Source: Blastocladiella emersonii ATCC 22665
Taxonomy: Eukaryota > Fungi > Blastocladiomycota
Assembly: GCA_025594325.1 (NCBI GenBank)
Contig: JANHCV010000001.1
Span: 5,078,961-5,142,960 of the forward strand
Length of the DNA: 64,000 nt
Direction of reading: 5' to 3'
In this document: positions 1 through 64,000 of the stretch, one piece after another
How the letters are laid out: the number at the start of each line of letters is the position of its first letter
How positions within the stretch are numbered: the stretch's first letter is position 1
Made by a program: the position numbers and the translations under genes
Notes under the pieces: generated by a model
Databases searched by the model: none
The model's input: only the letters and a program-made list of their open reading frames with translations
Told to the model about the DNA's origin: nothing

Positions 1-447
1 GAGTGCTGGGCGTGCGCCAAGCATACGCGCGCGTACGTGTTCCACCTGCTCGATTGCCATGAGATGCTGGGCTGGACGCTGCTCGCCATGTACGTTTCGC
101 TGCTACGCTTGCTTCGCGAGAACGAGTTACTGATACGGGAGTTCTGTAGCCACAACGTGCACCAGCTCGACGCGTTCCTGGCCTCGATCCGCGCGGCCAT
201 CGACACGAACGTCGGCGCCGCGGCGCAGGCCGCCGTCGACGCGTGGCTCGCGCGGTACGAGCGCGACGTCGGGCCCGAGCAGAAGCGTATCGTCGACGAG
301 GTCCTCGGCCTCGGCCTGCCCACCGCGACCGCGGCCAAGGCGGCGACCGAGAAGCCGCAGCTCAAGCGGCCACGGTCCACGGACTCTGCGGCGGCCGCCG
401 AGTCCGAGAAGAAGACGAAGAAGCAGAAGACGGGCAGCAGCGAGTGA
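1..447 (+). CDS. QTRT2: 3' end of a queuine tRNA-ribosyltransferase family gene, probably accessory subunit QTRT2 (5' truncated by window; intron 90-149)
   Basis: Spliced reading gives ECWACAKHTRAYVFHLLDCHEMLGWTLLAI|HNVHQLDAFLASIRAAI, matching the TGT zinc-binding C-terminal motif CxxCxxH(T/S)RAYxxHL...HN; basic C-terminal tail. QTRT1 versus QTRT2 is not fully resolved. Confidence 0.65.
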   Translation, partial: ECWACAKHTRAYVFHLLDCHEMLGWTLLAMYVSLLRLLRENELLIREFCSHNVHQLDAFLASIRAAIDTNVGAAAQAAVDAWLARYERDVGPEQKRIVDEVLGLGLPTATAAKAATEKPQLKRPRSTDSAAAAESEKKTKKQKTGSSE

Positions 448-498
448 ACAGAACCTACTACTACTAGTACATTGTATTTTGCGCCAACCACCACCGAC

Positions 499-3429
499 TT
501 AGATGTACGGGAACGCGGCAAACTCAGCAACCCGACTCAGCTCGCGCGTCCGCGCATCGTCCTCCTCCTCGTCCCCCTCATCCTCGCCGTCGTACTCGCC
601 GTCCTCCTCGCCCTCGTACTCGTCGTCGTAAGACTCCTCCCCCTCCTCAAAGTACTCCTCGCCCTCGATCCCGAGCCCGGCGTCGGCCGCGTCGATGGCG
701 TCGGGGTCGCCGAGCCCGTCGCCGTCGGTATCCTCGTCGTCGTCCTCGAGCCCGGGCACGTCGATGGGCACCGCGGGCAGCTCGCGGCGCCAGTACGACC
801 AGTCGTTGAACTGGGCGTCGAACCCGCGCGTGCCGACGGCCGGGAAGATCTGGTCGACGAGGTGGTTGAGGTCGAGGTACGTCGCGCGGTACCCCTCGAG
901 CAGCTCGCGCTTCACCTCGCCGGCGGGGTTGATGGTGAAGATGCGCGAGGTCGGGACGCCGACGGCGCGGTACGAGTACGCGTCCGTGTGCCGGTTGCCG
1001 AACCCGGCGTAGAACGGGTGCTTGGTGTCGGGGGAGAAGAGGGCGCGGATGTCGCGGAGACAGGCGACCTTGAACTCCTCGGGGCGGCGCTGGATCACCT
1101 CGCGGGTGAATGCGGCGACGAGGCGGTCGGGCGACAGGAACACGGGACCGTCGGGCAGCTGGTACTGGCCCTGCTCGACCTTGTTGAGGTAGTTGCGCGT
1201 GTACTGGGCCTGGCCGATGGCGCGCGACGTCAGGTACAGCATCTGGTACCCGTTCTTGCGCACCCCCGTGTACAGCGACGCCACGCCCGAGTGCGTCCAG
1301 TCGCGCCCGACCATGGTGAACAGGTGCCCGAGCGCGTCCGACTTGGTGATGGTCCCGTCAATGTCCGAGATCACCACCTGTTCCGTCGACGACCACAGGA
1401 AGATGCGGCTGTGGCACACGGCCGCGCCCTGCAGCCCGCTCGTCACCGTGAACGTGACGTGGTTCGGCCCGGGCTGCAGGCCCAGCGACTTGAGCTGCTC
1501 GGACGTCAGTCGCAGCGTCTTGAGGTAGTGCTTGGCGGGCGCGACGCCCATCGCGAGCTCCGAGTCCGACACGGCGCCCTCGTCGCCCGAGCTGTTGGCG
1601 GCAGCCGCAGCGGCAGCGGCCGCAGCACCGGCGCTCGAGTCGAGCACGTCGGACGCCGACTGCGACCGGACGGGCGGGGACCCGGCGTTGGCATTGCCGA
1701 CCTTGAGCAGGCCGTCGGCGGACTCGCCGCCCGAGATGGCGGGCATCGCGGTCTGCGCGCGGGACTCGTGGGTAAGCCGCGGCCCGTTCCCGGTGCCGGG
1801 CGTGGGCGGGTCGTCGTGGAACCCGCCGAGGGCAGGAACCCCGCGGTTCGCGGCCTTGTCCTCGCGGGAGCTGCGGGACCACCACGAACGCCACGCGCTG
1901 CGGCGCGACCCGGCGGACGAAGTCGCAGGCGGCGGGGTGGCGGGCGGGGCGGCGGCGAGCAGCGTGTCGACGGTGGCCGAGGGGAGCGCGCGGTTGAAGG
2001 CGAGCATGGCGACGAGCATGGGCCCGGCGACGGACCACGGGTAGAACTGGCGGTCCATGCGCACGACCAGGTCGCGCGACGCGAGCAACTTTGCGGGCTG
2101 CGAGACAAACTGGTCGTACGTGATGCGCTTGGCGTCAAAGTCGGCGTCGGTCAGGTCCTTGCGGTAGCCCGCGAGGGAGACCTCGATGGGGCCCTCCTGC
2201 TGCGGCTGCTGCGGCGCGTCGAGGGCGCGTGACATGGCGGCACCGTCCTGCGAGTCGCCGGCGGCGGCGGCGGTCGCGACGAGCTCCGGGTTGGACGGCG
2301 ACGCCGAGATGGTGCCGTCGGGCAGCGCGCGCGAGGTCGACGGCGTCGGGTCAGTCTTGACGGGCATCTTGCCCCAGCCCCAGCTCCACTTGTTGGCGTT
2401 GGACGCGGACGAGGGCGAGGCGGACGAGCCGAGCTCGTGGTACTCGAGCTCCGTGTCGCTGAGCGCGCTCTGGTGCGCCTTGGCCTGCTGGATGCGGGTC
2501 TCGACCTCGAGCTCCGTGTCCGAGAAGGGGTGGACGTCTGCGAGGCAGGGGATGTTAGTGCTGCTCGCACGGATCAGTGACCCCCAAAAAAGCGTACCAG
2601 TGGTGGACGTCTCGCCGTCGACGGTGATGGCAACGTGGGGTGATGGCGGGAGGTCGATCTCGGCGACGACGGCGGCCTCCTGGTCCGAGAACTCGAACTC
2701 GGAGGCGCTGTGGTAGCCGCCGTTGACCGTCTCGTCGGCGACGGTGACGGAGACCGAGTCCGGGTCGTTGGCGAGCACCGCCGTGACGGTTGTGGTCGTG
2801 GTGGTCGTCGTCGTGGCGGTCGCGGCGGCCGTGAAGTCGGTCGTTGTGGTCGGCGGCACCTCGCCGATCGGGGTATTGACGGCGGTCACGATGATGGGCT
2901 CCTCTTCCACGACAGTCTCGACGACCTCGATGATGGTCTGGGCGGGCGACTCGGACATGGGGATGGTGGTGGTGGTGACGGTGGTCTCGGGGCTGAGGTG
3001 GTCGACGTGCACGGTGTGCTCGGCGGGCGGGAGGGTGGCGGCGGAGAGCGATGCGCCGAGGTCAAGCGGCTCGAGCTCGTCGACGGCCGAGTCGGCGGTG
3101 GGCGGGGACGCCGAGGCGATGGGCGAGGTGGCGAGGTCGGTCGGGACGGGGTCGTCGGTCTCGACGACGAAGAAGGCCTCGCCGTGCTCGCCGACCTTCA
3201 TCTGCACGTCGACGACCTTGTCGTTGACGCGCACCTCGACCACCTTCTCGTGCGGGCGCAGCAGCTGCAGCTTGCCGAAGCGCACGTGGAACGGCGACGC
3301 GGCCATGGACCCGTCGGCGTGCTCGACGCACACAATGTCGATGGACCCGGACAGCGTCGACGGGTTGATGTCCTTGTAGAAGTCGGTGACCGTCATGAGC
3401 AGCGACGTCACCTTGGACATCATCGACAT
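499..3429 (-). CDS. PAH1: Lipin / Mg-dependent phosphatidate phosphatase (Pah1/Ned1)
   Basis: N-LIP (INPSTLSGSIDI...SPFHVRFGKL), C-LIP with catalytic DIDGT, YLTSRAIGQ, GFGNR, acidic tail; single uninterrupted 976-aa ORF. Confidence 0.97.
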   Translation of the reverse strand: MSMMSKVTSLLMTVTDFYKDINPSTLSGSIDIVCVEHADGSMAASPFHVRFGKLQLLRPHEKVVEVRVNDKVVDVQMKVGEHGEAFFVVETDDPVPTDLATSPIASASPPTADSAVDELEPLDLGASLSAATLPPAEHTVHVDHLSPETTVTTTTIPMSESPAQTIIEVVETVVEEEPIIVTAVNTPIGEVPPTTTTDFTAAATATTTTTTTTTVTAVLANDPDSVSVTVADETVNGGYHSASEFEFSDQEAAVVAEIDLPPSPHVAITVDGETSTTGTLFWGSLIRASSTNIPCLADVHPFSDTELEVETRIQQAKAHQSALSDTELEYHELGSSASPSSASNANKWSWGWGKMPVKTDPTPSTSRALPDGTISASPSNPELVATAAAAGDSQDGAAMSRALDAPQQPQQEGPIEVSLAGYRKDLTDADFDAKRITYDQFVSQPAKLLASRDLVVRMDRQFYPWSVAGPMLVAMLAFNRALPSATVDTLLAAAPPATPPPATSSAGSRRSAWRSWWSRSSREDKAANRGVPALGGFHDDPPTPGTGNGPRLTHESRAQTAMPAISGGESADGLLKVGNANAGSPPVRSQSASDVLDSSAGAAAAAAAAAANSSGDEGAVSDSELAMGVAPAKHYLKTLRLTSEQLKSLGLQPGPNHVTFTVTSGLQGAAVCHSRIFLWSSTEQVVISDIDGTITKSDALGHLFTMVGRDWTHSGVASLYTGVRKNGYQMLYLTSRAIGQAQYTRNYLNKVEQGQYQLPDGPVFLSPDRLVAAFTREVIQRRPEEFKVACLRDIRALFSPDTKHPFYAGFGNRHTDAYSYRAVGVPTSRIFTINPAGEVKRELLEGYRATYLDLNHLVDQIFPAVGTRGFDAQFNDWSYWRRELPAVPIDVPGLEDDDEDTDGDGLGDPDAIDAADAGLGIEGEEYFEEGEESYDDEYEGEEDGEYDGEDEGDEEEDDARTRELSRVAEFAAFPYI

Positions 3430-3638
3430 GGCGGGCAGGCGGTGTGGAGCCCCGAGTCCGTCGGCGGCTAGCGGATGATGGTGGCGGTGCTGGGAGTGTG
3501 TGGGGGCGGCTGTCGCGCGAGGTTGTTGATGCGTAGCAGATGTGTTACGTTGCTTTGGGGGAAAGGGAGAGAGAGCGAGGGCGTTGGGGGGCGTCGCTGC
3601 AAGGGACAGGCGACTCGCCGTGCAAGCGTCGACGTGGC

Positions 3639-3707
3639 GGCGCGAAACGCGTCGGCACGGTGGATGATGTCACGGTGATCTCACTGCGACGCGTCACATT
3701 TGGCGCG
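3639..3707. promoter_or_regulatory. Cell-cycle element cluster in the PAH1/POL1 divergent promoter: two E2F-type and two MCB sites
   Basis: GGCGCGAAA at 3639-3647 (reverse complement TTTCGCGCC) overlapping ACGCGT at 3647-3652; ACGCGT at 3689-3694 followed by TTTGGCGCG at 3699-3707; 150-215 bp upstream of the POL1 ATG. Confidence 0.5.
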
Positions 3708-3854
3708 ACGGGCGTGGCAGGCCGTCCACAGGATGCACATCTCGAGCGCGTCTCACGGCCGGTCCGCGGGTCGCGACCGCTCGCTCGATCGAATCCAGCC
3801 GCCTCGACCCCCTCCCCTCGCACCCGCAACCTTTCGCTTACACACACCCTTGCA

Positions 3855-6800
3855 ATGTCATCTTCGCGCTCGCGCCGGTCGGCCGCCGGTGGCGGGGCCA
3901 GCTCGCGGCTCGACAAGCTGCGCAGCCTGCGCGAGGTGCGCGACGGCGTCACGTCGCGCGAGGAGCAGTACCACGCCGGCGACGAGGACGACGCCGCCAT
4001 CTACGACGAGGTCGACGACGAGGAGTTTGGCCGCATCCGCCGCGACCACCTGCGCCACGACAACTTCATCGTCGACGACGACGGCGGCGGCTACGGCAAC
4101 GTGCTCGAGGACTGGGACCAGCCGCAGGAGTTTGACTCGGACGACGACGAGGGCGGTGCCGCCGCGTCAAAGTCCAAGCGCGGCGCGGCCGCCGCCAAGG
4201 GGAAGGGCAAGGGCAAGGCCGCCGCGGCTGCTGCCGCCGCCGTCGCGACGGCACCGGCCAAGAAGCGCCCGCACGAGCAGTCCATTGCTGCCGCATTTTC
4301 CAAGGTCGAGGCCAAGGCTGCCATGGCGCCGCGGGTACGATTGTATTCGTTGTGCACTTCGCCTCGCGCATGATTGACGCGTCTCGCCGCGTAGACGAAA
4401 CCGGCGCCGAAACCGACGAGCAAGGACGAGTCGCAGTTCCTCGACAGCCTGCTCGCCGACATTGACTCGGCACCGACCGCCTCATCCTCCCTGCCGGCTG
4501 CGCGGACCGCGTCCCTCGCGTCCGACGCGCCGCGCAAGAAGCAGCGCCTGATCCCCAACTCGGTGCGCTCGGGCCTCGCTCCCGTCTCGGGCCCGCGTCC
4601 GTCGGCCGCGTCGCGCTCCACGCCGTTCGCATCGCGTCCCGACGCGTCCGCCGCCCTCCCGTCGGGCAGCCAGGACGACCTGAGCTTCACCTTCGAGGAC
4701 CGCATGGACCTCGCCCTCAGCAGCGACGCGCCCACCGGCCTCGACGCCGATTTCGGCGACCTGCTCGACGACGACCACCGCCACCCCGTCGCACCAGCTC
4801 GGACCACGACGCCGAGCGCCGACCGCTTTGCCGGCGCCGCGATCCCGGCTTTCACGGACGACGCCGACGCCAACGCCATGGACGTGGATGCCGACGCGGA
4901 TGCGGCCGTCAAGCCCGAGCCGGGCACCGCCGAGCCCGCCGTGCGCAAGATCTCGACCGTCAAGCCCAAGGTCAAGGTCAAGGCGCTCGACGTGCCGCTG
5001 TTCCCGACATCCAACTTTGTCCCCGTCGGCGCCGTCAACCCGGCCTCGGTCGTCGAGCCCGACGGCCGCCTGCTCATGTTCTACCTGGACGCGGCCGAGA
5101 TCAACGGCGTCGTGTTCCTGTTCGGCAAGGTGCGCGCCAGTGCCGGCGCCGGTGAGCAGCGCGACCAGTGGGCCAGCTGCTGCGTCGCGGTGCGCGGCGT
5201 CGAGCGCAACATGTTCCTCCTGCCGCGCGAGTTCCGCACCAGCCCCGGCGGCGAGGTCTCGGACGCCGCTGTCGGACCAATGGACGTGTACTCGGAGTTT
5301 GACGCGATCCGCCGCCAGCACCGCATCGCGCGGTTCGCGTCCAAGTTCGTCGAGCGCAACTACGCCTTCGAGGTGCCCGGCGTCCCCGCCTCGGCGCAGT
5401 GGATGAAGATCGCGTACAGCTTCGACGACCCGGCGCTCCCCGCCGACCTCGCCGGCGAAACCTTCTCGCACGCGTTCGGCACCAACACGTCCGCGCTCGA
5501 GCTGCTCATCCTCAAGCGCAAGCTCATGGGCCCATGCTGGATCGCTGTCGCCGACGCGGCCGTGACTGCGCCGTCCGTGTCGTGGTGCAAGGTCGAGTGC
5601 ACCGTGACCGACCCCAAGTCCATCTCGGTGCTCAAGCAACAGCCGCCCGCGCCGCCAATCACGCTCATGGCGCTGTCTATCAAGACCACGCTCAACGCCA
5701 AGAGCCAGCAGGAGATCCTCACGCTGACGACGCTGACCTACACGGCGGGGCTCGAGGACACGGCGGCGCCGGCGCCCGTGCAGCAGATGATCCTGGTGCG
5801 GCCGCCAACCGCCGGCATGCCGCTGCACGTCTCGGGGCGCGACATCAAGCCGCACCAGTCGGAGCGCAGCCTGCTCAACCAGTTCATGGCCAACCTGCAG
5901 ATGCAGGACCCGGACGTGCTCGTCGGGCACAACATCTGCGGGTTCGACGTGGACGTGCTCATGGCGCGGTTCAAGGTGCTCAACGTGACGCAGTGGTCCA
6001 AGATCGGCCGGCTGCGCCGCGGCCAGTTCCCGAAGTCGCCCGCGCAGTTCCGCGCCGCCGCGTCCGGCCGCCTGCTGCTCGACACGTACCTCGCCGCCAA
6101 GGAGTTCATCGGGTCGTCGAAATCCTACTCACTCAACTTCCTCGCCGAGGAGCACCTCAAGCACGCGCGCGCCGACCTCGACTTCGCGGCCGTGCGCCAC
6201 CAGTTCGACGCCCCGCACACGCTCAACGCCCTGCTCCAGTACACGGTCCAGGACTGCCTGCTCGTCGTCGCCCTCATGACCCACCTCCAATGCCTCTCGC
6301 TGTACAAGCAGATCGCCAACACGTGCGGGAGCGTCCTGTCGCGCACCATGGTCGGCGGCCGCGCCGAGCGCAACGAGTTCCTCCTCCTCCACGAGTTCCA
6401 CGCCGCGAAATACGTCGTCCCGGACAAGCTGGCCTTTGGCAAGTCGGGCGACGCGGGCGCTGGTGCTGCTGGAGCGGGTCGCGCGGCGGCGGCTGCTGCG
6501 AGTGCGGCGGCACCCGTCGCGGGGCTCGACGGCGACGACGAGGACGAGGACGTGCAGGCCGAGGCGGCGGCCGCCGCGTTCGGGCCCGACGTCATTCCCA
6601 CGCACGCCGCGGGCGGCAACAACAACAACGCGGCCGGCGGTAAGGGCAAGCGGCGCAAGCCGCAGTACGCGGGCGGTCTCGTGCTGGAGCCCAAGCGCGG
6701 GTTCTACGACTCGTACGTGCTGCTGCTCGATTTCCTGTCGCTGTACCCGTCGATCATCCGCGAGTACAACATCTGCTTCACGACGGTCAGCCGCACGCAG

Positions 6801-8654
6801 CTCGACGCGTCCGGGTTCCCGCCGCTGCCCAAGGCCGACGGCGAGGGGATCCTGCCGCGGCTCATCACGACGCTGGTGATGCGGCGGCGGCAGGTCAAGT
6901 CGCTCATGAAGTCGTGCACGCCCGCCGAGCACGCCCAGTACAACATCCGCCAGCTCGCCCTCAAGCTCACGGCCAACTCCATGTACGGGTGCCTCGGGTT
7001 CTCCTTCTCGCGCTTCTACTGCAAGCCGCTCGCCGCCCTCATCACGCGCATGGGCCGCGAGATCCTCCAGGCCACCGTCGACCTCGCCGGCGCCAACGAC
7101 ATGCACGTCATCTATGGCGACACGGACTCGATCATGATCCACACGGGCACCCACGACCTCCCGCACGTCCGCGCGCTCGGCCGCAAGCTGCAGGACCTCG
7201 TCAACCGCCAGTACAAGCACCTCGAGATCGAGATGGACGGGTTCTACGAGCGCATGCTGCTGCTCAAGAAGAAGAAGTACGCGGCGGTCGTCGTCGAGGA
7301 GGACTCGGGCGCGCCGCTCGTCGACGGGCAGCGTCCGCTCAAGCGCAAGATGGAGGTCAAGGGCCTCGACCTCGTCCGCCGCGACTGGTGCGGGCTCAGC
7401 CACCTCGTCTCCGAGTTCATCCTGAACCAGCTGCTCATGTCGGGCAACCCGCGCGAGCAGGTGCTCGCCGACATCCACGCGTTCCTCGAAAAGACAGCCG
7501 CCGAGGCGCGCGCCGGCCAGGTGCCCATCGACCTGTACGTCATCAACAAGGGCCTGACCAAGCGGCCGCGCGAGTACGCGGACGCCCACTCCCAGCCCCA
7601 CGTCACGGTCGCGCTCGCCATGGAGGCTACGGGCGAGGTGGTCCCTGTCGGCGCCACGGTCCCGTACGTGATCACGACGCCCGCCGCCGCGGTTAAGGCC
7701 GAGGACGGAAAGCCCGCCGAGACGCCCGCTGCACCGTCATCGGGTCCGAACGCGTCGTCGTCGATTGCCTCGCGCGCCCGCCACCCGAACGTGCTCGCGC
7801 GCGACCCGTCGCTCGCCGTCGACGTCGAATGGTACCTCGGCCAGCAGGTGCTCCCGCCCGTGACGCGCCTGTGCGCCGTGATCGAGGGCACCGACCCCGC
7901 GCAGCTCGCGCACTGCCTCGGGCTCGACGCGCGCCAGTTTGCGCATTTCGGCGCGGCCGGCGGCGCGGGCAGCGGCGACGCGTCCAATGACGTGCAGCCG
8001 CTCGACGCGATGCTGTCAGACGAGGAGCGGTTCGCCGCCGTCGAGAAGCTGTACCTGCGGTGCAAGCACCCGGCGTGCACCGCGTCCGCGGACCCGTACC
8101 TCGTCACCGGCCCGCTGCGCGGCGCCGACGGGGCCGACCCGGTCGCGGCCACGACGCCCGGTTCCGTGTCCGTCGGCTGGTCGTGCCCAGCGTGCGGCCA
8201 CGCGCCGCCCGTCGCCAGCGTGACCGCGCAGGTCGTCACGCAGCTCCGCGCGCACGTCACCCGGTACGCGCAGCGGTGGCTCGTATGCAACGACGCGGCG
8301 TGTGCGTGGCGCACGCGCAACGTCCGCGTGTACGGCGCGCGGTGCGCGCAGTTCCCGCGGTGCACCGGCCGCATGGGGTTCGTCTACTCGCCCAACGCCC
8401 TGTACCGCCAGCTCGCCTACTACGCGCACCTGTTTGACGCGGACAAGGCGACCGCGCGCGCGGCTAAGGTCGGCGGCGAGGTCGCGCGCGCTGTGCTCCT
8501 TTCTCACGCGCACGAGTTCCGCGCCGTTCACAGCGCCGTCAACGCGTACATTGCCGTGAATGATCGGACCCAGGTCGATCTCGCGTCGCTGTTTTCGTTC
8601 ATGCGCGTCGGCGGGGCGGGAGCGACGGCGGTGGTGGCCAAGGTCGGTCGGTGA
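3855..8654 (+). CDS. POL1: DNA polymerase alpha catalytic subunit (intron 4335-4394)
   Basis: N-terminal IYDEVDDEEF...FIVDDDGGGY motif; family B motifs LDFLSLYPSII, KLTANSMYGCLG, VIYGDTDS; C-terminal Cys-rich zinc fingers. The intron joins ORF 3540 frame to ORF 4563 frame. Confidence 0.98.
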
Positions 8655-8867
8655 TCTCGGGGTGAGGGTTGATTGAATAGATTTCATATGTTGCTCAAAC
8701 ATCGGACTTGATTGGTAGTGCCGAACGAGACGAAGACGTGGCGTGAGACGCGTCACGAAATCATGTGCGTCCACGGTGAGATGAACTTCGCGCCCTCTCT
8801 GTGTCGCCTTGCGAGCCTCAACGACATCGAGATGCAGTACTGAGTGTCGTGCAAACGTTTTCATTAG

Positions 8868-9868
8868 CTAGCCATCACAGTCGCCGCCGTCGATCAGGAA
8901 GCAAATCACCGCACACCACGACCACCGCCCGCCTTCAAGCGCGGCCATCGTCACGAGCGAGCCTTTCACACGGCGGACGGCAACACTCGCAGCGGCCAGG
9001 GCATCCACGACGGAATTGGCTTCGCGGAGCCGGCACTTCCCATCATCAACAAACGTCTTGACATGAGCTCGAACCGAGCGCATCGCTTCGTCAATTGATT
9101 GACGCGAACCAGGCAGCGTCGTCCAGGGGATCGTGTGCATCGAGTTGGTCGGCGAGCTCCAGTCGTACGTGTAACGCATGCCCGGTCCTAAGCCGTTAGC
9201 TGTCGAGAAACCACTGAGCCGTGAGCGGCGCTTCCGCCGCTCACGGCCGCTGCGACGGCGTTGGTAAAGTCGGGCCCGTTTACGTAGGCATTCATCTCGC
9301 TGATAGTCTGCTTCGGAATAGCTTCGAGCTCGTGGATCGGACCCTGGTTGATGGCCAAGTCCGCAATGGCCTGGTCGCAGCGGTCCGAGTTGAGGACCGT
9401 ATGTTGAGCAGCGTCAAGCGCATGAACGGCCGAGCGGAGCGCGTCGCGCGCGGCAGCGTCGCAAGTCTCGGACACGCACAGCACCCGAGTTGCCATGCGA
9501 GGAGCGCGCTCGTTGGCGAGCCGGTGGTGGAGAAGTTGCTCAAGAAAGAGCTGCGAGATCGAGCGCTCAGCGTTCTCGTGAGAGATCTGCTGCGAGAAGA
9601 GCGAGATGCGAAGCTTGCGCTGCGTCCGCGAAGCGTGGAATGTGAGCTCGAAATCGAAAACGACACAGAGAAGACCAGAGTAAGTCTCGCCGCCAATGTC
9701 GCTGGCCGACAGGTGGGTGTCGAAGCTGTCCATGACGTCGTCGAGTTCCTCGGGTGTATTGCAAGTGCGACCATCGAGCTTTGCAATGCTGACCGAGAGC
9801 GGCCGATGTGTGTGGTCGTTCAGCGGCTGCAGCTCGGCTTCCTCGAGGCCGCTGTGGAGAGAAACCAT
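8868..9868 (-). CDS. Hypothetical protein, probably spliced; lower GC than neighbouring genes
   Basis: 226-aa ORF (9188-9868) containing a GTGAGC...GCTAAC...TTAG intron-like segment near 9190-9246, and a downstream 103-aa ORF; no recognisable domain; exon joining frame unresolved. Confidence 0.35.
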
Positions 9869-9972
9869 TGCAGCGCCGTCGCTCGAAACAGGATCGTCCC
9901 AGCGAGCAATCGCCCCGCAGCATTCGACGCGGCAGTGGCCCGCGAGACACGCTGCGAGACGCGTGTTGATAT

Positions 9973-10005
9973 CACGTGCTGATCAGCTTCACGTGCTGAT
10001 CAGCT
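9973..10005 (+). repeat. Direct repeat 2 x CACGTGCTGATCAGCT
   Basis: Perfect 16-bp copies at 9973-9988 and 9990-10005, each containing the CACGTG and TGATCA palindromes. Confidence 0.8.
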
Positions 10006-10084
10006 CCACGCCAGAACCCCTGTCCACGCGTTTTTCGTCTCGCCTCATCCGTTTCGTGTCGAGCTAACCTTCCCTCGCAAAAAA

Positions 10085-10178
10085 GGAGGCGGTTATTCTG
10101 CCCCCCAGCCGGTTATTCTGCCCCCCTCGGCTATTCTGCCCCCCAGGTTATTCTGCCGTCCAGACGCGGTCACATGAT
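10085..10178 (+). repeat. Left TIR of the MULE (four tandem ~17-bp G(G/C)TATTCTGCCCCCC units plus CGGTCACATGAT)
   Basis: Inverted match to 15309-15401, including identical TATTCTGCCCCCCAGCCGGTTATTCTGCCCCCC and CGGTCACATGAT blocks. Confidence 0.9.
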
Positions 10179-10516
10179 TAAAAAACGCGTGAAATGACCC
10201 AGCTCAACTCCGCGCACCAAAACCAACTCCCTCGAAAAATGTGGCACGCTGCACGCACGGAAAAAAAGGTGACCGCTTCCCGCGTGAAATTTCCAACCAA
10301 AAAAAAATATTACGCGGATTCCTAGTGCCGTCGGCGCGACCGTCTTGACGCGTCGCGCACCACGCGTCGCCTCAAAGCAGATCGGACAAACACTGAGCGC
10401 GTCCGATCGAGGAGACCAGCGCGGTGACGCGTGCAAGTCTGACCCAGAAAAAATATATTTCCTTCAATGACGAAAGCTGGGATGGAAGTTCAGTCTAGAA
10501 TCGCGAACTTGGTGCA

Positions 10517-13500
10517 ATGAACTCGAATGAAGCGCCCCATGACGGTGCGCAAGCTGATAACTTGCGATCACTTTATACACCTGACAGGAAGCCCTTTGCG
10601 ACGTGCGTCTACAGGCGGCGCCGCCAATGCCTTGAGGCGATTTAGCGAGCTTGTGGGTGGCGACTTCCTCGCACAATGTGGCGCGTGCGATGACGATGTG
10701 CTAGTCGGGGAAGACATCAAATCCCTCCTCAGTACAGCGACCACCGACGACGCGTGGTTGACCAGCAACTTTATCAACCTTTTCTGCCAGCGGCACTTGC
10801 TTCCACAGTTCAACACCGCTCCTCCCGAGTCGCCGCTGGCGTCAATTCACGGCATCAGCCTTAAATACGTAAATGCCGGCCTCGTAGGCCAGTGGCTCGA
10901 TGAAGCGACTTTGGGGGACAATGTTCGATTCTCTTACGAGCAATTCATGAGCGCTATCGCGAATGCTGCACGGGACCCGTCTTTCGCCGTACACAACGAG
11001 ACCTTGCAATTTTTCATTGCTCCAGTTGTCTTCCGCAAGCACTGGACTCTGGTCGTCGTGTACCTTTCTCTTCAGCCCCATCCCGTGTGCCGAATCCTGA
11101 GCTTTGACAGCCGCGGCTCAGTGTTGCCAAACCCGTCATGCGTACGGCGAGACATTCACCCGTACTCGCAAGCTGGTCTCTCGGGATCGCTCCTGTTTCT
11201 CGCGCATCTATTTCTTTCAAAGTTCGAGCAACTCCAGCAAGTCGAGGTGATCGGAATGCACAACGCGCCAAGGCAACTGGACCGAGGCTCGTGTGGAATT
11301 TTCACGTTGCACTTCATGTCCTGTGTCCTCGAACAACTTCAAACCCTCGCCAGCCGTGTCGCGGTTTCCAGCAGCCAGCCCTCGTTCAACTTTCAACCGC
11401 ATCTCGCGCCCCGCTCTGCCGACCTAGAATCACGAATGCACTTGCGAGTCCAATACTTCTTTGATATCTTCCCGCTCGTGATCGAGTACTGTCGGCTCGC
11501 TGGCATTGCGAGGTGCGTTATGTTTGCGACCCATAGGAAAAGCAGGCTAAATTTGCGCGATAGCTATCTTTAGTGAATCATTTGATTCAAGTGCAAGCTC
11601 CGACGACGAAACTTTTCAATGCTCGAGCGAACATTCATCAACTTCGTCCAGCTCGACACCGTCGTCGTCTGGCTCTACAACTCCAACGCCATCTCGACCC
11701 TCCTCGCGTTCGTCAACTCCAGCAGCACCTCGAGTTGCGCCGCTGCCTCGCGCAGATCTGGGTATGTCTTTGACCATGTTAGGGGTTTGTGAACGCTAAC
11801 GCGTCGAGTCGTGTAGGCTCGCATGGCGTTTCGACTACGCTGAGCTCTGGGCAGCTCGACCAACTCATTCAGCAAACTCAGGACAAGCTATCGAAACCCA
11901 CGACCATCCGTCGACCTGACGGGCCGTTCGACATCACGTTTGAACGTCTCCCGACCTCTGACGCTGACGCGCTGCAGTTCTATCAGGTACGAGCACAAGA
12001 GCACTCGAATGTCCAAGTTGACTAACTTGTTCGAGTCGTGTAGAACGTGAATCGCGCGCTCGCCCAACACCATCGCGAAGTTGGCCTCGCCGAGCCGCTC
12101 GTGTATCGCCTCCAAGGCAATAGGAAGCGAAACACTATCCCGCACGCATCTGGTGTCGACTGCGGCATTGAGGCCATGAAGCGGTTCCTTGCGTTCGAGG
12201 GCCGCGGAGCCCGTATTTTTGATTCTGAACCGAGTACGTGATCCTCGCGCCTTGCATGATCCAAGTTGCACTGACCGCGCGTGTCTACGACTCGAATCGA
12301 TTGTAGGCGAAGACCACACATTCTTTGCGACCGTGGTCATCGTCTGCTCCAGGGAGGGCGTGCACAAGCAGAAGCCGAAGGAGCGGCAGCGCGAGAAGCC
12401 TTCGAGGCGGTGCAACTGCCCGTTCCGTATTGTCATCTCGCAGCCGGACCCTTCGGTTGCCGCGCGGGTCGTCGTGGGTCGGTGCAGATGGGAGCACACG
12501 TGTATCGAGATCCCGCCGCAGAGCGTCGAGCTGGGTCCGCTCCCTCCAGCACCCATCCATGGCGTCGTGACGGGTACCCGCGCCATGATGGAGCCGGTCG
12601 TCGAGATGACGCTGAACAGGGACAAGGCGTTCGAGATTCACGCAGAGCTGCAGCGGCAATTCGACACGACCAAGCTCCATCGTAAGCAGGTCAAGCACGC
12701 TCGTCGGCGTGTCACTGAGACGGTCTACGGCAAGCCGGGCGACGACGCAGCCAGGTTTATCAAGCTGCTTGTCGACTCGCCCCAGGAGTACCCGGTGTGG
12801 TTCGCTGACATCGACCCCAAGACGCGAGTACCGCGTCGACTATTCTGGGTGCGACGCCCCCAGCTCGAGGTGCTGCGGGATCACGGGCGCGTCACCATGC
12901 AGGACGTGACGTACAAGACCAACGTGTACGGCCTGTACCTGTCCGTGTTCGTCGTGATCGACAGCAACCTCAACTCGCGGCTCGTCGGGCAAGCGCTCCT
13001 GTCGCGGCAGGCCACCGAGGACCACCAATGGGCATTTTCAGCTCTGCGGCTGGCCATGTACGCAGCTCGCGGCCTCTGGACCATGCCGCCTCGCTCGCTG
13101 CCCGCCAGGTCAGCAGATGCGCTGATCCACTCGGTTCTCGCTCATCGCCCAGACGACGGCCAACTCGCTCACCGTGCAACGACTCAACAAATTGCAGCTC
13201 GCGACGACGCGCAGAGCAACGCGTCGGACACGGACGCGTCTGCGCGCTCCATCAACGAGCGCGACAACGCGCCGCTTGCGGCGTCCTCATCCAGCAACAG
13301 CAGCTCGAGTACGAGTACCACCAGCGCGCCAGATCCAGCTGCTCCCATTGGACTCGACCTCGATCCGCGCTCGCTCACCGAGGGGGACGCGGCGATCGAC
13401 TTCTCGCGCGATTTGCCCGACCTCGTCATCATCACCGACTTTGACCAGGCTGCACAGAACGCTGTGCGAGCGGTGTTCCCCAATGGGCGACCCGTCGGGT

Positions 13501-15087
13501 GCCGCTGGCACATGAACGTGGCCGTCGATATGCGGGACGGGGGCCGTCAGCGGGCGGTTCCACGAACCGCGGACGATCCGCCGAATCTTGCGAAGATCCG
13601 CAAGCGCGCCCGCGAGTTTTTGCTCTACGTCGACGGAGCGCAGACCGAGGAAGAGTTTGAGCGTCGATGGCGTCAACCGCCGCAGGATCTCAACAAGCGC
13701 GTCTACGACTACCTGACGCGCACCTGGCACCCGAAACAGCGGCTGTGGGCGACCTGGGCGATCGGTACCTTCTTCCGCGCGGGCTGTACGACGAGCTCGC
13801 GTGTCGAGGGCATGAACGGCCTCCTCAAGCGGTTCGGCCTCGACACCAACACTCGCTTGATGGGGGTCGACAGTGCGGTCGGCCGCGAGCTCGTTCGCGA
13901 AGCGGATCAGGCCAACAAGATGGAGGCCGTGTACCGCAATAATTTGGGTCGCTCGTTCAGCGACCTCAATGCGGACCTACGCGCCATTGCCAAGGCAATC
14001 GCGCAAAACTGCACTCCAAACGTCGCTAACGCGCTCTTAAGTAGTCTGCAAAACGTGCACAACTGCACTCCAGTGCGGCTGCAGGAGCGCGATCTCGCGG
14101 AAATGCCGTACGACCAGTTCCGCGAGCTCGCCAACAACGAGTGCGCCCGATCGGTATGGCGGGTGGGCCTTCGGCGGTCGTCGCGCGAGCTGTACTACCT
14201 CATTGTCTTCAACGACGGCGCGATTCTCTGCTCGTGTCGCGTCGGCGTGACACATCCATGCGATCACGCGTTCGCCGTGATGTATCACGCCGGGGACGTG
14301 TGGTTCACGCTCAGCATGATTGATGACGCCTACCTCATGGCCAAGGGCAAGAGCCTGGTCGACCGCGACTTCATTTTTCCTAGCGAACACGGCAGTCTGG
14401 GCAAGAACAGCAACGGCGGCGAAGTGCTGCCGCCCGAGCCTGTAGGTCCGGATTTCGGGCAGCTGATCCGCGAGCACATGCGGCCGACTACGCCCAGAGC
14501 TATCGAGGAGGATCTCGACGCGGCCGACGCAGACGTCCTTGTGCTTGACAAGGACGAGTACGACGGCGAGCTCCCGCCGGACGACGACGAGGAGCCTGGC
14601 CCAGCTGCAGGGAAGGGCAAGGCTCCCGCGGCGCGGCAGCCGGTGCAAGGACGAGCGGACAGCCTTCCTGACGTCCGCAACCCGCCCAGAAAGTACGGGA
14701 GCAACCGCGGCCGGCCGCCGAAATCTCCTCCTCGTCCCGCAAGTTGCCCAAAAGACTTTGCAACGCAAGGTACGATTGGTCGCCGCGTTTGAGGGACGTT
14801 CGGATCTCACCATCTGGCGTGTAGCGAAGCGGAAGAGCTCCGCCAAGGCGAACTCGGGCCCCGCGCGCAAGCGCGCACGGCGCGGTACAGTCGAGTCAGC
14901 AAACGCAACTGATTCGAGAACTGCGGTCACGACTGCGGAGCTCGCGACCTTGTCGTCAACGACTGCCGCGCGCTCGATCGCCGCGACCGCGACGGCGACC
15001 ACCACGACCACGCCCGCGGCGATCGCGGACGCGCCCATGACGTCCGGCGCGCGCGCGCTCCAGGAGCTGCTCAAAAAGAAGCACTAG
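10517..15087 (+). CDS. Ulp1(C48)-FAR1-like-MULE-SWIM transposase fusion, 7 exons, about 1408 aa
   Basis: Introns 10545-10587, 11513-11573, 11762-11816, 11987-12043, 12234-12306 and 14770-14824 all keep one open frame. Ulp1 triad KHWTLVVV / FDS / QLDRGSCGIF; RCNCPF...HTC; DDE residues QDVTYKTN, IITDFD...GCRWH, SRVEGMN; SWIM CSCRVGVTHPCDH; AT-hook-like RGRPPK. Confidence 0.85.
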
Positions 15088-15308
15088 AGTCGGATAAGAG
15101 CAAGAAATGTTGAGCCTGTCGACCCGTTGAATAAATACGCTTCTGTTTTTCATTTGGCAGCGACATCGCTTCGCGTGAGCTTTTCATTCAGCATTTTTCA
15201 TCACGTTGCATGAACTCTTTTTTATGTGTGTGATTTTTTGCGGAGTCAGTACAAGTCGACGGGGCCGTGAGAACGGCGGCCGGCCGCGGGAAATCGACGC
15301 GTCGCGAT

Positions 15309-15401
15309 ATCATGTGACCGTGGCTTGGGGGCAGAATAGCCGAGGGGGCAGAATAGCCGCGGGGGGCAGAATAACCGGCTGGGGGGCAGAATAGGAATCG
15401 C
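15309..15401 (-). repeat. Right TIR of the MULE
   Basis: Four GGGGGCAGAATA(G/A)CC units, reverse complement of the left TIR, ending at the TSD. Confidence 0.9.
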
Positions 15402-15479
15402 CGCAAAAAACCACGTCCATGTTTCAACTAAACGCTCGTCTGTATTCCCAATATCCTACTTACCCACTCGTGCCAACCC

Positions 15480-18135
15480 TCAGAGGCCGACGCGGAACAA
15501 GATCTGCTTGCCCTTCTTCCCCTTGCCCTTCCCGCCGACCTCGGCCGCCTCACTACTCGCGGACGACGCGGCCGCGGACTGGCCCCAGCCGAGCCCGACG
15601 ATGGGCGACGCGGACGCCGACGACGGGAGCGACGGGTAGTCGGCAGCGCTGACGGGCGCGGCCATGGCGCCGCGCTTCTGCTTGGGCGGGGGCGAGGGCG
15701 ACGACGCCGCCGCCATGGGCGATGCGGGGCGGGCAGCAGCCGCGGCGGGCGCGGCAGCAGCAGCAGCGGAGCCCGCGGCCCAGGGACCCGACGAGACGGG
15801 TCGCACAGCGGCCTTGCCCTTGTTCTTCTTAGCGGCGGCCGCGACGGCCGAGGCGACGGGGACGGGGACCGCGGGGACGTCGGGGACGTTCCAGACGGAA
15901 CTGCCGCCGGCGGCGTTCTTAGCCGTGTTCGCGCGGACGGCGCGGTTCTGCGGGAGGATGTAGCTCCACGACGGCGGGTTCGCGGCGGACGCGATGTTAG
16001 ACCGGCTGCCGCGGGGCGACGTGCCGCCGGAGGTGTTGCGGATGACGAGGACGCGCGGGGCGGGCGGGGCGCGGCGGTCGCGGACCGCGACGTTGAGGTC
16101 GTGCCGCTTGTCGTTGTTTGGGCACGTGGCGATGACGGCGTCGAGCACGCTGTCGAGCTGCGCGCGCGGCTTGTCGGCGAGCAGCGCCGTGAGCGCCGTC
16201 ACGAACTCGGCGGCCGTGATGGCGCTCGACATGTACGCCGACGACATGGACTGGAACTCGCGCAGCTTGGGCCGCGACTGGTCCAGCAGCGCGTACAGCT
16301 GCGTGAGCACCGGCGACGACTTGATGGCGCGGTCCTCGGCCGCCTCGCGCGACTCGGCCGCGGCCGTGGCGGGAGCCGACGCCGACGCCGTCACGGGCGC
16401 GCGCGTCAGGTTGCCGAACCCGGGTGGCGGGCGGATCATGCGCGCGGGCGGGGCGCCGGGCACGGCGCGGCCGGCGGGGCCCGGGCCCACGGGAGCAGCA
16501 GCGGGAGGCGGTGATGCCGACGAAGCGGACGAAGATGAGGACGCAGCGGCGGCAGCGGCAGCCTCGGCGGGCGTCGGGGCGGCAGCAGCGGTATCTGCGT
16601 CGTTGGCGGCGCCCTTCTTTTTCCGTTCCCGCTTGGGCTTTGGCGCTGCTGCTGCTTCTCCCTGCGAGGCAGCAGTAGCAGAAGCGGAAGCCGACGAGGA
16701 CGAGGCAGCAGCACCGGCGTCGCGGCCGCCACCACGGCGATCCGAGCCCGCCGGGTCGCGGTTCTTGCCGCGGCGGTTCCCGGCGGCCGAGGCCTCGCGG
16801 CTGCTCGAGGCGGACGAGGACGAGGGGACGACGGTGAAGGCAGTGTCGATGCGGCGCGCGTGGTTGGCGTGGGCGCGCTGCCTGCCGCCGCCCGGGTGGT
16901 AGACCTGGCCGTGGACCTCGGACATGTGGGCCTTGAGGTCGATCTCGGAGGCGAAGACGACGAACTTGGCCTCGATGCACTCCTGGTGGTTGCAGGGCCA
17001 GTGCTCGTCGTCAAAGTGGTCCTCGAGGCCGGCGTAGTCGCGGTAGTAGACGTTGCGGATGCCGTCGCGCTGGCACAGGAAGCACTCCTCGTGGCGCTCG
17101 CGGCAGTGCGCGTACAGCTCGTCGTTGCCGTAGAAGCGCTTCTGGCAGAAGCCGCACGCCGGGTGGCCCTTGACGACCGAGTCGTCCGGGTTCACGACGC
17201 GGTCGAGGATCGCCAGGTCGCCGTGCTCGCGGTGGTGGCGCAGCGCGTCGGCCGGGTACAGCGTGTGCTCGTGCGCGAACAGCAGCTTGTGGCCGATGCA
17301 GATGTCGCACAGCGAGTGGCCGTGCGTCTTGTGGACGTGCGACTTGAGCCCGTTCCACCCGCCGGGCCCGTCGTGCACGAAGGTGCACTGCGGGTCCGGG
17401 CAGTGGTACCGCAGCAGCGACAGCGACGCCGCGTACGTCTCCTGCGAGTCGAACCACAGCTTGAGCGCCGCGTCGTGGTACGGCTGCTCGGCGAGCGGCA
17501 CGAACGCCTCGAACTCGGCCGCGGGTCCGTGGTTCTTGGTCACCACCACCTCGTCCATCTCGGCTTTGCAGAACGGGCACGAGAAGTCCTTGTACAGCGC
17601 GCGCATGCGCAGCGTGCAGACGTGACAGGTCCTGCGTACGGGCGCCGGGATCGCGTCAGTCTTCCGTCTCAGGTTCGCGCGAGCACACGACCAAAGCGTA
17701 CCGGTGGTTACACGGGCCGACCGACGAGTAGACCATCTCCTCGGTACAGATGAAGCACGACTCGGCCGCCCCCTCGGCGTCGCCGTCGTCCTCCTCGTGC
17801 TCGTCGTCGTTACCACGCGCGGCCGTCGGCTTGGCGGAGGCGAGGAAGATGTTGACGTCGAGGGCCTGGCCGTTGAGCATGGTCGACGTGGTGACGTTGG
17901 CGTCGCCGCCGCGGCGCGGACCGGCAGCACCCCCGCGACCGCCGCCACGACCACCACGGCCGGACCCGCGCCCACCGCGGCCGTTGCCGTCGCCCGTCAG
18001 GATCGCCGGGTTGTCGTTGGCGCGGCGCGGGCGACCACCACCACCACCGCGCGCGCTGCCGCCGCCGCGGCCGCCGCGCGACGCGGACGACGCGCCGTTG
18101 GCGGGAGTGCCGTTGGTGTTGTTGGTGTTGGACAT
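15480..18135 (-). CDS. HEL2: RING E3 ubiquitin ligase Hel2/ZNF598 (ribosome quality control; intron 17632-17701)
   Basis: Spliced RING CFICTEE...PCNHR|TCHVCTLRMRALYKDFSCPFCK; C2H2 fingers with GHPACGFCQKRF and KFVVFASEIDLKAH; RGG-rich N-terminus. Confidence 0.93.
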
Positions 18136-18565
18136 GGCGTGGTGTTGATGCGTTGCAAGATGCGTGGAGGGGGAGGGGAGGGGTGCGTGGGAGCGAGAGG
18201 GAGGGAGGGGGGGAGCAGCGCGCTTTCAAGTGGGACGCGCGCGAGCGAGGGGGATCGGATCGAGGCGGGCGAGCGAGCGGGCCGGGCCGTGCGAGGCGCC
18301 GGGAGTGAGGCACTGGCAAGAGCGCGTGGGTGGCTCGGGTCGACTCGACGGAGCGAGAGAGGGGAGGGGAAAGTTGAGGTTTACGACGGCGGCCGGCAGC
18401 AGCGGCGATCGGAGACAAAATCGCCGCGCGGTGGCGACGTCGCAACGCAAAACGTGACCCGAGGGACGCACTCGGCGCTTTCGCCGGGCCAACCCCTCGC
18501 CCTCGCAGCATCACACAGGCCATCACCCCCACGTAAACTATATATATTGCGTTCCGGGAGGGGGC

Positions 18566-19303
18566 TCACGCCGACTCGGCGTCCGCGGCGGCGGATACTA
18601 TTTCTCCCGCGTCCTCGGATCCGGCGGGGAGCGCGCGCTCGGCCGCCTTGAGGAAGTTGACGTGGTTCGGGTGGTACGTGATGAGCCTGCACGGCAGTCG
18701 CGTGAGATGTTAGTTCCGTTCAATCTCGAACGGATTGGGGAAGCGTACATCTCCTGGACGAGGTCGCCGAGCTTCTGCTCGCCGCCCTTGGTCTTGAGCA
18801 GGCACGCGAGGCACTCGGTCCCGCACCACTTGGCCGCTACACACACGCGATATCAGCGCCGATCACGGTCTAAACGAGACGCAAGTCGACGCACTGTAAT
18901 AGGTCGCGACAAACGCGCTGCCCGAGACGGCGCCAATCGCTAGCGCGAGGTTGAACACGCTGGGCTCAGGCAACGCGTCGCCGGCCTTCTTCGCCGCCGC
19001 GTCGGCCTTGGCCATGCGCGCCGCGGCCTTGGCCGCCTGCGCCGCGTTGAGCGACCGCGGAGCCGTCGCGGCGAGGTGCTGCGTGTTGCGCGCGGCCTGC
19101 GCCTTGACCATGGCCATGAGCTCGGGCCGGATCGCGCGCGTGCCCGCCCACACAAAGAAGCCGAGCACCATGGCGCCCGCCATCATCGTGTTGCGCGAGT
19201 ACGTGTCGAGGCACTCCTTCTCGGCCTCGGACGGCGTGTACGCCGTCGTGCTCACGAACTTGTTGACTTGCGCCAGAATGCTCTTCTCCAGCATGGTCGA
19301 CAT
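18566..19303 (-). CDS. Small hypothetical membrane protein (3 exons, two hydrophobic segments)
   Basis: ORF 18863-19303 spliced through GTGCGT...GTGTAG and GTACGC...GCAG introns to a TGA at 18566; host-like codon bias; no family recognised. Confidence 0.55.
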
Positions 19304-19537
19304 GGTGGCGCGTTGCGGTAAGTTACTCTGACGGGTGCGCTACGGCAAGATACATGGGCGAGAGGATCGACAAGAGCGTCGCGAGAGAGAAAAAGGTTGA
19401 GAGCGGCCGACTTCAGCCACGGCGTGACGTAAAAGTGTGGCGCTTCCGCTCTTCACCGTTCAAGTCGCGCGCGACCGCTCCTTTTAGCTCTCTCTCCCCT
19501 CGAACGCGGCCCAGATGCCTGCCCAAAACGAAATCAA

Positions 19538-22135
19538 ATGAACTCGGCCATCCGCACGCCCAACGACCACATCCTCGACGTGCTGCACGATGCGCTCGAA
19601 GAGCACCGGCGCACCGGCGACAAGAACCGCGTCATGGCCTACTCCCGGGCCATTGCCGCCGTGCGGAAGCATCCGACGCGCCTCAACAATGGCACGGAGG
19701 CCAAGCAGCTCAAGGGCATTGCGGATGGCATTGCCCGCCGCATCGACGACGGGCTCAACCTGCGCACGGAAACGCTGATGCTGCCTCCGCAGGATGACGG
19801 CGACGACGAGGCCGACCGCGCCGCGCAGCGGTCCGACATGCTCCCGCTGCACCCGGGCCGGTCTCGCCCTGATGAGAACGCCGTCACATACCGTCTGGGT
19901 ACGCTCTGTTCGGAGCCATGAACGCGTTTCGCACTAACCTCCACCAACAACGTAGTTGAGGGCACCCCGCCGCCGCAGAAACCGAAGCGCGCGTTCCCGA
20001 CCGACCTCGATTTCGCCGAGCTGACCGACCTCGCCGTCAGCACCGTGTCGGGCTCGCGCAACAGCAGCAACCGCCAGCCGCTCCTCATCCCGCTGCGTCC
20101 CAGCGGGCCCATCTCCGCCTCGTCGTCGGCCTCGGGCATGCTCGCCACCCCGATGATCACGCCCACGTCGCGTCCCGGAGCGCAGCCGACCCAGCTTGCG
20201 CCAGCGCCTGCGCCCACGTTCCTCCCGCCCGCGATCCCGCGCCCGGCCCACCATGCTCCGACCCCGCCGTCCATCTCTCCCGCCTCCTCCTTCACCACTC
20301 CCGCCGAAACGCCGCGCAAGCGCGCCAACCCCGACGACGCGCCCGACACCGCCACGCCGCTCCCTGCAAAGCGCCGCGCGGTCAGCGGCGGCGGGATCTC
20401 GCCCGCGAACCCGCCCGCGATCGGCTCGCCCGCGTGCGCCGTGCTCCTGGCGCTCCTCGACTGGGCCACGGCTGACCCGCCGCGTCACCTGCTCACGCGC
20501 ACCGACATTGTCGCGCGCGCGCGTCGTTTCAGTCGCGAGTCCGCCGCCGTCGGCGGGCAGCCGACGCCCGTGCTCGACCTCCTGCGCGACAGCCGCCTCG
20601 TCGACGTCGCGCAGGGCGCCAGTGGCGGCGAGGAGGTGTTCGGTTTCACGGCCGCGGGACGCGAGTTTGCGGAGCAGGTGTACCGCGACGCGCGCGCCGC
20701 GGGACGCGAAGACCAGGTGATTCCCTCGTTCGAGGAGGGGCTGGCGGTCGCGGTCGCGGCCGAGGTGGGTGTGCCGAAACGCGAGCCGCACGTCGTGGCG
20801 CCGAAGCCGGAGCTGCCTGTCGCCGAGCTCAAGCAGGAGCCGCTCGCGATGCCGAAGGCGGAGCAGTTCATCCAGCCCAAGCAGGAGCAGCCCGTTCCCG
20901 CGCCCAAGCGCGAGCCGCTCGTCGCTCCACCGGCGCTCCCGACCGCGCCGCCGACACCGCAAGTCGGAGCCGGCAGCAAAGACGGCGTCGCGTGGCCCGT
21001 GAACGACGGCCTCGCACCGCCCGCCGCCGTCACGGTACCGGCGTGGGACCCGTTCCGCGTGCACACGCTCCCGGCGGGCTCGTTTGACATTGTCATGGTG
21101 ATCGACAAGGCCAAGCACGAGCACGAGCCGCCCGCCGAGTTCCGCGAGTGCCTGCGGCAGCACCAGGTCGATTTCGCCGAGCACGTGCTCGCGATCGGGC
21201 ACGTCGTGTGGGTGGCGCGCCCGCACGGGTCCAAGGCGCACGACGCGTCGACGTACGTGGTCCTCGACTACATTGGCGAGCGCCGCCACGTCCTCGACCT
21301 GGCCGCGTGCGTCAGCCCGCGGAACCCGGGCAACGTCGCGACGTGGCGCGAGCGCATGTGGCGGTACGCGCACACGGGGCTCCCGCACAAGCTGTTCCTG
21401 CTCGACGAGGGCGTTTCGGTCGAGGCGCTCGCGGATCCGGGCGACCGCACCAAGGAGCAGCTCGAGGCCGACGCCGAGGCGGTCCGCGGCAGCATGCGGT
21501 CGACGAACGCGCGGTCCGTGGTTGCCGAGGACTTCAACCTGCACCCGACGCAGTCGTACAAGGAGACGGCCGAGCAGCTCGCGCACTTCACGCGCGCCAT
21601 CGAGCGCGTCTGGGCCGGCCGCCCGCTGCACTACCTGCTGCCCGACCAGGCGCCCGCGCGCTGGGACTGGCTACGGTACCGCGCGTTCGGCGAGGTGCGC
21701 GAGTCGGCCCACGGCAATGGCGCGATGCTCCTGCACCCGCTGTCGCCCGAGGACGCGGCCTTGCACGCCGTCAACCAGGGCGCGGCCGCGCGGTGTCACC
21801 GCGCCCCGCACGTCCTGTTCACGCACTTCAACGTGCTGATGCAGAAGTCGGAGCACATCGTGGTGCGCGACCTGTTCGTGCGCATGCCCATGGCGATCCA
21901 TGGCGTGTCGCTCGAGAAGGCGCGGTTCGTCGCGGACATGTTCGGCACGCCGCACGCCCTCAACCAGCGGCTCCGTGACGTCGAACCGGCACTGCGCGGT
22001 AAGCTCGTCGCGGAAATGTGCAAGGAGGCCGAGGAAGACGCGGGCGTGCCGCTCGGCACTCGGGTGGTCAAGCCGGACACGAGCAGCAAGATCGCGCAGG
22101 TGTTCGCGGGTGAAGTTGGAAATCGGTTTTGCTGA
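19538..22135 (+). CDS. MUS81: MUS81-like ERCC4-family protein with degenerate nuclease motifs (intron 19899-19955)
   Basis: N-terminal HhH (YSRAIAAVRKHP...LKGIADGIARRI), winged-helix region (AVLLAL...FTAAGREFAE), ERCC4 region (LPAGSFDIV, VLDYIGERR), C-terminal HhH2 (LFVRMPMAIHGVSLEKA). Confidence 0.8.
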
Positions 22136-22449
22136 GATTGCTGCGGGTTGTATTTATGCATGTATTTTTTATCACCAAGGTGCCGAAGCGAGTGGGTCGA
22201 AGCAAGGGAATAATAGGTCGAAGTTCGGATCACGTGTTGGGAAAACACGTGTTGTGTGAGACACGGTGCGAGACGCGTCTCGGGCGCGCGGTTCTTGGCA
22301 CCGCGCGCACGTCTCCAACGGTCACGATATGGCAGGATGGTATGCCTTACTCACGCTCAGGGGCATACATTCCTCCACTTCGATCCGCTCCTTCTCCACA
22401 GAACATCCATTAGACTGAAAGATAGACTAGACGACCCCCGACCACCACC

Positions 22450-24720
22450 ATGTATCCGCAACCGGCTCGACTGAGCCTGCTTGCGACACTCCTCGCAATC
22501 GCCGTCCTGGCGGCGCCAGCGGCCGATGCCTCAGTCCTGACCAAACGCGGCATCGCGGTCCCCGCGTCCGCCGACCATCACGTCGTGAGCGTGCGTGCGG
22601 TCCACCCGCGGACGGGACTCGCGCTCGCGACGCTGCAGAAGCGCGATGCAGCGACTGGCCGCGACCAGTACCGCGACAAGCTCGTCGTCCAGGTCTCGGG
22701 CGGGCCCGAGCCGATTGCGCTGGATCTCGAGGTACGGTAGTGATACCGCGATGAACGAGCGAGTTCCTGACACCGTCCGATCGACCGCGTAGTTGAACCG
22801 CGAGCTTCTCGGCCCGCAGTACCAGCACATTCTTGGCGACGCGCCATCGACGACCCCACCGCCCGACAACTGCTTCTACCGCGGAACGGTGCAGGGCCGC
22901 GCCGGGTCGTTGGTTGCGGTCAGCGCGTGCGAGGGCGACCTCCACGGCCTCGTCCAGGTCGATCCAACGACGCGGTACTCGATCCACGCGCTGTCGTCCG
23001 ACGGCGACACGACTGCCGGTACGACTCGTTCTGCGGCGGGTCTCTCCAAGCGCCACGTCCTAGTGCGCGACACGGGCCGGTCCGCGACGGGCGACCCCGA
23101 GGAGCCGCGCGTCGGGCACTGTCCGCAGTCGGACCCATCGTTCCACTCGCCGCGCGGCGACAGCCATTTCGACCGGCGTCACCTCGTCCCGGCGTCGTCG
23201 CTGCACCACGCGGATCCGCCCGCGTCGTCGTTCGTGCACCGCGCGGCGCCGCTGGTGGCGCTCATCAAGCGCGAGTACGCGGCGCGCAACAACAAGACGA
23301 TCGAGCTGATGCTGGCCAACGACTACCAGCGGTACCAGGCGTTCGGCAACGACACGGAGCTGACGGCGCTCGAGCTGGTCAACGTCGCCAACGTGCTGCT
23401 CACGAACGCGACGGGGATCCTCGCCGCGCCCTACAAGATCGCCGTCACGGTCGCTGGCCAGTACACGGCCACGTCGCCCAAGTGGGTGACGGGGAGCCCG
23501 AGTACCGTGGACGTCGGGACGCTGCTGCAGGAGTTTTGCCAGTGGCGCCAGTCGCAGCTCACGGCCGTCGCCAACGTGGGCAACTTTCTCCAGCTCAACG
23601 ACGCGGGCCACCTGCTGACGAACCGCACGCTGGTGTCGTCGGGCGTCTCGGCGGCCATCGACGGGTACTCGTACGTCGGCGGGATGTGCAAGGCGTCGTC
23701 GGCGTGCGGCGTCGACTACGCGCCGCGCACCATCAACCCGGCGTACCAGGGCACGGTCCTCGCGCATGAGCTGGGCCACAACCTCGGGTCCGGCCACGAC
23801 GGCTCGAATAACGCCTGCCCGAGTACCGGCTTCATCATGCAGCCCGCGGCGTGCTCCAACTGCGCCCAGCTCGCGACCACCTTCTCCAACTGCTCCAAGA
23901 GCGCCATCGAGTCGTTCTTCAACAGCGCCGACACGACGTGCCTCGACAACTCGCCGACTCTCTGCGGGTACGCTCCCCACCCTATCCCGCCCCAGCCATC
24001 GCGCGCTCTGACACTCGCTCGACGTGTAGCAACGGCATCGTCGACCCCGGAGAGCAGTGCGACAGCGGCGACCGGGTGAACGGGAGCGCGTGCTGCACCC
24101 GTTCGTGCACGCTCCGGTCGAACGCGGCGTGCGACGACAAGAACGGCGCGTGCTGCAAGAACTGCCAGCTGCTCGCCAAGGACACGGTGTGCCGCGCGCG
24201 GACCAACGACGCAGTCCGCTCCTCGTGCGACATCGCGGACGTGTGCACGGGCACGTCGCCCGCGTGCCCGGACCTGTCCGCGGCCAACGGCGCGACGTGT
24301 TTCGCGGACGTGCCCAAGAACAGCTCCAAGGGCTTCTGCAACAACGGGTGGTGCACGTCGCGCGCCAACGCGTGCGCCGCGTACGGGTACCCGTACAGCT
24401 CCGGGTGCGACAAGCCCGCGGGGGCGCAGGCGTGCACGCTGTTCTGCGCGGGACAGGACGGGAACGGGTGCGTCAGCTTCCAGTACAACGCCGCCGGGAC
24501 CAGCGTCATTGCGCCCGATTTCGGGCCGTGCCCGCTCGACGGCGGCAAGTCCGGGTACTGTCTCGCCGGGACGTGTGTCGCGGGATCGCAGGGACAGAAC
24601 GTCAACAGCACGTCGCCGAACGCGGGCGGGTCGCTCGTGTTTGGCGGCGGGAGCGAGGCTGCGCGGTGGATGGCCATGGCCATGGCCGCGGTTCCGCTAG
24701 TCCTCGCGGCGTGGCTCTGA
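22450..24720 (+). CDS. Secreted ADAM/reprolysin (M12B) metalloprotease with disintegrin domain and hydrophobic C-terminus (two introns, near 22733-22791 and 23969-24029)
   Basis: Signal peptide; prodomain CFYRGTV; HELGHNLGSGHD plus Met-turn FIMQP; CG|NGIVDPGEQCD and CDIADVCTGTSPACP disintegrin motifs. Confidence 0.93.
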
Positions 24721-24818
24721 AGATGACGGCCGTGTTGTATGTATATTCATTGAAGGCATGTGATTGTGTGACAAATGAGGTGATTCAAACAGCATCTATA
24801 GATATTCAGCTCCCAAAA

Positions 24819-25898
24819 CTACACGGCGGCAGCCGAATCGGCCGCCTTACCACCGTCCTGCTTCTTGGCAAACTCCTCGGCGAGCCGCGTCTGCTTGCGG
24901 TTGTACAGGAACAGCGCGGGCAGGGCCACGATCCAGTACAAGAAGTAGGTGATGGTGGTGACGAGCGTCCACTCGGACCGCCAGCCGAACAGCGCGCCGA
25001 TCAGCTGGAAGAACACGTTGCCCTCCTCGCCGTCAAACTCGCGGTCCTCGATCTCGAGAATCACGATCTCGCCGCCCGTCAGCTCCTCGACCTCGTGGCA
25101 GCCGCCCATGAACAGGCCGGCCGCGATGAAGAGGAGGAGGACCAGCGACACGTGCACGAACGCCTTGAGTGCGACCGTGTGGCCGCCCTTGTACACGAGC
25201 CAGCCGATCAGGCACCCAGTGATGATACCGGTGATGGCGGGCAGGATGATGGACTTGGCCGACGCCGACGACGAGGTACCGCCGAGCAGGACGAGCGTCT
25301 CGAGGCCCTCGCGCAGCACGACCGTGAACGAGAGCAGAAACATGGGCCACTTGTTCTTCTGCATCGTGGTCATGGCCTCCTCGGCCGCGTTGCGCAGCTT
25401 CTGCTCCCACTTGAGCTGCCAGTACTCGACCTTGACCATGGTGAAGGCCATGACCGTGATCAGCGCGCACGCCAGGAACTTGAAGAAGGCCTCGAACAGG
25501 ATCTCGAACGTCTCCGTGCCCCAGATGTCGACGCGCAGCGCCTGGAACAGGATGATGAACACGATCGCGAGCGCGATCGAGACGGCGGCACCCGCCGCGG
25601 CGCCGAGGTACACCTGGCGGATCATGAGCTTGCGCAGGTCGTCGTTGCTCGCCATGATGCGGTTGATGAACGTCACCAGCACCGCAATGATGACGGCCAT
25701 CTCGAGGACCTCGCGTGACTACCGAGCGATCGACGCGGCCGTCAGCTTGTTGAGCTCGTCGCTAACGACGTCGACGCGTCGCCAACCACGTACGAAGATG
25801 AAGTAAGCCGGCACATCGAACCAGCCCAACGAGCGGAATTTGGTCTCGACTTCACTGTCAGGCACACCGAACGTGCGCGTGATGCCACTGTCTGACAT
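24819..25898 (-). CDS. FTR1: High-affinity iron permease FTR1 (intron 25719-25793)
   Basis: Two RExxE motifs (spliced FIF|SREVLE and VLREGLET); multiple TM segments; FIAAGLF and ALFGW motifs. Confidence 0.95.
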
Positions 25899-26470
25899 GG
25901 TTGATGGTCGAGAGTAGTGTGAAGGAGGGTGAGGATGAGGATGAGCGGAAGACGACCAGAACGACGACGGGACGCGGGGCACTGCTTCACTTTGTAGAAA
26001 CCCTGGACTCGAGCGAGGACGGCGAACAACTCGACGAAAATGCCGCTATCGCAGTTGACTCGTCACGTACACCCGCATGACGTCGGCAGGCGCAAGCGAG
26101 GCGAAGATTATATCTGATGGCAGGCGGCGAAACGTTGCTGGTCCCTTGTGTGAACGGAGGTGTCCACGCCAGCAGTTCTTGCCGGGCACATGGCCTCGAT
26201 CCAAAGCGAGGCGCCGCCACCGCACACGAGTGCCAAGCATCGCGAGTGATCCGGGCGGCGCCACCCACGGTAAATCATGCAGACTTGATTGATCGATAAA
26301 GAGCAGAAACACAACGAGGGACTTTTCAGCTGCCTCCCGATCCTCGTCGTTGTCTTCTCGATTGGGAGCACTCGCCATCCTCTCCAAGGGTTCTCTCCGT
26401 GCCAGGGTTTGATAAAACAGCGGCGACCCCCGTCGTCGCGACCTCGACGCTGCCTCGAACATCTTTCACC

Positions 26471-27817
26471 ATGGCGCGGACACAAGTCTTCCTCTTCGCC
26501 GCCCTGCTCGCGGTGCTGCTGCAGTCGGTGTCCCCGGTCGCCGCGGCCGAGGCCGAGTCGACGCCGAACCCGTGCCCGCGCAACGACAAGTGCGCCATCT
26601 GGACCTACTACGTGGCCGCCGAGGAGGTCGAGTGGGACTACGCTCCCTCGGGCAAGGACGGGTTCTCGGGCGACTCGCTGACGACGGCCGGGTCCGACCC
26701 CGCCGTGTTCGCGGCGCAGGCCGAGGGCCGCATCGGCAAAAAGTACCTCAAGGCCGTGTACAAGCAGTATACGGACGACAAGTTCGAGAAGCAGGTCGCG
26801 CGGCGCGCCGAGGACGAGCACCTCGGCATCATGGGCCCCGTGCTGCGCGCCGAGGTCAACCAGGTGATCCGCGTCGTGTTCAAGAACAAGGCCAAGACGA
26901 ACCCGTACTCGATCCACCCGCACGGCGTCTTCTACGACAAGGACAACGAGGGCGCCGGCATGGGCCCCGACGCGGGCGCGGGCGCCTCGGTCGACCCCGG
27001 CAAGACGTTCACGTACACGTGGCCCGTGCCCAACCGCGCCGGTCCCGGCCCGAACGACGGCAGCGCCATGGTGTGGGCGTACCACTCGCACGTCATGGAG
27101 TCGGACATTTACGACGGCCTGTACGGCGCGCTCGTGGTCTACGAGTCGGGCATTCTGGGTGACAACGGGCTGCCCAAGTACGACTCGAGCTCGTTCCGCG
27201 TCAAGAAGGAGTTCTTTTTGTCGTTTGTCGTCGGCAACGAGAACGAGTCGTCGTTCCTCAAGGCCAACATTGCCAAGTACGCCAAGAACACGACGTACAC
27301 GCCCGAGGAGTTTGCGGCGCTCCCCGCCACCATCAAGTCCAACACGACGGCGCTGGCCGCGCTCGACACGTCGGACGCGTTCAAGGAGTCGAACATGATG
27401 CACAACATCAACGGCTACTTCTACGGCAACCTGCCGACGCTGCAGATGGACCTGGGCGACTACGTGCGGTTCTACCTGCTCGCGTTCGGGACCGAGGTCG
27501 ACATCCACACGATCCACTGGCACGGCATCACGGTCATGTCCGAGGGCCACCGCCGCGACGTGCTCGAGGCGTTCCCGGCGACGTTCCGGTGGGCCGATGC
27601 GCACGTCGACAACCCGGGCAACTGGCTGCTGCACTGCCACGTCCACGACCACTTCAAGGCCGGCATGTACATGTCGTTCAACGTGTCCAACCCCAAGGAG
27701 GTCAAGACCCTCAACGACATGATGGCCGCCACCGCCGCGCCATCGGCGCTCGGCTCGCGCAGCATCCTCGCGGCCGCTGGCGCCGCGGCCCTCGCCGTGT
27801 TTGTGCTAATTGCTTAA
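26471..27817 (+). CDS. Two-domain ceruloplasmin/hephaestin-like multicopper oxidase, signal peptide plus GPI-type tail, 448 aa
   Basis: Ceruloplasmin-type strings YYVAAEEVEWDYAP, RIGKKYLKAVYKQYTD, HLGIMGPVLRAEV, PYSIHPHG; copper ligands HPH and YHSH (domain 1), HTIHWHG and HCHVHDHFKAGM (domain 2). Confidence 0.92.
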   Translation: MARTQVFLFAALLAVLLQSVSPVAAAEAESTPNPCPRNDKCAIWTYYVAAEEVEWDYAPSGKDGFSGDSLTTAGSDPAVFAAQAEGRIGKKYLKAVYKQYTDDKFEKQVARRAEDEHLGIMGPVLRAEVNQVIRVVFKNKAKTNPYSIHPHGVFYDKDNEGAGMGPDAGAGASVDPGKTFTYTWPVPNRAGPGPNDGSAMVWAYHSHVMESDIYDGLYGALVVYESGILGDNGLPKYDSSSFRVKKEFFLSFVVGNENESSFLKANIAKYAKNTTYTPEEFAALPATIKSNTTALAALDTSDAFKESNMMHNINGYFYGNLPTLQMDLGDYVRFYLLAFGTEVDIHTIHWHGITVMSEGHRRDVLEAFPATFRWADAHVDNPGNWLLHCHVHDHFKAGMYMSFNVSNPKEVKTLNDMMAATAAPSALGSRSILAAAGAAALAVFVLIA

Positions 27818-28155
27818 GGAGTAGCATTTGATTCTCCGATACATTTTCTTAGATGCGATCAATCCACCAATCACGTTGCAGTGCAACTTCACTGAGAGAA
27901 GCGGTCCCGGATCACACTTGAGCGCGCTATGAAGCTCAAATCATCTAGGTCGTGTCGTGTCGCTCGTGAGACTAGTCGAGCAGCCGCCCGTCCCCGTCGC
28001 GTCAAGGACCGCGATCGTCATCCACACGTGCCTGGCGCCACACGCCACGCCACGCCACGCCACATCCGCCGCAGCGAAAGCAGCGGCGGCGCCAAGTCCC
28101 TGTCCTTTCTCTCACCCCATCTCATCACGTATCATCAATCGAACGCACACACTCC

Positions 28156-30168
28156 ATGAACACTTCCGAGCCCAAGATGCGCGCACGGGCCATCAGCGTT
28201 GACGGGCCGCTGGACCACCGGCCGGGCGGCAGCAGCAGTGCGCCGAGTTCGCGCAACAGCGGTGGCGACACGGTGCTCGTCATGGCGGCGGGCGACGCGA
28301 GCAGCACGACGACGGCGTCCGATTCGCAGGCCAACCTGCTGCGCGGGTCCCCGTCCCCGTCTCCGCCCGCGACGGGCAACCTGCCGTGGAAGGACCGCCT
28401 GCACCGGCTCGTGCACGGGCCGACGCCGCCCATCGAGCTATCGCTCGGCCCGCCGTGGATGCCGCGGTTCGCCGGGTGGTTCTCCAACCTCGTCCCATCG
28501 CGGTGGCGCGGCGCGTACCTGACCTTCTACCACGTCGTGATGATCGCGTCGCTGCTAGTCTGGACGTACCTCGCCAACTACGCGGCCGTGACGTACACGG
28601 TCGATTCGCGGGGCGCGCGCGTGGCCGAGGTGCCCGCCGAGTACGGGTGCCGCGCTCAGCCGCTGCTCGCGTCCAAGTGCGGCGTGCTGGGGATCGACTG
28701 CCGGCCGTTCGCGACCCGCGCGTACACGGTGCGGTGTCCGGCAGACTGCGGGTCGGCGCGGTCGCTCAGCGCGTTCTACGTCGGTGGCGACGTCGCGTAC
28801 CTGGTCCCGCCCGTCATCGGCAACGGCGTGTACCGCGGCGACAGCTGGGCGTGCGTCGCGGGCGTGCATGCGGGCGTACTGCAGAGTGCGGCGGGCGGGT
28901 GCATGCGCGTGGTGCCGGGCGGCGAGGTCGCGGGGTTCGCGAGCGCGGAGCGCAACGGGATCACGTCGTTGGCGTTCAACGGGACGTACCCGGCATCGTT
29001 CCGCGTCGAGGCCGTCGCCGAGGGCGACCAGCAGTGGTGCGGGACGCCCGTCGGGCCAGCGACCGCGTACTTCTACGTCTTGCTGCCGTGGCTGCTGCTC
29101 GGCCACCCGAGCGCGGGCCACTGGGTCGTAGCGACGGCGTGCTACGTTTTCTACTTCGTGATCTTCCTCGGCGTCGACGCGCAGCGCAGCGACGATTTCA
29201 TCACAAGCGCGGTCGCGCAGCTGACCCCGTACGTGGCCGTGACGCTGGTGCTCGTGCGGCTCGTGTTCGCGCGGATCCTGCCGCGCCCGCTCGCCGCGTA
29301 CCCGGTCGAGACCCTGGGGCTCGTCCTCGCACCCGCGCTCGCGATGTTGTTCCTCGAGGTGATCCAGGGCGCGCTGCCGCCGTTCACGCTGACATCGGCG
29401 CTGTTCGCGTCGGCGTCGCGCGCCACGCTCGGGCTCGTGCTCCTCGCCGTCTTCCTCGTCGCCGCGTCGCTCCAGGGTCTGTCCCTGTACCGCACGGGCA
29501 CGCTGGCGCGGACGGCTCTCGAGTACACGGTCGGCTCGGTCCTCCTGTTCGCGGTCCCGCCGCTCCTCAGCCTGTCGCCGCACGTGCACCACTACATGGT
29601 GGGCATGTTCCTGATGCCGGCGCTCCGGTGGACACGGACGCGCACCGCGCTGGTCTTTCTCGGCGTGCTGTGGGGTCTGTTCATGCACGGGATCGCGCGG
29701 TGGGGGTTCGACTCGCCGCTAACCACCGCGCTCGCCGCGCGGCAGGCCGTCGGGCTGCTGGCGGGCACCCCGCGGCCCGTGTGGAACGCGACGGCGACGG
29801 CGGCCACGGATGACGGCGTGTCGCTCGCGTGGTCGCTGGCGATCCCGCGCGTCGACGGTGCGGGGAAGCGGATCGGCGGGAACCTCACAGACCTGGTCGG
29901 CGCAGGCGGGGAGGAGACGGCGGCGCGCGCGGGGATCGCCGCGTACGCCGTGTTCCTCAACGACGTCGAGGTGCAGCGCACGCTGCGCGCGTCCGTGACG
30001 CTCGCGGTGGATGCGGGCGCGGCGCGCGGCGGGATGATCGCGTGGACCGACCCGATGGCGGTGCGCGTGGTGCCGCGCCGCGGGGGCGCGATGCTGGATA
30101 GCGGGCCGGTCCTGCTCGTCTGGCGCAACGGGACGACCAAGGAGCTGCCTGCGTGGAAGCCGACGTGA
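28156..30168 (+). CDS. LCCL-domain multi-pass membrane protein
   Basis: LCCL motif YRGDSWACVAGVHAGVL...GGCMRV...RNGITS...SF followed by several TM helices and PHVHHY; intronless 670-aa ORF. Confidence 0.85.
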   Translation: MNTSEPKMRARAISVDGPLDHRPGGSSSAPSSRNSGGDTVLVMAAGDASSTTTASDSQANLLRGSPSPSPPATGNLPWKDRLHRLVHGPTPPIELSLGPPWMPRFAGWFSNLVPSRWRGAYLTFYHVVMIASLLVWTYLANYAAVTYTVDSRGARVAEVPAEYGCRAQPLLASKCGVLGIDCRPFATRAYTVRCPADCGSARSLSAFYVGGDVAYLVPPVIGNGVYRGDSWACVAGVHAGVLQSAAGGCMRVVPGGEVAGFASAERNGITSLAFNGTYPASFRVEAVAEGDQQWCGTPVGPATAYFYVLLPWLLLGHPSAGHWVVATACYVFYFVIFLGVDAQRSDDFITSAVAQLTPYVAVTLVLVRLVFARILPRPLAAYPVETLGLVLAPALAMLFLEVIQGALPPFTLTSALFASASRATLGLVLLAVFLVAASLQGLSLYRTGTLARTALEYTVGSVLLFAVPPLLSLSPHVHHYMVGMFLMPALRWTRTRTALVFLGVLWGLFMHGIARWGFDSPLTTALAARQAVGLLAGTPRPVWNATATAATDDGVSLAWSLAIPRVDGAGKRIGGNLTDLVGAGGEETAARAGIAAYAVFLNDVEVQRTLRASVTLAVDAGAARGGMIAWTDPMAVRVVPRRGGAMLDSGPVLLVWRNGTTKELPAWKPT

Positions 30169-30218
30169 TGATAGCGTGTTGTATTCTTAAACCAACTGTG
30201 TACATTTCTCTTCTCAAC

Positions 30219-30769
30219 TCAAGCGGTGCGCAGAATCAGGTGCACGCCCGAATCCGTCGAGACGGGCCCGCTGAGCTCGCCGACCTGGAGGGCAAACGCC
30301 GCGTCCTCGAACGGCTTCTGCATCTTGCCGCGGGAGAAGAAGCCGAGGTCGCCGCCGGTGCGCGCCGACGAGCAGTCGGACTCGGTGCGGGCGAGCGTCG
30401 GGAGGTCGGTCTCCCCCGCAACGATGCGGGCGCGGTGGGTCTCGATCTGGGCGAGCGCCTCGTCGTAGGTCAGCGTGATGGCCTCGTTGCGCCACGACGA
30501 CGGGCGGCGCGAGTCGCGGTGCTTGACGAGCAGGTGCGACGCGCGGATCTCGCCGTCGCGCGGGGTCTGCGCGTCGCCCACGGGCCGCTCCCACTGGCTC
30601 ACGCGCGTCTCCGGGTTGTAGTAGTACAGCTTGTTCTTGGTCGTCGACATGCGCTGCTCCCACGGCGCGGGCAGGTCGGTCGGCTGGTCGGCGGACTAGA
30701 CCGCATGGAGGGCGCGACGCGTTAGCGTATGGTTGTTGCATGGTTCTTCGTTGCATTGCATACGCTCAT
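30219..30769 (-). CDS. PIN1: Peptidyl-prolyl isomerase Pin1/Ess1 (WW plus parvulin domain; 6-nt first exon ATGAGC)
   Basis: WW domain [10 protein letters not shown]...YYYN...SQWERP; [20 protein letters not shown]...MQKPFE, GVHLILR. Confidence 0.97.
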
Positions 30770-30975
30770 GGTGGGCGATTCGTGGAGACGGTGAAGGTCA
30801 AGAGAAGAGAGGGAGGACGCGACGATCGTCGTGCGAACCTTGGCCTCGCTCACCGCGTCGCTCTCAGCCTCCTCCCCCGCCGTCCCTGCCTCGGAATCCG
30901 TGGAACCCCTCGCAACTCTGGCGTATATTTACAACCCACACACGTCTCCTCTACCGCGCCTCGCCGCGTGGCATC

Positions 30976-31394
30976 CTACACCGTCCCTTCCGCATCAGTC
31001 CCTCCGCCCTCCTCCCATGCCCCCACTCCCTGATCGTACCCCTCCTCCCCCACAATCACCGCGGCCTGCCGCCTCGCCTTTGCGACCGCGCGCTCGATCA
31101 ACGCGCGCTTGGTCGCCCGCACCGCCGGCGCCGCCGTGTCGCGGTAGTGCTCGACAACGGCGACGTACAGGTCGGCGTAGTCGGTCTCGGCGAGGACCAC
31201 GCCCGAGGCCAGCGCGTGCGCGTGCGCGTACCGGTCGAGGAAGGCCAGGCCTTCGCGCGCGATGAAGCTGTCCTACATGAGGTGAAGTGATGGGAGTGGG
31301 GGGTCAGGGATGATCGGCGGGTAGGGCGGGGAAGGGAGGGGGCGGAGCGTACGATGGTCTGCTGCGCGGTCGGGAGCGGGCTGGGCGCCGTCAT
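30976..31394 (-). CDS. Small hypothetical protein (one intron near 31275-31352)
   Basis: ATG at 31394, GTACGC donor and GTAG acceptor give an open, codon-biased frame (DSFIAREGLAFLDRY...); no family recognised. Confidence 0.45.
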
Positions 31395-31643
31395 GCTTGG
31401 TGCGAGAGTGGGATGGTGCAGGTGGTGGGTTTTTTACGTAGTTGGAGCGCGAGAAGATCGCCGAAGAGAGAAGTGAAGCCATCGCGGCCGCGGCGGCGTG
31501 TCTCACCTCGCGGAGGCGCAGCAGCCTGCCGCCGACCTCGAGCGACGCGCATCACATGCCAAGTTGCGTGCTTCGAACGTGAGGGATACATTGAGACGAA
31601 CATGGCGATAACAATCAAAAACTAAGAGCTGGACCGGACCGCT

Positions 31644-33404
31644 TTAGGCCTGGTCGCACAGCTTGGTGACCTTGCCCATGGCGATGGTGACGGACTCGCA
31701 GCGGAGCGTGAACCGGCCGAGCTGCGGGTTGTTCTTGAACGTGTCGAGGACGACGGGGCGCGAGCACGCGAGCCGGGCAATGCACATGGACCCCTTCTTG
31801 ACAAACTGCGGCGGCTTCTTGGTGCGCTTGCCCGTCTTCTTGTCGACCGTGTGCAGCAGGCAGTCGAGCACCACGTCCTCGATGGCGTTGTGGATGTGCA
31901 GCACCGCCTCGTACCCGGCCGCGATGATGGTCTTGGACTCGAGGATCAGCAGCTGCGCCTCGAACGTGGTCACCGCCGTCACGGGCTTGGCCGCCGAGCA
32001 GAGGACGGCGCCGTTGACAATGTCCTCCTCTTCGATGCCCTTGAGCTTGACGTTGACGTTGTCGCCGGCCTGCGCGGCCGTCACCTCGTCCTCGTCGATC
32101 ATGACGGTGAGCACCTCGCCCTTGATGTTGTTGGGGACGACCATGACCTGCTGGCCCTTCATGATGCGGCCGGCCTCGAGCTTGCCCATGACGATGGTGC
32201 CCATGTCCTTGAACTTCTCCGAGATGGGCATGAGCAGGGGCTGGTGCGCGAGCTTGTGGTCGACGGGGATGTTGTCGAGCACCTCGAGGAGCGACGGCCC
32301 GTTGTAGTACGGGCACAGCTTGGGGTCGACGCGGTCCTTGAGGTTGGCGCCCGAGTAGCCCGACACGGGGAGGAACTCGAGGTCCGTCTTGGGGTTGTAG
32401 CCGCACGACTTGAGGTAGGGCAGGAGCTTGGACTTGCACTCGTCGTACCGCTCCTTGGACCACGCGACGGTCGGGTCGTCCATCTTGTTGATGACGACAA
32501 TGAGCTTCTTGACACCGGTCGTCTTGACGAGCATGGCGTGCTCGCGGGTCTGGCCGCCGCGCTCAAAGCCCGTCTCGAACTCGCCGCGGCGGGCCGAGAT
32601 GACGAGGACCGCGACATCGGCCTGCGACGCGCCGCCGATCATGTTGGGCACGTAGTTCTTGTGGCCGGGGGCGTCGAGGATCGTGTACTTGCGCGAGTCG
32701 GTCTCGAAGTGGGCGCGGCCGACCTCGACCGTCTTGCCCTTGGCGCGCTCCTCCTTGTTGGTGTCGAGCGCCCACGACAGGTACCACGACTCGCGGCCCG
32801 CCTCCTTGGCCTCCTTCTCGTACTTTTCCATGGTGCGCTTGTCGACCATGCCCGTCAGGAACAGAATGTGCCCGCCCATGGTCGACTTGCCCGCATCGAC
32901 GTGCCCAATGAACACGATGTTGAGGTGCTCCTTCTGCGACTGGAAGAACTCGTCGGCCAGCGCCTGCTCCTCGGCCGACAGCTCGACGACGGGCGCGGGC
33001 GACGCCGCGGGGGCCGGGGCAGCGGCGGCAGCGGCGGCCTTGGGCTCAGCCTCTACACGCAGATCACGCACGCGGTGTGAGACCACGCGATTCTCCTCGT
33101 AGTGGGAGAAACTAAGCGTACTCTTGGCGGGCGAAGCCTTGGGCTCAGCGGGCGCCGGGGTCGCGGCCTTGGGCGCCGGGCTGGGCACCTTGGCGGGGAC
33201 CGCGACGGGCGCGGGGGCGGGGGCGGCAGCGACGACGGGTGTGGGCGCGACGACGACGGGGGCCGGAGCAGCGGCAGCAGCAGCCGGGGCCGGGGCGGCA
33301 GCGGCAGCGGGAGCAGCGGGCTGCTTCATCCACGACGGGACAAAGGCGGCAGCGCCGACGTTGGGCACGAACGACGGCGCGCTGGCGTTGAGCTTCTTGG
33401 ACAT
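31644..33404 (-). CDS. SUP35: Translation termination factor eRF3 (Sup35/GSPT), one in-frame intron near 33053-33121
   Basis: GHVDAGKST, EAGRESWYLSWALD, DAPGHKNYVPNMI, NKMDD; N-terminal PAM2-like LNASAPSFVP. Confidence 0.97.
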   Translation of the reverse strand: MSKKLNASAPSFVPNVGAAAFVPSWMKQPAAPAAAAAPAPAAAAAAPAPVVVAPTPVVAAAPAPAPVAVPAKVPSPAPKAATPAPAEPKASPAKSTLSFSHYEENRVVSHRVRDLRVEAEPKAAAAAAAPAPAASPAPVVELSAEEQALADEFFQSQKEHLNIVFIGHVDAGKSTMGGHILFLTGMVDKRTMEKYEKEAKEAGRESWYLSWALDTNKEERAKGKTVEVGRAHFETDSRKYTILDAPGHKNYVPNMIGGASQADVAVLVISARRGEFETGFERGGQTREHAMLVKTTGVKKLIVVINKMDDPTVAWSKERYDECKSKLLPYLKSCGYNPKTDLEFLPVSGYSGANLKDRVDPKLCPYYNGPSLLEVLDNIPVDHKLAHQPLLMPISEKFKDMGTIVMGKLEAGRIMKGQQVMVVPNNIKGEVLTVMIDEDEVTAAQAGDNVNVKLKGIEEEDIVNGAVLCSAAKPVTAVTTFEAQLLILESKTIIAAGYEAVLHIHNAIEDVVLDCLLHTVDKKTGKRTKKPPQFVKKGSMCIARLACSRPVVLDTFKNNPQLGRFTLRCESVTIAMGKVTKLCDQA

Positions 33405-33808
33405 GATGGAGGGGCAGCGTTCAAAGCGGCTGGTTGGATCGGATCGGATCGCGAGCAGCGCGGAGGTCAGCGACGGCGACTTGGTGCGTTCGTTGCGTAG
33501 TGTTGCGAGCACTCACCTCGGTCCGTCGATGCGTTTTTGATGCGTGGTCGTCGTCGTCGTTGGCGGCGCGGGCTGGCGGGCATGAACGAGTCGCTAAAGA
33601 AAGCGCAGACGCACGGCCAAGTCGATGCGCCTCTGCGTCACCTGCCGTCGCGTGACCCACCTCCACGTCGCCGCTCCGCCTTTCGCGCCGCGCCGTTCTT
33701 CCTCCCTCCCTCCCTCCCTCCCTCCCTCTCCTTGGTAACCTCACGACTCCATGCATCTGACGACCACGCCAGCGTAACACCGCGTGCAACCAACCCGATC
33801 CCAAAAAA

Positions 33809-34231
33809 ATGTCGACGATCCGCCAGTTCGCCCTCGGCACGGTCGGCGGGCTCCTCCTGACCACGAGCGCGTACAACTTTTCGCGCACGTCCATGGAAGC
33901 CGACTTTGACTACCTCAAGCGCAAGATCGACGGCATGTCCGAGCAGCTGCGCATCGCCGCGCGCGCCGGGTCGCCTGCTGCAGGCGCGGGTCACCAGCGC
34001 GCGAGCGCGTTCAGTCTCCAGGAGGTCCGCCTGCTGTCTATCCCTCGCTGTTTGTGCGGCTAGTGGACTCATGGAACCCCGGAAATGTAGCTCGAGTACC
34101 ACTCGCGCGTGCAGGAAGAGTACTCGTCGCTGCGCAGCGGCGTGCCCAAGCCCAACGTGCTCACGTCGTTTGCCGACGCGTGGAACCGCATGATTGTCGG
34201 CACGGGGCAGTCCGTGACGGGCCGCTACTGA
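33809..34231 (+). CDS. Small mitochondrial membrane protein, MICOS Mic12-like (one intron)
   Basis: N-terminal Gly-containing TM segment (FALGTVGGLLLTT), helical middle, C-terminal FADAWNRMI resembling the Mic12 WN motif. Confidence 0.5.
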
Positions 34232-34386
34232 GCGGGCGGGTTGTGGGTGCTAATTTACTAAGTTTTTGGGGTACTCTCGCGCGCGCGATCTCACTCTCTC
34301 AGTCCCAATCAGCAACGCGACGTGGACGGGAACAAAACTAGGATGTACTAGGTGCTGTGCTATACCTCGAACCGCGACGACCCGCG

Positions 34387-36157
34387 CTACATGATGAGCG
34401 CCTCGATATCGGCAATCGACTTGGGCGCCAGCGCCGTGAGGACGTGCGGCCCTGTTGGCGTGACGTGCACGTCGTCCTCGATGCGGATCCCGATCCCGTG
34501 GAACCGCGCGGGCCACCGCGGGTTCGGCGACACGTACACTCCGGGCTCTACACCACCGGTTGTTAGTGAGCTGAACCGCCACACATGCGATATCCCACAT
34601 ACCGATCGTGATCACGTTGCCCGGCTGCAGCGGCTGCGCGCGGGACACGCTGGGCGTGTCGTGCACGTCGGCGCCGAGGTAGTGGCCGAGGTGGTGGTAG
34701 TAGAGCTCGCGCGACACGATCTGGTTGTTGACGTCGAACCCGAGCGACTTGAGCTCGGCCGTCATGAGCGAAATCAACCGGTAGTGCAGGTCGTCGAGCG
34801 ATACGGCCGTCGAGATCATCTACGCGCGCACACAGGCGTGTGAGCAATCGCCGTTGGTCCGTCCGCGAGAACTGCGTACCGAAATGATCTGCTCCTGAAC
34901 ATTCAGCACGGCCTGGTACAGCTCGCGCTGCGGGTCGGTAAACTTCCTCGCGACGGGGAAGGTGCGGGAGATATCGCTCGCGTACCCCGCGTACTGGCAC
35001 CCGGCGTCCACCAGGACCAGCCCGTTATGCGGCAGCGGCATGTCGTTGTTGACGTAGTGCAGAATACACGCGTTGCTCCCGCCCGCAACGACGGGGACGT
35101 ACGCGTGGCCCTTCGCGCCGCGCTGCTTGAACTGCCACTCGAGGTACGCCGCCATGGTGTGCTCGAGGTGCAGCGTGTGCGACCGCGCCATGGTGTCGGC
35201 GAAGGACGCGCCCGAAATGGCGCCCGCGCGCGCCATGACTGCGATCTCGGCAGACGACTTGACGGCGCGCATCGCCTGCACCAGCGGCGACAGGGCGCGC
35301 GTTGGGGCGGCGGGCTGGGTCCCGCCGCTCGTCAGCGCGGTCCGCCACCACGACGCGCTGGCCGCGCCGCCTCGCGTGCCAAGGTCCGTCGAACTCGCGT
35401 GCGACGGATGCAGCTGGTGCGAGAGCAGCGACGTCGGCGGGTCAATGTACAGGACAGCGCCGCTTCCACTCCGCGCGGCGACATCGGCCTGCAGCTGGCG
35501 GAAGTAGCCGCGGAACGCCGTGTTGGGCAGCGCCGTGTCGGCGCCGAACACGGTGCGCGCGGCCTCGACGCCCGTCGCGGGGCCCGACCACCGGACCTCG
35601 TGCGCCGGGCGGTCCTCGACGAACAGCGTCCACCGGTACCCCTTTTGCTCGCGCGGGTCCTTTTCTACGCGTTGGCCGGAGGTTAGCGGTACTGTGAGAG
35701 GGCGCGGGTGGGCATGGGGCGCGGACCGAAGACGGCTACACAGTCCGGCTCGTCGAGACCCGTCATGTAGAAGAAATCCGTGTTCTGCTGAAACTGGTTG
35801 CTACACTCTCAGCGAACAATGAGCTGCAGGTCCAACTACAGCAGGTATCTCACACGCGTACAAGATCTTTTGCGTCGCGAACGTCGTCGGGTTCCCGACG
35901 AGCACGGCGGCGGACCCGCTGGGCAGCTGCGCCATGAGCCGCTCGCGGCGCGCCGCGTACTCGGCGGCGGTGATGCCCGGCGTCAGCTCGGCCAGGCTGC
36001 CGAACAGGTGCCCGTGCGTGTGCGCCAGCGGCTGCGTCGCGCGATCCAGCTCGGCGTAGCCGCGGCGAGCAGACCTCAACAGGCGAGACGCCGTGGGCGC
36101 GGCGCGCGTGGCCGACACGGCCAGGGACCGCGCGGCGAGGCGGCTGAAGCGATGCAT
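34387..36157 (-). CDS. ICP55: Mitochondrial Xaa-Pro aminopeptidase P family (Icp55/XPNPEP3), several introns
   Basis: Arg-rich presequence; LVDAGCQY..YASDISRTFP, HHLGHYLGADVHD, GIRIEDDV. Confidence 0.92.
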
Positions 36158-36353
36158 GAAGTTTACGTGAGGCAGGCGCCGCGTGCGTGATGGTCAGAGA
36201 CAGGGGTGACGAAGCGCAGCGGAAGAAGCTGAACGGCGACCCGTGGCCGGCGCCGCGCGTGGGCCAGCTTCTCCTCACCTCGCTCCCCGCGTCTGGTCCT
36301 CGCTCTCTCAACGACCCGCCCTCCCATGAAACTTGATTGACCCATACACGCCG

Positions 36354-37314
36354 ATGCCATTCCGAACTTACTCGCCCGTCGATGCCGGCATGGTGGTCCT
36401 GCCGGCGGCCGCGTACCTGGACCAGTACTGGAAGGTCATGTCGACCAAGTCGCTCGGCAACTTCAACCTCGGGACCAGCGGCCTGCTGATCGTGTGCAAC
36501 CTGCTGCGCATCGCGTACTGGGTGCCCAAGCAGTTCAGCACCGTGCTGCTGACGCAGAGCTGGCTGATGCTCGCGACCCAGCTGATGCTGCTCGAGGGCG
36601 CCGTCCGCATCCGCAACTGGCAGCAGAAGCACGACGCGGCTGCCGCGGCTGCGGCCAACCCCATGTCGCCCGGCGCGGTCATTGCGAAGCCGATCCGGTC
36701 GCCGCGCGTTTACTTTGCCAAGTACGCGGGCGAGAGAGAGCGGGCTGGAGCGAGGCGTCGCGGGACTGACATGTGCAACGCGTCTAGTTTCTGGAACTGG
36801 CCAACGTTCGGCCACTACCTCTTCTTCATCTTCATCCTCGTCGGGCTCCCGCTCCTTCTAATCCCCATCTGCTTCGACGTCGAGCCGTGGTTCTACGAGC
36901 CGCTCGGCGCGCTCGCTCTCGGGTACCCCTCTCCCCCCTCTACACCCCTCCAACGTCCCCAACTCACTCCCATACTCTAGCATCGAGGCCACGGTCCCGA
37001 TGCCGCAGGCCTACTCGAACTGGCGCAACAAGTCGGTCCAGGGCATATCTGCGGTCGTGATTCTGTCCTGGTTTGGAGGCGATCTTTTCAAGATTTTTTA
37101 CTACATCGCGAACGACGCGCCCGCCGCGTTCCTGGCCTGCGGCATCGTCCAGTTCACCGTCGACCTCGTCATCTGCGGCCAGATCGTCACCTACACCAAG
37201 TACCAGCGTGTCGCGGGCAAGGACTCGGCGACGGTCGCGCCCACGGCAGTGGCGGCGCCGGCGAGTCCCAAGTCGCCCGAGTTGGTCCCGCTCGCGAACA
37301 TGGCGTCGCTGTAG
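36354..37314 (+). CDS. PQ-loop repeat membrane protein (Any1/PQLC1-like), two introns; start uncertain
   Basis: DQYWKV...NLLRIAYW...LLTQS..M, then MPQAYSNWRNKSVQGIS....WF.GDLFK.FYY...AP..FL.C. Confidence 0.8.
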
Positions 37315-37399
37315 TCCAGGGAGCGTGTGTATACAACAGTCGTGTTTTGTTGCGCAATGTAAGCAAACTGTATTCATCTCACACCCCATCGTGTCCGCA

Positions 37400-40140
37400 T
37401 CAATCCGTCTCCATCGCATCCCCGCCCGCCGCGGCGCCGGCTCCCGCACCGGCACCCGCGAACTCGACCCCAGCACCGAGCCGGCGCACCATGTTGGTCC
37501 GCTTATCGTAGTGGAGGAACCCGTCGTTAGCGAGCTCGTTCACCACCGCGTCGAGCTCTTCGCAGGACACGGTGGCGGCAGACTGCTTCTTGATCTCGGC
37601 GAGGAGGACGGGGAACGGGGTCTTGTTGGACTCGCGGTTGGCGAGCCACGCGCGGACCGCGGCCTTGAGCTGCTGGAGCGCCTGGAGCTGGAGCTTGGAG
37701 CTGCCGGTGGCGAGGAGGTCGAGGTCAATGCGGCCCGTCTTGGGGTCCGTGGCGCCCTGCTTGATGGCCTCGCGGAGGAGGCGCGCGGCCTCGTTGACGT
37801 CGTCGATATCGACGATATCCGACAGGCGCATCTTGGCGTGGGCCTCGGCGAGGCGGATCATGGACTCGAGCTGGCGCGTCGTGGCGGTGACGGTGCGCGT
37901 GGACCCGGTGCCGTGCGCGGACCCGAGCGAGCGCATCTCGACGTAGACGCGGACAAGCTCGTTGGCGGCCTCGTCCGTGAGGTGCGGCTGCCCGTGCATC
38001 TTCTTGGCGTACGAAATGTACTTGGTGAGCAGCTTGGGCGGGCAGTAGTCGACGGACGCGTCGATCCCGCCCGTCGCGTTCTCGGGGCGGTCCTCCATGT
38101 ACAGGCTGACGAGGTGGCGCGCGAGGCGGCGGTCGTACGCCTCGTCGGGGAGGTCGAGGATCACGAACAGCAGGTCGAACCGCGACAGCAGCGAGGGGAC
38201 CAGGTTGATGTTCTCGACGAGCGACAGACCCAAATCGAACTTGGACTTGATCGGGTTGGCCGACGCCAGGATCGACGTGCGCGCGTTGAGCGTGGTGATG
38301 ATCCCGGCCTTGGCGATCGAGATGGTCTGCTGCTCCATGACCTCGTGCAAGATGGCGCGCGTCGAGTCCGACATCTTGTCAAACTCGTCGATGCAGCACA
38401 CGCCGCCGTCCGACAGCACGAGCGCGCCCGACTCGAGGACCAGCGCGTTGGTGTCCGGGTCGCGCACGACCGACGCCGTGAGACCGACCGCGCTGCTGCC
38501 CTTGCCCGACGTGTAGATGCCGCGCGGGCTGATCTTGTGCACGTACTGCAGCAGCTGCGACTTGGCGACACCGGGGTCGCCGACCAGGAGCACGTTGATG
38601 TCGCCGCGGTACCGCGCGTTGCCCGCGGTCTTGTGGTGCCCGCCGAACAGCTGCAGCAGGACGCCGCGCTTGGCGTCGTCCATCTCGTAAATCGACGGCG
38701 CAATCGACCGCGCCAGGTACGCGTACGCGTCGGGCCGCTGGCTGATGGCGATGATCTCGGCAATGTCGCGGTCCGTAATGTGCGTGTCGCCCTCGTCGTT
38801 GGCGGTGGCGCGCGGCGGGAGGAACTCGTTGGTCTCGACGGCCGACTCGTCCTTGGCGATGCGGTTCGGGTCGACGAGGCGGAAGTGGACCACGTCGATG
38901 AAGGTGCGGAACACGGGCTGGATGGTGCGCATGCGCGAGTTGATGCGCACGGGGACCGACCGGTACACGCCCGTGACGGCGATGCGGTCGCCGGGCTTGA
39001 CGGCGTCGACCAGGTCGTTGTAGATGTTGAGCGTGACCGTGTAGGGCGTCTGGCCGTCCGGGATCATGTCGGGGGTCTCCTGCAGCTTGGCGACCTGCTT
39101 GCTGCCAAACTGGCACCGGTTGTGGTAGAGCTGCATGGTGTTGAGGGCGTTGCACTCGGCGTTCGGGCACCGCGCGGGCTCCTCGAGGCGGCCGCGCTCG
39201 ATCTCGACCTCGGCCGTCTCGTCGCACACGAGGCACTTGAAGAAGCCGACGAGCGGTTCGGGGATGACGGGGGTGGACCGGATGAGCAGACCCTTGATGG
39301 TGACGAGGCGGTCAATGTCGCACGGGTTGAGCTCGCGCAGGTTGATGGACTCTTGGAGGTTGAAGGGGTGGACGGTCAGGAGGGCGACCTGGGCCGCGTC
39401 CTCGGGCACGCCCGTGATCTCGCAGTAGAGGTCGGTGACGGCGTTGCCCATGAGGCCGAGCATCTCGTGCGGGTACTTGATGAGCTGGTCGTACAGCTTG
39501 CGCGCGGGCGTGTAGGCGAGCAGGTGCGTGCAGTCGAGGTTCATGGCCGTGGCGTCGGACGCGTGCATCAGCCGCAGGTGCTCCGGGTAGTAGGGGTCGA
39601 GGTCCGACTCGACGAGGCTGAGCGCGTCGTTGTTGATCTCGGACACGTCCACGCCCAGGTCGCGCGCCAGCGCCGCCTTGAGCGAGTGCATGTGGCAGTA
39701 CGACACCAGAAAGTCGCGGAACATGGCCATGCTCTCGGCAATGTTCACCCGCGTGCCCCAGATGAACCGGCCCGTCTCGGCCGGGTCGACGATCGGTGCA
39801 CCGTCCTCGCCCATCTCCGCGGGCGGCGGCGGCGGCGCGTCGCCGAGTGGGCCGCGGGCCCATGCGCGGAGCGCCTCGCGGGAGCTATACACAAGGCGGT
39901 CGGTTAGGCGTCGCAACGCGCAAATGTCGTATATAAGGCGTACACGGTGCGCTGGGTCCCACGACGACCGGGCGACCGCGATCCGAGGTTCGACCAGTGC
40001 GCCTGCGACGAGCCGAGCGACGACGACGGGAACGCGTGCAGCGGGGTCTGCGAGCCGCGCGGCGACGCCGGCAGCCCGCTCGACCGCGGCTCCGGGTCCG
40101 GGTCCGACCACGATGGCAGGCGGATCGGGGAGGATGACAT
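37400..40140 (-). CDS. MCM4: DNA replication licensing factor MCM4 (one intron near 39890-39946)
   Basis: GDPGVAKSQLLQYVHK, GVCCIDEFDKM, SLLSRFD, TDPKTGRIDLDLL, zinc finger CLVC...CPNAEC; SP-rich N-terminus. Confidence 0.96.
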
Positions 40141-40398
40141 GGCTATTTCGTCCGTGTGCAAGGCTTGATGCGTAGCAGATTCGTGACGGGTGCGTGGGGA
40201 AGAGAGAGGGGCGACGGAGAGCGAGCGAGACGGCCGACGCGAACCGCTCCTGTGAGATCCGGCCGTCACCTGATGCGCGCGCCACGCCCGTCGCCGCACC
40301 GATCGACGCGCCTGCCCAACTTCAACGTTCCTCCCCTCCTCACCCCCGCTCACCTCTCATCGCAGCCCGCATGGAGGGCACATGAAGCAAGACAGCAC

Positions 40399-43297
40399 AT
40401 GAAACTCTCCGCTGCCGCCGCTGCCCGCGCCCTGACCCGCTCCGCGCACCGCTCGCTGATTGCTGCCGCACCGAGCGCGGGACCCCGCCGCGCGACCTTC
40501 TTCTCGGTGGCCCGCATGAGCACGCCCGTCCCGCCGGCCCTCAACCCTGCGACCGAGCCGCTGCCGTGGGGCGACGCGCGCACCGACCCGCTGCAGTACC
40601 TGCGCAACGACGACAAGGTGCTCTCGCGCTCGCGCTGGGCCGCTACCTCGGTGTCATCAGCTCACCCTCTCGACTTTGGCGTGCTAGACTCTCAACGATT
40701 ACCTCGCTGCTGAGAATAAGTGAGTCCCGTGATCATGCTGCTCGTGCTCACGGATCGTGTCTGACCTCCATCGCTCGCCGTCCAGTGCAGCCGAGGCCTA
40801 CTACAAGAGGAACCGCGGCCTGCTCAAGCCGTTCCGGAGGGTACGCGTGCTCGATCGCTCGCTCCGCGCGTTTCTCGGACTGACACGGTCGCGACCAACT
40901 AGGACCTCGAATCGTTTCTCCGCGTCGAGAAGATCGCGCCTAGCGTCCCCGACCTCGTCGACGGGTGGCAGTACTGGAACGAGACCACGCACGAGGGCAT
41001 CCAGTACTGGCGCCGGCACTCGGACGCACAGCCGACGCGCTCGTACGGCGCTGCGTCCGACCGCGAGCTCGTCCTCGACACCTCGGTCATCCCGGGCTCC
41101 ATCAAGAAGCTCGGCCTGAGCCCGTCGCACGGCCTCATCGGCTACCTCGTCGAGCAGCCCGGCGCCGAGTTTGGCACCCTGCACTTCCGCCGCCTCCACG
41201 CACCGTGCGACTCGGCCGAGTTTGACGTGGTCCCCGTCGGCGCCACCGCAGCGCTCAACGGGCTCCGCGCCTTCAGCTTCGAGTTTGTCTCCGACTCGAT
41301 TATCGTCTACACGGTGTGCAACGACCAGCTGCGCCCCGACCGCGTCTTTGTCGGAGACTGGCGCCAGCCCGCCAATACCCACACGCTGCTGCTCGAGGAC
41401 GATCTCGGGTTCATTGATCTCGGCAAGACCAAGGACAAGGTACGCTTGGCGACGATTAGACGCGTACAGCACCCCATTCTGACCACGTTTCCCGCCCATA
41501 GCGCTTCGTCACGATCAACATCAACACGCTCGAGTCGTCCGAGGTCCACGTCTACCCCGTCGACGGGTCCGCGGCCACGCCGATCCTCGTCAGCGAGCTC
41601 GAGGACGGCGTCCAGTACTTTGTCGACCACCACGGCGACCAGTTCTTCATCCTCACCAACGCCGACGGCGCGCAGGACTTCAAGCTCGTCACCGCGCCCA
41701 CCGCCACCCCCGGCCGCGCCCACTGGTCCGACTTCCACGTGCCCGCGCCCGGCGACAAGATTGAGGACGTGGACCTGTTCGCCGAGCACGTCGTCCTGTA
41801 CATGAAGCGCCAGGGCGAGTCGGTCGTCGAGGTCATTGACACGACCGCCACCGACGCCGAGGAGGCCGCGGCGCGCCAGATGCCCGCAGTGCACCAGGTC
41901 CCGCTGCCCAAGGGAGGTGCCGCGGTCCCGGGCATCAACCTCGACTACCACGCCGACACGTTCCGCATGACGATCCAGCACCCGTTCGCGTACGACGCCA
42001 TCGTTGACTACAATATGAAGTCGCGCCGCGTCCTGCCGCGCCGGCTGCAGCCCGTTCCCGTGTCCGGTACGATCGCTTCTCGCACGCTCCTGTAGATCCG
42101 ACTCACTTCATTCGCGTCGTGTAGCCTTCAACGCGGCCAACTACGACGTGACACGCATCTGGGTGACGTCGCGCGACGAGTCGGCGCGGATCCCCGTCAC
42201 CCTCCTGCACCGCCGCGGCATGGAGCTTAACGGGAGCAACCCGGTCTCGCTGCGCGCGTACGGCGCTTACGGATTGTGCATCGACCCGACGCTGCGGCTC
42301 GACGTGCTCTCGCTCGTCAAGCGCGGGTGGATTGTCGCGATCGCGCACGTTCGGTACGCGGTTTCCGCTTGGATAGCATCGATCGAGCGGTTGGTTCTGA
42401 CTCCTGCTGTAGCGGAGGCTCGGAGATGGGCCGCGCGTGGTACTCGGACGGCAAGCTGGTCAACAAGCGCAACTCGTTCTACGACGTGATCGACGTCGCC
42501 GAGCACCTGTGCACCATCGGCATGTCGCGGCCCGAGCTCATGACCGCGACCGGGTTCTCGGCGGGCGGGCTCACCATTGGTACGTCCGATCGGCTCGGAT
42601 ATTCAAGAAACGGTGACTGACGCGACACAACGAACAACGCGTAGCTGCGGCGGCCATGTACCGCCCCGACCTGTTCCGCGCCCTCGTCCTCCACTCGCCG
42701 TTCGTGGACGTGCTCGGCAGCATGATGGATGAGTCGCTCCCGCTTACGCAGGGCGAGTTTGCCGAGTGGTACGCTTCTTGCTGCTGGCGAAGCGGTTTAC
42801 CAAGCTCACTCGGCGCGCGTTTCTGTAGGGGCAACCCGCTCGCGTCCAAGGCGTACTACGACCTCATGTCCGACTACTCGCCGTACGACCAGGTCCTCCG
42901 CCACCTGGCCGCGACCAACCACCAGCCCGAGCCCGACTCCGAACCCACCACCACCACCACCTCGACCCTGACGCGTCTCCCGTCGCTCCTCGTCACCGCC
43001 GGCAAGCGTGACCAGCGCACGCCCGTGTGGCAGACGGCCAAGTTCGTCGCGCTGTACCGTCACCTTGCCGAGTCGATCGCGCGCAAACACAGCTCAAGCA
43101 CGTGCGAGGACGTGGTCTTCTCGATCAACGACGACGGCAGCCACTTTGGCGACGTGGACGCCGGCCAGGTCGGGCGTGTCGAGGAGATGGCGCGCGAGGT
43201 CACCTTCTTGAACCGCCAGGTCGAGGATAACTGGCGGTTCGGCGGACAGGGGCCCGCGGATCAGGGGTTTGTCGGACGGTTGATCTCAAAGTTGTAG
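40399..43297 (+). CDS. Oligopeptidase B / prolyl oligopeptidase family S9A with mitochondrial-type presequence, several introns
   Basis: DPLQYLR, YGAYG, AIAHVR, GFSAGG (catalytic Ser), PFVDVL..M.D.SLPLT.GEF.EW, DQRTP, SHFG. Confidence 0.9.
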
Positions 43298-43653
43298 ATG
43301 GTATTGTTCATAGATCGCGTTCTTAGTGATGCTTCGGCCATGAGGACTCGCCCTGCCCCGCTCACAGCGATGTCCGTGCGTGGACCGAGGGACTCGAGGA
43401 TCGGCAGCTTGGCTGAGCCACCTGGTGGTGGGTCGGTCGGTCCGGTGCCGCTGAGCCACAGGAGTACGGATCAGGGTACCTCATCAGCGAGTCCATCACG
43501 GCGCGACGCGACTGACGCGAGGCCGCGTCGCGCACATGGGCCACCCGCCGACTTGACTTGCCCGTTTCGGCAGTCGGTCCTCGCTCGCGCCACCACACAG
43601 ATGGTCGACCCCGAAGAACGACTCCATCGCGCTTGGATGACAACGTCACCGCC

Positions 43654-46600
43654 ATGGAACTAGATGCAACGCTCAGGCCGTACCAGGCGGACCTCGTCCA
43701 GCGCGCGCTGCGCGACGGCAACTATATCGTGTGCCTGCCGACCGGTACAGCTAATGGCCCTCGGTCCTCGACGCGATGCACCGCCTAACGCTCGCCGCCG
43801 TCAACGTGCAGGCATGGGCAAGACGCACATCGCGTTCGAGATCTTCTACCAGCTGCGCGCGAAGCGGGAGCGGCACGGCGTGACGGTGCTCTTCGCGTGC
43901 ACCGAGGCGCTGTGCAAGCAGCTCCTCGGCGAGTTCCGCTCGCTCGCCGACGAGCGCGGCCTCGCGCTCCGCCCACTTATCCTCGCCGGGCAACGCAAGG
44001 GCAGCAACGCCGACTTCGCCAAGCTGGACCTGCTCGTCACGACGCCCGGCAAGTTTCTCGCGATGCTGGGCAAGGATGGGTTCCTCGAGATCGGCGATCT
44101 TGCGCTCGCCATCTTCGACGAGGTGCACAACGGGATCAAGGACCACCCGTACGTCGCCATCGCCGGCCTCCTGCGCGACCACAACGAGGCCGCGCGCGCG
44201 GCCGCGGGCGCCGGGTCCGGCTTACACCCCGTCAAGCTGCTCGGGCTTACCGGCACGCCCGTCAAGTTGCAGCAGAGCACCTCGGTCCATCCGGGAATCG
44301 TCAAGATGATGCTCGGCAACCTGTTCAAGACGTTCGACAACGCCCAGCTGCTCATGGTCGACCCCAACGCCGATGCCGGCGGCCAGGACGCCGGCGTGGT
44401 CGAGAGCTACGAGGAGTTCCAGCCCAAGATCCGCACCGAGTCAGTCACGTTCCTGCCGACGTTCGACGACCCGGACCAGCTCGAGATCACGCAGGTCGTG
44501 TGGGCGCCCGTCCACGCCGCGCTGCGCCGCATCCACACGGCGCACCCGGCGCTGCTCGAGGACCCGGTCCGCATCTACACGCGCACGCCCAGCCGCCGCG
44601 ACGACGTCTTCTTCCCGCGCACCTTCTCCGCGGCGCACCTCGCCGACTTTGGCACGCTCGGCGTGTACCAGATCCAGAGCACGATCGAAAGCGTTGCTGC
44701 CAACTTCCGCAAGCCGCTGTCGCGGCGCAGCAAGCAGGCGTTGGCGTGCGACATGTTCGACGCGCTGACGACGGAGCAGCAGGAGCAGATCGCGCGGGAC
44801 CTCGTGGACGCGTCGTGGCACGCGTATGCCGCGGTGCTGCAGCAGTGGGTCGGCGGGCTCGCGGTCGTCGACTGCGTCAAGCACAACCGCGACTTTTTCG
44901 GCCGCTCGAACCCGGCGCTGCTGCCCGCGGTCGAGAAGCTCGTCAACGACGCGACGCGTCTCTCGCCGCGCATGCGCAAGATCATCGAGCTGCTCGACGC
45001 CGAACTCGCTGGCGCCCACGGCACCGACTGTGGTATCGTGTTCATCAACAACGTCGAGGAGGCGTTCTGGGTGTCGTACTGCATCCACGCGCACTCGCCG
45101 TACACGTCGGGCGTCCTGATCAGCGGCAATCGCTCGACGGGCAAGGTCACGGCCACCCTCCCGCCCGACGTCGCGGCTCGACTCTGCAACGGCAAGGCGC
45201 TCAGCAAGTTCGAGAAGGGCGAGCTCCGCGTCCTCGTGTGCACCTCGGTCGCCGAGGAGGGGATCGACGTGCAGGCGTGCCGCGTCGTCATCAACATGAC
45301 GACGGCGGCCATCAACCCGAACCGCCTCATCCAGGCCCGCGGACGCGCGCGCAAGGAGGGCGGCGTCATGTACATGCTGTGCGCGTCGGACCGCGACCAC
45401 GCGCGCGTGGTCAAGGCGTCGCGCAGCAGCGAGATCGCGGCGCGGTCGACCGCCGAGTCCGCGAGCACGGGCGCGTCGGTCGATCTCGATGCGGGCTGGC
45501 GCGACGACAGGCGGCACGGGTCGGCACCGACGCCCACGCCTCGCACGCCGGCGGATTCGTCGCGGCACACGGCCAGCGCGTCGCCAACTTCGAGCTGGTG
45601 GGAGCCCATGCCCATGACACCGCCGACCTCGCCGTCGCCGCCGTCCCTCGTGATGCGTCGAACGGCATCGCCGATGCGCTCCAACTCGGTCTCGGACCTC
45701 ACGGCGTTCATCGGGTCGCAGCTCGTGTCCTCGATCCGCGACCTGGAGCTCAGCCTGCCGTACAGCCGCGGCGGGTCGTCGTCGCCAAGTCCATCCTCCT
45801 CGCCTACTCCCTCGCGCGCCTCGTCCACACTCCCGTTGGCGAGCACGCCGATCGTTCCGACATCTCGCACCAGCGAGGTTACGGCGTGGTCGACCACCGA
45901 GCCGGCGAGCACGGACACGCCAGCCGACGTCGACGCCGCGGGCCTGCGCGATGGCGTGCGGGACGGGTCCATGTTACTTTCGTCGCCGGCTTCCGTTTCG
46001 CCGCCTGCGGTGCGGCGTGCGGCGTCGCCGGCGCGTACCGACTCGGCCTCGGTAACCTCGCTGCCCGTCGACAAGCGTGACGCCTCGCCGACCCGCTTCG
46101 CGCCTCGGTTGCCGCACGGCCACGACGATGACGCGCGTTCGGACTCCGCGTCGCCTTCCTCCTCTGCGCCAACAACCGCACCGCCATCCCTTACTCGCAC
46201 CCCGACTCTCACTTCTGCGCCTGTCGTCGCGCCCGTCTCTACGACCAACGACGCGCCGCTCATGCTTCCCGTGCGGAATCCTCCGCCTTCGTCGTTTGCG
46301 CCTCGTCACGATCTGCCCGCAGCGAATCCACGCGTCGCGCGGGCGCTCAGCGACCACGACATCTCGCCGCTCCTACCGCTCCCCACCGCCGCCTCGCCGC
46401 GCATCCCGGACTCGGTCGCGGCTACCCATGCTGCGGCGGTCACGGCTGTGTTCACAACTGTCGCGCCTGTCGCTCTGGCTTTAAGCGAACGCGACCTTCC
46501 TCCACCCCCACCGCTCCCCGCGACCACAACACCACCGCCTTCGTCGTTTGCGCTTCCTCGTGATCTCTCCGCAGCTACCGTACGCGTCGCGCGGGCGCTC

Positions 46601-47170
46601 AGCGAGCACAATCTCCCGCCACCTCCCTCGCTCCCCGTCGCCGAAGCGCCGCCGCCTTCGCCGTTTCCGCTTCCTCGTGATCCCCCCGCAGCCACCGCAC
46701 TCGTCGCGGAGGCGCTAATTGACCACGACCTCCCGCCACCCCCACCGCTCCCTGCTGCCGCCGCACCGCCGCGCGTCCCGGTCTCGGTCGCGGTCGCGGT
46801 CCCGGTCTCGGTCGCGGTCCCGGCTACCACGCTGCCGCTGAAGATCCCGCGCACAATTGCGGACGCCAAGGGCCGCGTCATGAACCTGCTCACCACGCAC
46901 GGCGGCCTCGCCGGCACGTCCGAGCTGTCGCGCTGGTTCGTGGAGCGGCCGCTCGGCGACGCGGACGGGAGGCCGCCGCTGTTCCACTGCCAGGTGCGCG
47001 TCACGTTCCCGCCGCAGTTGCTCAAGCTGCTCGCGTCGGTCGCGGGCGACCGGACGCGGATCGACAGCAAGGCGGACTGGGTCGCGGGCAAGAAGGCGGC
47101 GGCGCAGGCGGCGTGGAATGACGTTTGGAAGCAGTTGGCCGAGATGGGTGCTGTGGTCATAGATGGATAG
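43654..47170 (+). CDS. Dicer/RIG-I-like DExD/H helicase with C-terminal dsRBD/DUF283-like domain, paralog 1, about 1149 aa (intron 43745-43811)
   Basis: LRPYQ, LPTG|MGKT, DEVH, GLTGTP, GIVFINN, TSVAEEGIDVQAC, IQARGRAR; S/P-rich linker; C-terminal FHCQVRVTFP...KKAAAQAAW...QLAEMG. Confidence 0.85.
46280..46753 (+). repeat. Imperfect intragenic repeat (three ~35-aa units plus one partial) in the helicase 1 linker
   Basis: PPPSSFAPRHDLPAANPRVARALSDHDISPLLPLP / PPPSSFALPRDLSAATVRVARALSEHNLPPPPSLP / PPPSPFPLPRDPPAATALVAEALIDHDLPPPPPLP. Confidence 0.85.
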
Positions 47171-47200
47171 TTGAGAGTGTATGTACAAGAGAGTATTGTG

Positions 47201-47270
47201 TTTGTACAGGGTGTCTGCCGACGCGAAGGCGATCAGACGCGCTGATCAAACGTCTGATCAGCGACGCGTC
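47201..47270 (+). promoter_or_regulatory. Conserved non-coding block after helicase 1 (TGATCA-N6-TGATCA)
   Basis: Aligns with 50167-50235 after helicase 2; first TGATCA lies 73 and 72 bp after the respective stop codons. Confidence 0.45.
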
Positions 47271-47508
47271 GTTCATGATCAAAACAGGTTGAACTAGCCG
47301 GGCTTGCGAGATACGAGTCCGCTTGACGGATCAAAGAATCCATCACAACCCGACGCAGATTAGCGAGACGCGTTGCGCCCACGAGTGACAAAGCTGTCCA
47401 TGACCCGTCCAGCGCCACAAGCTGCTCAGCTGTCAGCCCGCAAAGCTTCTCACGCTCTCTTGCTCGCAAAAGTTATGGGCAGGACCCTCGAGCTACGAAG
47501 TCTACACC

Positions 47509-50134
47509 ATGGAACTCTCTGCAAAACTCAGGCCGTACCAGGCGGTCCTCGCCGAGCGCGCGCTGCGCGATGGCAACTACGTCGTGAGTCTGCCGACTGG
47601 TACCCCTGCTCCCGACGCAGATCTGAGAGAGAGCAGATCCTGACGTGGTTCGCTTGTGGCTAGGCATGGGCAAGACGCATATTGCGTTCGAGGTCTTCTA
47701 CCAGCTCCGCATGAAGCGTGCGCGCGAGGGCAAGCGGCCTAGCGTGACGGTCCTGTTCGCGTGCACGGCGCCGCTGTGCTCGCAGCTGTTCAACGAGTTC
47801 CGGTCGCTCGCCGACGACCGTGGCCTACCGCTTCGCGGGCTCGTGCTCACTGGGCCCGGCAAGGGCGGCAACGCAGACTTCACCAAGCTCGACCTGCTCG
47901 TCACGACGCCCGGCAAGTTCCTGGTCATGCTCGGCAAGGACGGGTTCCTCACGATCGGCGATCTTGCGCTCGCCATCTTCGACGAGGTGCACAACGGGAT
48001 CAAGGGCGACAACTACGTCGCCGTCGCCAACCAGCTGCGCCGGCACAACGAGGCCGCGCGCGCGGTCCAGCAGTTTGGCTCGGGCGCGTGCGCCATCAAG
48101 ATCCTCGGATTAAGCGGCACGCCCGTCAAGCTGCAGCAGAGTACCTCGGTCGACCCGGAAACCGTCAAGACGATGCTCGGCGGCCTGCTCGAGACGTTCG
48201 ACGACGCGCAGCTCGTCATGATCGACCCGAAAGCAGACCACGACGTGGGCGTGCTCGACAGCTACAACGACATGGAGCCCAAGATCCGCACCGAGTCCGT
48301 CTCGTACCTGCCGACGCTTGACGACCCGGACCAGCACAGCATCACGCAGGCTCTGTGGGCGCCGGTCCACGCCGCGCTGCGCCGCATCCACACGGACCAC
48401 CCGGGCCTGTTCGAGGACCTGATCCGCATGTACACGCGCACTACCGATCCGCGCGAGGAGGTCTACTTTCCGCGCACCTTCCACCCGAGTCTTCTCGCCG
48501 TGTTCGACACGCTCGGCGTGTACCAGATCCAGCGCCGCATGGAGAACCTCGCGTCCGACCTGCTGCAGAAGTCGTGGCAGTTCCCCCTGTTCTGCATCCT
48601 GTCCCCGGAGCAGCAGCAGCAGGTCGCCACGGACCTCAGCCTCGCGGCGCGGTACGCGTACGCGGTGATCTTGCAGCAGTGGATCGGCGGGATCGCGGTG
48701 CGTCACTACGTCGATTACAACGACGAGATCTTCGCGCAACCGTGGGCGTGCGCACCGCCGCGCGACTCGAGCAGTACACCGGCCTCGGAGATCATGGAGG
48801 CCGTCGTCGCGGACCCCGAGGCGACAGACATGGCCCCGCGGATGCGCAAGGTCATTGAGCTGCTCGACGCCGAGCTCGAGGGCACAGGCGACGACGAGGA
48901 CGAGTACGCCATGGTCTTTGTCAACAACGTCGACGAGGCGTTCTGGGTGTGCTACTACCTCACGACGCAGTCGCCGCACACGTCGGGCGTGCTCATTGGC
49001 CGCAACAACTCGCTCGGCCAGGCCATGGACAACTTCCCGCCCGACGTCATCAAGCGCAGCCAGTACAAGACGGCGCACCAGATGTTCGGCAAGGGCAGCC
49101 TGTACGTGCTCGTGTGCACGTCCGTCGCCGAGGAGGGGATCGACGTGCAGGCGTGCCGCGTCGTCATCAACATGACGACGGCGGCCATCAACCCGACGCG
49201 CTTCATCCAGTCGCGCGGCCGCGCGCGCAAGGAGGGCGGCATCATGTACATGCTGTGCGCGTCGGACCGCGAGCACGCGCGCATCGAGAAGGCGTCGCTC
49301 AGCAGCGAGATTGCGGCACGGTCCACGACCGAGTCGGCGAGCAGTGGCGGCGGCGCACTCGCTGTTCTCGAGGATCCCTTCTACAGCACCGTGACCTCGC
49401 ACACGACCGCTTCTTTGGCTCGGCCCACTTCCTCGCTTTCATCGTCGTCGCTTGGCATGGTGCGCTCGACGTCGCCGAACCGCGCCAACTCGGCCTCGGA
49501 GCTCACGGCTTTGGTACACGACGTCAGTCTCGGCCTGCCGCGCGGCCGTGACGACGCGGAGTCGCCGTCGTCGTCATTCACGTCATCCTCGCCGCCCCCT
49601 TCGATCTCTGCTCCCATCGCTGCCACCCGCATGCAGCCCGTCACCGAGCCTCCTTCCTCGTCATTTTCACTTCCACGATCGCCTCCACCGGCCGCGTCGA
49701 CGCGTTCTCCATCACCCTTTGACGACGACGATCTGCCGCCACCCCCGCCGCTGCCAAGCGCGCCTGCTGCGGCCGAACCCGGACCTCGTCGCTCGACGCT
49801 GCCGCTCAAGATCCCTTCGTCCATTCTCGACAACAAGGGCCGCATCATGCACCTGCTCGCGACCTACGGCGGCGTCACAAATCCGTCCGAGCTCTCGTGC
49901 TGGTATGTGGAGCGGCCAACAGCTGCACCGACTGCGATACCGCCGCTGTTTCACTGTCACGTCCGCGTCGTGTTCCCGCCGCTGCTCGCGGACGTGCTTG
50001 CACCGGTCGCGGGGAACATCCTGAAGCTTGACAGCGCGGCCGGGTGGGTTGCGAGCAAGGACGAGGCGGCGCAGGACGCGTGGGCCGACGTGTGGAAAAA
50101 GCTGAGTGATATGGGCGCTGTATTAGTGAATTAA
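47509..50134 (+). CDS. Dicer/RIG-I-like DExD/H helicase with C-terminal dsRBD/DUF283-like domain, paralog 2, about 853 aa (intron 47600-47663)
   Basis: Same motifs and same intron position (inside Walker A Gly) as paralog 1; FIQSRGRAR; C-terminal FHCHVRVVFP...SKDEAAQDAW...KLSDMG. Confidence 0.85.
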
Positions 50135-50166
50135 TGTCTAAGTGGTCGAGGGGCCGAGTGCCAGGT

Positions 50167-50235
50167 TTTGTACATGCAGTCTCGAATCAGTGAAGGCAAG
50201 CGCGTTGATCAGAGATGTGATCAGTGACGCGACGC
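50167..50235 (+). promoter_or_regulatory. Conserved non-coding block after helicase 2 (TGATCA-N6-TGATCA)
   Basis: TGATCA at 50206-50211 and 50218-50223, flanked by TTTGTACA, GAAGGC, CGCG and GACGCG as in the copy at 47201-47270. Confidence 0.45.
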
Positions 50236-50360
50236 GCGACGCGATGTTCATCTCAAACGATCGTTGGTGCTCATTCCTTCACAGCCAACGAAGAAAGGTT
50301 AGGTGTGAATGAACGAGTGTGCTATTCAACGACAACACTCTGGGGACGATGCGAGCCCGT

Positions 50361-51495
50361 TCAAGGGAGGTACGCGAAGGCGAGAAACGCCTGGCCGTCA
50401 CCGTTGGACTTGCACTTAGTGCCGGGCGCAACGTCCATGTCGACCCAGCGGCCGCGGGTGCACGAGCCGATCTTCTTGCCCTCGGCGGCGCACCGCATCT
50501 GGCCGTCCTTGCACGGCGCGTCGGGGGTCGTCGAGGTCGGGGTCGGGCGGGTCGGGGGCTTGGACTGGGTGGCGGTCGCGGTGGAGGTCTTGGTCGGCTT
50601 GGGCGCGGGCGTCACGGTGCGGGTTGGGCGGGGAGCGACGGTCGACGAGGTGCGGGTCTGGGTCGGGCGAGGAGCAGCCGACGAGGTGCGAGTGGGGCGG
50701 GGAGCGACCGCGGACGAGGAAGAGGTGGGGCGGGGAGCAGCAGTCGACGCGGACGAAGCAGGAGCGGAGGAAGTCGGCGGCTTCACGACGGGCGGCTGGC
50801 CGGTCCCACGGAAGGTAACAATGGCGCGCGGCTCGTTGAAGAACTCGCGCTTGTCGTCCGAGTTGCCCGGGAACTCGGGGAAGTGGTACTTTGCGCCGGG
50901 GATATGGGCGAGCAGCGGCTCGGGGCCCGACAGCACCGCGTTCGGGTTCGGGTTCTCGATGTTGATGTCGACGCAGTTGTTGTACAGCTCGCGGTTGCCG
51001 ACGGCGTTGTACCACAGCCACGACAGCGTGACGCCCTCGCCGGCGGGCGCGTTGGCGGGGATCTGCAGCGTGTGCTTGAAGGGGAACTCGCGGCGCAGGC
51101 ACTCGCGGATGATCGTGTCGATGACGACAAACGTCTTGTCGTTGTCGTACGACAGCGCAAACTGGCAGTGGCCGCCGTCGTGCGCGTCCTTGCGCGCGGT
51201 CCCCGTCAGCACCATGGGGATCGAGTCGCCCGCCTTGACCGTCAGCACGGGCTTCTGCTTGGAGTGGCCCTTGCACGGGTACTTGCCGAGCGGCGACGTC
51301 AGGTCGTAGTCGATGGCGTCGCCGGGGCCCGGGTTGTTGGTGGCGCGGCGCGGCGCCGGGGCTAGATTTTGCGAGAAGGTGAGTTGGTGGTCGACATGAC
51401 CAGAGTGCGGAGAGAAGCGTACTCTCGATGCGGATGTGCGCGTTGGCGGTCGACGCGAGGAGCGCGAGCAGCATGAGGATGACCGAGGTCTGCAT
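50361..51495 (-). CDS. AA11-type lytic polysaccharide monooxygenase with T/P/S linker and C-terminal CBM19-like module (one intron near 51364-51419)
   Basis: Signal peptide ending ANA followed by His1; YPCKG, AHDGGHCQ (second His), WLWYNAVGNRELYNNC (axial Tyr); C-terminal CKDGQMRC...C..G.W...PGTKC. Confidence 0.88.
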
Positions 51496-52184
51496 CTTGG
51501 GTAATGGGTGTGGAGTGTGGGGGGTGGGGTAACGACGAGAAAGTGGCGGAGGTGATGGGGAAGACGATCAACGTCTATGGTCTCGAGTCTGTCTAGCAGT
51601 CGTGCGAGGAGAGCAGGGGCCGGTCTACGGGGAAGGTGTCTCTTGAAGAAGCAGCACGAGGAGAGGGAAAGGGGGTCCGCGGCCTACTTGTAGTAGTCGC
51701 GGCCACGGTCGCGGTGCCCCGCACGGCCGGATCCCGCTCACGGTCGCAGAAACCAACGCGCACACGCCATCCAAACTTGCAGGGCAGGGCGAACCATTGC
51801 ACACGCCGTGGCGCACGTAGCACCGACGGGCCGGCGCCGGGTTCATTGTTCGAGCGCGGGGGCCGCGTTTCAAGAGCGTGTGCGACCAGCCACGGCAGGA
51901 CGTCGCGCATCGCGGTTCAAGTCATGACGGCGCCAGTGCTGAGCCACCGCGGGACGAGAAAGCTGCAGGGACGGTGCGGGTTTATTCCGCCTGTGCGTCC
52001 TGATTCGCCGTGGCCGTGCAGGACTGAGACGCGCGCAACGCGACGCTCTTCGGTTGGATTCTCCGCTTTTGGATCCGCGATGACCGAGCAGGAGAGAAGA
52101 CGCGACGCAAGCAGCCGCACAAGCGTGAGTGTGAGGGGTAGCAGCAAAGAACGTCGTCGTGTTGGATCCCCGCTCTCTCCGCGC

Positions 52185-52559
52185 TCACAGCTGGCCGTAG
52201 CGCTTCTGCACCGAGCGATACTTTTTCAGGTAGTACAGCCTACCGCGCGCATCGCGTCAGCACACGCCACGGTCCTCGGAAAGCGGGGACGTACGTCTCA
52301 ATCTCCTTCTTGACGTACTCGGCGTGCATCAGGGCGCGCTTGATGTCGTCCTCGTCCGTCAGGCCCGCGTTCTTCTGGAACGCGCCCTTGAGCTTGCGGC
52401 GGAACCACGGGAAGCCCTCGGCGTGCGGGTAGTCGCGGCCGAGGAAGAGCAGCTGCGTTGAGGGGAGTGGATCAGCGACCGAGGGACACAAGGCCGACTC
52501 GGCTCGGATCGCACCTCCTTGTACATGGTAATGACGCGCGAGCGCAGCGGGTTCGACAT
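52185..52559 (-). CDS. LYRM5: LYR-motif protein LYRM5/ETFRF1 (two introns)
   Basis: Spliced MSNPLRSRVITMYKE|LLFLGRDYP...LKGAFQKN...EYVKKEIET|LYYLKKYRSVQKRY. Confidence 0.9.
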
Positions 52560-52720
52560 GGTCTCAGTTGATGTGTTGCATGGACTTGTTGCGATACATG
52601 GGTTGCGTCAAGTGGACTGCCAGGAGGAAGAGGCGGCCGACGAGCGGCGCCGCCGATCAGCGTGGCGTCGCGAATCACACAACACGCGTTGGTCAACTGC
52701 ACGGGGACGCATGTATTCAG

Positions 52721-54230
52721 TCAGACACCGGCCCGCCACGTCGGGACTGCGCGACGGGGCAGAGCGCGCGCGCCCGAGCACACGGCGAAGCGCGAGACCG
52801 CCTCGCGCTCGGCCCGCTGTCTCGCTCCTGCGTCGGCCGATGCCCGCTGCGCCGACGCCGCCGTCGGGGCGAGCACGCGGGACGGGTCGCGGAACACGCG
52901 TCGCGACCAGCCCTCGATGTCGCGTTCGTCATCAGAGTCGCTCGAGTCGCCGCCGTCCCACTCGCGCCGCTGACCCGTGGATCCCGCGGCTTGGCGCATC
53001 TTCTCGAGCGCGAGCGACCGCCGCTGTGCAACCATGGCCTCGGACCGCGCCTTGATGCGCTCGGCCACGTCGTCGGGAACGGACGGACGTGTCGTTGTCG
53101 CCGCGACGGTACTCGGCGATGGCGATGCGCTCGTCCGCGAACCAGCAGAACGGCGGCGCTCGGCGACCAGCTTCTTGAGCCGCTCCTGCCGCTTGGCCCA
53201 CTCGCGCCGCTCGCGCTCGGCCCGCTCGTGCTCCTCGCGTGCGGCGCGCGCCTGCTCCTGCATCTCGCGCTCCTGCCGCTCGAGCCGCCACGCGAGCACC
53301 TCGGCGAGCTGCCGCTCGTGCTGCGTGCGGTCCGGCTTGTTGCGCGAGTTCGGCTGCTCGTCGTCGGCGAGTGCGTCGGACGCGTCCTTGACAATGGACG
53401 CAGACTCGCGCTGAGCAGCACGCCACGCTGTCACGGCGGTACGCCGCGCGTCGAGCAACCGGTTGTGCTCAATCCACCACGCAACGTGCTCGCGCAGCTC
53501 GGTCTCGGTGCGACCCAGCATCCCCGTGCAGCGGCGCACGAGTCCGCGCGGGAGAGGCGCTGGCTCATCATCGCCGCCGCTGCGGTCGGGCAGCCGGCCG
53601 CCGCACTGCCGCCACGCCTGCACAAACAGGTCATGCGACGTCGGGTCCCACCCGCCCGTCGACCCGTGGCGGTCGACAAAGTCCTAGATGCGATCAAGGG
53701 TCAGCGTGCGGTCGGTGCTGCTGGATCAAGGAAGGCGTGCGTTGTACGCCTTGATCTCGGGCGCCACGTTGACCTCGCTCGCGGCGACGCGCGTCCTGGT
53801 CATTCTCGACGACCCAGAAGTCGGTCGACTACCCGGCTTGAATCGCGCCGTGTCCTCGGCCACGACCGGCTGCGTCGCCCACGCGTCCATGCGCGCCGCG
53901 AATCCATCAAGCTCAACAGCGAGCCGGCGCTCGTCCATGGCGAGTTGATGCTGTCTACACACGACTTGAGTGAGAATGAATCGAGTAAATGTCCTACGCG
54001 CCATTGTACCGCTCGGCGAGGTGCGACGCGAGCTGGTGCAGCGCCGTCTCGACCGACTCGAAGAGCGGTTGGATGCGCTCGGCGGCTACGCCATCTGTCG
54101 AGTCCTGGCCGGCGCTGCTCGCGACCTTGCGGATGGCGCTGATCAGGTCCGCGAGTCGCGCGTGCAGGAGGACACGGTCGTGCTTGAACTTTGTCACTAG
54201 TGAAGTGGCGATGTGATGAGTACTGGGCAC
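52721..54230 (-). CDS. CCDC112: CCDC112-like coiled-coil protein (multi-exon; 5' end uncertain)
   Basis: TGGWDPTSHDLFVQAW and ELREHVAWW...RRTAVTAWR, followed by an E/R-rich coiled coil; upstream helical exons linked by GTAC...TAG introns. Confidence 0.6.
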
Positions 54231-55005
54231 GACTGACTAAGCTTACAAACGTACGCCCAGCAGCCTCGAGCAGTTGTGAAAACGGTGAAGGAGCTGGGAC
54301 ATCACCGTCCTGCCGGCCCTGGCACCACGACTCGAGGTCGCTCGCGACCGCCCGTTCACTACGATGTAGCCCAACGCATGAGTCAACGACAATCTACGAA
54401 AGCGAGCTTCGACAACCTACCGGACGCGCAGGGCAGACCAAGTCTCGACAGCTTGCCGTTTCTCCTTCTTGTCCGTCGAGCTGACCGAAGTCGCGACGAC
54501 GACATCCCCCTCGCCGCCACGACTGGGTGCAACTTTGACACCGAGACAAACGGTTCCATTGGCTAGCATGGTTAGAGGTGTGAGTGACGGATGCGGGCTG
54601 CCGATGCGAGGAGAGCGAGTCGACGGAGCCGGGGTGGTCAGAAACGCCGAACCGTGCGACTGTGGCGCAACGCGTCTACTGAGCCTCACGTGAGTGCGTC
54701 GCGACGCGCCGGGCTCACGCAAGTCCTCGTTCGTGTCGATTCCGGATCAACGCCGGGATCACGAGGCAGCTCTGAGACTCTTTTTTTCTTTAGCGACTCG
54801 AACGGCAAGCTTACCGATGCACCAACTGGCGAAGGAGGGACGTCACACGTCGTCGCGAAAGCGCGCGCTGACAGTGACCGACCCGCGTTCATACCTCGAT
54901 CAAACGCATTCGCGCTCAGTGCGCCGAGTGAGTTGTCACACCGGGATTAATGTTTATGAACTATCACCCTCTCTAGATTTACACTACTCGCGTGCGCCCG
55001 CCGAC

Positions 55006-56276
55006 TCAAAAGTAGCGCGGAACTTGCCGTGCCGTTGGCGAGTGCTGGCCGCCACTACCGTTGGACGACGACTCGTGCCACTGCTGCTGGACCACTGCAG
55101 GAGGGAGCTGCAACGGGTGCTGCCGCGGCGGCTGGCCATAGTGCCGATCGACCGAAGGTGGAGTTACGGAAGCCTGAGCGTACCGCAGCGACACGTCGGA
55201 CCCGCCGAGGTCAGACCGCGCGTTGTTGTGGGTGGCCTGCAGAGAGCGCTGCGAGCCGTAAGGCGGTACCGAGCCAGCGTAAGCGAGGTAGGCCTTGGCG
55301 GGGAGCCCGTTCTGCGACTGCGAACGGGAGACCTGCGACACCGGCGCCGAGATCATGCGGTTCTGGCCAGCGGTGCTCGGACCATTGCCCGTCGTGCTCC
55401 CGCTACTGTCGCCCGACACGACCGAGGCGGCGGCGCGCACCGAGTAGCTCGCGTTCTGGCACACGAGCGCGAGCAGGAACGCCTCATTGTACGGCGCTGA
55501 CCCGTACAGCGGGTCCGAGATCCCCAAGAACAGCGGGACCAGGACCACGACCAGCATGATCAGCTCGTAGATGACAAACTGCTTGGCGTTGTAGAAGGGG
55601 CGGATCGCCTTGAAGCGCGACGCAATCTGCGGGTTGGTGGCCGCGAGCGTGATGAACGACACGTCCGTGGCGAGCGCGGGCAGCGCGTAGTAGGCGACGG
55701 CGACCACGTCGCTGACCCGGTAGAACTTGTAGGTGGCCTGGTAGTAGGCCGACTTGGACACCCAGTCGCCGGCAATGTACGCGTGCAGGTGGCAAAACGA
55801 CGAGACGCCGCCGATCAGCAGGTACCCGGCCATGTACCAGTACTGGAAGCGCTTGAGCGAGCGCAGCGACCGCAGCAGCGCCGTGGCGCGCAGAAAGACC
55901 ATGAGCACGACGACGGCCGAGTTGATGCGCTTGATGACGTTGAGGCACACGGTGAGCGGGCCCCACGGGAACCAGGCGCCCGAGTAGAAGAGCCACGAGC
56001 AGACGCAGTACAGGAAGCCGAGGTCGATGATGGCGGCGACCATGCACGAGAGGATAATGGCCTTTTGCACGCCGCGGCCGGCGTAGCGCTGCCAGACGCA
56101 GTTGATTCTGTGGACGGTGACGTGAGTTTGCGTGTCTTGGGTCGTGGAGGGAGCATAGCGTACGTGTTGAGGTTGGTCATGAGCGACGGAAGGCAGGTGA
56201 TGAGGGCCGAGAGCCGGCTCACGAACAGGATCGGGTCGACGACGCCGAACGCGATTGTTGTTGCTGCTGGTGGCAT
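55006..56276 (-). CDS. Orphan 7TM GPCR-like membrane protein, paralog A (one intron near 56108-56161)
   Basis: Seven hydrophobic segments, VFLRATA after TM3, S/Q/P-rich cytoplasmic tail; clear paralog of 56826-58076. Confidence 0.65.
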
Positions 56277-56825
56277 GGTGTCTGTCTAGCGTAGTGTGTA
56301 GTCGCGCGATACGAGAGGGAAGGGGGGAGGCAATGCCGAAGCTAAGTAGCGCTCGCTTCAGATCGTCGACCGACCTCGGCAAGAACACGCGCTGTCGCGT
56401 TGCGCACCGACCCGACCACTGACGGCGCTTCCCTCTTTCCTCGCTTGACTTGATCATCCGCCAGTGGGCCCGGTGGGGCAAGCAGGCATGAGCACGCTCG
56501 GCTCGCGAGGCATCGCGCATCGCATCACTCGCTCGCCGAGAGTCGGGTGCGTCCGTATCCGCGAGCAGAAAACGTGTTCTCAGCGACGGCCTGCGGGCCA
56601 CGTTTCGCTGGAGCGCGCTGCGCCACCCACCATCGTGGCAGCCGTCGTTCTCTCGCCCGGACGCCACAGGCGGGAACGGCACTGGCACGCTGGTCCGAGC
56701 GGCCCACCTAAGCCTTCTCTCGCTCCCTCCCGTAGTGATGATGCCCAAGGGAGCACAGAGTAGCTGCAATGAACAGAATCATGTATCAATCAGTCTATGG
56801 TGGGGATGGAATTTTACGGTGGAGT

Positions 56826-58076
56826 CTAAAAGTTGACGCCGCGGGTCTGCGGCGGCTGTGGTGACGCGCGGTACTGCGACGGCGAGGACTGCTGGCCGTA
56901 CTGCGGCGGCGAGTACACGGCGGGACCGTTGGGCGTGCGGGTGCGCGGCGGCGGCGACATCATCTCGGCCAGCGGGATGACGGCGCCAACACTCGCTTTC
57001 TCGTTGATGCTCGACGTCACGAGAGTCGATGCGCCCGTGCCGTGGCTGCCCGGGAGACCAGGGTGCGAGTGCCCGACCTGCGACTGCCCGCCGACAAAGC
57101 TCGTGGCGTGGCTCGGCTTCGGGTTCGAGCTGCTGCCCGTCGTGTCGCCGGGCACGATCACCGTGGCCTTGACCGAGTAGCTCGCGTTGAGCGTGATCAG
57201 GGCGAGCAGGAACTGCTCGTTGTACGGCGCACTCGCCACCTCCGGGTTGGTGATCCCCAGGAACAGCGGGACCAGCACCACGGCCAGCATCACGCACTCA
57301 AGCGCCACGTACACGTTGATGTTGTAAAACTGCTTGATCGTCTCGAAGCGGCGGCTGAGGTGCGGATTCGCGCGCGTCATGAGCATGAACGACACGTCCG
57401 TGTAGATGGCGAGCGAGGCGTACTGCAGCACGCAGCACACGTTGGCGACGCGGTACGCCATGTAGGTCGGCGTGTGCCACGCGCGCTCGCTCGACCACCC
57501 GTTGGTCGCGTACGAAAAGATGTGCAGGCCCATGGTTAGCGTCGAGAAGACCATGTAGACGAGCGTGAACCACTTGGCGTGCGCCTTCCACCGCTGCGCC
57601 GTCGGCACGATGGCCGTGAACCGCAGGAACACGAGGTGCACGCTGACAAACGAGTGGACGCGCTTGAGCACGTTGAGCGCGACCGTGACCATGGACCACG
57701 CCGGCCACGCCGGGTCGAGGATCCACGACGTCATGGCGAACAGGATCATGGCGTCGACGACGAGGCTGAGCGCAGCGCTGGCCAGGATCGCCTTTTGGAT
57801 GGTGCGCCCGCGGAAGTTGCACAGGATGCAGTTGATGTTGTTGATGGTGAGCATCACGGACGGGAACACGGTGAGCAGGCCGGCGATGCGGCTGAAGACG
57901 AGCGCCTTGGACGCGGTCGCGGCGGTCGCGGCCTCTTCGAGGAGCGACCCACTTGCTGCTGCGGAGGCGGTGGCCGTTGCCTTGGCGATGGCGCTGCTCG
58001 TCGAGGTGGCCGTCATGGTGGCCTTGGTGGCTGCCGCTGCCGCGGCGGATACGGTGGACGTCGGTGCAGCGGGCAT
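56826..58076 (-). CDS. Orphan 7TM GPCR-like membrane protein, paralog B (intronless)
   Basis: A/T/S-rich N-terminus, seven hydrophobic segments, shared motifs KAIL.S, KR..S, VFLR.TA, TDVSF, VVLVPLFLGI, SAPYNE.FLLAL, NASYSV. Confidence 0.65.
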   Translation of the reverse strand: MPAAPTSTVSAAAAAATKATMTATSTSSAIAKATATASAAASGSLLEEAATAATASKALVFSRIAGLLTVFPSVMLTINNINCILCNFRGRTIQKAILASAALSLVVDAMILFAMTSWILDPAWPAWSMVTVALNVLKRVHSFVSVHLVFLRFTAIVPTAQRWKAHAKWFTLVYMVFSTLTMGLHIFSYATNGWSSERAWHTPTYMAYRVANVCCVLQYASLAIYTDVSFMLMTRANPHLSRRFETIKQFYNINVYVALECVMLAVVLVPLFLGITNPEVASAPYNEQFLLALITLNASYSVKATVIVPGDTTGSSSNPKPSHATSFVGGQSQVGHSHPGLPGSHGTGASTLVTSSINEKASVGAVIPLAEMMSPPPRTRTPNGPAVYSPPQYGQQSSPSQYRASPQPPQTRGVNF

Positions 58077-58636
58077 CGTTGGTCGGTGGTGGCTCGGTAG
58101 TGTCGCTTGTGACCGAGTGACCCGTGAGTGATGAAGGCGAGTGGAGTAGAGATGAAGGAGAGAGCCAGGGCCCGCCGTGCGATGGGCAGGGCCGACCAGG
58201 CCACAACGGACGGTTCGACCACCATGGTCGCTGCCGCCGATGACCCGGTGCTCTCCGACTCGACAGGTGATGCTTGACCTCTTTCACTCACCCTCGCGCG
58301 CCGGCCCTTGTTCTGGCGGCGAGCGTGCGGCGCAGCCCAGCCCGTGGCTTGTTGGCTTCTTCTCCTGCGCGCGGACCCATGCATCATCCAATCATCGCGC
58401 AAGCGCGGCCTTGACCTTGACCGCTGGGCGCGCGGGCGCCCTTGAGCCGGTCAGAGGCGCCGCCAGCTGTGGGCGCCGCCGCCTATCGTCGCAGCAAACG
58501 GCCGCGCGCTCGTCGGTCCTACCACTTCTCCTCTCCCTCAAACTTGTCTCCGAGTCAAATGGATCCCTTGTTGATTGATGGATGTACACGATGCGATAGT
58601 CGAGAGAGACAGTTGCTCCACGACGCCGCCAAAACC

Positions 58637-60702
58637 CTAGGCCGTGGCCGCAATCAGTGCAGAAGCGGCGGCGCCGCCATCGTCGCAGCCACGCGAGGAG
58701 GCCGACGCGGGCGCGGACGCGGAGCCCGGACCAAAACCGCCGCGATGGCGCACGCGCAGCATGAGCCCGTCCTTGAACTGCAGCGTGAGCGCGGGCTGGT
58801 ACGTGACCGCGGCGGGGTCGACAACCTCAAAGTCGAAGCGGCGGACCAGCTCGACGAGGCACGCGACGCCCTGCAGCATCACCATCTGCTGGCCGAGGCA
58901 GGTCCGCGGACCGGCGTTGAACACGGGGTACTTGAACGGGCCCGGGTGCTTGTTCTTGCCGCCGTGCTCGTCGAGCCACCGCTCGGGCCGGTACTCGGCC
59001 GCGTCGTCGCCCCACAGCTCGGTGAGCCGGCCCATGACCCACGGGATCCACACGACGCCCTCGCCGGCGCGGATCCGCGTGCCGTCGGGCCACACGTCGT
59101 CGTACACCGCGAACTTGATCTCGGTCGGCACGCTACGTTCGGGGCGCGTTAGTCGGGGCGACGCGTGAGGGTCGCATCTGGGGGGAAGCGTGTACCTCGG
59201 GTGAAGGCGCAGGCCCTCGCTCAGCACCGCCTGGCCGTACTTGAGCTCCTTGGTGAGCGCGTGGTAGTCGGGCTCAGCGCCGTCGGGGCACACGCGGTCA
59301 ATCTCGGCGCGGAACGCAGCGAGCGCGCGCGGGTTGCAGATCAGCTCGAACATGGTCCAGGAGAGCGACTGTGCCGTGGTGTCGCGGCCCGCAATGACGC
59401 TGTTGAGCGGGTGTAAGGCGTGTCAGTCGGTGATGGTGGCACGGACGAGCGCACGACACGTACAAGTTGAGGATCATGTCGCGCAGCTCCGTGTCCGAGT
59501 ATGTGGTCGAGGATGGACACGCAGAATCAGACGTGGCGGAAAGAATCAAGCCAGCGTCGCCCTCGGCGGGCTTCCTGAGCGCCATGAACCGCGCGAGCAG
59601 GTCCTTGCGCGCGGCGCTGACCTCGGCGGGCTCGGCGTGGCGCGCCGCAATGATCTCGTGCGCGAGGCCGTGGATCGTGGCCGTGTACTGCTGCAGCCGC
59701 GCGCGGTCGCCGTTGAGCCACTCGGCGAGGGTCCACTGCAGCTCGCTCATGTTGAAGCGCTTGTTGAGGATCCGCTGGGCTACGATATGGTCGGGGCGGG
59801 CCGTGTCAGTACGTGCGATGGGGACGGGACCAAGAGAAGAAGGCGCACTCTCGTCAAACGCGATCGCAAACGGGACGGGCGTGCCGTCGGGCGCGTCGAG
59901 TGCCTGCAGGTCCTCGAGGCCGAAACCGATCGCCATGAACGAGTCGAGCGTGAAGCGGTACAGGTAATCGCTGAGGTCAACGGTCACCTCGGCGCCGTTC
60001 TCGCTCTGGTCAGCGGCCAGCGCGAGCTTAGCGACGACGGCGCGGCACCGCTCGCGGAACACGTCGAGGTAGTGGTCGCGAAAGGCGGCGACCGAGAAGA
60101 GGTGCGACGCGGCCTTGCGCTGCGCCTTCCAGTGCGGCCCGTCGGACGCAAAGATGCCATTGCCGAGCAGCGGCGCGTGGATGGCGTGGAACTTGGGGCC
60201 CTTGACGTAGTTCTGCGGTTTGTGGCGGAATGCGTGAGACATGAGCACCATACCACACACCAGAAACGAGGAAACGGACCTCAAAGTTGAGCTTGAGGAC
60301 GTGCTCGAGGTTGAGCGGCTCGCACGTCGTCACGTAGGTCGCGCCAAACGGCACGTAAACGTGCGAGTTGGGCCCGAGACCGGCGTCGAGGTACGCGCGC
60401 TGGCGCCGCCACGCACGGTGCAGGCGCTCGCCCTGGCGGCGCAGCAGGCCGCGCGCGTGGCCGAGGAGCAGGTGCGGCGGCGTCGTCGGCAGGTCGCGGC
60501 GCAGCTTGAGCCGGCGCTCGCGCAGGAGCAGGATCACGATGGCCGACGCGGCCGACGCGCCGAGCGTCGCGACCAGGCGGATCCAGGACGCCCACGACGA
60601 CCATTCAGAGATACCGCTGCCGACGCGGATCTGCAGCAGCGACCTGACCACGGCGTCGGCCGTCGCGGCAACTGCTGTTGCTGATACATGTAGCGTCTCC
60701 AT
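58637..60702 (-). CDS. Cytochrome P450 resembling fatty-acid hydroxylase types (CYP86/704/52-like), four introns
   Basis: NFE|NYVKG, GNGIFASDG..WK.QRK, AGRDTT, EGLRLHP (ExxR), PERW, FNAGPRTCLG (heme Cys). Confidence 0.95.
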
Positions 60703-61122
60703 GGCAAGTCTATCGTGTGTGTGTGTGGGAGAGAGAATTCGGTTCCGGCTCGGCACGCAAAGGTTAGCTGAGCCGGTCCTCCTTCACGAGCTCCGAACCG
60801 CGCGATCGGCGGCACAGCGTGCGCGTGTTGTTGGGGACGCGAGACACGGTGGCTCGGCGGCGTTCGCGGCGACGGCGAGCGGCCAAACGCTTTTCCGAGA
60901 CTCGGGCGGTCGGTCGCTCGCTCGGTCCCCACTCCCGAGAGATCCGAGCTCGCCTGCGCTCATGTATCGCTACTGGACTTGATGCAAACTCATGTACACA
61001 CTTGATGGGACGGGGTGAGACAGCCGTTGGGGTCGGGAGCTCACGGTCGTCAGAAACAAGAATGGGATTGAACCGATGCTAGGCTTTTATTGTTTGCGGT
61101 GGTGATGAAGATGAAGAAGAAA

Positions 61123-62857
61123 CTAGTAGCCGTAACCGTGGCCGTTGCCGTAGCCGTAGCCGCGGGCCGGCGCGGGCGCGGGCGTCGCGGCCGGTGGCAT
61201 CGAGTGCTCCGGGTACCCCGCGACGGCCGTGTTGGTCGGCACCGAGTGCGCCATGCCCGACGACGACGCCGAACCGGCCGAGCCGGCCGAGGCGCCCGCC
61301 GTCACCGTGACGGTCGCCGTAGCGGTCGCGGTCGCCGTCTCGGTCGCCGTGACGGTGGTCGCGCTGCACGTGCCCTGCTGCGGCGAGTTGCCGCTGCTGC
61401 CGCCGTAACCGTTGTTGTTCCCGTTGCCGTGCATCCCGCCAGCGTTGCCGCCAGCACCGCCGTTCGCGTTCCCGTTACCGTTAAAGGCAGGCGGGGCCGT
61501 CGGGGCGCACGTCGCGGCAACCGTTGCAGTCACCGTAGCGGTCGTCGTCGCGGTCGCGGTCGCCGTGGCGGTCGACACGACCGTCTTCTCCATGACGCGG
61601 GTGCTGAACTGCGTCTCGAACTTGGTCTGCACCTGGACCTGCGTCCGCGTCTGGAACTGCGTCTGGGTCTGGGTCTCGGTCATGGTGCGGAACTGCGTCT
61701 CGACGCGCGTCTCAAACTGGGTCTGCACGCGGGTCTGGAACTCGGTCTGCGTGTGCACGCGCGTCTGGAACTCGGTCTGCACGCGCGTGCGGAACTCGGT
61801 CTGGGTCTGGGTGTGCGTGAGCGTCTGGGTCTGGACCTGGGTCTGGACGCGCGTCTGCGTCTCGACGCGGGTCTCAAACAGCGTCTTGGTGCACGTCACC
61901 GTCACGGGCGCGGGCGGCGGCACGTGCGCCGTCACCGTCATGGTCACCGCGGGCGGCGGGGACGCGGTCGCCACGACCGTCTGCGTCACCACGCTCGGCG
62001 GCGCGTGGACGACCACCGTCGTCGTCACAGCGGGCAGTGGTGGCGCGACCACCGTCGAAGTGACGGCCGGGGGCGGCGCGTGGATCATGGACTGCGGCGG
62101 CGGGTGCACCATGGCGGGCGGCGGCGGCGGGGGCGGGTGCACCATGGGAGGCTGCTGGTGGCCGCCCATCATCTTGTTCTTGAGCTTCTTGAGCATGCCA
62201 AGCGTGCGCGGCGCGAGGCGGAGCGACATGGGCACCTCCACGTTGGCCGCGGCCGCGTCCGAGCCCGACTCGACGATCAGCACGTCGGCGCACGTCGTGG
62301 AATCGACTGGAGGGAGTTTGGTGAGCGAGGTTCTTTGAAAGATCAGCAGTGAGACGAAAGCAACGCGTACCATTGCCGCCAACGACGCGGAACTGCACCT
62401 CACAACGGCCGCGGGCGTCCTCGGGCACGGTAAAGATGAGGTCTGGATCGCGCACAACGAGAAGGACGCGTTAGCTCGTGTGAAGTGAGACGGAACGTAA
62501 GCGAGTGAGGGTAAGCGTACCGGATTGAGCAGCGGGAACAGTCTCGAGGGCGCGGAGCGTCGTGTCGCGCTCGCCGCACCGCAGCACCGCGTCGACGGCG
62601 AGTGAGGCATCGCTGGCGGCAGCGCCCTGGGCGGCCCAGACCAGCGCAGCCGGGTGGCCGGCGATCCACGTCGCCGTGGGTTCGCCGCGGGCCGTTGCGG
62701 CGCACGAGCCGAGAGCGGCGCGGTGGGCCGGGTAGCTGAGGGCCACGGACGCGGACATGGGCGCCGCGGCGGCGCGCGACGCGACGGACAGCGCGAGAAC
62801 GCCGGCCAGCGTCACGAAGCGGGCGCCAGTGGCAAGGAGAGCGAAGTCGGTGTGCAT
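61123..62857 (-). CDS. Secreted protein with a Cys-containing N-terminal domain, Pro-rich segment, alternating Thr-x repeat and G/N/Y-rich tail (two introns)
   Basis: Signal peptide MHTDFALL...AAA; spliced ...VPAAQS|DLIFTVPEDARGRCEVQFRVVGGN|VDSTTCADVLI joins ORFs 62471, 61874 and 61123 frames. Confidence 0.7.
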
Positions 62858-64000
62858 GGTGATAATGGTTGGTGGTGGGTGGTTTGAAGGGGGTCGGTCT
62901 TTGTACAACACACACGCGCGAGCGGTGTAGGGAATGGAATGGGATCGGGTCGGGTAGGTGCGGGCGAGGGGCAGGATCTAGCAGGCGGGAAACGAGACGC
63001 GCTGCTTCACAAAGTATCTACGGGTGCAGGACCAGCTGCGGCGACGGCGTGGTGGCGGTGGCGAGAGAGGAGAGAGGAGAAGGAGAGCAGCGCTCGAGCC
63101 AGTCGATGCCTTAACGGAAGCTGTACAAGGGTTGGTTGGTTGATGATGAACGAGAGAAGAAGGAGGTTGGCCGCGGGGGCCGGCGAGGGTTTTAATCAAC
63201 GTCGCGCGCGACACGGTCCAACAAAAGGGCAGGGAAGAACAGCAGCAAGGGACACGAGGGCACGGAGGCTCGGGTATGAGGGCCGCAGCAGCGGCGGCCG
63301 CTGCACCCCGCGCGCGCCACCGCCCCATTCATCATCGCCGCCGCCATCGCGATTCAGCCCAAACAAAACGGGGCCCCGACGCAACGGCAACATTGCTTGC
63401 GTTGACAACGAGGGGCGGAGGCGGTGATAGAGCTGCTGCGGAGTGAGGCTGGGACGATGGGCAAATTACCGCCGCCGCGGCTTGAGCGCGACCGGCCGGC
63501 CGTTGCAACGCTTCCTTTCCACCCGAACGAACGTGCGAGCGAGCGCGTGTGCGCCATTTCGTCACTCGCCCCCGACGTGAAAGTGCAAGCCAAGCAGTCG
63601 CAGCTTATACTTGAAGCGAGGTGAGCTTGCAACCGCAGCAGCGCGTCAGGGTCGAGTTGGGTTTCGCGCAAACGGAACGACACACGGCCGAGCGGTGATC
63701 CGAAGTCTGATCGCCACGCATTGCGCCACACGCGCACCGATCACATGATATCGAAACGCGTCTCTCACTCGTGTCTCTCGCGTGGTCGTGGGTATGTGGT
63801 TGTAGCTCGAACATGTTCGCGTCGCAAAGCGATCACTGGAATACGCTGGCGGCAGTGGACTTTTGGCGATCAGCGCTGCGCGGGCCACCTCGGAGCGTGG
63901 TCGCTAACTGTGAATCGTTGACGGGTTTGAGCGCGCGAGCGGCCCCGGTTAGGGTGCTTGATGAGTTGTAAAGTGCGCTCTAAGGAAAGCGCAGGATGCG

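What the first reader, a model, noticed from the sequence alone, without database searches (positions are those of the whole stretch)
24819..27817. FTR1 paired head-to-head with a non-Fet3 oxidase: an alternative reductive iron-uptake module
Seen: FTR1 (minus strand) and the ceruloplasmin-like gene (plus strand) diverge from a 572-bp intergenic region. Established: fungal FTR1 genes are commonly divergently paired with three-domain Fet3 ferroxidases that bind Ftr1 through a TM anchor, while Chlamydomonas uses a six-domain ceruloplasmin-like FOX1. Inference: same genomic logic with a different oxidase, implying non-orthologous replacement or an ancestral pairing, and iron channelling from a probably GPI-linked trimer.
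Basis: partly seen in the sequence, partly recalled or inferred. Interest (0 to 1): 0.78.

Follow-up and report, generated by a model that had tools for sequence, protein, structure and literature searches.

The report
Iron permease paired with mini-ceruloplasmin oxidase
In the water fungus Blastocladiella emersonii an FTR1 iron-permease gene sits head-to-head with a one-third-size, ceruloplasmin-type copper oxidase that very probably replaces the usual fungal Fet3; in some chytrid fungi the two are fused into one protein, which is a natural handle for studying how oxidised iron passes from oxidase to transporter.

Summary
FTR1 (minus strand, two exons, 334 aa) and a 448-aa two-cupredoxin-domain oxidase of the ceruloplasmin/hephaestin family (plus strand) diverge from a 572-bp spacer (25899-26470).

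- **Oxidase:** it keeps every type-1 and trinuclear copper ligand and all four ceruloplasmin Fe(II)-site residues. It has a signal peptide and a GPI-signal-like tail.
- **Genome:** these two-domain oxidases are its only multicopper oxidases. There are two copies, each head-to-head with an FTR1, and no Fet3-type gene.
- **Conservation:** the pairing recurs in Catenaria, B. britannica and the chytrid Quaeritorhiza.
- **Fusion:** in Nowakowskiella, Cladochytrium and Hyaloraphidium the oxidase is fused into FTR1, between TM6 and TM7. This is extracellular loop 6, the loop that contacts Fet3 in yeast.
- **Predicted binding:** a complex prediction passed (0.69 against a best control of 0.00). The contact is an FTR1 N-terminal tail found only in oxidase-paired FTR1s.
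- **Promoters:** several carry the SreA/Fep1-type ATCWGATAA site.
- **Phylogeny:** fungal two-domain oxidases are sister to the animal ceruloplasmin/hephaestin repeats (100/97).
- **Bacteria:** bacterial homologues are not linked to FTR1.

Best reading: a trimeric, surface-tethered ferroxidase feeding FTR1, confidence about 0.8. Expression, trimer, anchor and activity remain untested. The scan had already noted the paralogous locus (s1-076305) with the same reading.

The parts
24819..25718 (-). FTR1 exon 2 (residues 36-334 plus stop). Contains REVLE (25701-25715), REGLE (25299-25313) and the loop-6 acidic motif HEVEE (25083-25097).
   Evidence: Pfam PF03239 at E 1.2e-36. Coordinates and motifs checked by translation. 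Seven hydrophobic segments found. Identical to deposited protein P0121.
25719..25793 (-). FTR1 intron, 75 nt, GTACGT donor and TAG acceptor, phase 0.
   Evidence: The splice reproduces P0121.
25794..25898 (-). FTR1 exon 1 (residues 1-35). Residues 2-14 (25857-25895) form an extracellular N-terminal tail that is the predicted oxidase-docking strand.
   Evidence: Predicted interface. The tail is conserved only in oxidase-paired FTR1s.
25899..26470 (.). Shared 572-bp divergent promoter region.
   Evidence: It cannot be aligned with the paralogue's 432-bp spacer except for short motifs.
26111..26118 (-). ATCAGATA(T): an 8-of-9 match to the SreA/Fep1-type iron GATA-repressor site ATCWGATAA.
   Evidence: Only match in the 64-kb window. 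Exact 9-mers stand in the paralogue's promoter and upstream of the Catenaria, Allomyces and Paraphysoderma oxidase genes. Consensus taken from PMC2610380.
26410..26415 (+). TGATAA, a simple GATA site 56 bp upstream of the oxidase ATG.
   Evidence: On its own it is not significant against shuffles (P about 0.24).
26471..27817 (+). Two-domain ceruloplasmin-type multicopper oxidase, 448 aa, single exon.
26471..26542 (+). Signal-peptide-like N-terminus (residues 1-24).
   Evidence: Hydrophobic segment at residues 6-24. Sequence read. Inference only; no predictor was run.
26564..26611 (+). Fungus-specific N-terminal Cys motif and first strand (residues 32-47), the predicted contact with the FTR1 tail.
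   Evidence: interface residues 32-35 and 38-47. Alignment A1.
26603..27166 (+). Cupredoxin domain 1. Carries the trinuclear-cluster ligands H149/H151 (26915-26923) and H205/H207 (27083-27091). No type-1 Cys.
27203..27691 (+). Cupredoxin domain 2. Type-1 site: H346, C389, H394, M399. Trinuclear ligands: H349, H351, H388, H390. Fe(II)-site residues: E306, H311, D393, plus E342 for the neighbouring site.
   Evidence: Residue-by-residue alignment to human ceruloplasmin 1KCW. Residue roles from PMC3738974. Invariance. Coordinates.
27731..27814 (+). C-terminal tail: small residues followed by a 17-residue hydrophobic stretch that runs to the last residue (GPI-signal-like).
   Evidence: Such tails are present in the fungal homologues and absent from the bacterial ones. 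The anchor type is inferred.

Best explanation
The two genes encode the two halves of a high-affinity, oxidase-dependent iron-uptake machine. In it a two-domain, ceruloplasmin-type ferroxidase does the job that Fet3 does in yeasts.

Proposed mechanism:
1. Cell-surface reductases produce Fe(II).
2. The secreted, membrane-tethered oxidase assembles as a homotrimer. This gives three type-1 coppers, three inter-subunit trinuclear clusters and three composite Fe(II) sites (E306/H311/D393 from one subunit, E342 from its neighbour).
3. The trimer oxidises Fe(II) to Fe(III), reducing O2 to water.
4. Fe(III) passes directly to the acidic loop 6 and the REXLE channel of the seven-helix FTR1 permease.

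The oxidase is held on FTR1 at least partly by FTR1's extracellular N-terminal tail. Both genes are driven from the shared promoter, probably under an iron-responsive GATA repressor.

Shown here: gene structures, ligand sets, absence of Fet3, conserved synteny, natural fusions, and a passed in-silico binding test.

Inferred: ferroxidase activity, trimer, GPI anchor, plasma-membrane location, iron regulation, and a 3:3 stoichiometry.
For: 1. All copper ligands and all four ceruloplasmin Fe(II)-site residues are present (roles from PMC3738974). E306, H311 and D393 are invariant in the seven aligned fungal homologues, while many bacterial homologues lack them.
2. FTR1 keeps both REXLE motifs, seven hydrophobic helices and an EXXE motif in loop 6.
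3. The genome's only multicopper oxidase genes are this one and a paralogue. Both are head-to-head with an FTR1. PF00394 gives no hit and PF07732 gives only these two.
4. The same head-to-head pair occurs in Catenaria, B. britannica and Quaeritorhiza.
5. Rosetta-stone fusions exist in three genera and in metagenome proteins: Nowakowskiella (P0151, P0163), Cladochytrium (P0207), Hyaloraphidium (P0186) and P0228, P0250, P0279. In them FTR1 TM1-6 is followed by the two-domain oxidase. Where the model reaches that far (P0163, P0207) TM7 follows; the P0186 model ends just before it. In Nowakowskiella the FTR1-to-oxidase junction lies inside one uninterrupted ORF.
6. The insertion point is extracellular loop 6, just after the HEFEE motif. 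In yeast this is the loop that contacts Fet3 and takes part in channelling (PMC11817551).
7. Complex prediction gave a score of 0.69 against a best control of 0.00. That mark was reached by 51 of 78 solved complexes and 2 of 108 mismatched pairs. Runs agree in at least 72% of contacts and partner pLDDT is at least 85.
8. The contacting FTR1 tail (residues 2-14) is conserved in all four oxidase-paired blastoclad FTR1s. It is missing in the unpaired paralogue and in the fusions.
9. Exact ATCWGATAA sites or an 8-of-9 variant stand in 5 of 7 oxidase upstream regions. Only 25 exact sites exist in the whole 32.65-Mb genome. The same motif is bound in the S. pombe fio1-fip1 pair (PMC2610380).
10. FRE-type reductase genes are present in the genome.
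Against: - There is no expression or biochemical data. No RNA run was listed.
- The adjacency is absent in Allomyces, Paraphysoderma, Syncephalis and Endogone.
- A third FTR1 in this genome is unpaired.
- The complex prediction is a 1:1 model of what should be a trimer. It was made without alignments, and its interface is a strand added by a flexible tail.
- The promoter motif in this window is only 8 of 9. B. britannica and Quaeritorhiza lack it. Three other genomic sites of the exact motif lie near no obvious iron gene.
- An SreA-type regulator was not identified.
- Related bacterial two-domain oxidases carry automatic labels such as 'manganese oxidase', so substrate cannot be read from family alone.
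Confidence: 0.8

Rival explanations
1. The pair works inside the cell (vacuole or endosome), like yeast Fet5-Fth1. It would mobilise stored iron rather than import it at the plasma membrane.
For: The genome has three FTR1 genes and two oxidase genes, so some division of labour is likely. Nothing tested here fixes the compartment.
Against: A terminal GPI-signal-like tail with no cytosolic residues points to the cell surface. Both paired copies share the same tail and the same FTR1 docking tail.
Confidence: 0.1
2. The oxidase has another main substrate, such as Cu(I), Mn(II), phenols or amines. Its neighbourhood with FTR1 would then reflect shared metal regulation, not a physical complex.
For: Ceruloplasmin itself oxidises amines and Cu(I) (PMC3738974). 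Bacterial relatives carry automatic 'manganese oxidase' labels. Four fungi keep the oxidase without an adjacent FTR1.
Against: The complete ceruloplasmin Fe(II) site is conserved in fungal members and often lost in bacterial ones. Covalent fusions put the oxidase into FTR1 loop 6 in three genera. The binding test passed.
Confidence: 0.07
3. The module was recently captured from bacteria, where two-domain oxidases of this family abound, and says nothing about ancestral eukaryotic iron uptake.
For: Hundreds of bacterial two-domain homologues are 41-49% identical. A two-domain ceruloplasmin homologue in Fusarium has been read as horizontally transferred (PMC6994591).
Against: Fungal sequences form one clade that is sister to the animal ceruloplasmin/hephaestin repeats (96/95 and 100/97). 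The genes sit in eukaryotic contexts, some with introns. None of 80 bacterial oxidase loci has an FTR1 within 8 kb, and in 30 of those genomes no FTR1 locus overlaps an oxidase locus.
Confidence: 0.03

Closest known systems
Fet3p-Ftr1p of S. cerevisiae; fio1-fip1 of S. pombe; FTR1/oxidase pairs of Mucorales
   Same: A multicopper ferroxidase plus an FTR1 permease with REXLE motifs. The genes are often a divergent pair on one promoter (PMC4133162). The S. pombe pair is bound by an iron GATA repressor at ATCWGATAA-type sites (PMC2610380). Fe(III) is channelled through extracellular loop 6 (PMC11817551).
   Different: Fet3 is a three-domain monomer with its own transmembrane helix and cytosolic tail. 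Its Fe site is E185/D283/D409. Here the oxidase has two domains, ceruloplasmin-type Fe ligands, no PF00394 domain and a GPI-signal-like end. It must oligomerise to form its trinuclear clusters.
Animal ceruloplasmin, hephaestin and zyklopen
   Same: Same sequence family, with each repeat scoring 176-245 bits. Identical copper and Fe(II)-site residues. A GPI-linked ceruloplasmin form is known (abstract of PMC6712297, listed). Sister groups in the tree.
   Different: The animal proteins are six domains in one chain with a single trinuclear cluster. They serve iron export with ferroportin, and animals have no FTR1. Here there is one two-domain unit, a complete ligand set in every unit, and an import permease as partner.
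Chlamydomonas FOX1 with FTR1 (recalled from my own knowledge; not re-examined here)
   Same: A ceruloplasmin-like oxidase working with an FTR1 permease in a eukaryote outside the Fet3 world.
   Different: FOX1 is a six-domain single chain. No gene adjacency or fusion was examined here.
Bacterial and archaeal two-domain multicopper oxidases (SLAC small laccase; Nitrosomonas blue copper oxidase)
   Same: Two cupredoxin domains. They are active only as homotrimers with inter-subunit trinuclear clusters (PMC3738974). The closest bacterial members are 41-49% identical.
   Different: No C-terminal membrane tail. Many lack the Fe(II)-site residues. None of 80 loci is next to FTR1.
Fusarium oxysporum FOYG_17127, a two-domain ceruloplasmin homologue
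   Same: A fungal two-domain ceruloplasmin homologue modelled as a trimer (PMC6994591).
   Different: It was described as a horizontally acquired gene on a lineage-specific chromosome of a few ascomycetes. The passages read mention no FTR1 partner.

Membership tests
FTR1 iron permease family (PF03239) | Profile match above the curated cut-off | tested here: met
   126.9 bits for exon 2 and 138.1 bits for P0121, against a cut-off of 25.3.
FTR1 iron permease family (PF03239) | Two REXLE motifs, in TM1 and TM4 | tested here: met
   REVLE at residues 37-41 and REGLE at residues 171-175.
FTR1 iron permease family (PF03239) | Seven transmembrane helices and an acidic DXXE-type motif in extracellular loop 6 | tested here: met
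   Seven hydrophobic segments by hydropathy scan. HEVEE (E244-x-x-E247) follows TM6. Orientation is taken from yeast Ftr1 (PMC11817551).
FTR1 iron permease family (PF03239) | Fe(III) transport dependent on a ferroxidase | not testable with these tools
   Needs uptake assays.
Multicopper oxidase, ceruloplasmin/hephaestin clade | Type-1 site His-Cys-His-Met and eight His of the trinuclear cluster | tested here: met
   Type-1 site: H346, C389, H394, M399. Trinuclear His: H149, H151, H205, H207, H349, H351, H388, H390. All are invariant in 21 sequences.
Multicopper oxidase, ceruloplasmin/hephaestin clade | Ceruloplasmin-type Fe(II) site (E935, H940, D1025, plus E272/E971 from the neighbouring unit) | tested here: met
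   E306, H311, D393 and E342 align to these residues of 1KCW. Roles are from PMC3738974.
Multicopper oxidase, ceruloplasmin/hephaestin clade | Six cupredoxin domains in one chain | tested here: not met
   448 aa with one Cu-oxidase_3 and one Cu-oxidase_2 domain. The protein aligns to each single repeat of ceruloplasmin. It is a relative of the family, not a ceruloplasmin.
Two-domain multicopper oxidase with type-1 copper in the C-terminal domain | Two cupredoxin domains; type-1 ligands only in domain 2; trinuclear ligands split between the two domains | tested here: met
   Domain 1 has HPH and HSH but no Cys ligand.
Two-domain multicopper oxidase with type-1 copper in the C-terminal domain | Homotrimer | not tested
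   Inferred from ligand placement and from PMC3738974.
Fet3-type fungal ferroxidase | Three domains including a PF00394 middle domain; C-terminal transmembrane helix with a cytosolic tail | tested here: not met
   No PF00394 hit in this protein or anywhere in the genome. The tail ends with the hydrophobic stretch.
Regulon of SreA/Fep1-type iron GATA repressors | ATCWGATAA site in the promoter and an iron-sensing two-finger GATA factor | tested here: inconclusive
   8 of 9 in this promoter, and 9 of 9 in the paralogue and three orthologous upstream regions. A two-finger GATA gene exists, but no Cys-rich iron-sensing region was recognised.

The most novel reading that the evidence does not exclude
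FTR1 and a trimeric two-domain ceruloplasmin-type ferroxidase form an obligate 3:3 complex, and this was the original iron-uptake machine of fungi and perhaps of the common ancestor of fungi and animals. Under this reading animals kept the oxidase, triplicated it into ceruloplasmin/hephaestin and lost FTR1. Mucorales and Dikarya swapped the oxidase for Fet3. One chytrid lineage welded the oxidase into FTR1 loop 6, which preserves the Fe(III) hand-over geometry in a single polypeptide.
Probability: 0.35. Interest if true: 0.85.

Novelty: new variant of a known kind. Interest (0 to 1): 0.75.

Why it matters
- **An open structural problem.** According to a 2025 review, the ferroxidase-permease complex of fungi has never been purified or solved, and its stoichiometry and hand-over path are unknown (PMC11817551). 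A second, independent oxidase architecture on the same permease shows which features of the partnership are essential. Natural single-chain fusions of oxidase and permease add a ready-made object for cryo-EM.
- **The origin of ceruloplasmin.** The long-postulated two-domain precursor now has living eukaryotic relatives that are sister to the animal proteins. A 2013 survey still stated that eukaryotes have only three- or six-domain forms (PMC3600357).
- **Fungal iron biology.** Fet3 is not universal in fungi. Iron uptake in blastoclads and chytrids, which include parasites of algae, nematodes and amphibians, may rest on a different oxidase.

Tried and rejected
- **Expression.** The look-up of sequencing runs listed no RNA run. 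Co-expression and the intron could not be checked with reads.
- **FTR1 word search.** The search with FTR1 exon 2 returned only six proteins, so no broad FTR1 tree was made.
- **Synteny gaps.** Allomyces, Paraphysoderma, Syncephalis, Endogone and an unnamed metagenomic FTR1 (P0126) show no adjacency.
- **Bacterial operon origin, rejected.** No FTR1 lies within 8 kb of 80 bacterial or archaeal oxidase loci. My FTR1 profile did recognise 18 bacterial FTR1 reading frames as a control. No FTR1 locus of 30 of those genomes overlaps an oxidase locus.
- **Plain GATA counts.** WGATAA, HGATAR, CCAAT and an Aft1-like motif are not, or only weakly, above shuffles in the 572-bp spacer.
- **Other genomic ATCWGATAA sites.** Three sites (contigs 5, 11 and 16) lie near LRR, TOG, RhoGEF and E2 genes, not near recognisable iron genes.
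- **SreA-like regulator.** A two-finger GATA gene was found, without a recognisable Cys-rich region.
- **Tree limits.** Salpingoeca and Soliformovum two-domain oxidases fall outside the fungus-animal clade, and two stramenopile sequences fall inside the fungal part. Simple vertical descent through all eukaryotes is therefore not shown.
- **Spliced model.** Exon 2 was searched by reference, and the deposited full-length protein returned by that search (P0121) was used afterwards.
Full report
**Observation.** The window is the last 64 kb of a 5.14-Mb contig of Blastocladiella emersonii ATCC 22665. The organism name comes from the sources of the protein hits. On the minus strand an ORF at 24819-25700 matches Pfam FTR1 at E 1.2e-36. 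The profile match begins at position 16, so the start of the protein had to lie upstream. Translation of the upstream DNA shows an ATG at 25898 and 35 codons, followed by a 75-nt intron with a GTACGT donor and a TAG acceptor. The frame then resumes with SREVLE. The resulting 334-aa product is identical to the deposited protein P0121. On the plus strand the oxidase starts at 26471 and stops at 27817 (448 aa, one exon).

**The oxidase.** Pfam finds one Cu-oxidase_3 and one Cu-oxidase_2 domain and no middle Cu-oxidase domain. Against solved structures the best matches are rat and human ceruloplasmin at E about 1e-190. Each of the three ceruloplasmin repeats aligns to the whole mature protein at 176-245 bits. 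The gene is therefore one third of a ceruloplasmin.

- Aligned residue by residue to human ceruloplasmin 1KCW, it keeps the type-1 ligands H346, C389, H394 and M399.
- It keeps the eight trinuclear-cluster histidines: H149, H151, H205, H207, H349, H351, H388 and H390.
- It keeps the four residues of the ceruloplasmin Fe(II) site. E306, H311 and D393 correspond to E935, H940 and D1025. E342 corresponds to E971/E272, the glutamate that a neighbouring unit contributes (roles from PMC3738974).
- The copper ligands are invariant in 21 aligned fungal and bacterial homologues.
- The Fe-site residues E306, H311 and D393 are invariant in the seven aligned fungal members but replaced in many bacterial ones.

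In ceruloplasmin the trinuclear cluster lies between domains 1 and 6, which belong to different repeat units. A single two-domain chain can therefore build its cluster, and its composite Fe site, only with a neighbouring chain. Two-domain oxidases are active only as homotrimers (PMC3738974). I infer a homotrimer and did not test it.

The protein begins with a signal-peptide-like segment. It ends in small residues followed by 17 hydrophobic residues up to the last codon. Such tails are present in the fungal homologues and absent in the bacterial ones; Paraphysoderma instead has a helix followed by a short charged tail. That is the pattern of a GPI signal, but no predictor was available.

**Genome inventory.** Six-frame Pfam searches of the whole 32.65-Mb assembly find Cu-oxidase_3 and Cu-oxidase_2 only in this gene and in one paralogue 118 kb away. 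They find no Cu-oxidase (PF00394) domain at all. There is thus no Fet3-type or laccase-type gene. FTR1 occurs three times: here, next to the paralogous oxidase (again head-to-head, 432-bp spacer), and alone on contig 16. Genes with FRE-type reductase domains are present elsewhere.

The two oxidase copies are 100% identical from nucleotide 26 to 1331 of the coding sequence. The neighbouring FTR1 copies have diverged to dS 0.43 and dN 0.11, and the spacers do not align. This is the signature of recent gene conversion confined to the oxidase.

**Conservation of the pairing.** The same FTR1(-)/oxidase(+) head-to-head arrangement is found in Catenaria anguillulae, Blastocladiella britannica and the chytrid Quaeritorhiza haematococci. 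It is not found around the oxidase genes of Allomyces, Paraphysoderma, Syncephalis (two oxidases head-to-head) or Endogone.

**Fusions.** A profile search with the fungal oxidases brought up a Nowakowskiella protein carrying both FTR1 and oxidase domains.

- On two Nowakowskiella contigs, FTR1 helices 1-6, the two-domain oxidase and, on the contig that reaches far enough (L131), the last FTR1 helix lie on one strand in that order.
- The FTR1-to-oxidase junction lies inside a single uninterrupted ORF on both contigs, so it is not an artefact of gene modelling.
- An exhaustive search with P0151 found further fusions: Hyaloraphidium curvatum (781 aa, with RETLE, REGLE and all copper motifs), Cladochytrium replicatum (oxidase followed by TM7 and a cytosolic tail), and three metagenomic clusters.
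- In the tree the oxidase parts of the fusions form one clade (98/95), which suggests one fusion event.
- Hydropathy shows six helices before the insert. With the N-out orientation established for yeast Ftr1, this puts the oxidase outside the cell in extracellular loop 6, directly after the conserved HEFEE motif.
- In yeast, loop 6 with its DASE motif is the element that interacts with Fet3 and takes part in Fe(III) channelling (PMC11817551).

A fusion of this kind is strong evidence that the two separate proteins of B. emersonii act as one machine. Because the oxidase must trimerise, it also suggests a 3:3 assembly.

**Binding test.** Complex prediction with P0121 and oxidase residues 25-415 gave a score of 0.69 against a best control of 0.00. 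That mark was reached by 51 of 78 solved complexes and 2 of 108 mismatched pairs. Runs agree in at least 72% of contacts, and partner pLDDT is at least 85. The model supports binding and does not show it.

The confident contacts are FTR1 residues 2-14 against oxidase residues 32-47, 99-110, 132 and 231-233. An independent check supports the interface. This N-terminal tail is nearly identical in both paired B. emersonii FTR1s and in Catenaria, and recognisable in B. britannica. It is absent from the unpaired third FTR1 and from the fusion proteins, which do not need it. The tail is extracellular by the yeast topology, so the contact is topologically possible. According to the 2025 review no ferroxidase-permease complex has been solved, so a pass from memory is unlikely.

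**Promoter.** Plain GATA counts are unremarkable. The extended site ATCWGATA, however, occurs once in the 64-kb window, and that occurrence is in the spacer (26111-26118). The exact 9-mer ATCWGATAA occurs only 25 times in the genome, and one of those is in the paralogue's spacer. It also stands twice in the Catenaria spacer and upstream of the Allomyces and Paraphysoderma oxidase genes. No exact copy lies elsewhere in the window and the eight related fungal loci scanned (about 160 kb).

This is the extended consensus of the iron-responsive GATA repressors. It fits the sites bound in vivo in the S. pombe fio1-fip1 ferroxidase-permease pair (PMC2610380). It is suggestive of iron control. Its limits are that B. 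britannica and Quaeritorhiza lack it, other genomic sites are not near obvious iron genes, and no SreA-type factor was recognised.

**Origin.** Hundreds of bacterial two-domain proteins are 41-49% identical, but none of 80 such loci has an FTR1 within 8 kb. In 30 of those genomes the FTR1 genes lie elsewhere. In maximum-likelihood trees all fungal two-domain oxidases group together and are sister to the animal ceruloplasmin/hephaestin repeat units. Support was 96/95, then 100/97 with more eukaryotes. All animal units, including a coral one, are on the animal side.

Two stramenopile algal sequences nest within the fungal part, and choanoflagellate and amoebozoan two-domain oxidases fall outside. 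The history among eukaryotes is therefore not simply vertical. Still, the pairing with FTR1 looks like a eukaryotic, probably early fungal, invention and not an inherited operon.

**Mechanism proposed.** Reductases supply Fe(II). A surface-tethered homotrimer of the oxidase binds Fe(II) at three inter-subunit sites and passes electrons through the type-1 copper to the trinuclear cluster and O2. It then releases Fe(III) next to the acidic loop 6 and the REXLE channel of FTR1, on which it is held by the FTR1 N-terminal tail.

**Comparison and novelty.** The system works like Fet3-Ftr1, but the oxidase fails the defining features of Fet3. It belongs to the ceruloplasmin family without having the six-domain architecture. 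A two-domain ceruloplasmin homologue has been described in Fusarium as a horizontally acquired gene (PMC6994591), and a 2013 survey held that eukaryotes have only three- or six-domain forms (PMC3600357). Full-text searches for this pairing or fusion in chytrids or blastoclads found nothing. The scan itself had already flagged the paralogous locus with the same reading (s1-076305). I class it as a new variant of a known kind of system.

**Limits.** There is no expression, activity, oligomer or localisation data. The assemblies of Nowakowskiella are fragmentary, and the fusion models of Hyaloraphidium and Cladochytrium are truncated at one end. The tree lacks FOX1 and many protists.

Noticed in passing
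window 26496-27801 versus G000:C1:4984889-4986232 (L013 1890-3233): The two oxidase paralogues are 100% identical over nucleotides 26-1331 of the coding sequence. The adjacent FTR1 paralogues have dS 0.43, and the spacers do not align. This indicates a recent gene-conversion tract limited to the oxidase, between inverted copies 118 kb apart.
   Followed up: partly
L131 1621-4034 (Nowakowskiella P0163): One of the Nowakowskiella FTR1::oxidase fusions has lost both REXLE motifs and no longer scores with the FTR1 profile, while its oxidase part keeps all copper ligands. It may be an oxidase that now uses a dead permease only as an anchor. A tail of another fusion gene lies upstream on the same contig, so the copies are in tandem.
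   Followed up: partly
L017 4014-7530 (Syncephalis fuscata): Two two-domain oxidase genes sit head-to-head with no FTR1 nearby. The Syncephalis protein lacks the glutamate equivalent to E342.
   Followed up: no
P0256, P0276 (Tribonema minus, Phaeothamnion confervicola): Two-domain ceruloplasmin-type oxidases of stramenopile algae nest inside the fungal clade in the tree. This may reflect transfer between eukaryotes or an older distribution.
   Followed up: no
P0316 (Salpingoeca rosetta, 599 aa); P0292 (Soliformovum irregulare, 537 aa): A choanoflagellate and an amoebozoan also have single two-domain units of this family, with extra N-terminal regions. They fall outside the fungus-animal clade with weak support.
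   Followed up: no
P0163, P0186, P0207, P0126: A conserved CC-S-E-(E/N)-S-N motif lies in loop 6 just before the last FTR1 helix in the fusion proteins. A related CC-D-P-N motif is in an unfused metagenomic FTR1. The blastoclad FTR1s lack it.
   Followed up: no
window 22450-24720 (+): An ADAM-like gene (reprolysin metalloprotease plus disintegrin domain, apparently in two reading frames joined by an intron or frameshift) ends about 100 bp from the FTR1 stop codon.
   Followed up: no
window 28156-30168 (+): A 670-aa ORF encoding an LCCL domain followed by a long hydrophobic region lies downstream of the oxidase. It is not conserved next to the pair in other species.
   Followed up: no
G000:C1:2119151-2119927 (L132): A GATA factor gene with two zinc fingers about 225 residues apart. 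It is a possible iron regulator, but no Cys-rich region of the SreA/Fep1 type was recognised.
   Followed up: partly
G000:C16:357410-358204 (L012 1273-2306): The third FTR1 of the genome keeps both REXLE motifs but lacks the N-terminal docking tail and has no oxidase neighbour. Its partner, if any, is unknown.
   Followed up: partly

What the first reader, a model, noticed from the sequence alone, without database searches (positions are those of the whole stretch)
26471..27817. Single two-domain ceruloplasmin unit carrying a complete copper and iron ligand set
Seen: only two cupredoxin domains in 448 aa. Domain 1 has HPH and HSH (no type-1 Cys); domain 2 has H..HWH and HCH...H....M (type-1 site with axial Met), the type-B two-domain MCO pattern. 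The sequence follows ceruloplasmin/hephaestin rather than laccase or Fet3. FKESNMMH, GTEVDIH and HCHVHDH mirror the residues of the ceruloplasmin domain-6 cation site (recalled as E935, H940, E272/E971, D1025; numbering should be verified). Established: six-domain ceruloplasmin is thought to derive from a trimer of two-domain units. Inference: a GPI-anchored homotrimeric mini-ceruloplasmin ferroxidase resembling that ancestral state.
Basis: partly seen in the sequence, partly recalled or inferred. Interest (0 to 1): 0.87.

Follow-up and report, generated by a model that had tools for sequence, protein, structure and literature searches.

The report
Two-domain ceruloplasmin-type oxidase beside FTR1
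The water mould Blastocladiella emersonii has a one-third-size version of the animal copper enzyme ceruloplasmin, with every copper and iron contact intact, next to an iron-channel gene; it most likely oxidises iron for uptake and shows what the animal enzyme may have looked like before its gene tripled.

Summary
Window 26471-27817(+) is an intronless 448-aa gene of Blastocladiella emersonii. It encodes a signal peptide, two cupredoxin domains and a hydrophobic C-terminal tail.

- **Similarity:** it aligns end to end with each of the three two-domain units of ceruloplasmin, at about 40% identity.
- **Ligands:** all 8 trinuclear-cluster His, the type-1 H/C/H/M set in domain 2, and the four ceruloplasmin Fe(II)-site residues are present (E306=E935, H311=H940, E342=E971/E272, D393=D1025).
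- **Fragment test:** it is not part of a longer gene.
- **Link to FTR1:** it sits head to head with an FTR1 iron permease. The same pairing occurs in Catenaria and Quaeritorhiza. In Cladochytrium and Hyaloraphidium the oxidase lies inside FTR1, between TM6 and TM7.
- **Phylogeny:** it belongs to a well-supported eukaryotic two-domain clade of early fungi, an ichthyosporean and ochrophyte algae.

My reading is a membrane-anchored homotrimeric ferroxidase that feeds Ftr1.

The "ancestral state" claim is favoured but not secure. The clade is sister to the animal units at 89/87, and AU tests reject no alternative. Two-domain bacterial relatives with the same ligand sets are common. The GPI anchor and the trimer remain inferences.

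The scan had already found and followed up a near-identical second copy about 91 kb upstream (s1-076263).

The parts
26471..27817 (+). Complete intronless CDS of the two-domain ceruloplasmin-type multicopper oxidase (448 aa plus stop)
   Evidence: ORF list. It is 443/448 identical to the GenBank protein KAI9190449.1 of B. emersonii ATCC 22665, which is the paralogous copy, and has the same length. Pfam finds Cu-oxidase_3 and Cu-oxidase_2.
26471..26548 (+). N-terminal signal peptide (about residues 1-26)
   Evidence: A hydrophobic helix at residues 4-17 with low pLDDT in the model. A hydrophobic N-terminus is conserved in orthologues. The cleavage site was not predicted with a tool.
26597..27160 (+). 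Cupredoxin domain 1 (residues about 43-230). It carries trinuclear-cluster ligands H149, H151, H205 and H207 and has no type-1 site (S206 where Cys would be).
   Evidence: model pLDDT above 90.
27203..27691 (+). Cupredoxin domain 2 (residues about 245-407). Type-1 site H346, C389, H394, M399. Trinuclear-cluster ligands H349, H351, H388, H390. Ceruloplasmin-type Fe(II) site E306, H311, D393, plus E342, which would be donated to the neighbouring subunit's site.
   Evidence: Residue-by-residue alignment to 1KCW; column census; ceruloplasmin site definition in PMC3738974.
27725..27814 (+). C-terminal Ala/Ser/Gly-rich spacer and a 17-residue hydrophobic tail ending at the last residue. It looks like a GPI attachment signal.
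   Evidence: Hydropathy and tail comparison across orthologues. Paraphysoderma and Cladochytrium have instead a transmembrane helix plus a cytosolic tail. No GPI predictor was available.
25899..26470 (.). 572-bp shared intergenic region between the divergent FTR1 and oxidase start codons; a presumed bidirectional promoter
   Evidence: Coordinates. There is one TGATAA at 26410 and no extended ATCWGATAA. Function was not tested.
25794..25898 (-). FTR1 exon 1 (35 codons, ATG at 25898)
   Evidence: Read from the sequence. The spliced product places the first RExLE motif (REVLE) in frame.
25719..25793 (-). FTR1 intron, 75 nt, GTACGT...TAG
   Evidence: Inferred from splice consensus and from the alignment of the product with Catenaria FTR1 over residues 1-333. 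No RNA evidence.
24819..25718 (-). FTR1 exon 2 (299 codons plus stop). The whole protein is 334 aa, with REVLE and REGLE motifs and 7 TM-like segments.
   Evidence: Pfam FTR1, E 1e-36; splicing, motifs and hydropathy.

Best explanation
The gene encodes a secreted, membrane-anchored (probably GPI-anchored) two-domain multicopper oxidase of the ceruloplasmin/hephaestin type.

**Assembly.** Each chain carries half of a trinuclear copper cluster in domain 1 and the other half in domain 2. As in ceruloplasmin's pseudo-trimer and in all solved two-domain oxidases, the clusters can therefore form only between chains. The active enzyme should be a homotrimer with three type-1 coppers, three trinuclear clusters and three ceruloplasmin-type Fe(II) sites. 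Each Fe(II) site would be built from E306, H311 and D393 of one chain and E342 of its neighbour.

**Function.** It oxidises Fe(II) to Fe(III) at the cell surface and hands the Fe(III) to the Ftr1 permease encoded head to head with it. It would thus play the role that three-domain Fet3 plays in yeast and six-domain FOX1 plays in Chlamydomonas.

**Shown:** the domain make-up, the ligand sets, the family assignment, the gene linkage and the fusions.

**Inferred:** the trimer, the GPI anchor, ferroxidase activity and Fe(III) hand-over.
For: 1. Full-length collinear similarity to each ceruloplasmin unit. AF2 model pLDDT 90.2. The best structural matches are ceruloplasmin and hephaestin, TM 0.72-0.74 at 36-40% identity. 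Two-domain laccase SLAC scores only 0.46.
2. All 12 copper ligands and all 4 Fe-site residues are present and map onto human residues.
3. An FTR1 gene with both RExLE motifs and 7 TM-like segments is transcribed divergently, 572 bp away.
4. The same head-to-head pair occurs in Catenaria and in the chytrid Quaeritorhiza. By the scan's record it also occurs in a near-identical second copy on the same chromosome.
5. In Cladochytrium and Hyaloraphidium genomic DNA the oxidase is collinear inside FTR1, between TM6 and TM7. That is an extracellular loop, so the topology fits. Nowakowskiella has FTR1 followed by the oxidase in one partial protein.
6. Clade members found linked to FTR1 all keep the E-H-E-D set. 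Calcarisporiella (AATE) and Syncephalis (EHMD) lack it and are not linked.
7. A membrane anchor, either a C-terminal hydrophobic tail or a TM helix, is conserved among the fungal orthologues.
Against: - No enzyme assay, no expression data (no RNA run was listed) and no multimer model.
- Allomyces and Paraphysoderma orthologues keep the Fe site but are not next to FTR1.
- In Amoebidium the oxidase is fused to a ZIP transporter rather than to FTR1. ZIP proteins carry divalent metal, so the oxidase may serve metal transport more broadly than Fe(III) hand-over.
- Only one plain TGATAA lies in the shared promoter, so iron regulation is not shown.
- Fe-site residues are also conserved in ceruloplasmin units that do not oxidise iron. 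Unit 1 of the vertebrate representative shows E-H-E-D in my census.
Confidence: 0.72

Rival explanations
1. It is a surface oxidase for another substrate (phenols or amines as a laccase-like enzyme, Mn(II) or Cu(I)). Its position next to FTR1 is then not functional coupling.
For: Multicopper oxidases are promiscuous. Automatic names for bacterial relatives include 'manganese oxidase'. The Amoebidium fusion is to a ZIP divalent-metal transporter, not FTR1. Some orthologues are unlinked to FTR1.
Against: The complete ceruloplasmin Fe(II) site is conserved. Linkage to FTR1 recurs in three fungal phyla, and in chytrids the oxidase is physically inserted into FTR1. Members that lost Fe-site residues are the ones found without FTR1.
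Confidence: 0.12
2. The eukaryotic two-domain clade is not a relic of the pre-triplication ceruloplasmin ancestor. It stems from an old transfer of a bacterial two-domain oxidase into an early eukaryote, with further spread between eukaryotes. On this reading it tells us nothing direct about the origin of animal ceruloplasmin.
For: The two-domain relatives outside the named eukaryotic clade have 42-50% identity and the same ligand sets. I presume they are bacterial, although only a few were checked. Three of them sit in ordinary bacterial gene contexts. The AU test does not reject a tree that unites all two-domain proteins (p 0.25). Ochrophyte algae nest among fungi in the clade, which suggests some transfer between eukaryotes.
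Against: The best tree puts the clade (100/98) next to the animal units (100/99) at 89/87, not inside the bacteria. The clade spans Blastocladiomycota, Chytridiomycota, Monoblepharidomycota, Zoopagomycota, Mucoromycota and an ichthyosporean. The Tribonema gene is intron-rich and sits in a nuclear context.
Confidence: 0.3
3. It is a secondary reduction: a six-domain ceruloplasmin-like gene lost four domains.
For: A single origin of all six-domain units is not rejected (p 0.31). Vasin et al. 2013 (PMC3600357) argued for an ancestral six-domain protein.
Against: The protein lies outside the clade formed by animal units 1, 2 and 3 (100/99), so it does not derive from any one of them. It keeps all eight trinuclear-cluster ligands in one unit. 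Among the animal and green-algal six-domain units sampled, none keeps the full set in a single unit (Cu=0). The Paulinella protein shows that triplication happens independently and starts from fully liganded units.
Confidence: 0.05

Closest known systems
Vertebrate ceruloplasmin / hephaestin (six-domain multicopper ferroxidases)
   Same: Same fold and sequence family, about 40% identity per two-domain unit. Same type-1 ligands with axial Met, same trinuclear-cluster His pattern, and the same four Fe(II)-site residues as domains 6 and 4. Membrane-anchored forms exist: the hephaestin TM helix and, from my own knowledge, a GPI-ceruloplasmin isoform.
   Different: It has one unit instead of three fused units. 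Every unit would be fully active (3 T1 + 3 TNC per trimer), whereas ceruloplasmin has a single trinuclear cluster. It is partnered with an FTR1 importer. Animals lack FTR1 and use these enzymes with ferroportin for export (PMC11817551).
Fet3p-Ftr1p high-affinity iron uptake complex of yeasts and other fungi
   Same: An oxidase and an FTR1 permease encoded as a divergent gene pair. The oxidase is extracellular and membrane-anchored. The permease has two RExLE motifs.
   Different: Fet3 is a three-domain monomeric laccase-type oxidase with a different iron site. Here there are two domains, no PF00394 middle domain and a ceruloplasmin-type iron site.
Chlamydomonas FOX1 / Volvox multicopper ferroxidase with FTR1
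   Same: A ceruloplasmin-family oxidase used with FTR1 for iron uptake in a microbial eukaryote.
   Different: FOX1-type proteins have six domains. Their units form their own deep groups in the tree, apart from this clade.
Bacterial type-B two-domain multicopper oxidases (SLAC and relatives)
   Same: Two cupredoxin domains, with the type-1 site in domain 2 only. Homotrimers with inter-subunit trinuclear clusters.
   Different: The similarity is only distant (E about 1e-10 to 1e-13 over domain 1 alone, TM 0.46). They have no ceruloplasmin Fe site. A separate set of ceruloplasmin-like two-domain proteins, presumed bacterial and uncharacterised as far as I could find, is much closer (42-50% identity).
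Fusarium oxysporum FOYG_17127, a two-domain 'ceruloplasmin homolog' (Zhang et al. 2020, PMC6994591)
   Same: A fungal two-domain copper oxidase modelled as a trimer and compared with ceruloplasmin.
   Different: It was reported as a recent horizontal acquisition on a lineage-specific chromosome, with homologues in extremophile bacteria and archaea, and modelled partly on SLAC and the Nitrosomonas oxidase. No FTR1 link was reported.

Membership tests
Multicopper oxidase superfamily | Cupredoxin domains with the four His-X-His motifs of the trinuclear cluster and an H-C-H-(M) type-1 site | tested here: met
   Pfam PF07732 + PF07731. H149/H151, H205/H207, H349/H351, H388/H390; H346, C389, H394, M399.
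Ceruloplasmin/hephaestin sequence family | Closer in sequence and fold to ceruloplasmin units than to laccase, Fet3, CueO or nitrite reductase | tested here: met
   phmmer E 5e-194 to ceruloplasmin, against 1e-13 for SLAC over domain 1 only. Foldseek TM 0.72-0.74 to ceruloplasmin and hephaestin, below 0.5 for the others.
Ceruloplasmin/hephaestin sequence family | Six cupredoxin domains in one chain | tested here: not met
   Only two domains in 448 aa; no further cupredoxin coding sequence in the window. It is a relative of the family's repeating unit, not a six-domain member.
Ceruloplasmin-type ferroxidase site | Two Glu, one His and one Asp next to the type-1 copper (E935, H940, D1025 plus E272/E971 from the neighbouring unit) | tested here: met
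   E306, H311, D393, E342 aligned to 1KCW numbering; site definition from PMC3738974. Activity itself could not be tested.
Type-B two-domain multicopper oxidase | Type-1 copper in domain 2 only; trinuclear-cluster ligands split between domain 1 and domain 2 | tested here: met
   Domain 1 has HSH (no Cys); domain 2 has HCH...H....M.
Type-B two-domain multicopper oxidase | Homotrimeric assembly with inter-subunit trinuclear clusters | not testable with these tools
   Only a monomer could be predicted. The trimer is inferred from the ligand distribution and from ceruloplasmin's pseudo-threefold arrangement.
Fet3-type fungal ferroxidase | Three cupredoxin domains, including the PF00394 middle domain | tested here: not met
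   No PF00394 hit; two domains only.
Ferroxidase-permease iron uptake system | Oxidase genetically or physically coupled to an FTR1-family permease with RExLE motifs | tested here: met
   A divergent pair here and in Catenaria and Quaeritorhiza. The oxidase is inserted in FTR1 in Cladochytrium and Hyaloraphidium.
GPI-anchored protein | N-terminal signal peptide plus a C-terminal signal made of small omega-region residues, a short polar spacer and a terminal hydrophobic stretch with no cytosolic tail | tested here: inconclusive
   The features are visible by eye and by hydropathy (residues 419-448) and are conserved in Blastocladiomycota and Syncephalis. No GPI predictor or experiment was available.

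The most novel reading that the evidence does not exclude
The opisthokont two-domain clade is the surviving pre-triplication form of animal ceruloplasmin and hephaestin. On this reading the family's original job was iron import, as a homotrimer sitting on a trimeric Ftr1 permease. In some chytrids the two are one polypeptide, which forces 3:3 stoichiometry. Animals then fused three units, lost two trinuclear clusters, lost FTR1 and re-used the enzyme for iron export.
Probability: 0.35. Interest if true: 0.8.

Novelty: new variant of a known kind. Interest (0 to 1): 0.66.

Why it matters
Textbook accounts give eukaryotes only three-domain (Fet3, laccase) and six-domain (ceruloplasmin, FOX1) copper oxidases. 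Vasin et al. 2013 say so explicitly. In those accounts the two-domain precursor of ceruloplasmin is hypothetical.

Here is a living eukaryotic two-domain ceruloplasmin-type gene with every metal site intact. It is present across early-diverging fungi, an animal relative and some algae, and it is tied to the FTR1 permease by gene order and by gene fusion. I draw three consequences.

1. It is a third architectural solution for the ferroxidase-permease iron uptake system.
2. It is a small, symmetric, experimentally tractable model for ceruloplasmin chemistry, with three identical active units.
3. The chytrid insertion proteins lead to a testable prediction that Ftr1 works as a trimer.

I found no paper describing any of this in the searchable library. 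The proteins are deposited only as 'hypothetical protein' or 'Cupredoxin'.

Tried and rejected
- **Expression and splicing.** No RNA run was listed for the 3.3-kb region, and an 'any'-kind search for the gene alone returned only DNA runs from the source sample. Read laying was therefore not used, and the transcript structure rests on the ORF, the GenBank model of the paralogue and intronless orthologues.
- **Allomyces.** I looked for an unannotated FTR1 next to the Allomyces orthologue and found none among the ORFs (≥80 aa) of the 3-kb gap.
- **Bacterial relatives.** I looked for FTR1/EfeU next to three bacterial relatives and found none.
- **Deep branching.** Three AU tests were tried. Two were non-significant (p 0.25 and 0.31). 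The third (animal plus green-algal units only) did not finish in time.
- **Midpoint rooting** of the careful tree puts the green-algal units at the base. I give that no weight, because no outgroup (SLAC or nitrite reductase) sequence was available as a protein id.
- **Iron-GATA motif.** I searched the shared promoter for the extended ATCWGATAA motif. It is absent; there is only one TGATAA.
- **Rejected readings.** Laccase, nitrite reductase, Fet3 and a fragment of a spliced six-domain gene are all rejected.
- **Trimer modelling** was not possible. The structure tool folds single chains and returns no coordinates.
Full report
**What is there.** The window is high-GC (about 66%) nuclear DNA. The best database match names the organism as Blastocladiella emersonii ATCC 22665.

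At 26471-27817(+) there is one uninterrupted ORF of 448 codons. It starts with a hydrophobic signal-like N-terminus. It contains two cupredoxin domains, Pfam Cu-oxidase_3 at residues 120-225 and Cu-oxidase_2 at 307-407, with no middle Cu-oxidase domain. It ends in an Ala/Ser/Gly-rich spacer and a 17-residue hydrophobic tail that runs to the last residue. There are four N-glycosylation sequons.

The GenBank protein KAI9190449.1 (H9P43_001883, 'hypothetical protein') is 443/448 identical. The five differences are confined to the signal peptide and the tail. It sits in one 90% cluster with the window's own product, and both are on the same 5.14-Mb contig. The module therefore exists in two near-identical copies.

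**Checking the observation.** phmmer against PDB sequences gives ceruloplasmin at E 5e-194. The whole query aligns three times, once to each two-domain unit, at E 9e-51, 2e-71 and 1e-65. Coagulation factors V and VIII follow. Two-domain laccases (SLAC) match only domain 1, at about 1e-10 to 1e-13.

I aligned residues 300-415 to 1KCW, whose chain uses mature human numbering. The results were:

- **Fe(II) site:** E306=E935, H311=H940, D393=D1025, and E342=E971, the position homologous to E272 in unit 1.
- **Type-1 site:** H346=H975, C389=C1021, H394=H1026, M399=M1031.
- **Trinuclear cluster, domain 2:** H349/H351=H978/H980 and H388/H390=H1020/H1022.
- **Trinuclear cluster, domain 1:** H149/H151 and H205/H207, with Ser206 where a type-1 Cys would be.

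Vashchenko and MacGillivray (PMC3738974) give the ceruloplasmin iron sites as E272/E935/H940/D1025 in domain 6 and E597/H602/D684/E971 in domain 4. So are the motifs, the coordinates and the 'type-B' pattern, with the type-1 site in domain 2 only.

**Structure.** An AlphaFold2 model built on a 77-sequence alignment has mean pLDDT 90.2 and pTM 0.83. Only the signal peptide and the C-terminal 40 residues have low confidence. Foldseek puts rat and human ceruloplasmin first (TM by query 0.72-0.74, 372-390 aligned columns, 38-40% identity). Factors V and VIII come next, and SLAC-type two-domain laccases score only about 0.46. In Swiss-Prot models the top hits are hephaestin-like, hephaestin, HEPHL1 and ceruloplasmin. 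Nitrite reductases and three-domain oxidases score below 0.5.

**Not a fragment.** tblastn of the protein against the whole window finds only itself. The upstream neighbour is on the other strand. The downstream neighbour is an unrelated LCCL-domain membrane protein. Orthologues have the same size: Catenaria 445 aa, B. britannica 434 aa, Allomyces 442 aa. The Allomyces gene is also a single exon.

**Context: FTR1.** On the minus strand, 572 bp from the oxidase ATG, lies an FTR1 permease (Pfam E 1e-36). I read its structure as follows:

- exon 1: 25898-25794
- a 75-nt GTACGT...TAG intron: 25793-25719
- exon 2: 25718-24819

The product is 334 aa, with REVLE and REGLE motifs and seven TM-like segments. 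It aligns over residues 1-333 with the Catenaria locus.

The linkage between oxidase and FTR1 recurs in other fungi:

| Species | Arrangement |
|---|---|
| Catenaria anguillulae | head-to-head pair |
| Quaeritorhiza haematococci (chytrid) | head-to-head pair |
| Hyaloraphidium curvatum | FTR1 and oxidase in one annotated protein; collinear in genomic DNA |
| Nowakowskiella | FTR1 and oxidase in one annotated (partial) protein |
| Cladochytrium replicatum | oxidase collinear inside FTR1 in genomic DNA |
| Allomyces, Paraphysoderma | not linked |
| Syncephalis | two oxidase genes head to head, no FTR1 |

Following a lead in s1-076263, I ran BLASTP and tblastn on the Cladochytrium and Hyaloraphidium genomic DNA. 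The order on one strand is FTR1 TM1-6, then the oxidase, then the conserved loop motif and TM7 of FTR1. Both public gene models are truncated at one end.

The oxidase is thus inserted in the last extracellular loop of the permease, which is topologically sensible. This is Rosetta-stone evidence that the two proteins work together.

Three bacterial relatives that I looked up sit in ordinary bacterial neighbourhoods without FTR1/EfeU.

**Family and phylogeny.** An exhaustive HMMER search finds 3,504 relatives at E below 0.001. I cut 266 retrieved proteins into 381 two-domain units with an HMM and scored the ligand columns. Of 169 single-unit proteins, 130 have all copper ligands, and 64 of those also have the full E-H-E-D iron site.

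The 'complete set in one unit' is therefore common. Most of these single-unit proteins fall outside the eukaryotic clade described below. I take them to be bacterial, but only a few were checked: two carry MAG names, Gaiellaceae and Paracoccaceae, and three sit in bacterial gene contexts.

In a FastTree of 380 units the window protein falls in a 17-member clade. Sixteen of its members carry eukaryotic names; the other (P0018) is an unnamed metagenome sequence.

- **Blastocladiomycota:** Blastocladiella, Catenaria, Allomyces, Paraphysoderma
- **Chytrids:** Quaeritorhiza, Nowakowskiella, Cladochytrium
- **Monoblepharidomycota:** Hyaloraphidium
- **Zoopagomycota:** Syncephalis, Thamnocephalis
- **Mucoromycota:** Calcarisporiella
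- **Ichthyosporea:** Amoebidium
- **Ochrophyte algae:** Tribonema, Phaeothamnion

The Tribonema gene is intron-rich and lies in a nuclear context.

A careful IQ-TREE analysis (LG+C20+F+G4 PMSF, 73 units) gave four main results:

- The eukaryotic two-domain clade has support 100/98.
- All animal units form one clade at 100/99. Units 1, 2 and 3 each form a subclade, so there was one triplication before animals diversified.
- The two clades are sisters at 89/87.
- The three Paulinella units cluster together at 100/100, which indicates an independent triplication.

AU tests do not reject a tree that unites all two-domain proteins (ΔlnL 14.8, p 0.25). Nor do they reject a single origin of all six-domain units (ΔlnL 11.0, p 0.31).

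What is robust is that the window protein is not derived from any one unit of an animal-type six-domain protein, and that it belongs to an old, broadly distributed eukaryotic lineage. What is only favoured is that this lineage is the closest surviving relative of the ancestor of animal ceruloplasmin.

**Mechanism.** In ceruloplasmin the single trinuclear cluster lies between domain 1 (unit 1) and domain 6 (unit 3). The domain-6 iron site borrows E272 from unit 1. These are established facts (PMC3738974; the 1KCW alignment).

A single chain with the domain-1 half and the domain-2 half of the cluster can therefore complete its clusters only by ring assembly of three chains, as solved two-domain oxidases do. 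That would give three type-1 coppers, three trinuclear clusters and three iron sites per trimer. This step is inference. The tools fold single chains only.

Fe(II), presumably made by a surface reductase, would bind at E306/H311/D393 of one chain plus E342 of the neighbouring chain. It would pass one electron to the type-1 copper through H394. The Fe(III) would then go to Ftr1.

The chytrid insertion proteins imply one oxidase unit per permease, and hence a 3:3 complex.

Membrane anchoring is conserved but varies in form:

- Blastocladiella, Catenaria, B. britannica, Allomyces and Syncephalis end in a terminal hydrophobic tail after small residues. This looks like a GPI signal.
- Paraphysoderma has a TM helix plus a short cytosolic tail.
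- The chytrid insertion proteins are anchored through FTR1 itself.

**Caveats.**

- There are no expression data.
- Iron regulation is not shown. There is one TGATAA in the promoter and no extended iron-GATA motif.
- In Amoebidium the oxidase is fused to a ZIP transporter (from a transcriptome assembly). This hints that coupling to metal transport may be broader than Fe(III) hand-over.
- Clade members that have lost Fe-site residues are, where examined, not linked to FTR1: Calcarisporiella (AATE, plus one lost cluster His), Syncephalis (EHMD), Thamnocephalis and B. britannica copy b. This fits the ferroxidase reading for the members that keep the site.

**Literature.** Seven full-text searches found no description of eukaryotic two-domain ceruloplasmin-type oxidases or of oxidase-FTR1 insertion proteins. 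Vasin et al. 2013 state that eukaryotes have only three- or six-domain forms. Zhang et al. 2020 describe a different, horizontally acquired two-domain 'ceruloplasmin homolog' in clinical Fusarium oxysporum. A 2025 review of ferroxidase-permease systems does not mention two-domain oxidases.

**Verdict.** FTR1 linkage and fusion strengthen it. The trimer, the GPI anchor and the ancestral status remain open. I class it as a new variant of the known ferroxidase-permease system and a new eukaryotic member class of a known protein family. The scan had already noted and followed up the near-identical second copy on other DNA of this genome (s1-076263).

Noticed in passing
P0218 (Amoebidium parasiticum, EukProt transcript): The two-domain ceruloplasmin-type oxidase is fused to the C-terminus of a ZIP metal transporter (Pfam Zip 14-300, oxidase 396-696). 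ZIP proteins end outside the cell, so the topology fits. It comes from a transcriptome assembly and could be chimeric.
   Followed up: partly
L008:3689-5945 (Cladochytrium) and L009:4102-6792 (Hyaloraphidium): Both public gene models of the FTR1-oxidase insertion proteins are truncated. The Cladochytrium model lacks the upstream FTR1 part. The Hyaloraphidium model stops just before TM7, which is encoded about 20 bp downstream on the same strand.
   Followed up: partly
P0122 (Paulinella micropora, 1275 aa): A six-domain protein whose three units are each other's closest relatives (100/100). Two of the three units keep complete copper sets and all three keep the iron site. This looks like an independent and fairly recent triplication.
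   Followed up: partly
same 5.14-Mb contig, about 91 kb upstream of the window (not in the window): A second, 99%-identical copy of the oxidase (KAI9190449.1). By the scan's note s1-076263 it is again head to head with FTR1, which suggests a recent segmental duplication of the module.
   Followed up: partly
window 22793-24720 (+): Reprolysin/ADAM-type metalloprotease ORF (Pfam E 2e-24), followed in another frame by a Cys-rich disintegrin-like ORF that ends in a hydrophobic tail. This is probably one gene with an intron or a frame change.
   Followed up: no
window 28156-30168 (+): A 670-aa multi-pass membrane protein with an LCCL domain (Pfam E 2e-14), directly downstream of the oxidase.
   Followed up: no
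window 30219-30650 (-): Pin1-type peptidyl-prolyl isomerase (WW domain plus rotamase), 143 aa, apparently missing the start of the WW domain in this ORF.
   Followed up: no
L004:4014-7530 (Syncephalis fuscata): Two multicopper oxidase genes lie head to head with no FTR1. The one examined has E-H-M-D instead of E-H-E-D at the iron site.
   Followed up: no
window 26410: The only WGATAA in the 572-bp shared promoter. No extended ATCWGATAA iron-GATA repressor motif is present in this copy, whereas a scan note reports an exact motif in the upstream copy.
   Followed up: partly

What the first reader, a model, noticed from the sequence alone, without database searches (positions are those of the whole stretch)
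43654..50134. Tandem Dicer/RIG-I-like helicases with a terminal dsRBD-like domain and no RNase III: candidate fungal dsRNA sensors
Seen: two genes with intact SF2 motifs of the Dicer/RLR type (LPTGMGKT, DEVH, TSVAEEGIDVQAC, QxRGRAR) and a helical insert between motifs III and IV; then a disordered S/P linker and a ~100-aa domain ending in KKAAAQAAW...LAEMG, like dsRBD/DUF283. Both stop there, with no room for PAZ or RNase III (339 bp to the next ATG; 227 bp to a convergent gene). Established: fungi are generally considered to have Dicers but not RLRs; nematode DRH proteins are RNase-less Dicer-related helicases acting in antiviral RNAi. Inference: 'half-Dicer' helicases acting as virus or TE dsRNA sensors, or partnering a separate RNase III.
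Basis: partly seen in the sequence, partly recalled or inferred. Interest (0 to 1): 0.82.

Follow-up and report, generated by a model that had tools for sequence, protein, structure and literature searches.

The report
Nuclease-less Dicer-type helicase gene pair
The water fungus Blastocladiella emersonii carries two neighbouring genes for helicases of the type found in Dicer and in animal virus sensors, but with no RNA-cutting part and only a small, probably double-stranded-RNA-binding tail; such stand-alone helicases seem not to have been described in fungi, and their function is untested.

Summary
Two same-strand paralogous genes (43654-47170, 1149 aa; 47509-50134, 853 aa) each have one short intron inside motif I. 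Each encodes an SF2 helicase with intact motifs I, II and VI, a helical insert and a pincer helix, then a disordered Ser/Pro linker and a roughly 115-aa C-terminal domain.

No RNase III, PAZ, DUF283, RIG-I C-terminal domain or Pfam dsRBD is found in any frame of the 64-kb window. The genome is Blastocladiella emersonii ATCC 22665. GenBank fuses both genes into one 1881-aa model, which I think is an artefact.

Sequence profiles, signature residues, a predicted structure (Z 25 to MDA5, RIG-I and LGP2) and a tree place the helicase on the Dicer/RLR side of the split from archaeal Hef-type helicases. It lies outside the sampled RLR clade and the Dicer clade. Its exact position is unresolved.

The only close relatives are a tandem pair in Allomyces arbusculus. 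More distant kin include many uncharacterised protist helicase-dsRBD proteins and Dictyostelium HelF.

The dsRBD reading of the tail rests on motifs, position and an alignment-guided model. Profile tests failed.

A role in dsRNA handling or silencing is inferred. Transcription could not be tested.

Verdict: new variant of a known kind.

The parts
43654..43744 (+). Gene 1, exon 1: MELDATLRPYQADLVQRALRDGNYIVCLPT plus the first base of the Gly codon.
   Evidence: Sequence read, spliced. It matches the N-terminus of the GenBank protein P0001.
43745..43811 (+). Gene 1 intron: 67 nt, GT..AG, phase 1, inside motif I.
   Evidence: The intron sequence is not conserved with that of gene 2, while the flanking exons are.
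43812..45464 (+). Gene 1, helicase part of exon 2: Hel1, helical insert, Hel2 and pincer.
   Evidence: Pfam DEAD, ResIII and Helicase_C. Profile against PDB: Dicer 2e-47, RLRs about 1e-32. The boundary is approximate.
45465..46825 (+). Gene 1 disordered Ser/Pro/Ala linker of about 450 aa. It includes a 117-nt Pro-rich repeat (46482-46772, 2.5 copies) and a (CGCGGT)n tract (46770-46823).
   Evidence: It does not align with gene 2. Repeats by TRF.
46826..47170 (+). Gene 1 C-terminal domain (TTLPLKIP...GKKAAAQAAWNDVWKQLAEMGAVVIDG) and stop codon. Probably a divergent dsRBD fold.
   Evidence: 58% identical to gene 2. It aligns with the C-terminal dsRBDs of protist helicases in the whole-protein MAFFT alignment. 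No Pfam hit.
47509..47599 (+). Gene 2, exon 1: MELSAKLRPYQAVLAERALRDGNYVVSLPT plus the first base of the Gly codon.
   Evidence: The exon is conserved with gene 1 while the upstream DNA and the intron are not, so it is a coding exon of a separate gene.
47600..47663 (+). Gene 2 intron: 64 nt, GT..AG, phase 1, at the same position as in gene 1.
47664..49351 (+). Gene 2 helicase: Hel1; helical Hel2i-like insert at about 48143-48880; Hel2; pincer helix.
   Evidence: AF2 pLDDT 80-96. VIA-align Z 25.6 to MDA5, 25.4 to RIG-I and 25.3 to LGP2, with about 480 of 573 residues aligned. Foldseek PDB E 1e-19.
49352..49792 (+). Gene 2 disordered Ser/Pro linker of about 147 aa.
   Evidence: pLDDT under 50 for residues 563-721 of the model.
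49793..50134 (+). Gene 2 C-terminal domain (STLPLKIP...SKDEAAQDAWADVWKKLSDMGAVLVN) and stop codon.
   Evidence: Model residues 760-822 have pLDDT 77-87 and read beta, alpha (lineage-specific insert), beta, long alpha. Several Dicer models align with the query as far as residue 817, through their post-helicase DUF283 region.
47238..47272 (+). Conserved 3'-flank block (GCGCTGATCA-N6-TGATCAGCGACGCG) about 70-100 nt after the stop of gene 1. A counterpart lies at about 50200-50233 after gene 2.
   Evidence: Alignment of the two 3' flanks. Its function is unknown.

Best explanation
These are two separate, tandemly duplicated genes of Blastocladiella emersonii. Each encodes a stand-alone helicase of the Dicer/RIG-I-like class of duplex-RNA-activated ATPases: Hel1, a helical Hel2i-like insert, Hel2 and a pincer helix. 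The ATP-binding and ATP-hydrolysis motifs are intact.

A 150-450-aa disordered Ser/Pro linker tethers the helicase to a small C-terminal alpha/beta domain. That domain is most likely a fast-evolving dsRBD fold. There is no RNase III, PAZ, CARD or RLR zinc domain.

The family is so far seen only in Blastocladiomycota (Blastocladiella and Allomyces), and it duplicated in tandem in each genus.

Inferred mechanism: the tethered dsRBD-like module captures duplex RNA. The helicase clamps and translocates on it using ATP, as in Dicer-2 (helicase plus DUF283) or the RLRs (helicase plus CTD). It would hand the RNA to, or withhold it from, separately encoded silencing factors such as RNase III-dsRBD proteins and Argonautes. 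This would make it a cofactor or regulator of RNA silencing or virus and transposon surveillance, like nematode DRH-1/3 or Dictyostelium HelF, rather than a signalling receptor.

Shown here: gene structure, domain content, family placement and conservation. Inferred: dsRNA binding, ATPase activity and pathway.
For: Gene models and the conserved intron. Exon 1 of gene 2 is conserved while its intron and upstream DNA are not.

Helicase class:
- A PDB profile search ranks Dicer (2e-47), DCL1, DCL4, DRH-1, MDA5 and LGP2 (1e-35 to 1e-31) above RIG-I (3e-29) and FANCM (4e-24).
- The signature residues K-x-HPY after DExH, the Cys in motif V and GRAR in motif VI match Dicer/RLR and not the Hef type.
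- In the careful ML tree the Dicer/RLR/blastoclad side is split from the Hef type at 100/99.
- The AF2 model has pLDDT 80-96 in the helicase. VIA Z is 25 to MDA5, RIG-I and LGP2, with about 480 residues aligned including the insert and pincer, and Foldseek gives E 1e-19.

No nuclease or other Dicer/RLR modules are found in the whole window.

Orthologous architecture is found in Allomyces: a tandem pair, with KKPAK in the tail of the first copy.

For the tail as a dsRBD:
- The whole-protein alignment puts it on the dsRBDs of related protist helicases.
- dsrm families dominate the language-model neighbours.
- The model's beta-beta-alpha part has pLDDT about 80 and aligns with Dicer's DUF283 region.

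Both ORFs are intact, with dN/dS of 0.4-0.85.

Precedent for the function: HelF (PMC4894637, PMC2175303), and the ring formed by helicase plus DUF283 in Dicer-2 (PMC10328071).
Against: - No transcript evidence: no RNA run was listed.
- The dsRBD assignment fails every statistical sequence test. Pfam gives no hit at E up to 10, hhalign gives probability 8% and a family-specific HMM scores negative.
- AF2 with orthologues only gave pLDDT 40. The better model used an alignment that already contained dsRBDs, so it is partly circular.
- Gene 2 has KDEAAQ in place of the canonical KKxAK.
- Motifs Ia, III (TGT/SGT in place of TAS) and IV are divergent in B. emersonii, so RNA translocation may be altered.
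- Fold searches score Fml1/Mph1 and FANCM almost as high as the RLRs.
- The position inside the Dicer/RLR group is unresolved. It is nested with protist helicase-dsRBD proteins in one tree and sister to all of them in another. The AU test rejects none of the alternatives.
Confidence: 0.6

Rival explanations
1. There is one gene, not two. As in GenBank KAI9190500.1, a 511-nt intron would join ...LAEMG of the first unit to MGKT of the second. The product would be a 1881-aa protein with two helicase-linker-tail units in tandem.
For: The public model exists. A GT follows AEMG, and the acceptor is the one used by the intron of gene 2. Double-helicase proteins of this family exist, for example P0010.
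Against: The fusion would discard the conserved exon 1 of unit 2, which carries the LRPYQ motif and the LPTG half of the P-loop. That exon is about 85% identical in DNA to the exon 1 of gene 1, while the surrounding intron and upstream DNA have diverged. Each unit has its own ATG in the same CCATGGAAC context and its own conserved 3'-flank block. The proposed 511-nt intron is eight times longer than the two confirmed-looking ones. The same model also removes part of the Pro-rich repeat as an intron. The Allomyces units are annotated separately.
Confidence: 0.1
2. They are divergent FANCM/Mph1/Fml1-type DNA translocases that work in replication-fork or crossover control, and the tail is an unrelated protein-interaction module.
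For: Foldseek against AlphaFold Swiss-Prot ranks Fml1 and Mph1 at E 2e-20 to 1e-19, level with Dicer and RIG-I. VIA-align gives FANCM Z 22.8 against 25.6 for MDA5. Hef scores 1.5e-30 in the profile search.
Against: The Mph1 alignments have rmsd 26-38 and run through disordered tails. FANCM is the weakest of the family in the sequence profile, at 88 bits against 115-165. The motif signatures G-x-YAY, P-x-VD and GR(G/T)GR of the Hef type are absent, and the Dicer/RLR ones are present. The Hef type is split off at 100/99. There is no Pfam hit to the Hef/FANCM helical insert PF21210, to ERCC4 or to the MHF-binding domain. Caveat: no verified eukaryotic FANCM/Mph1 sequence was in the tree.
Confidence: 0.06
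3. They are remnants of a true Dicer, 'half-Dicers' derived by loss of the PAZ-RNase III half in the blastoclad lineage. The tail would be the old DUF283, displaced by linker expansion.
For: The best hits outside the family are the Dicers of zoosporic fungi: Polychytrium, Rhizophlyctis, Chytridiales sp. and Chytriomyces. The top PDB profile hit is a Dicer helicase. Motif VI, IQSRGRARK, equals that of DCL1. The tail follows the helicase as DUF283 does, and it aligns with the DUF283 region in Dicer models. The AU test does not reject blastoclad plus Dicer.
Against: The Dicer clade excludes them at 98/95. A Dicer_dimer HMM does not detect the tail. Allomyces keeps full Dicers as well (PMC12663654), so this would be duplication followed by truncation rather than simple loss.
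Confidence: 0.2

Closest known systems
Dictyostelium discoideum HelF (DDB_G0294407, 837 aa), a nuclear suppressor of RNAi
   Same: It is a stand-alone Dicer-related helicase with one dsRBD and no RNase III, in an organism whose RNase III proteins are encoded separately (PMC4894637, PMC2175303). A Dictyostelium protein of this architecture, P0176, was found among the relatives.
   Different: HelF carries its dsRBD at the N-terminus (residues 2-76), not on a long linker at the C-terminus. In the tree it forms its own clade with P0177 and is not sister to the blastoclad pair. The function of the blastoclad proteins is untested.
Nematode Dicer-related helicases DRH-1 and DRH-3, and vertebrate RLRs (RIG-I, MDA5, LGP2)
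   Same: Same helicase fold with insert and pincer: VIA Z 23-25.6, about 480 residues aligned. The sequence profile gives about 1e-32. They also lack a nuclease.
   Different: There is no zinc-binding C-terminal regulatory domain: no PF11648 hit, and a single Cys in the tail. There is no CARD or other N-terminal extension, since the ATG lies 356 bp after the previous gene. The RLR clade (100/100) excludes them.
Dicer helicase plus DUF283 module (fungal, plant and animal Dicers; AncD1D2, Dicer-2)
   Same: Highest sequence-profile scores. It shares the K-x-HPY, Cys motif V and GRAR signatures. A small dsRBD-fold domain follows the helicase. In Dicer-2 the two together encircle dsRNA (PMC10328071).
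   Different: There are no PAZ, platform or RNase III domains in the window. The tail is separated by 150-450 disordered residues and is not recognised by the Dicer_dimer HMM. The proteins lie outside the Dicer clade (98/95).
Uncharacterised protist helicase-dsRBD proteins (560-750 aa): Symbiodinium 'dcl2, partial', the foraminifer Bolivina, and MMETSP and ocean-metagenome sequences. Some carry a Z-alpha domain.
   Same: The order of parts is identical: a Dicer/RLR-type helicase, then a C-terminal dsRBD, with no nuclease. One subgroup was sister to the blastoclad clade in the first tree (97 SH-aLRT). Their dsRBDs align with the blastoclad tail in the whole-protein alignment.
   Different: Their dsRBDs pass Pfam, while the blastoclad tail does not. 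Their linkers are short. The sister relation was not recovered with other sampling. None has been studied experimentally as far as I could find.

Membership tests
Dicer/RIG-I-like (duplex-RNA-activated ATPase) SF2 helicases | Intact SF2 motifs I (GxGKT), II (DExH) and VI (QxxGRxR) | tested here: met
   GMGKT, DEVH and Q(A/S)RGRARK are present in both genes. Motifs Ia, III and IV are divergent in B. emersonii.
Dicer/RIG-I-like (duplex-RNA-activated ATPase) SF2 helicases | Helical insertion domain (Hel2i) between Hel1 and Hel2, and pincer helices after Hel2 | tested here: met
   The AF2 model has helices 221-356 and a helix at 534-560. About 480 of 573 residues superpose on MDA5, RIG-I and LGP2 at 3.5-3.7 A, Z 25. 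Pfam RIG-I_C (PF18119) is not hit. This rests on a predicted structure only.
Dicer/RIG-I-like (duplex-RNA-activated ATPase) SF2 helicases | Subfamily signature residues and tree position relative to Hef/FANCM | tested here: met
   K-x-HPY, the Cys in motif V and GRAR are shared with the Dicer, RLR and protist groups and not with the Hef type. The split from the Hef type has 100/99 support.
Dicer | Two tandem RNase III domains | tested here: not met
   No Pfam hit. No RNase III HMM hit or signature in six frames of the 64-kb window.
Dicer | PAZ/platform and DUF283 (Dicer_dimer) | tested here: not met
   No hits. The tail may have the same fold as DUF283, but this is not shown.
RIG-I-like receptors, including DRH-1/3 | C-terminal zinc-binding regulatory domain (PF11648) | tested here: not met
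   No Pfam or HMM hit. The tail has one Cys where four zinc ligands are needed.
RIG-I-like receptors, including DRH-1/3 | Membership of the RLR clade | tested here: not met
   The RLR clade (12 sequences, including LGP2 and a Caenorhabditis DRH) has 100/100 support and excludes the blastoclad clade. The AU test under LG+F+G4 does not reject a sister relation.
FANCM/Mph1/Hef | Hef-type motif signatures, Hef/FANCM helical insert (PF21210), ERCC4 or MHF-binding regions | tested here: not met
   Verified Hef sequences (NCBIfam equivalog scores above cut-off) form the other side of a 100/99 split.
dsRBD (PF00035) fold for the C-terminal domain | Significant profile match | tested here: not met
   Pfam gives nothing at E up to 10, apart from a stray sub-threshold DUF3693 match in gene 2 (19.5 bits against a cut-off of 21). 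hhalign against helicase-associated dsRBDs gives probability 8%. A family HMM gives negative scores.
dsRBD (PF00035) fold for the C-terminal domain | alpha-beta-beta-beta-alpha topology with the KKxAK motif at the start of helix 2 | tested here: inconclusive
   The model shows alpha1 at pLDDT about 50, a weak beta1, then beta2, an extra helix, beta3 and a long alpha2 at pLDDT 77-87, but the alignment used contained dsRBDs. Allomyces has KKPAK, gene 1 has KKAAAQ and gene 2 has KDEAAQ.

The most novel reading that the evidence does not exclude
Blastocladiella runs a 'Dicer in pieces'. It would have no canonical Dicer, and small-RNA production or antiviral surveillance would be shared between these stand-alone helicase-dsRBD proteins and a separately encoded RNase III-dsRBD protein. 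Unchecked notes of this scan report an RNase III-like gene with two dsRBDs and slicer Argonautes elsewhere in the genome, and no other note mentions a Dicer. Alternatively, the clade could be a surviving early branch of stand-alone duplex-RNA helicases that predates the Dicer/RLR split, as its basal but weakly supported position would suggest.
Probability: 0.12. Interest if true: 0.8.

Novelty: new variant of a known kind. Interest (0 to 1): 0.55.

Why it matters
Stand-alone helicases of the Dicer/RLR class are known as animal virus sensors (RLRs), nematode RNAi cofactors (DRH-1/3) and one amoebozoan RNAi suppressor (HelF). In fungi, surveys define Dicers by their RNase III domains (PMC12663654), so proteins like these go unseen, and my literature searches found no description of them.

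This work gives three things:
- Corrected gene models for a lineage-specific fungal family.
- Evidence that the family belongs to the Dicer/RLR side and not to archaeal Hef-type helicases, with FANCM the weakest profile match.
- A link to a large, unstudied set of helicase-dsRBD proteins, some with Z-alpha domains, in protists and at least one chytrid.

If these proteins bind dsRNA, nuclease-free duplex-RNA helicases would be an old and widespread eukaryotic theme rather than an animal invention. That bears on how Dicer and the RLRs arose. The claim is testable with simple biochemistry.

Tried and rejected
1. A word-indexed protein search with the whole of gene 2 found nothing. Restricted to the helicase it found only weak Dicer hits. 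The exhaustive HMMER scan was needed.
2. AF2 of the tail alone with three orthologues gave pLDDT 40 and was unusable.
3. hhalign of the tail against helicase-associated dsRBDs and an HMM of the nearest protist dsRBDs were not significant. phmmer of the tail against PDB gave only chance lectin hits.
4. RNA evidence: no RNA run was listed. Only DNA runs of the source sample were found.
5. The treekit AU test with the mixture model did not finish. It was replaced by IQ-TREE constrained searches under LG+F+G4, which rejected none of the placements. My 'blastoclad plus Hef' constraint is the same bipartition as 'blastoclad sister to the rest', so it does not test nesting inside Hef.
6. I looked for a B. 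emersonii Dicer among the hits by composition and by record look-ups. The GC-rich candidates P0045 and P0121 come from ocean and other metagenomes, and ten further Dicer hits are from other fungi and plants. This leaves the question open.
7. Pseudogene reading: rejected. Both ORFs are intact (1149 and 853 codons), dN/dS is below 1 and the family is conserved in Allomyces.

Full report
**What is there**

The window is GC-rich, about 66%. An exact protein look-up shows it belongs to Blastocladiella emersonii ATCC 22665.

ORF listing and direct reading of the DNA give two same-strand genes:
- Gene 1 is 43654-43744 plus 43812-47170 and encodes 1149 aa.
- Gene 2 is 47509-47599 plus 47664-50134 and encodes 853 aa.

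Each has one short GT..AG intron (67 and 64 nt). Both introns are phase 1 and lie inside the Gly codon of the P-loop LPTG|MGKT.

The proteins are 58% identical over the helicase and 58% over the last 113 residues. The linkers between these parts do not align. Gene 1's linker is about 300 residues longer and holds a 117-nt Pro-rich repeat.

**One gene or two**

GenBank annotates the locus as one 1881-aa protein, KAI9190500.1. That model joins ...LAEMG to MGKT through a 511-nt intron. It would throw away exon 1 of gene 2.

That exon is about 85% identical to exon 1 of gene 1 at the DNA level, while the adjacent intron and upstream DNA have diverged. It supplies the LRPYQ motif and half of the P-loop.

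Each unit also has the same CCATGGAAC start context and its own conserved TGATCA-N6-TGATCA block after the stop. I therefore read two genes, at about 0.9. No RNA run was listed to test this.

**Domain content**

Pfam finds only DEAD, ResIII and Helicase_C. Nothing above threshold is found in the tails.

I built HMMs for RNase III, PAZ, Dicer_dimer, dsrm and the RIG-I C-terminal domain from the retrieved homologues. None hits any of the six reading frames across the whole 64 kb. There is therefore no hidden nuclease exon within 43 kb upstream or 14 kb downstream.

**Which helicase**

A single-sequence search of PDB gives Dicers first, then the RLRs and Hef.

A profile of the four blastoclad helicases gives:
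- ancestral animal Dicer helicase, 2e-47
- DCL1, 4e-35
- DCL4, DRH-1, MDA5 and LGP2, 1e-32 to 7e-31
- Hef, 1.5e-30
- RIG-I, 3e-29
- human Dicer, 1e-28
- FANCM, 4e-24

An exhaustive HMMER scan of 1.84 billion representatives found only one hit below 1e-30, which is the GenBank fusion itself. The next two are Allomyces arbusculus proteins, at 6e-23 and 5e-16. Everything else is at 1e-13 or weaker. The family is thus very divergent.

The best outside hits are Dicers of chytrids.

**Tree**

The references were labelled by domain. The Hef references were verified by NCBIfam equivalog scores.

A careful ML tree of 72 sequences and 511 columns under LG+C20 PMSF splits the Hef-type helicases from everything else at 100/99. 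It recovers the RLR clade (100/100), the Dicer clade (98/95) and the blastoclad clade (100/99). The position of the blastoclad clade among these is left open, at 67/93.

With other sampling a quick tree nested the blastoclad clade in a group of protist helicase-dsRBD proteins, at 97 SH-aLRT. AU tests under LG+F+G4 reject none of blastoclad plus protist group, plus Dicer or plus RLR.

Column consensus per group shows three discriminating signatures:
- K-x-HPY after DExH
- Cys in motif V
- GRAR in motif VI

The blastoclad proteins share all three with Dicer, the RLRs and the protist groups. The Hef type has G-x-YAY, VD and GRGR at those positions.

B. emersonii deviates at motifs Ia, III (TGT/SGT) and IV. 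Allomyces is closer to the consensus.

**Structure**

AF2 of gene 2 with an 80-sequence natural alignment gave pLDDT 80-96 over residues 1-562. The model shows a helical insert (helices 221-356) and a long pincer helix (534-560). The linker (563-721) is disordered. The tail has pLDDT 77-87 for residues 760-822.

Foldseek against PDB ranks RIG-I, MDA5, DRH-1 and LGP2 at 1e-19 to 1e-17, then Dicer-2, with Hef at rank 44.

VIA-align gives Z 25.6 to MDA5, 25.4 to RIG-I, 25.3 to LGP2, 23.3 to DRH-1, 22.8 to FANCM and 21.4 to Dicer-2. About 480 of 573 residues are aligned, so the insert and pincer superpose too.

Against AlphaFold Swiss-Prot models, Fml1 and Mph1 score as well as Dicer and RIG-I, though with rmsd 26-38 through disordered tails. 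Fold alone therefore does not separate FANCM-type from RLR/Dicer-type helicases. The sequence signatures, the profile scores and the tree against archaeal Hef do.

**The tail**

The following favour a dsRBD fold:
- It is the last domain, as in about 30 of the top 150 representative clusters. Those are 560-750-aa proteins with a helicase and a Pfam dsRBD and no nuclease.
- A whole-protein MAFFT alignment places those dsRBDs on the tail. PPLFHC.VRV lies on strand 2 (GPxHxxxF.atV). GKKAAAQAAW lies on the KKxAEQxAA start of helix 2. A blastoclad-specific 13-residue insert lies between strands 2 and 3.
- The tail of the first Allomyces copy has the canonical KKPAK.
- dsrm-type families dominate the language-model neighbours, at score 0.83, which is only a lead.
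- Several Dicer models, and the ancestral Dicer helicase-DUF283 structure, align with the query out to residue 817-818.

The following count against it:
- Pfam, hhalign (8%) and a dedicated HMM are all non-significant.
- AF2 with orthologues only failed.
- The confident model used an alignment that contained dsRBDs.

I put the dsRBD fold at about 0.6-0.65. The tail is not an RLR C-terminal domain, because it has one Cys and no zinc site.

**Relatives**

In Allomyces arbusculus the two homologues are also adjacent on one strand. Each genus's pair is monophyletic, at 100 and 99-100. The duplications were therefore independent, or the copies have been homogenised.

The second Allomyces model (KAJ3360930.1) misses a 69-nt intron. 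Spliced, it reads QIK|GRARAQGGRCYFLCES, so its motif VI is intact. A dsRBD-like tail is not evident downstream of it.

Allomyces macrogynus also has full-length Dicers (PMC12663654, supplement). In Allomyces at least, the family therefore coexists with Dicer.

Whether B. emersonii has a canonical Dicer is open. None turned up among the hits I could trace. Unchecked notes of this scan mention an RNase III-like gene with two dsRBDs and slicer Argonautes elsewhere in the genome, and no Dicer.

Named more distant kin are:
- Symbiodinium 'dcl2, partial'
- a Dictyostelium discoideum helicase-dsRBD protein
- a 642-aa helicase of the chytrid Physocladia, auto-named after MDA5

Dictyostelium HelF has an N-terminal dsRBD and a Dicer-related helicase. 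Its loss enhances RNAi (PMC4894637, PMC2175303). It is the closest characterised precedent.

**Selection**

Nei-Gojobori estimates between the paralogs give dN/dS as follows:
- about 0.4-0.5 for exon 1, Hel1 and the tail
- 0.66 for Hel2
- 0.85 for the insert

The genes are under constraint but evolve fast, the insert most of all. Strong GC3 bias and possible gene conversion make these numbers rough.

**Mechanism and verdict**

Most likely these are ATP-dependent duplex-RNA-binding helicases, with a tethered and probably dsRBD-like module that helps capture RNA. They would act with separately encoded silencing proteins as cofactors or regulators. This is an inference from family membership and from the behaviour of the Dicer-2 helicase with DUF283, of the RLRs, of DRH-1/3 and of HelF (PMC10328071 and the papers above). 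Nothing here shows RNA binding, ATPase activity or expression.

The word 'sensor' is not warranted, because there is no signalling module.

The finding is real. It corrects a public gene model and adds a fungal lineage, plus a pointer to a large protist set, to the nuclease-free Dicer/RLR-type helicases. I rate it a new variant of a known kind, of moderate interest.

Noticed in passing
window 43654-50134: GenBank protein KAI9190500.1 (H9P43_001934, 1881 aa) fuses the two helicase genes through a 511-nt intron. It also removes part of gene 1's Pro-rich repeat as an intron. This is probably an annotation artefact.
   Followed up: yes
window about 47238-47272 and about 50200-50233: A conserved, partly palindromic block (GCGC-TGATCA-N6-TGATCA-GCGACGCG) lies 70-100 nt after the stop codon of each helicase gene, in 3' flanks that are otherwise diverged. 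It may be a 3'-end or regulatory element. A separate first-reader note also records it.
   Followed up: partly
window about 43490-43515 and about 47340-47365: A short conserved block (TCCATCAC..CCGACGC) lies about 150-170 nt upstream of both start codons, within upstream DNA that is otherwise unalignable. It is a candidate shared promoter element.
   Followed up: no
window 46482-46823: Gene 1's linker holds 2.5 copies of a 117-nt Pro-rich repeat, followed by (CGCGGT)n encoding Ala-Val/Pro-Val repeats. Gene 2 has neither.
   Followed up: partly
L001 9557-9625 (Allomyces arbusculus JADHYV010000181.1): The model KAJ3360930.1 stops early because a 69-nt GT..AG intron inside motif VI was missed. 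Spliced, the helicase continues as GRARAQGGRCYFLCES for about 109 more codons.
   Followed up: yes
L001 10526-13507, minus strand: Directly downstream of the Allomyces helicase pair lies an intronless 993-aa ORF rich in Lys, Asn and Ile, with a Herpes_ori_bp (PF02399) helicase hit. Its composition is unlike the GC-rich host genes, so it may be of viral or mobile-element origin.
   Followed up: no
proteins P0008 and P0037 (metagenome and Logan contigs): Some protist relatives combine a Z-alpha domain with the Dicer/RLR-type helicase. P0008 has Z-alpha, helicase and dsRBD. In P0037 the C-terminus reads like a Z-alpha domain where its relatives have a dsRBD, by eye only. They are candidate Z-form or dsRNA-sensing helicases outside animals.
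   Followed up: no
protein P0180 (Physocladia obscura, Chytridiomycota): This 642-aa nuclease-free helicase, auto-named 'Interferon-induced helicase C domain-containing protein 1', groups with a second clade of protist helicase-dsRBD proteins. Zoosporic fungi thus hold at least two lineages of such helicases.
   Followed up: partly
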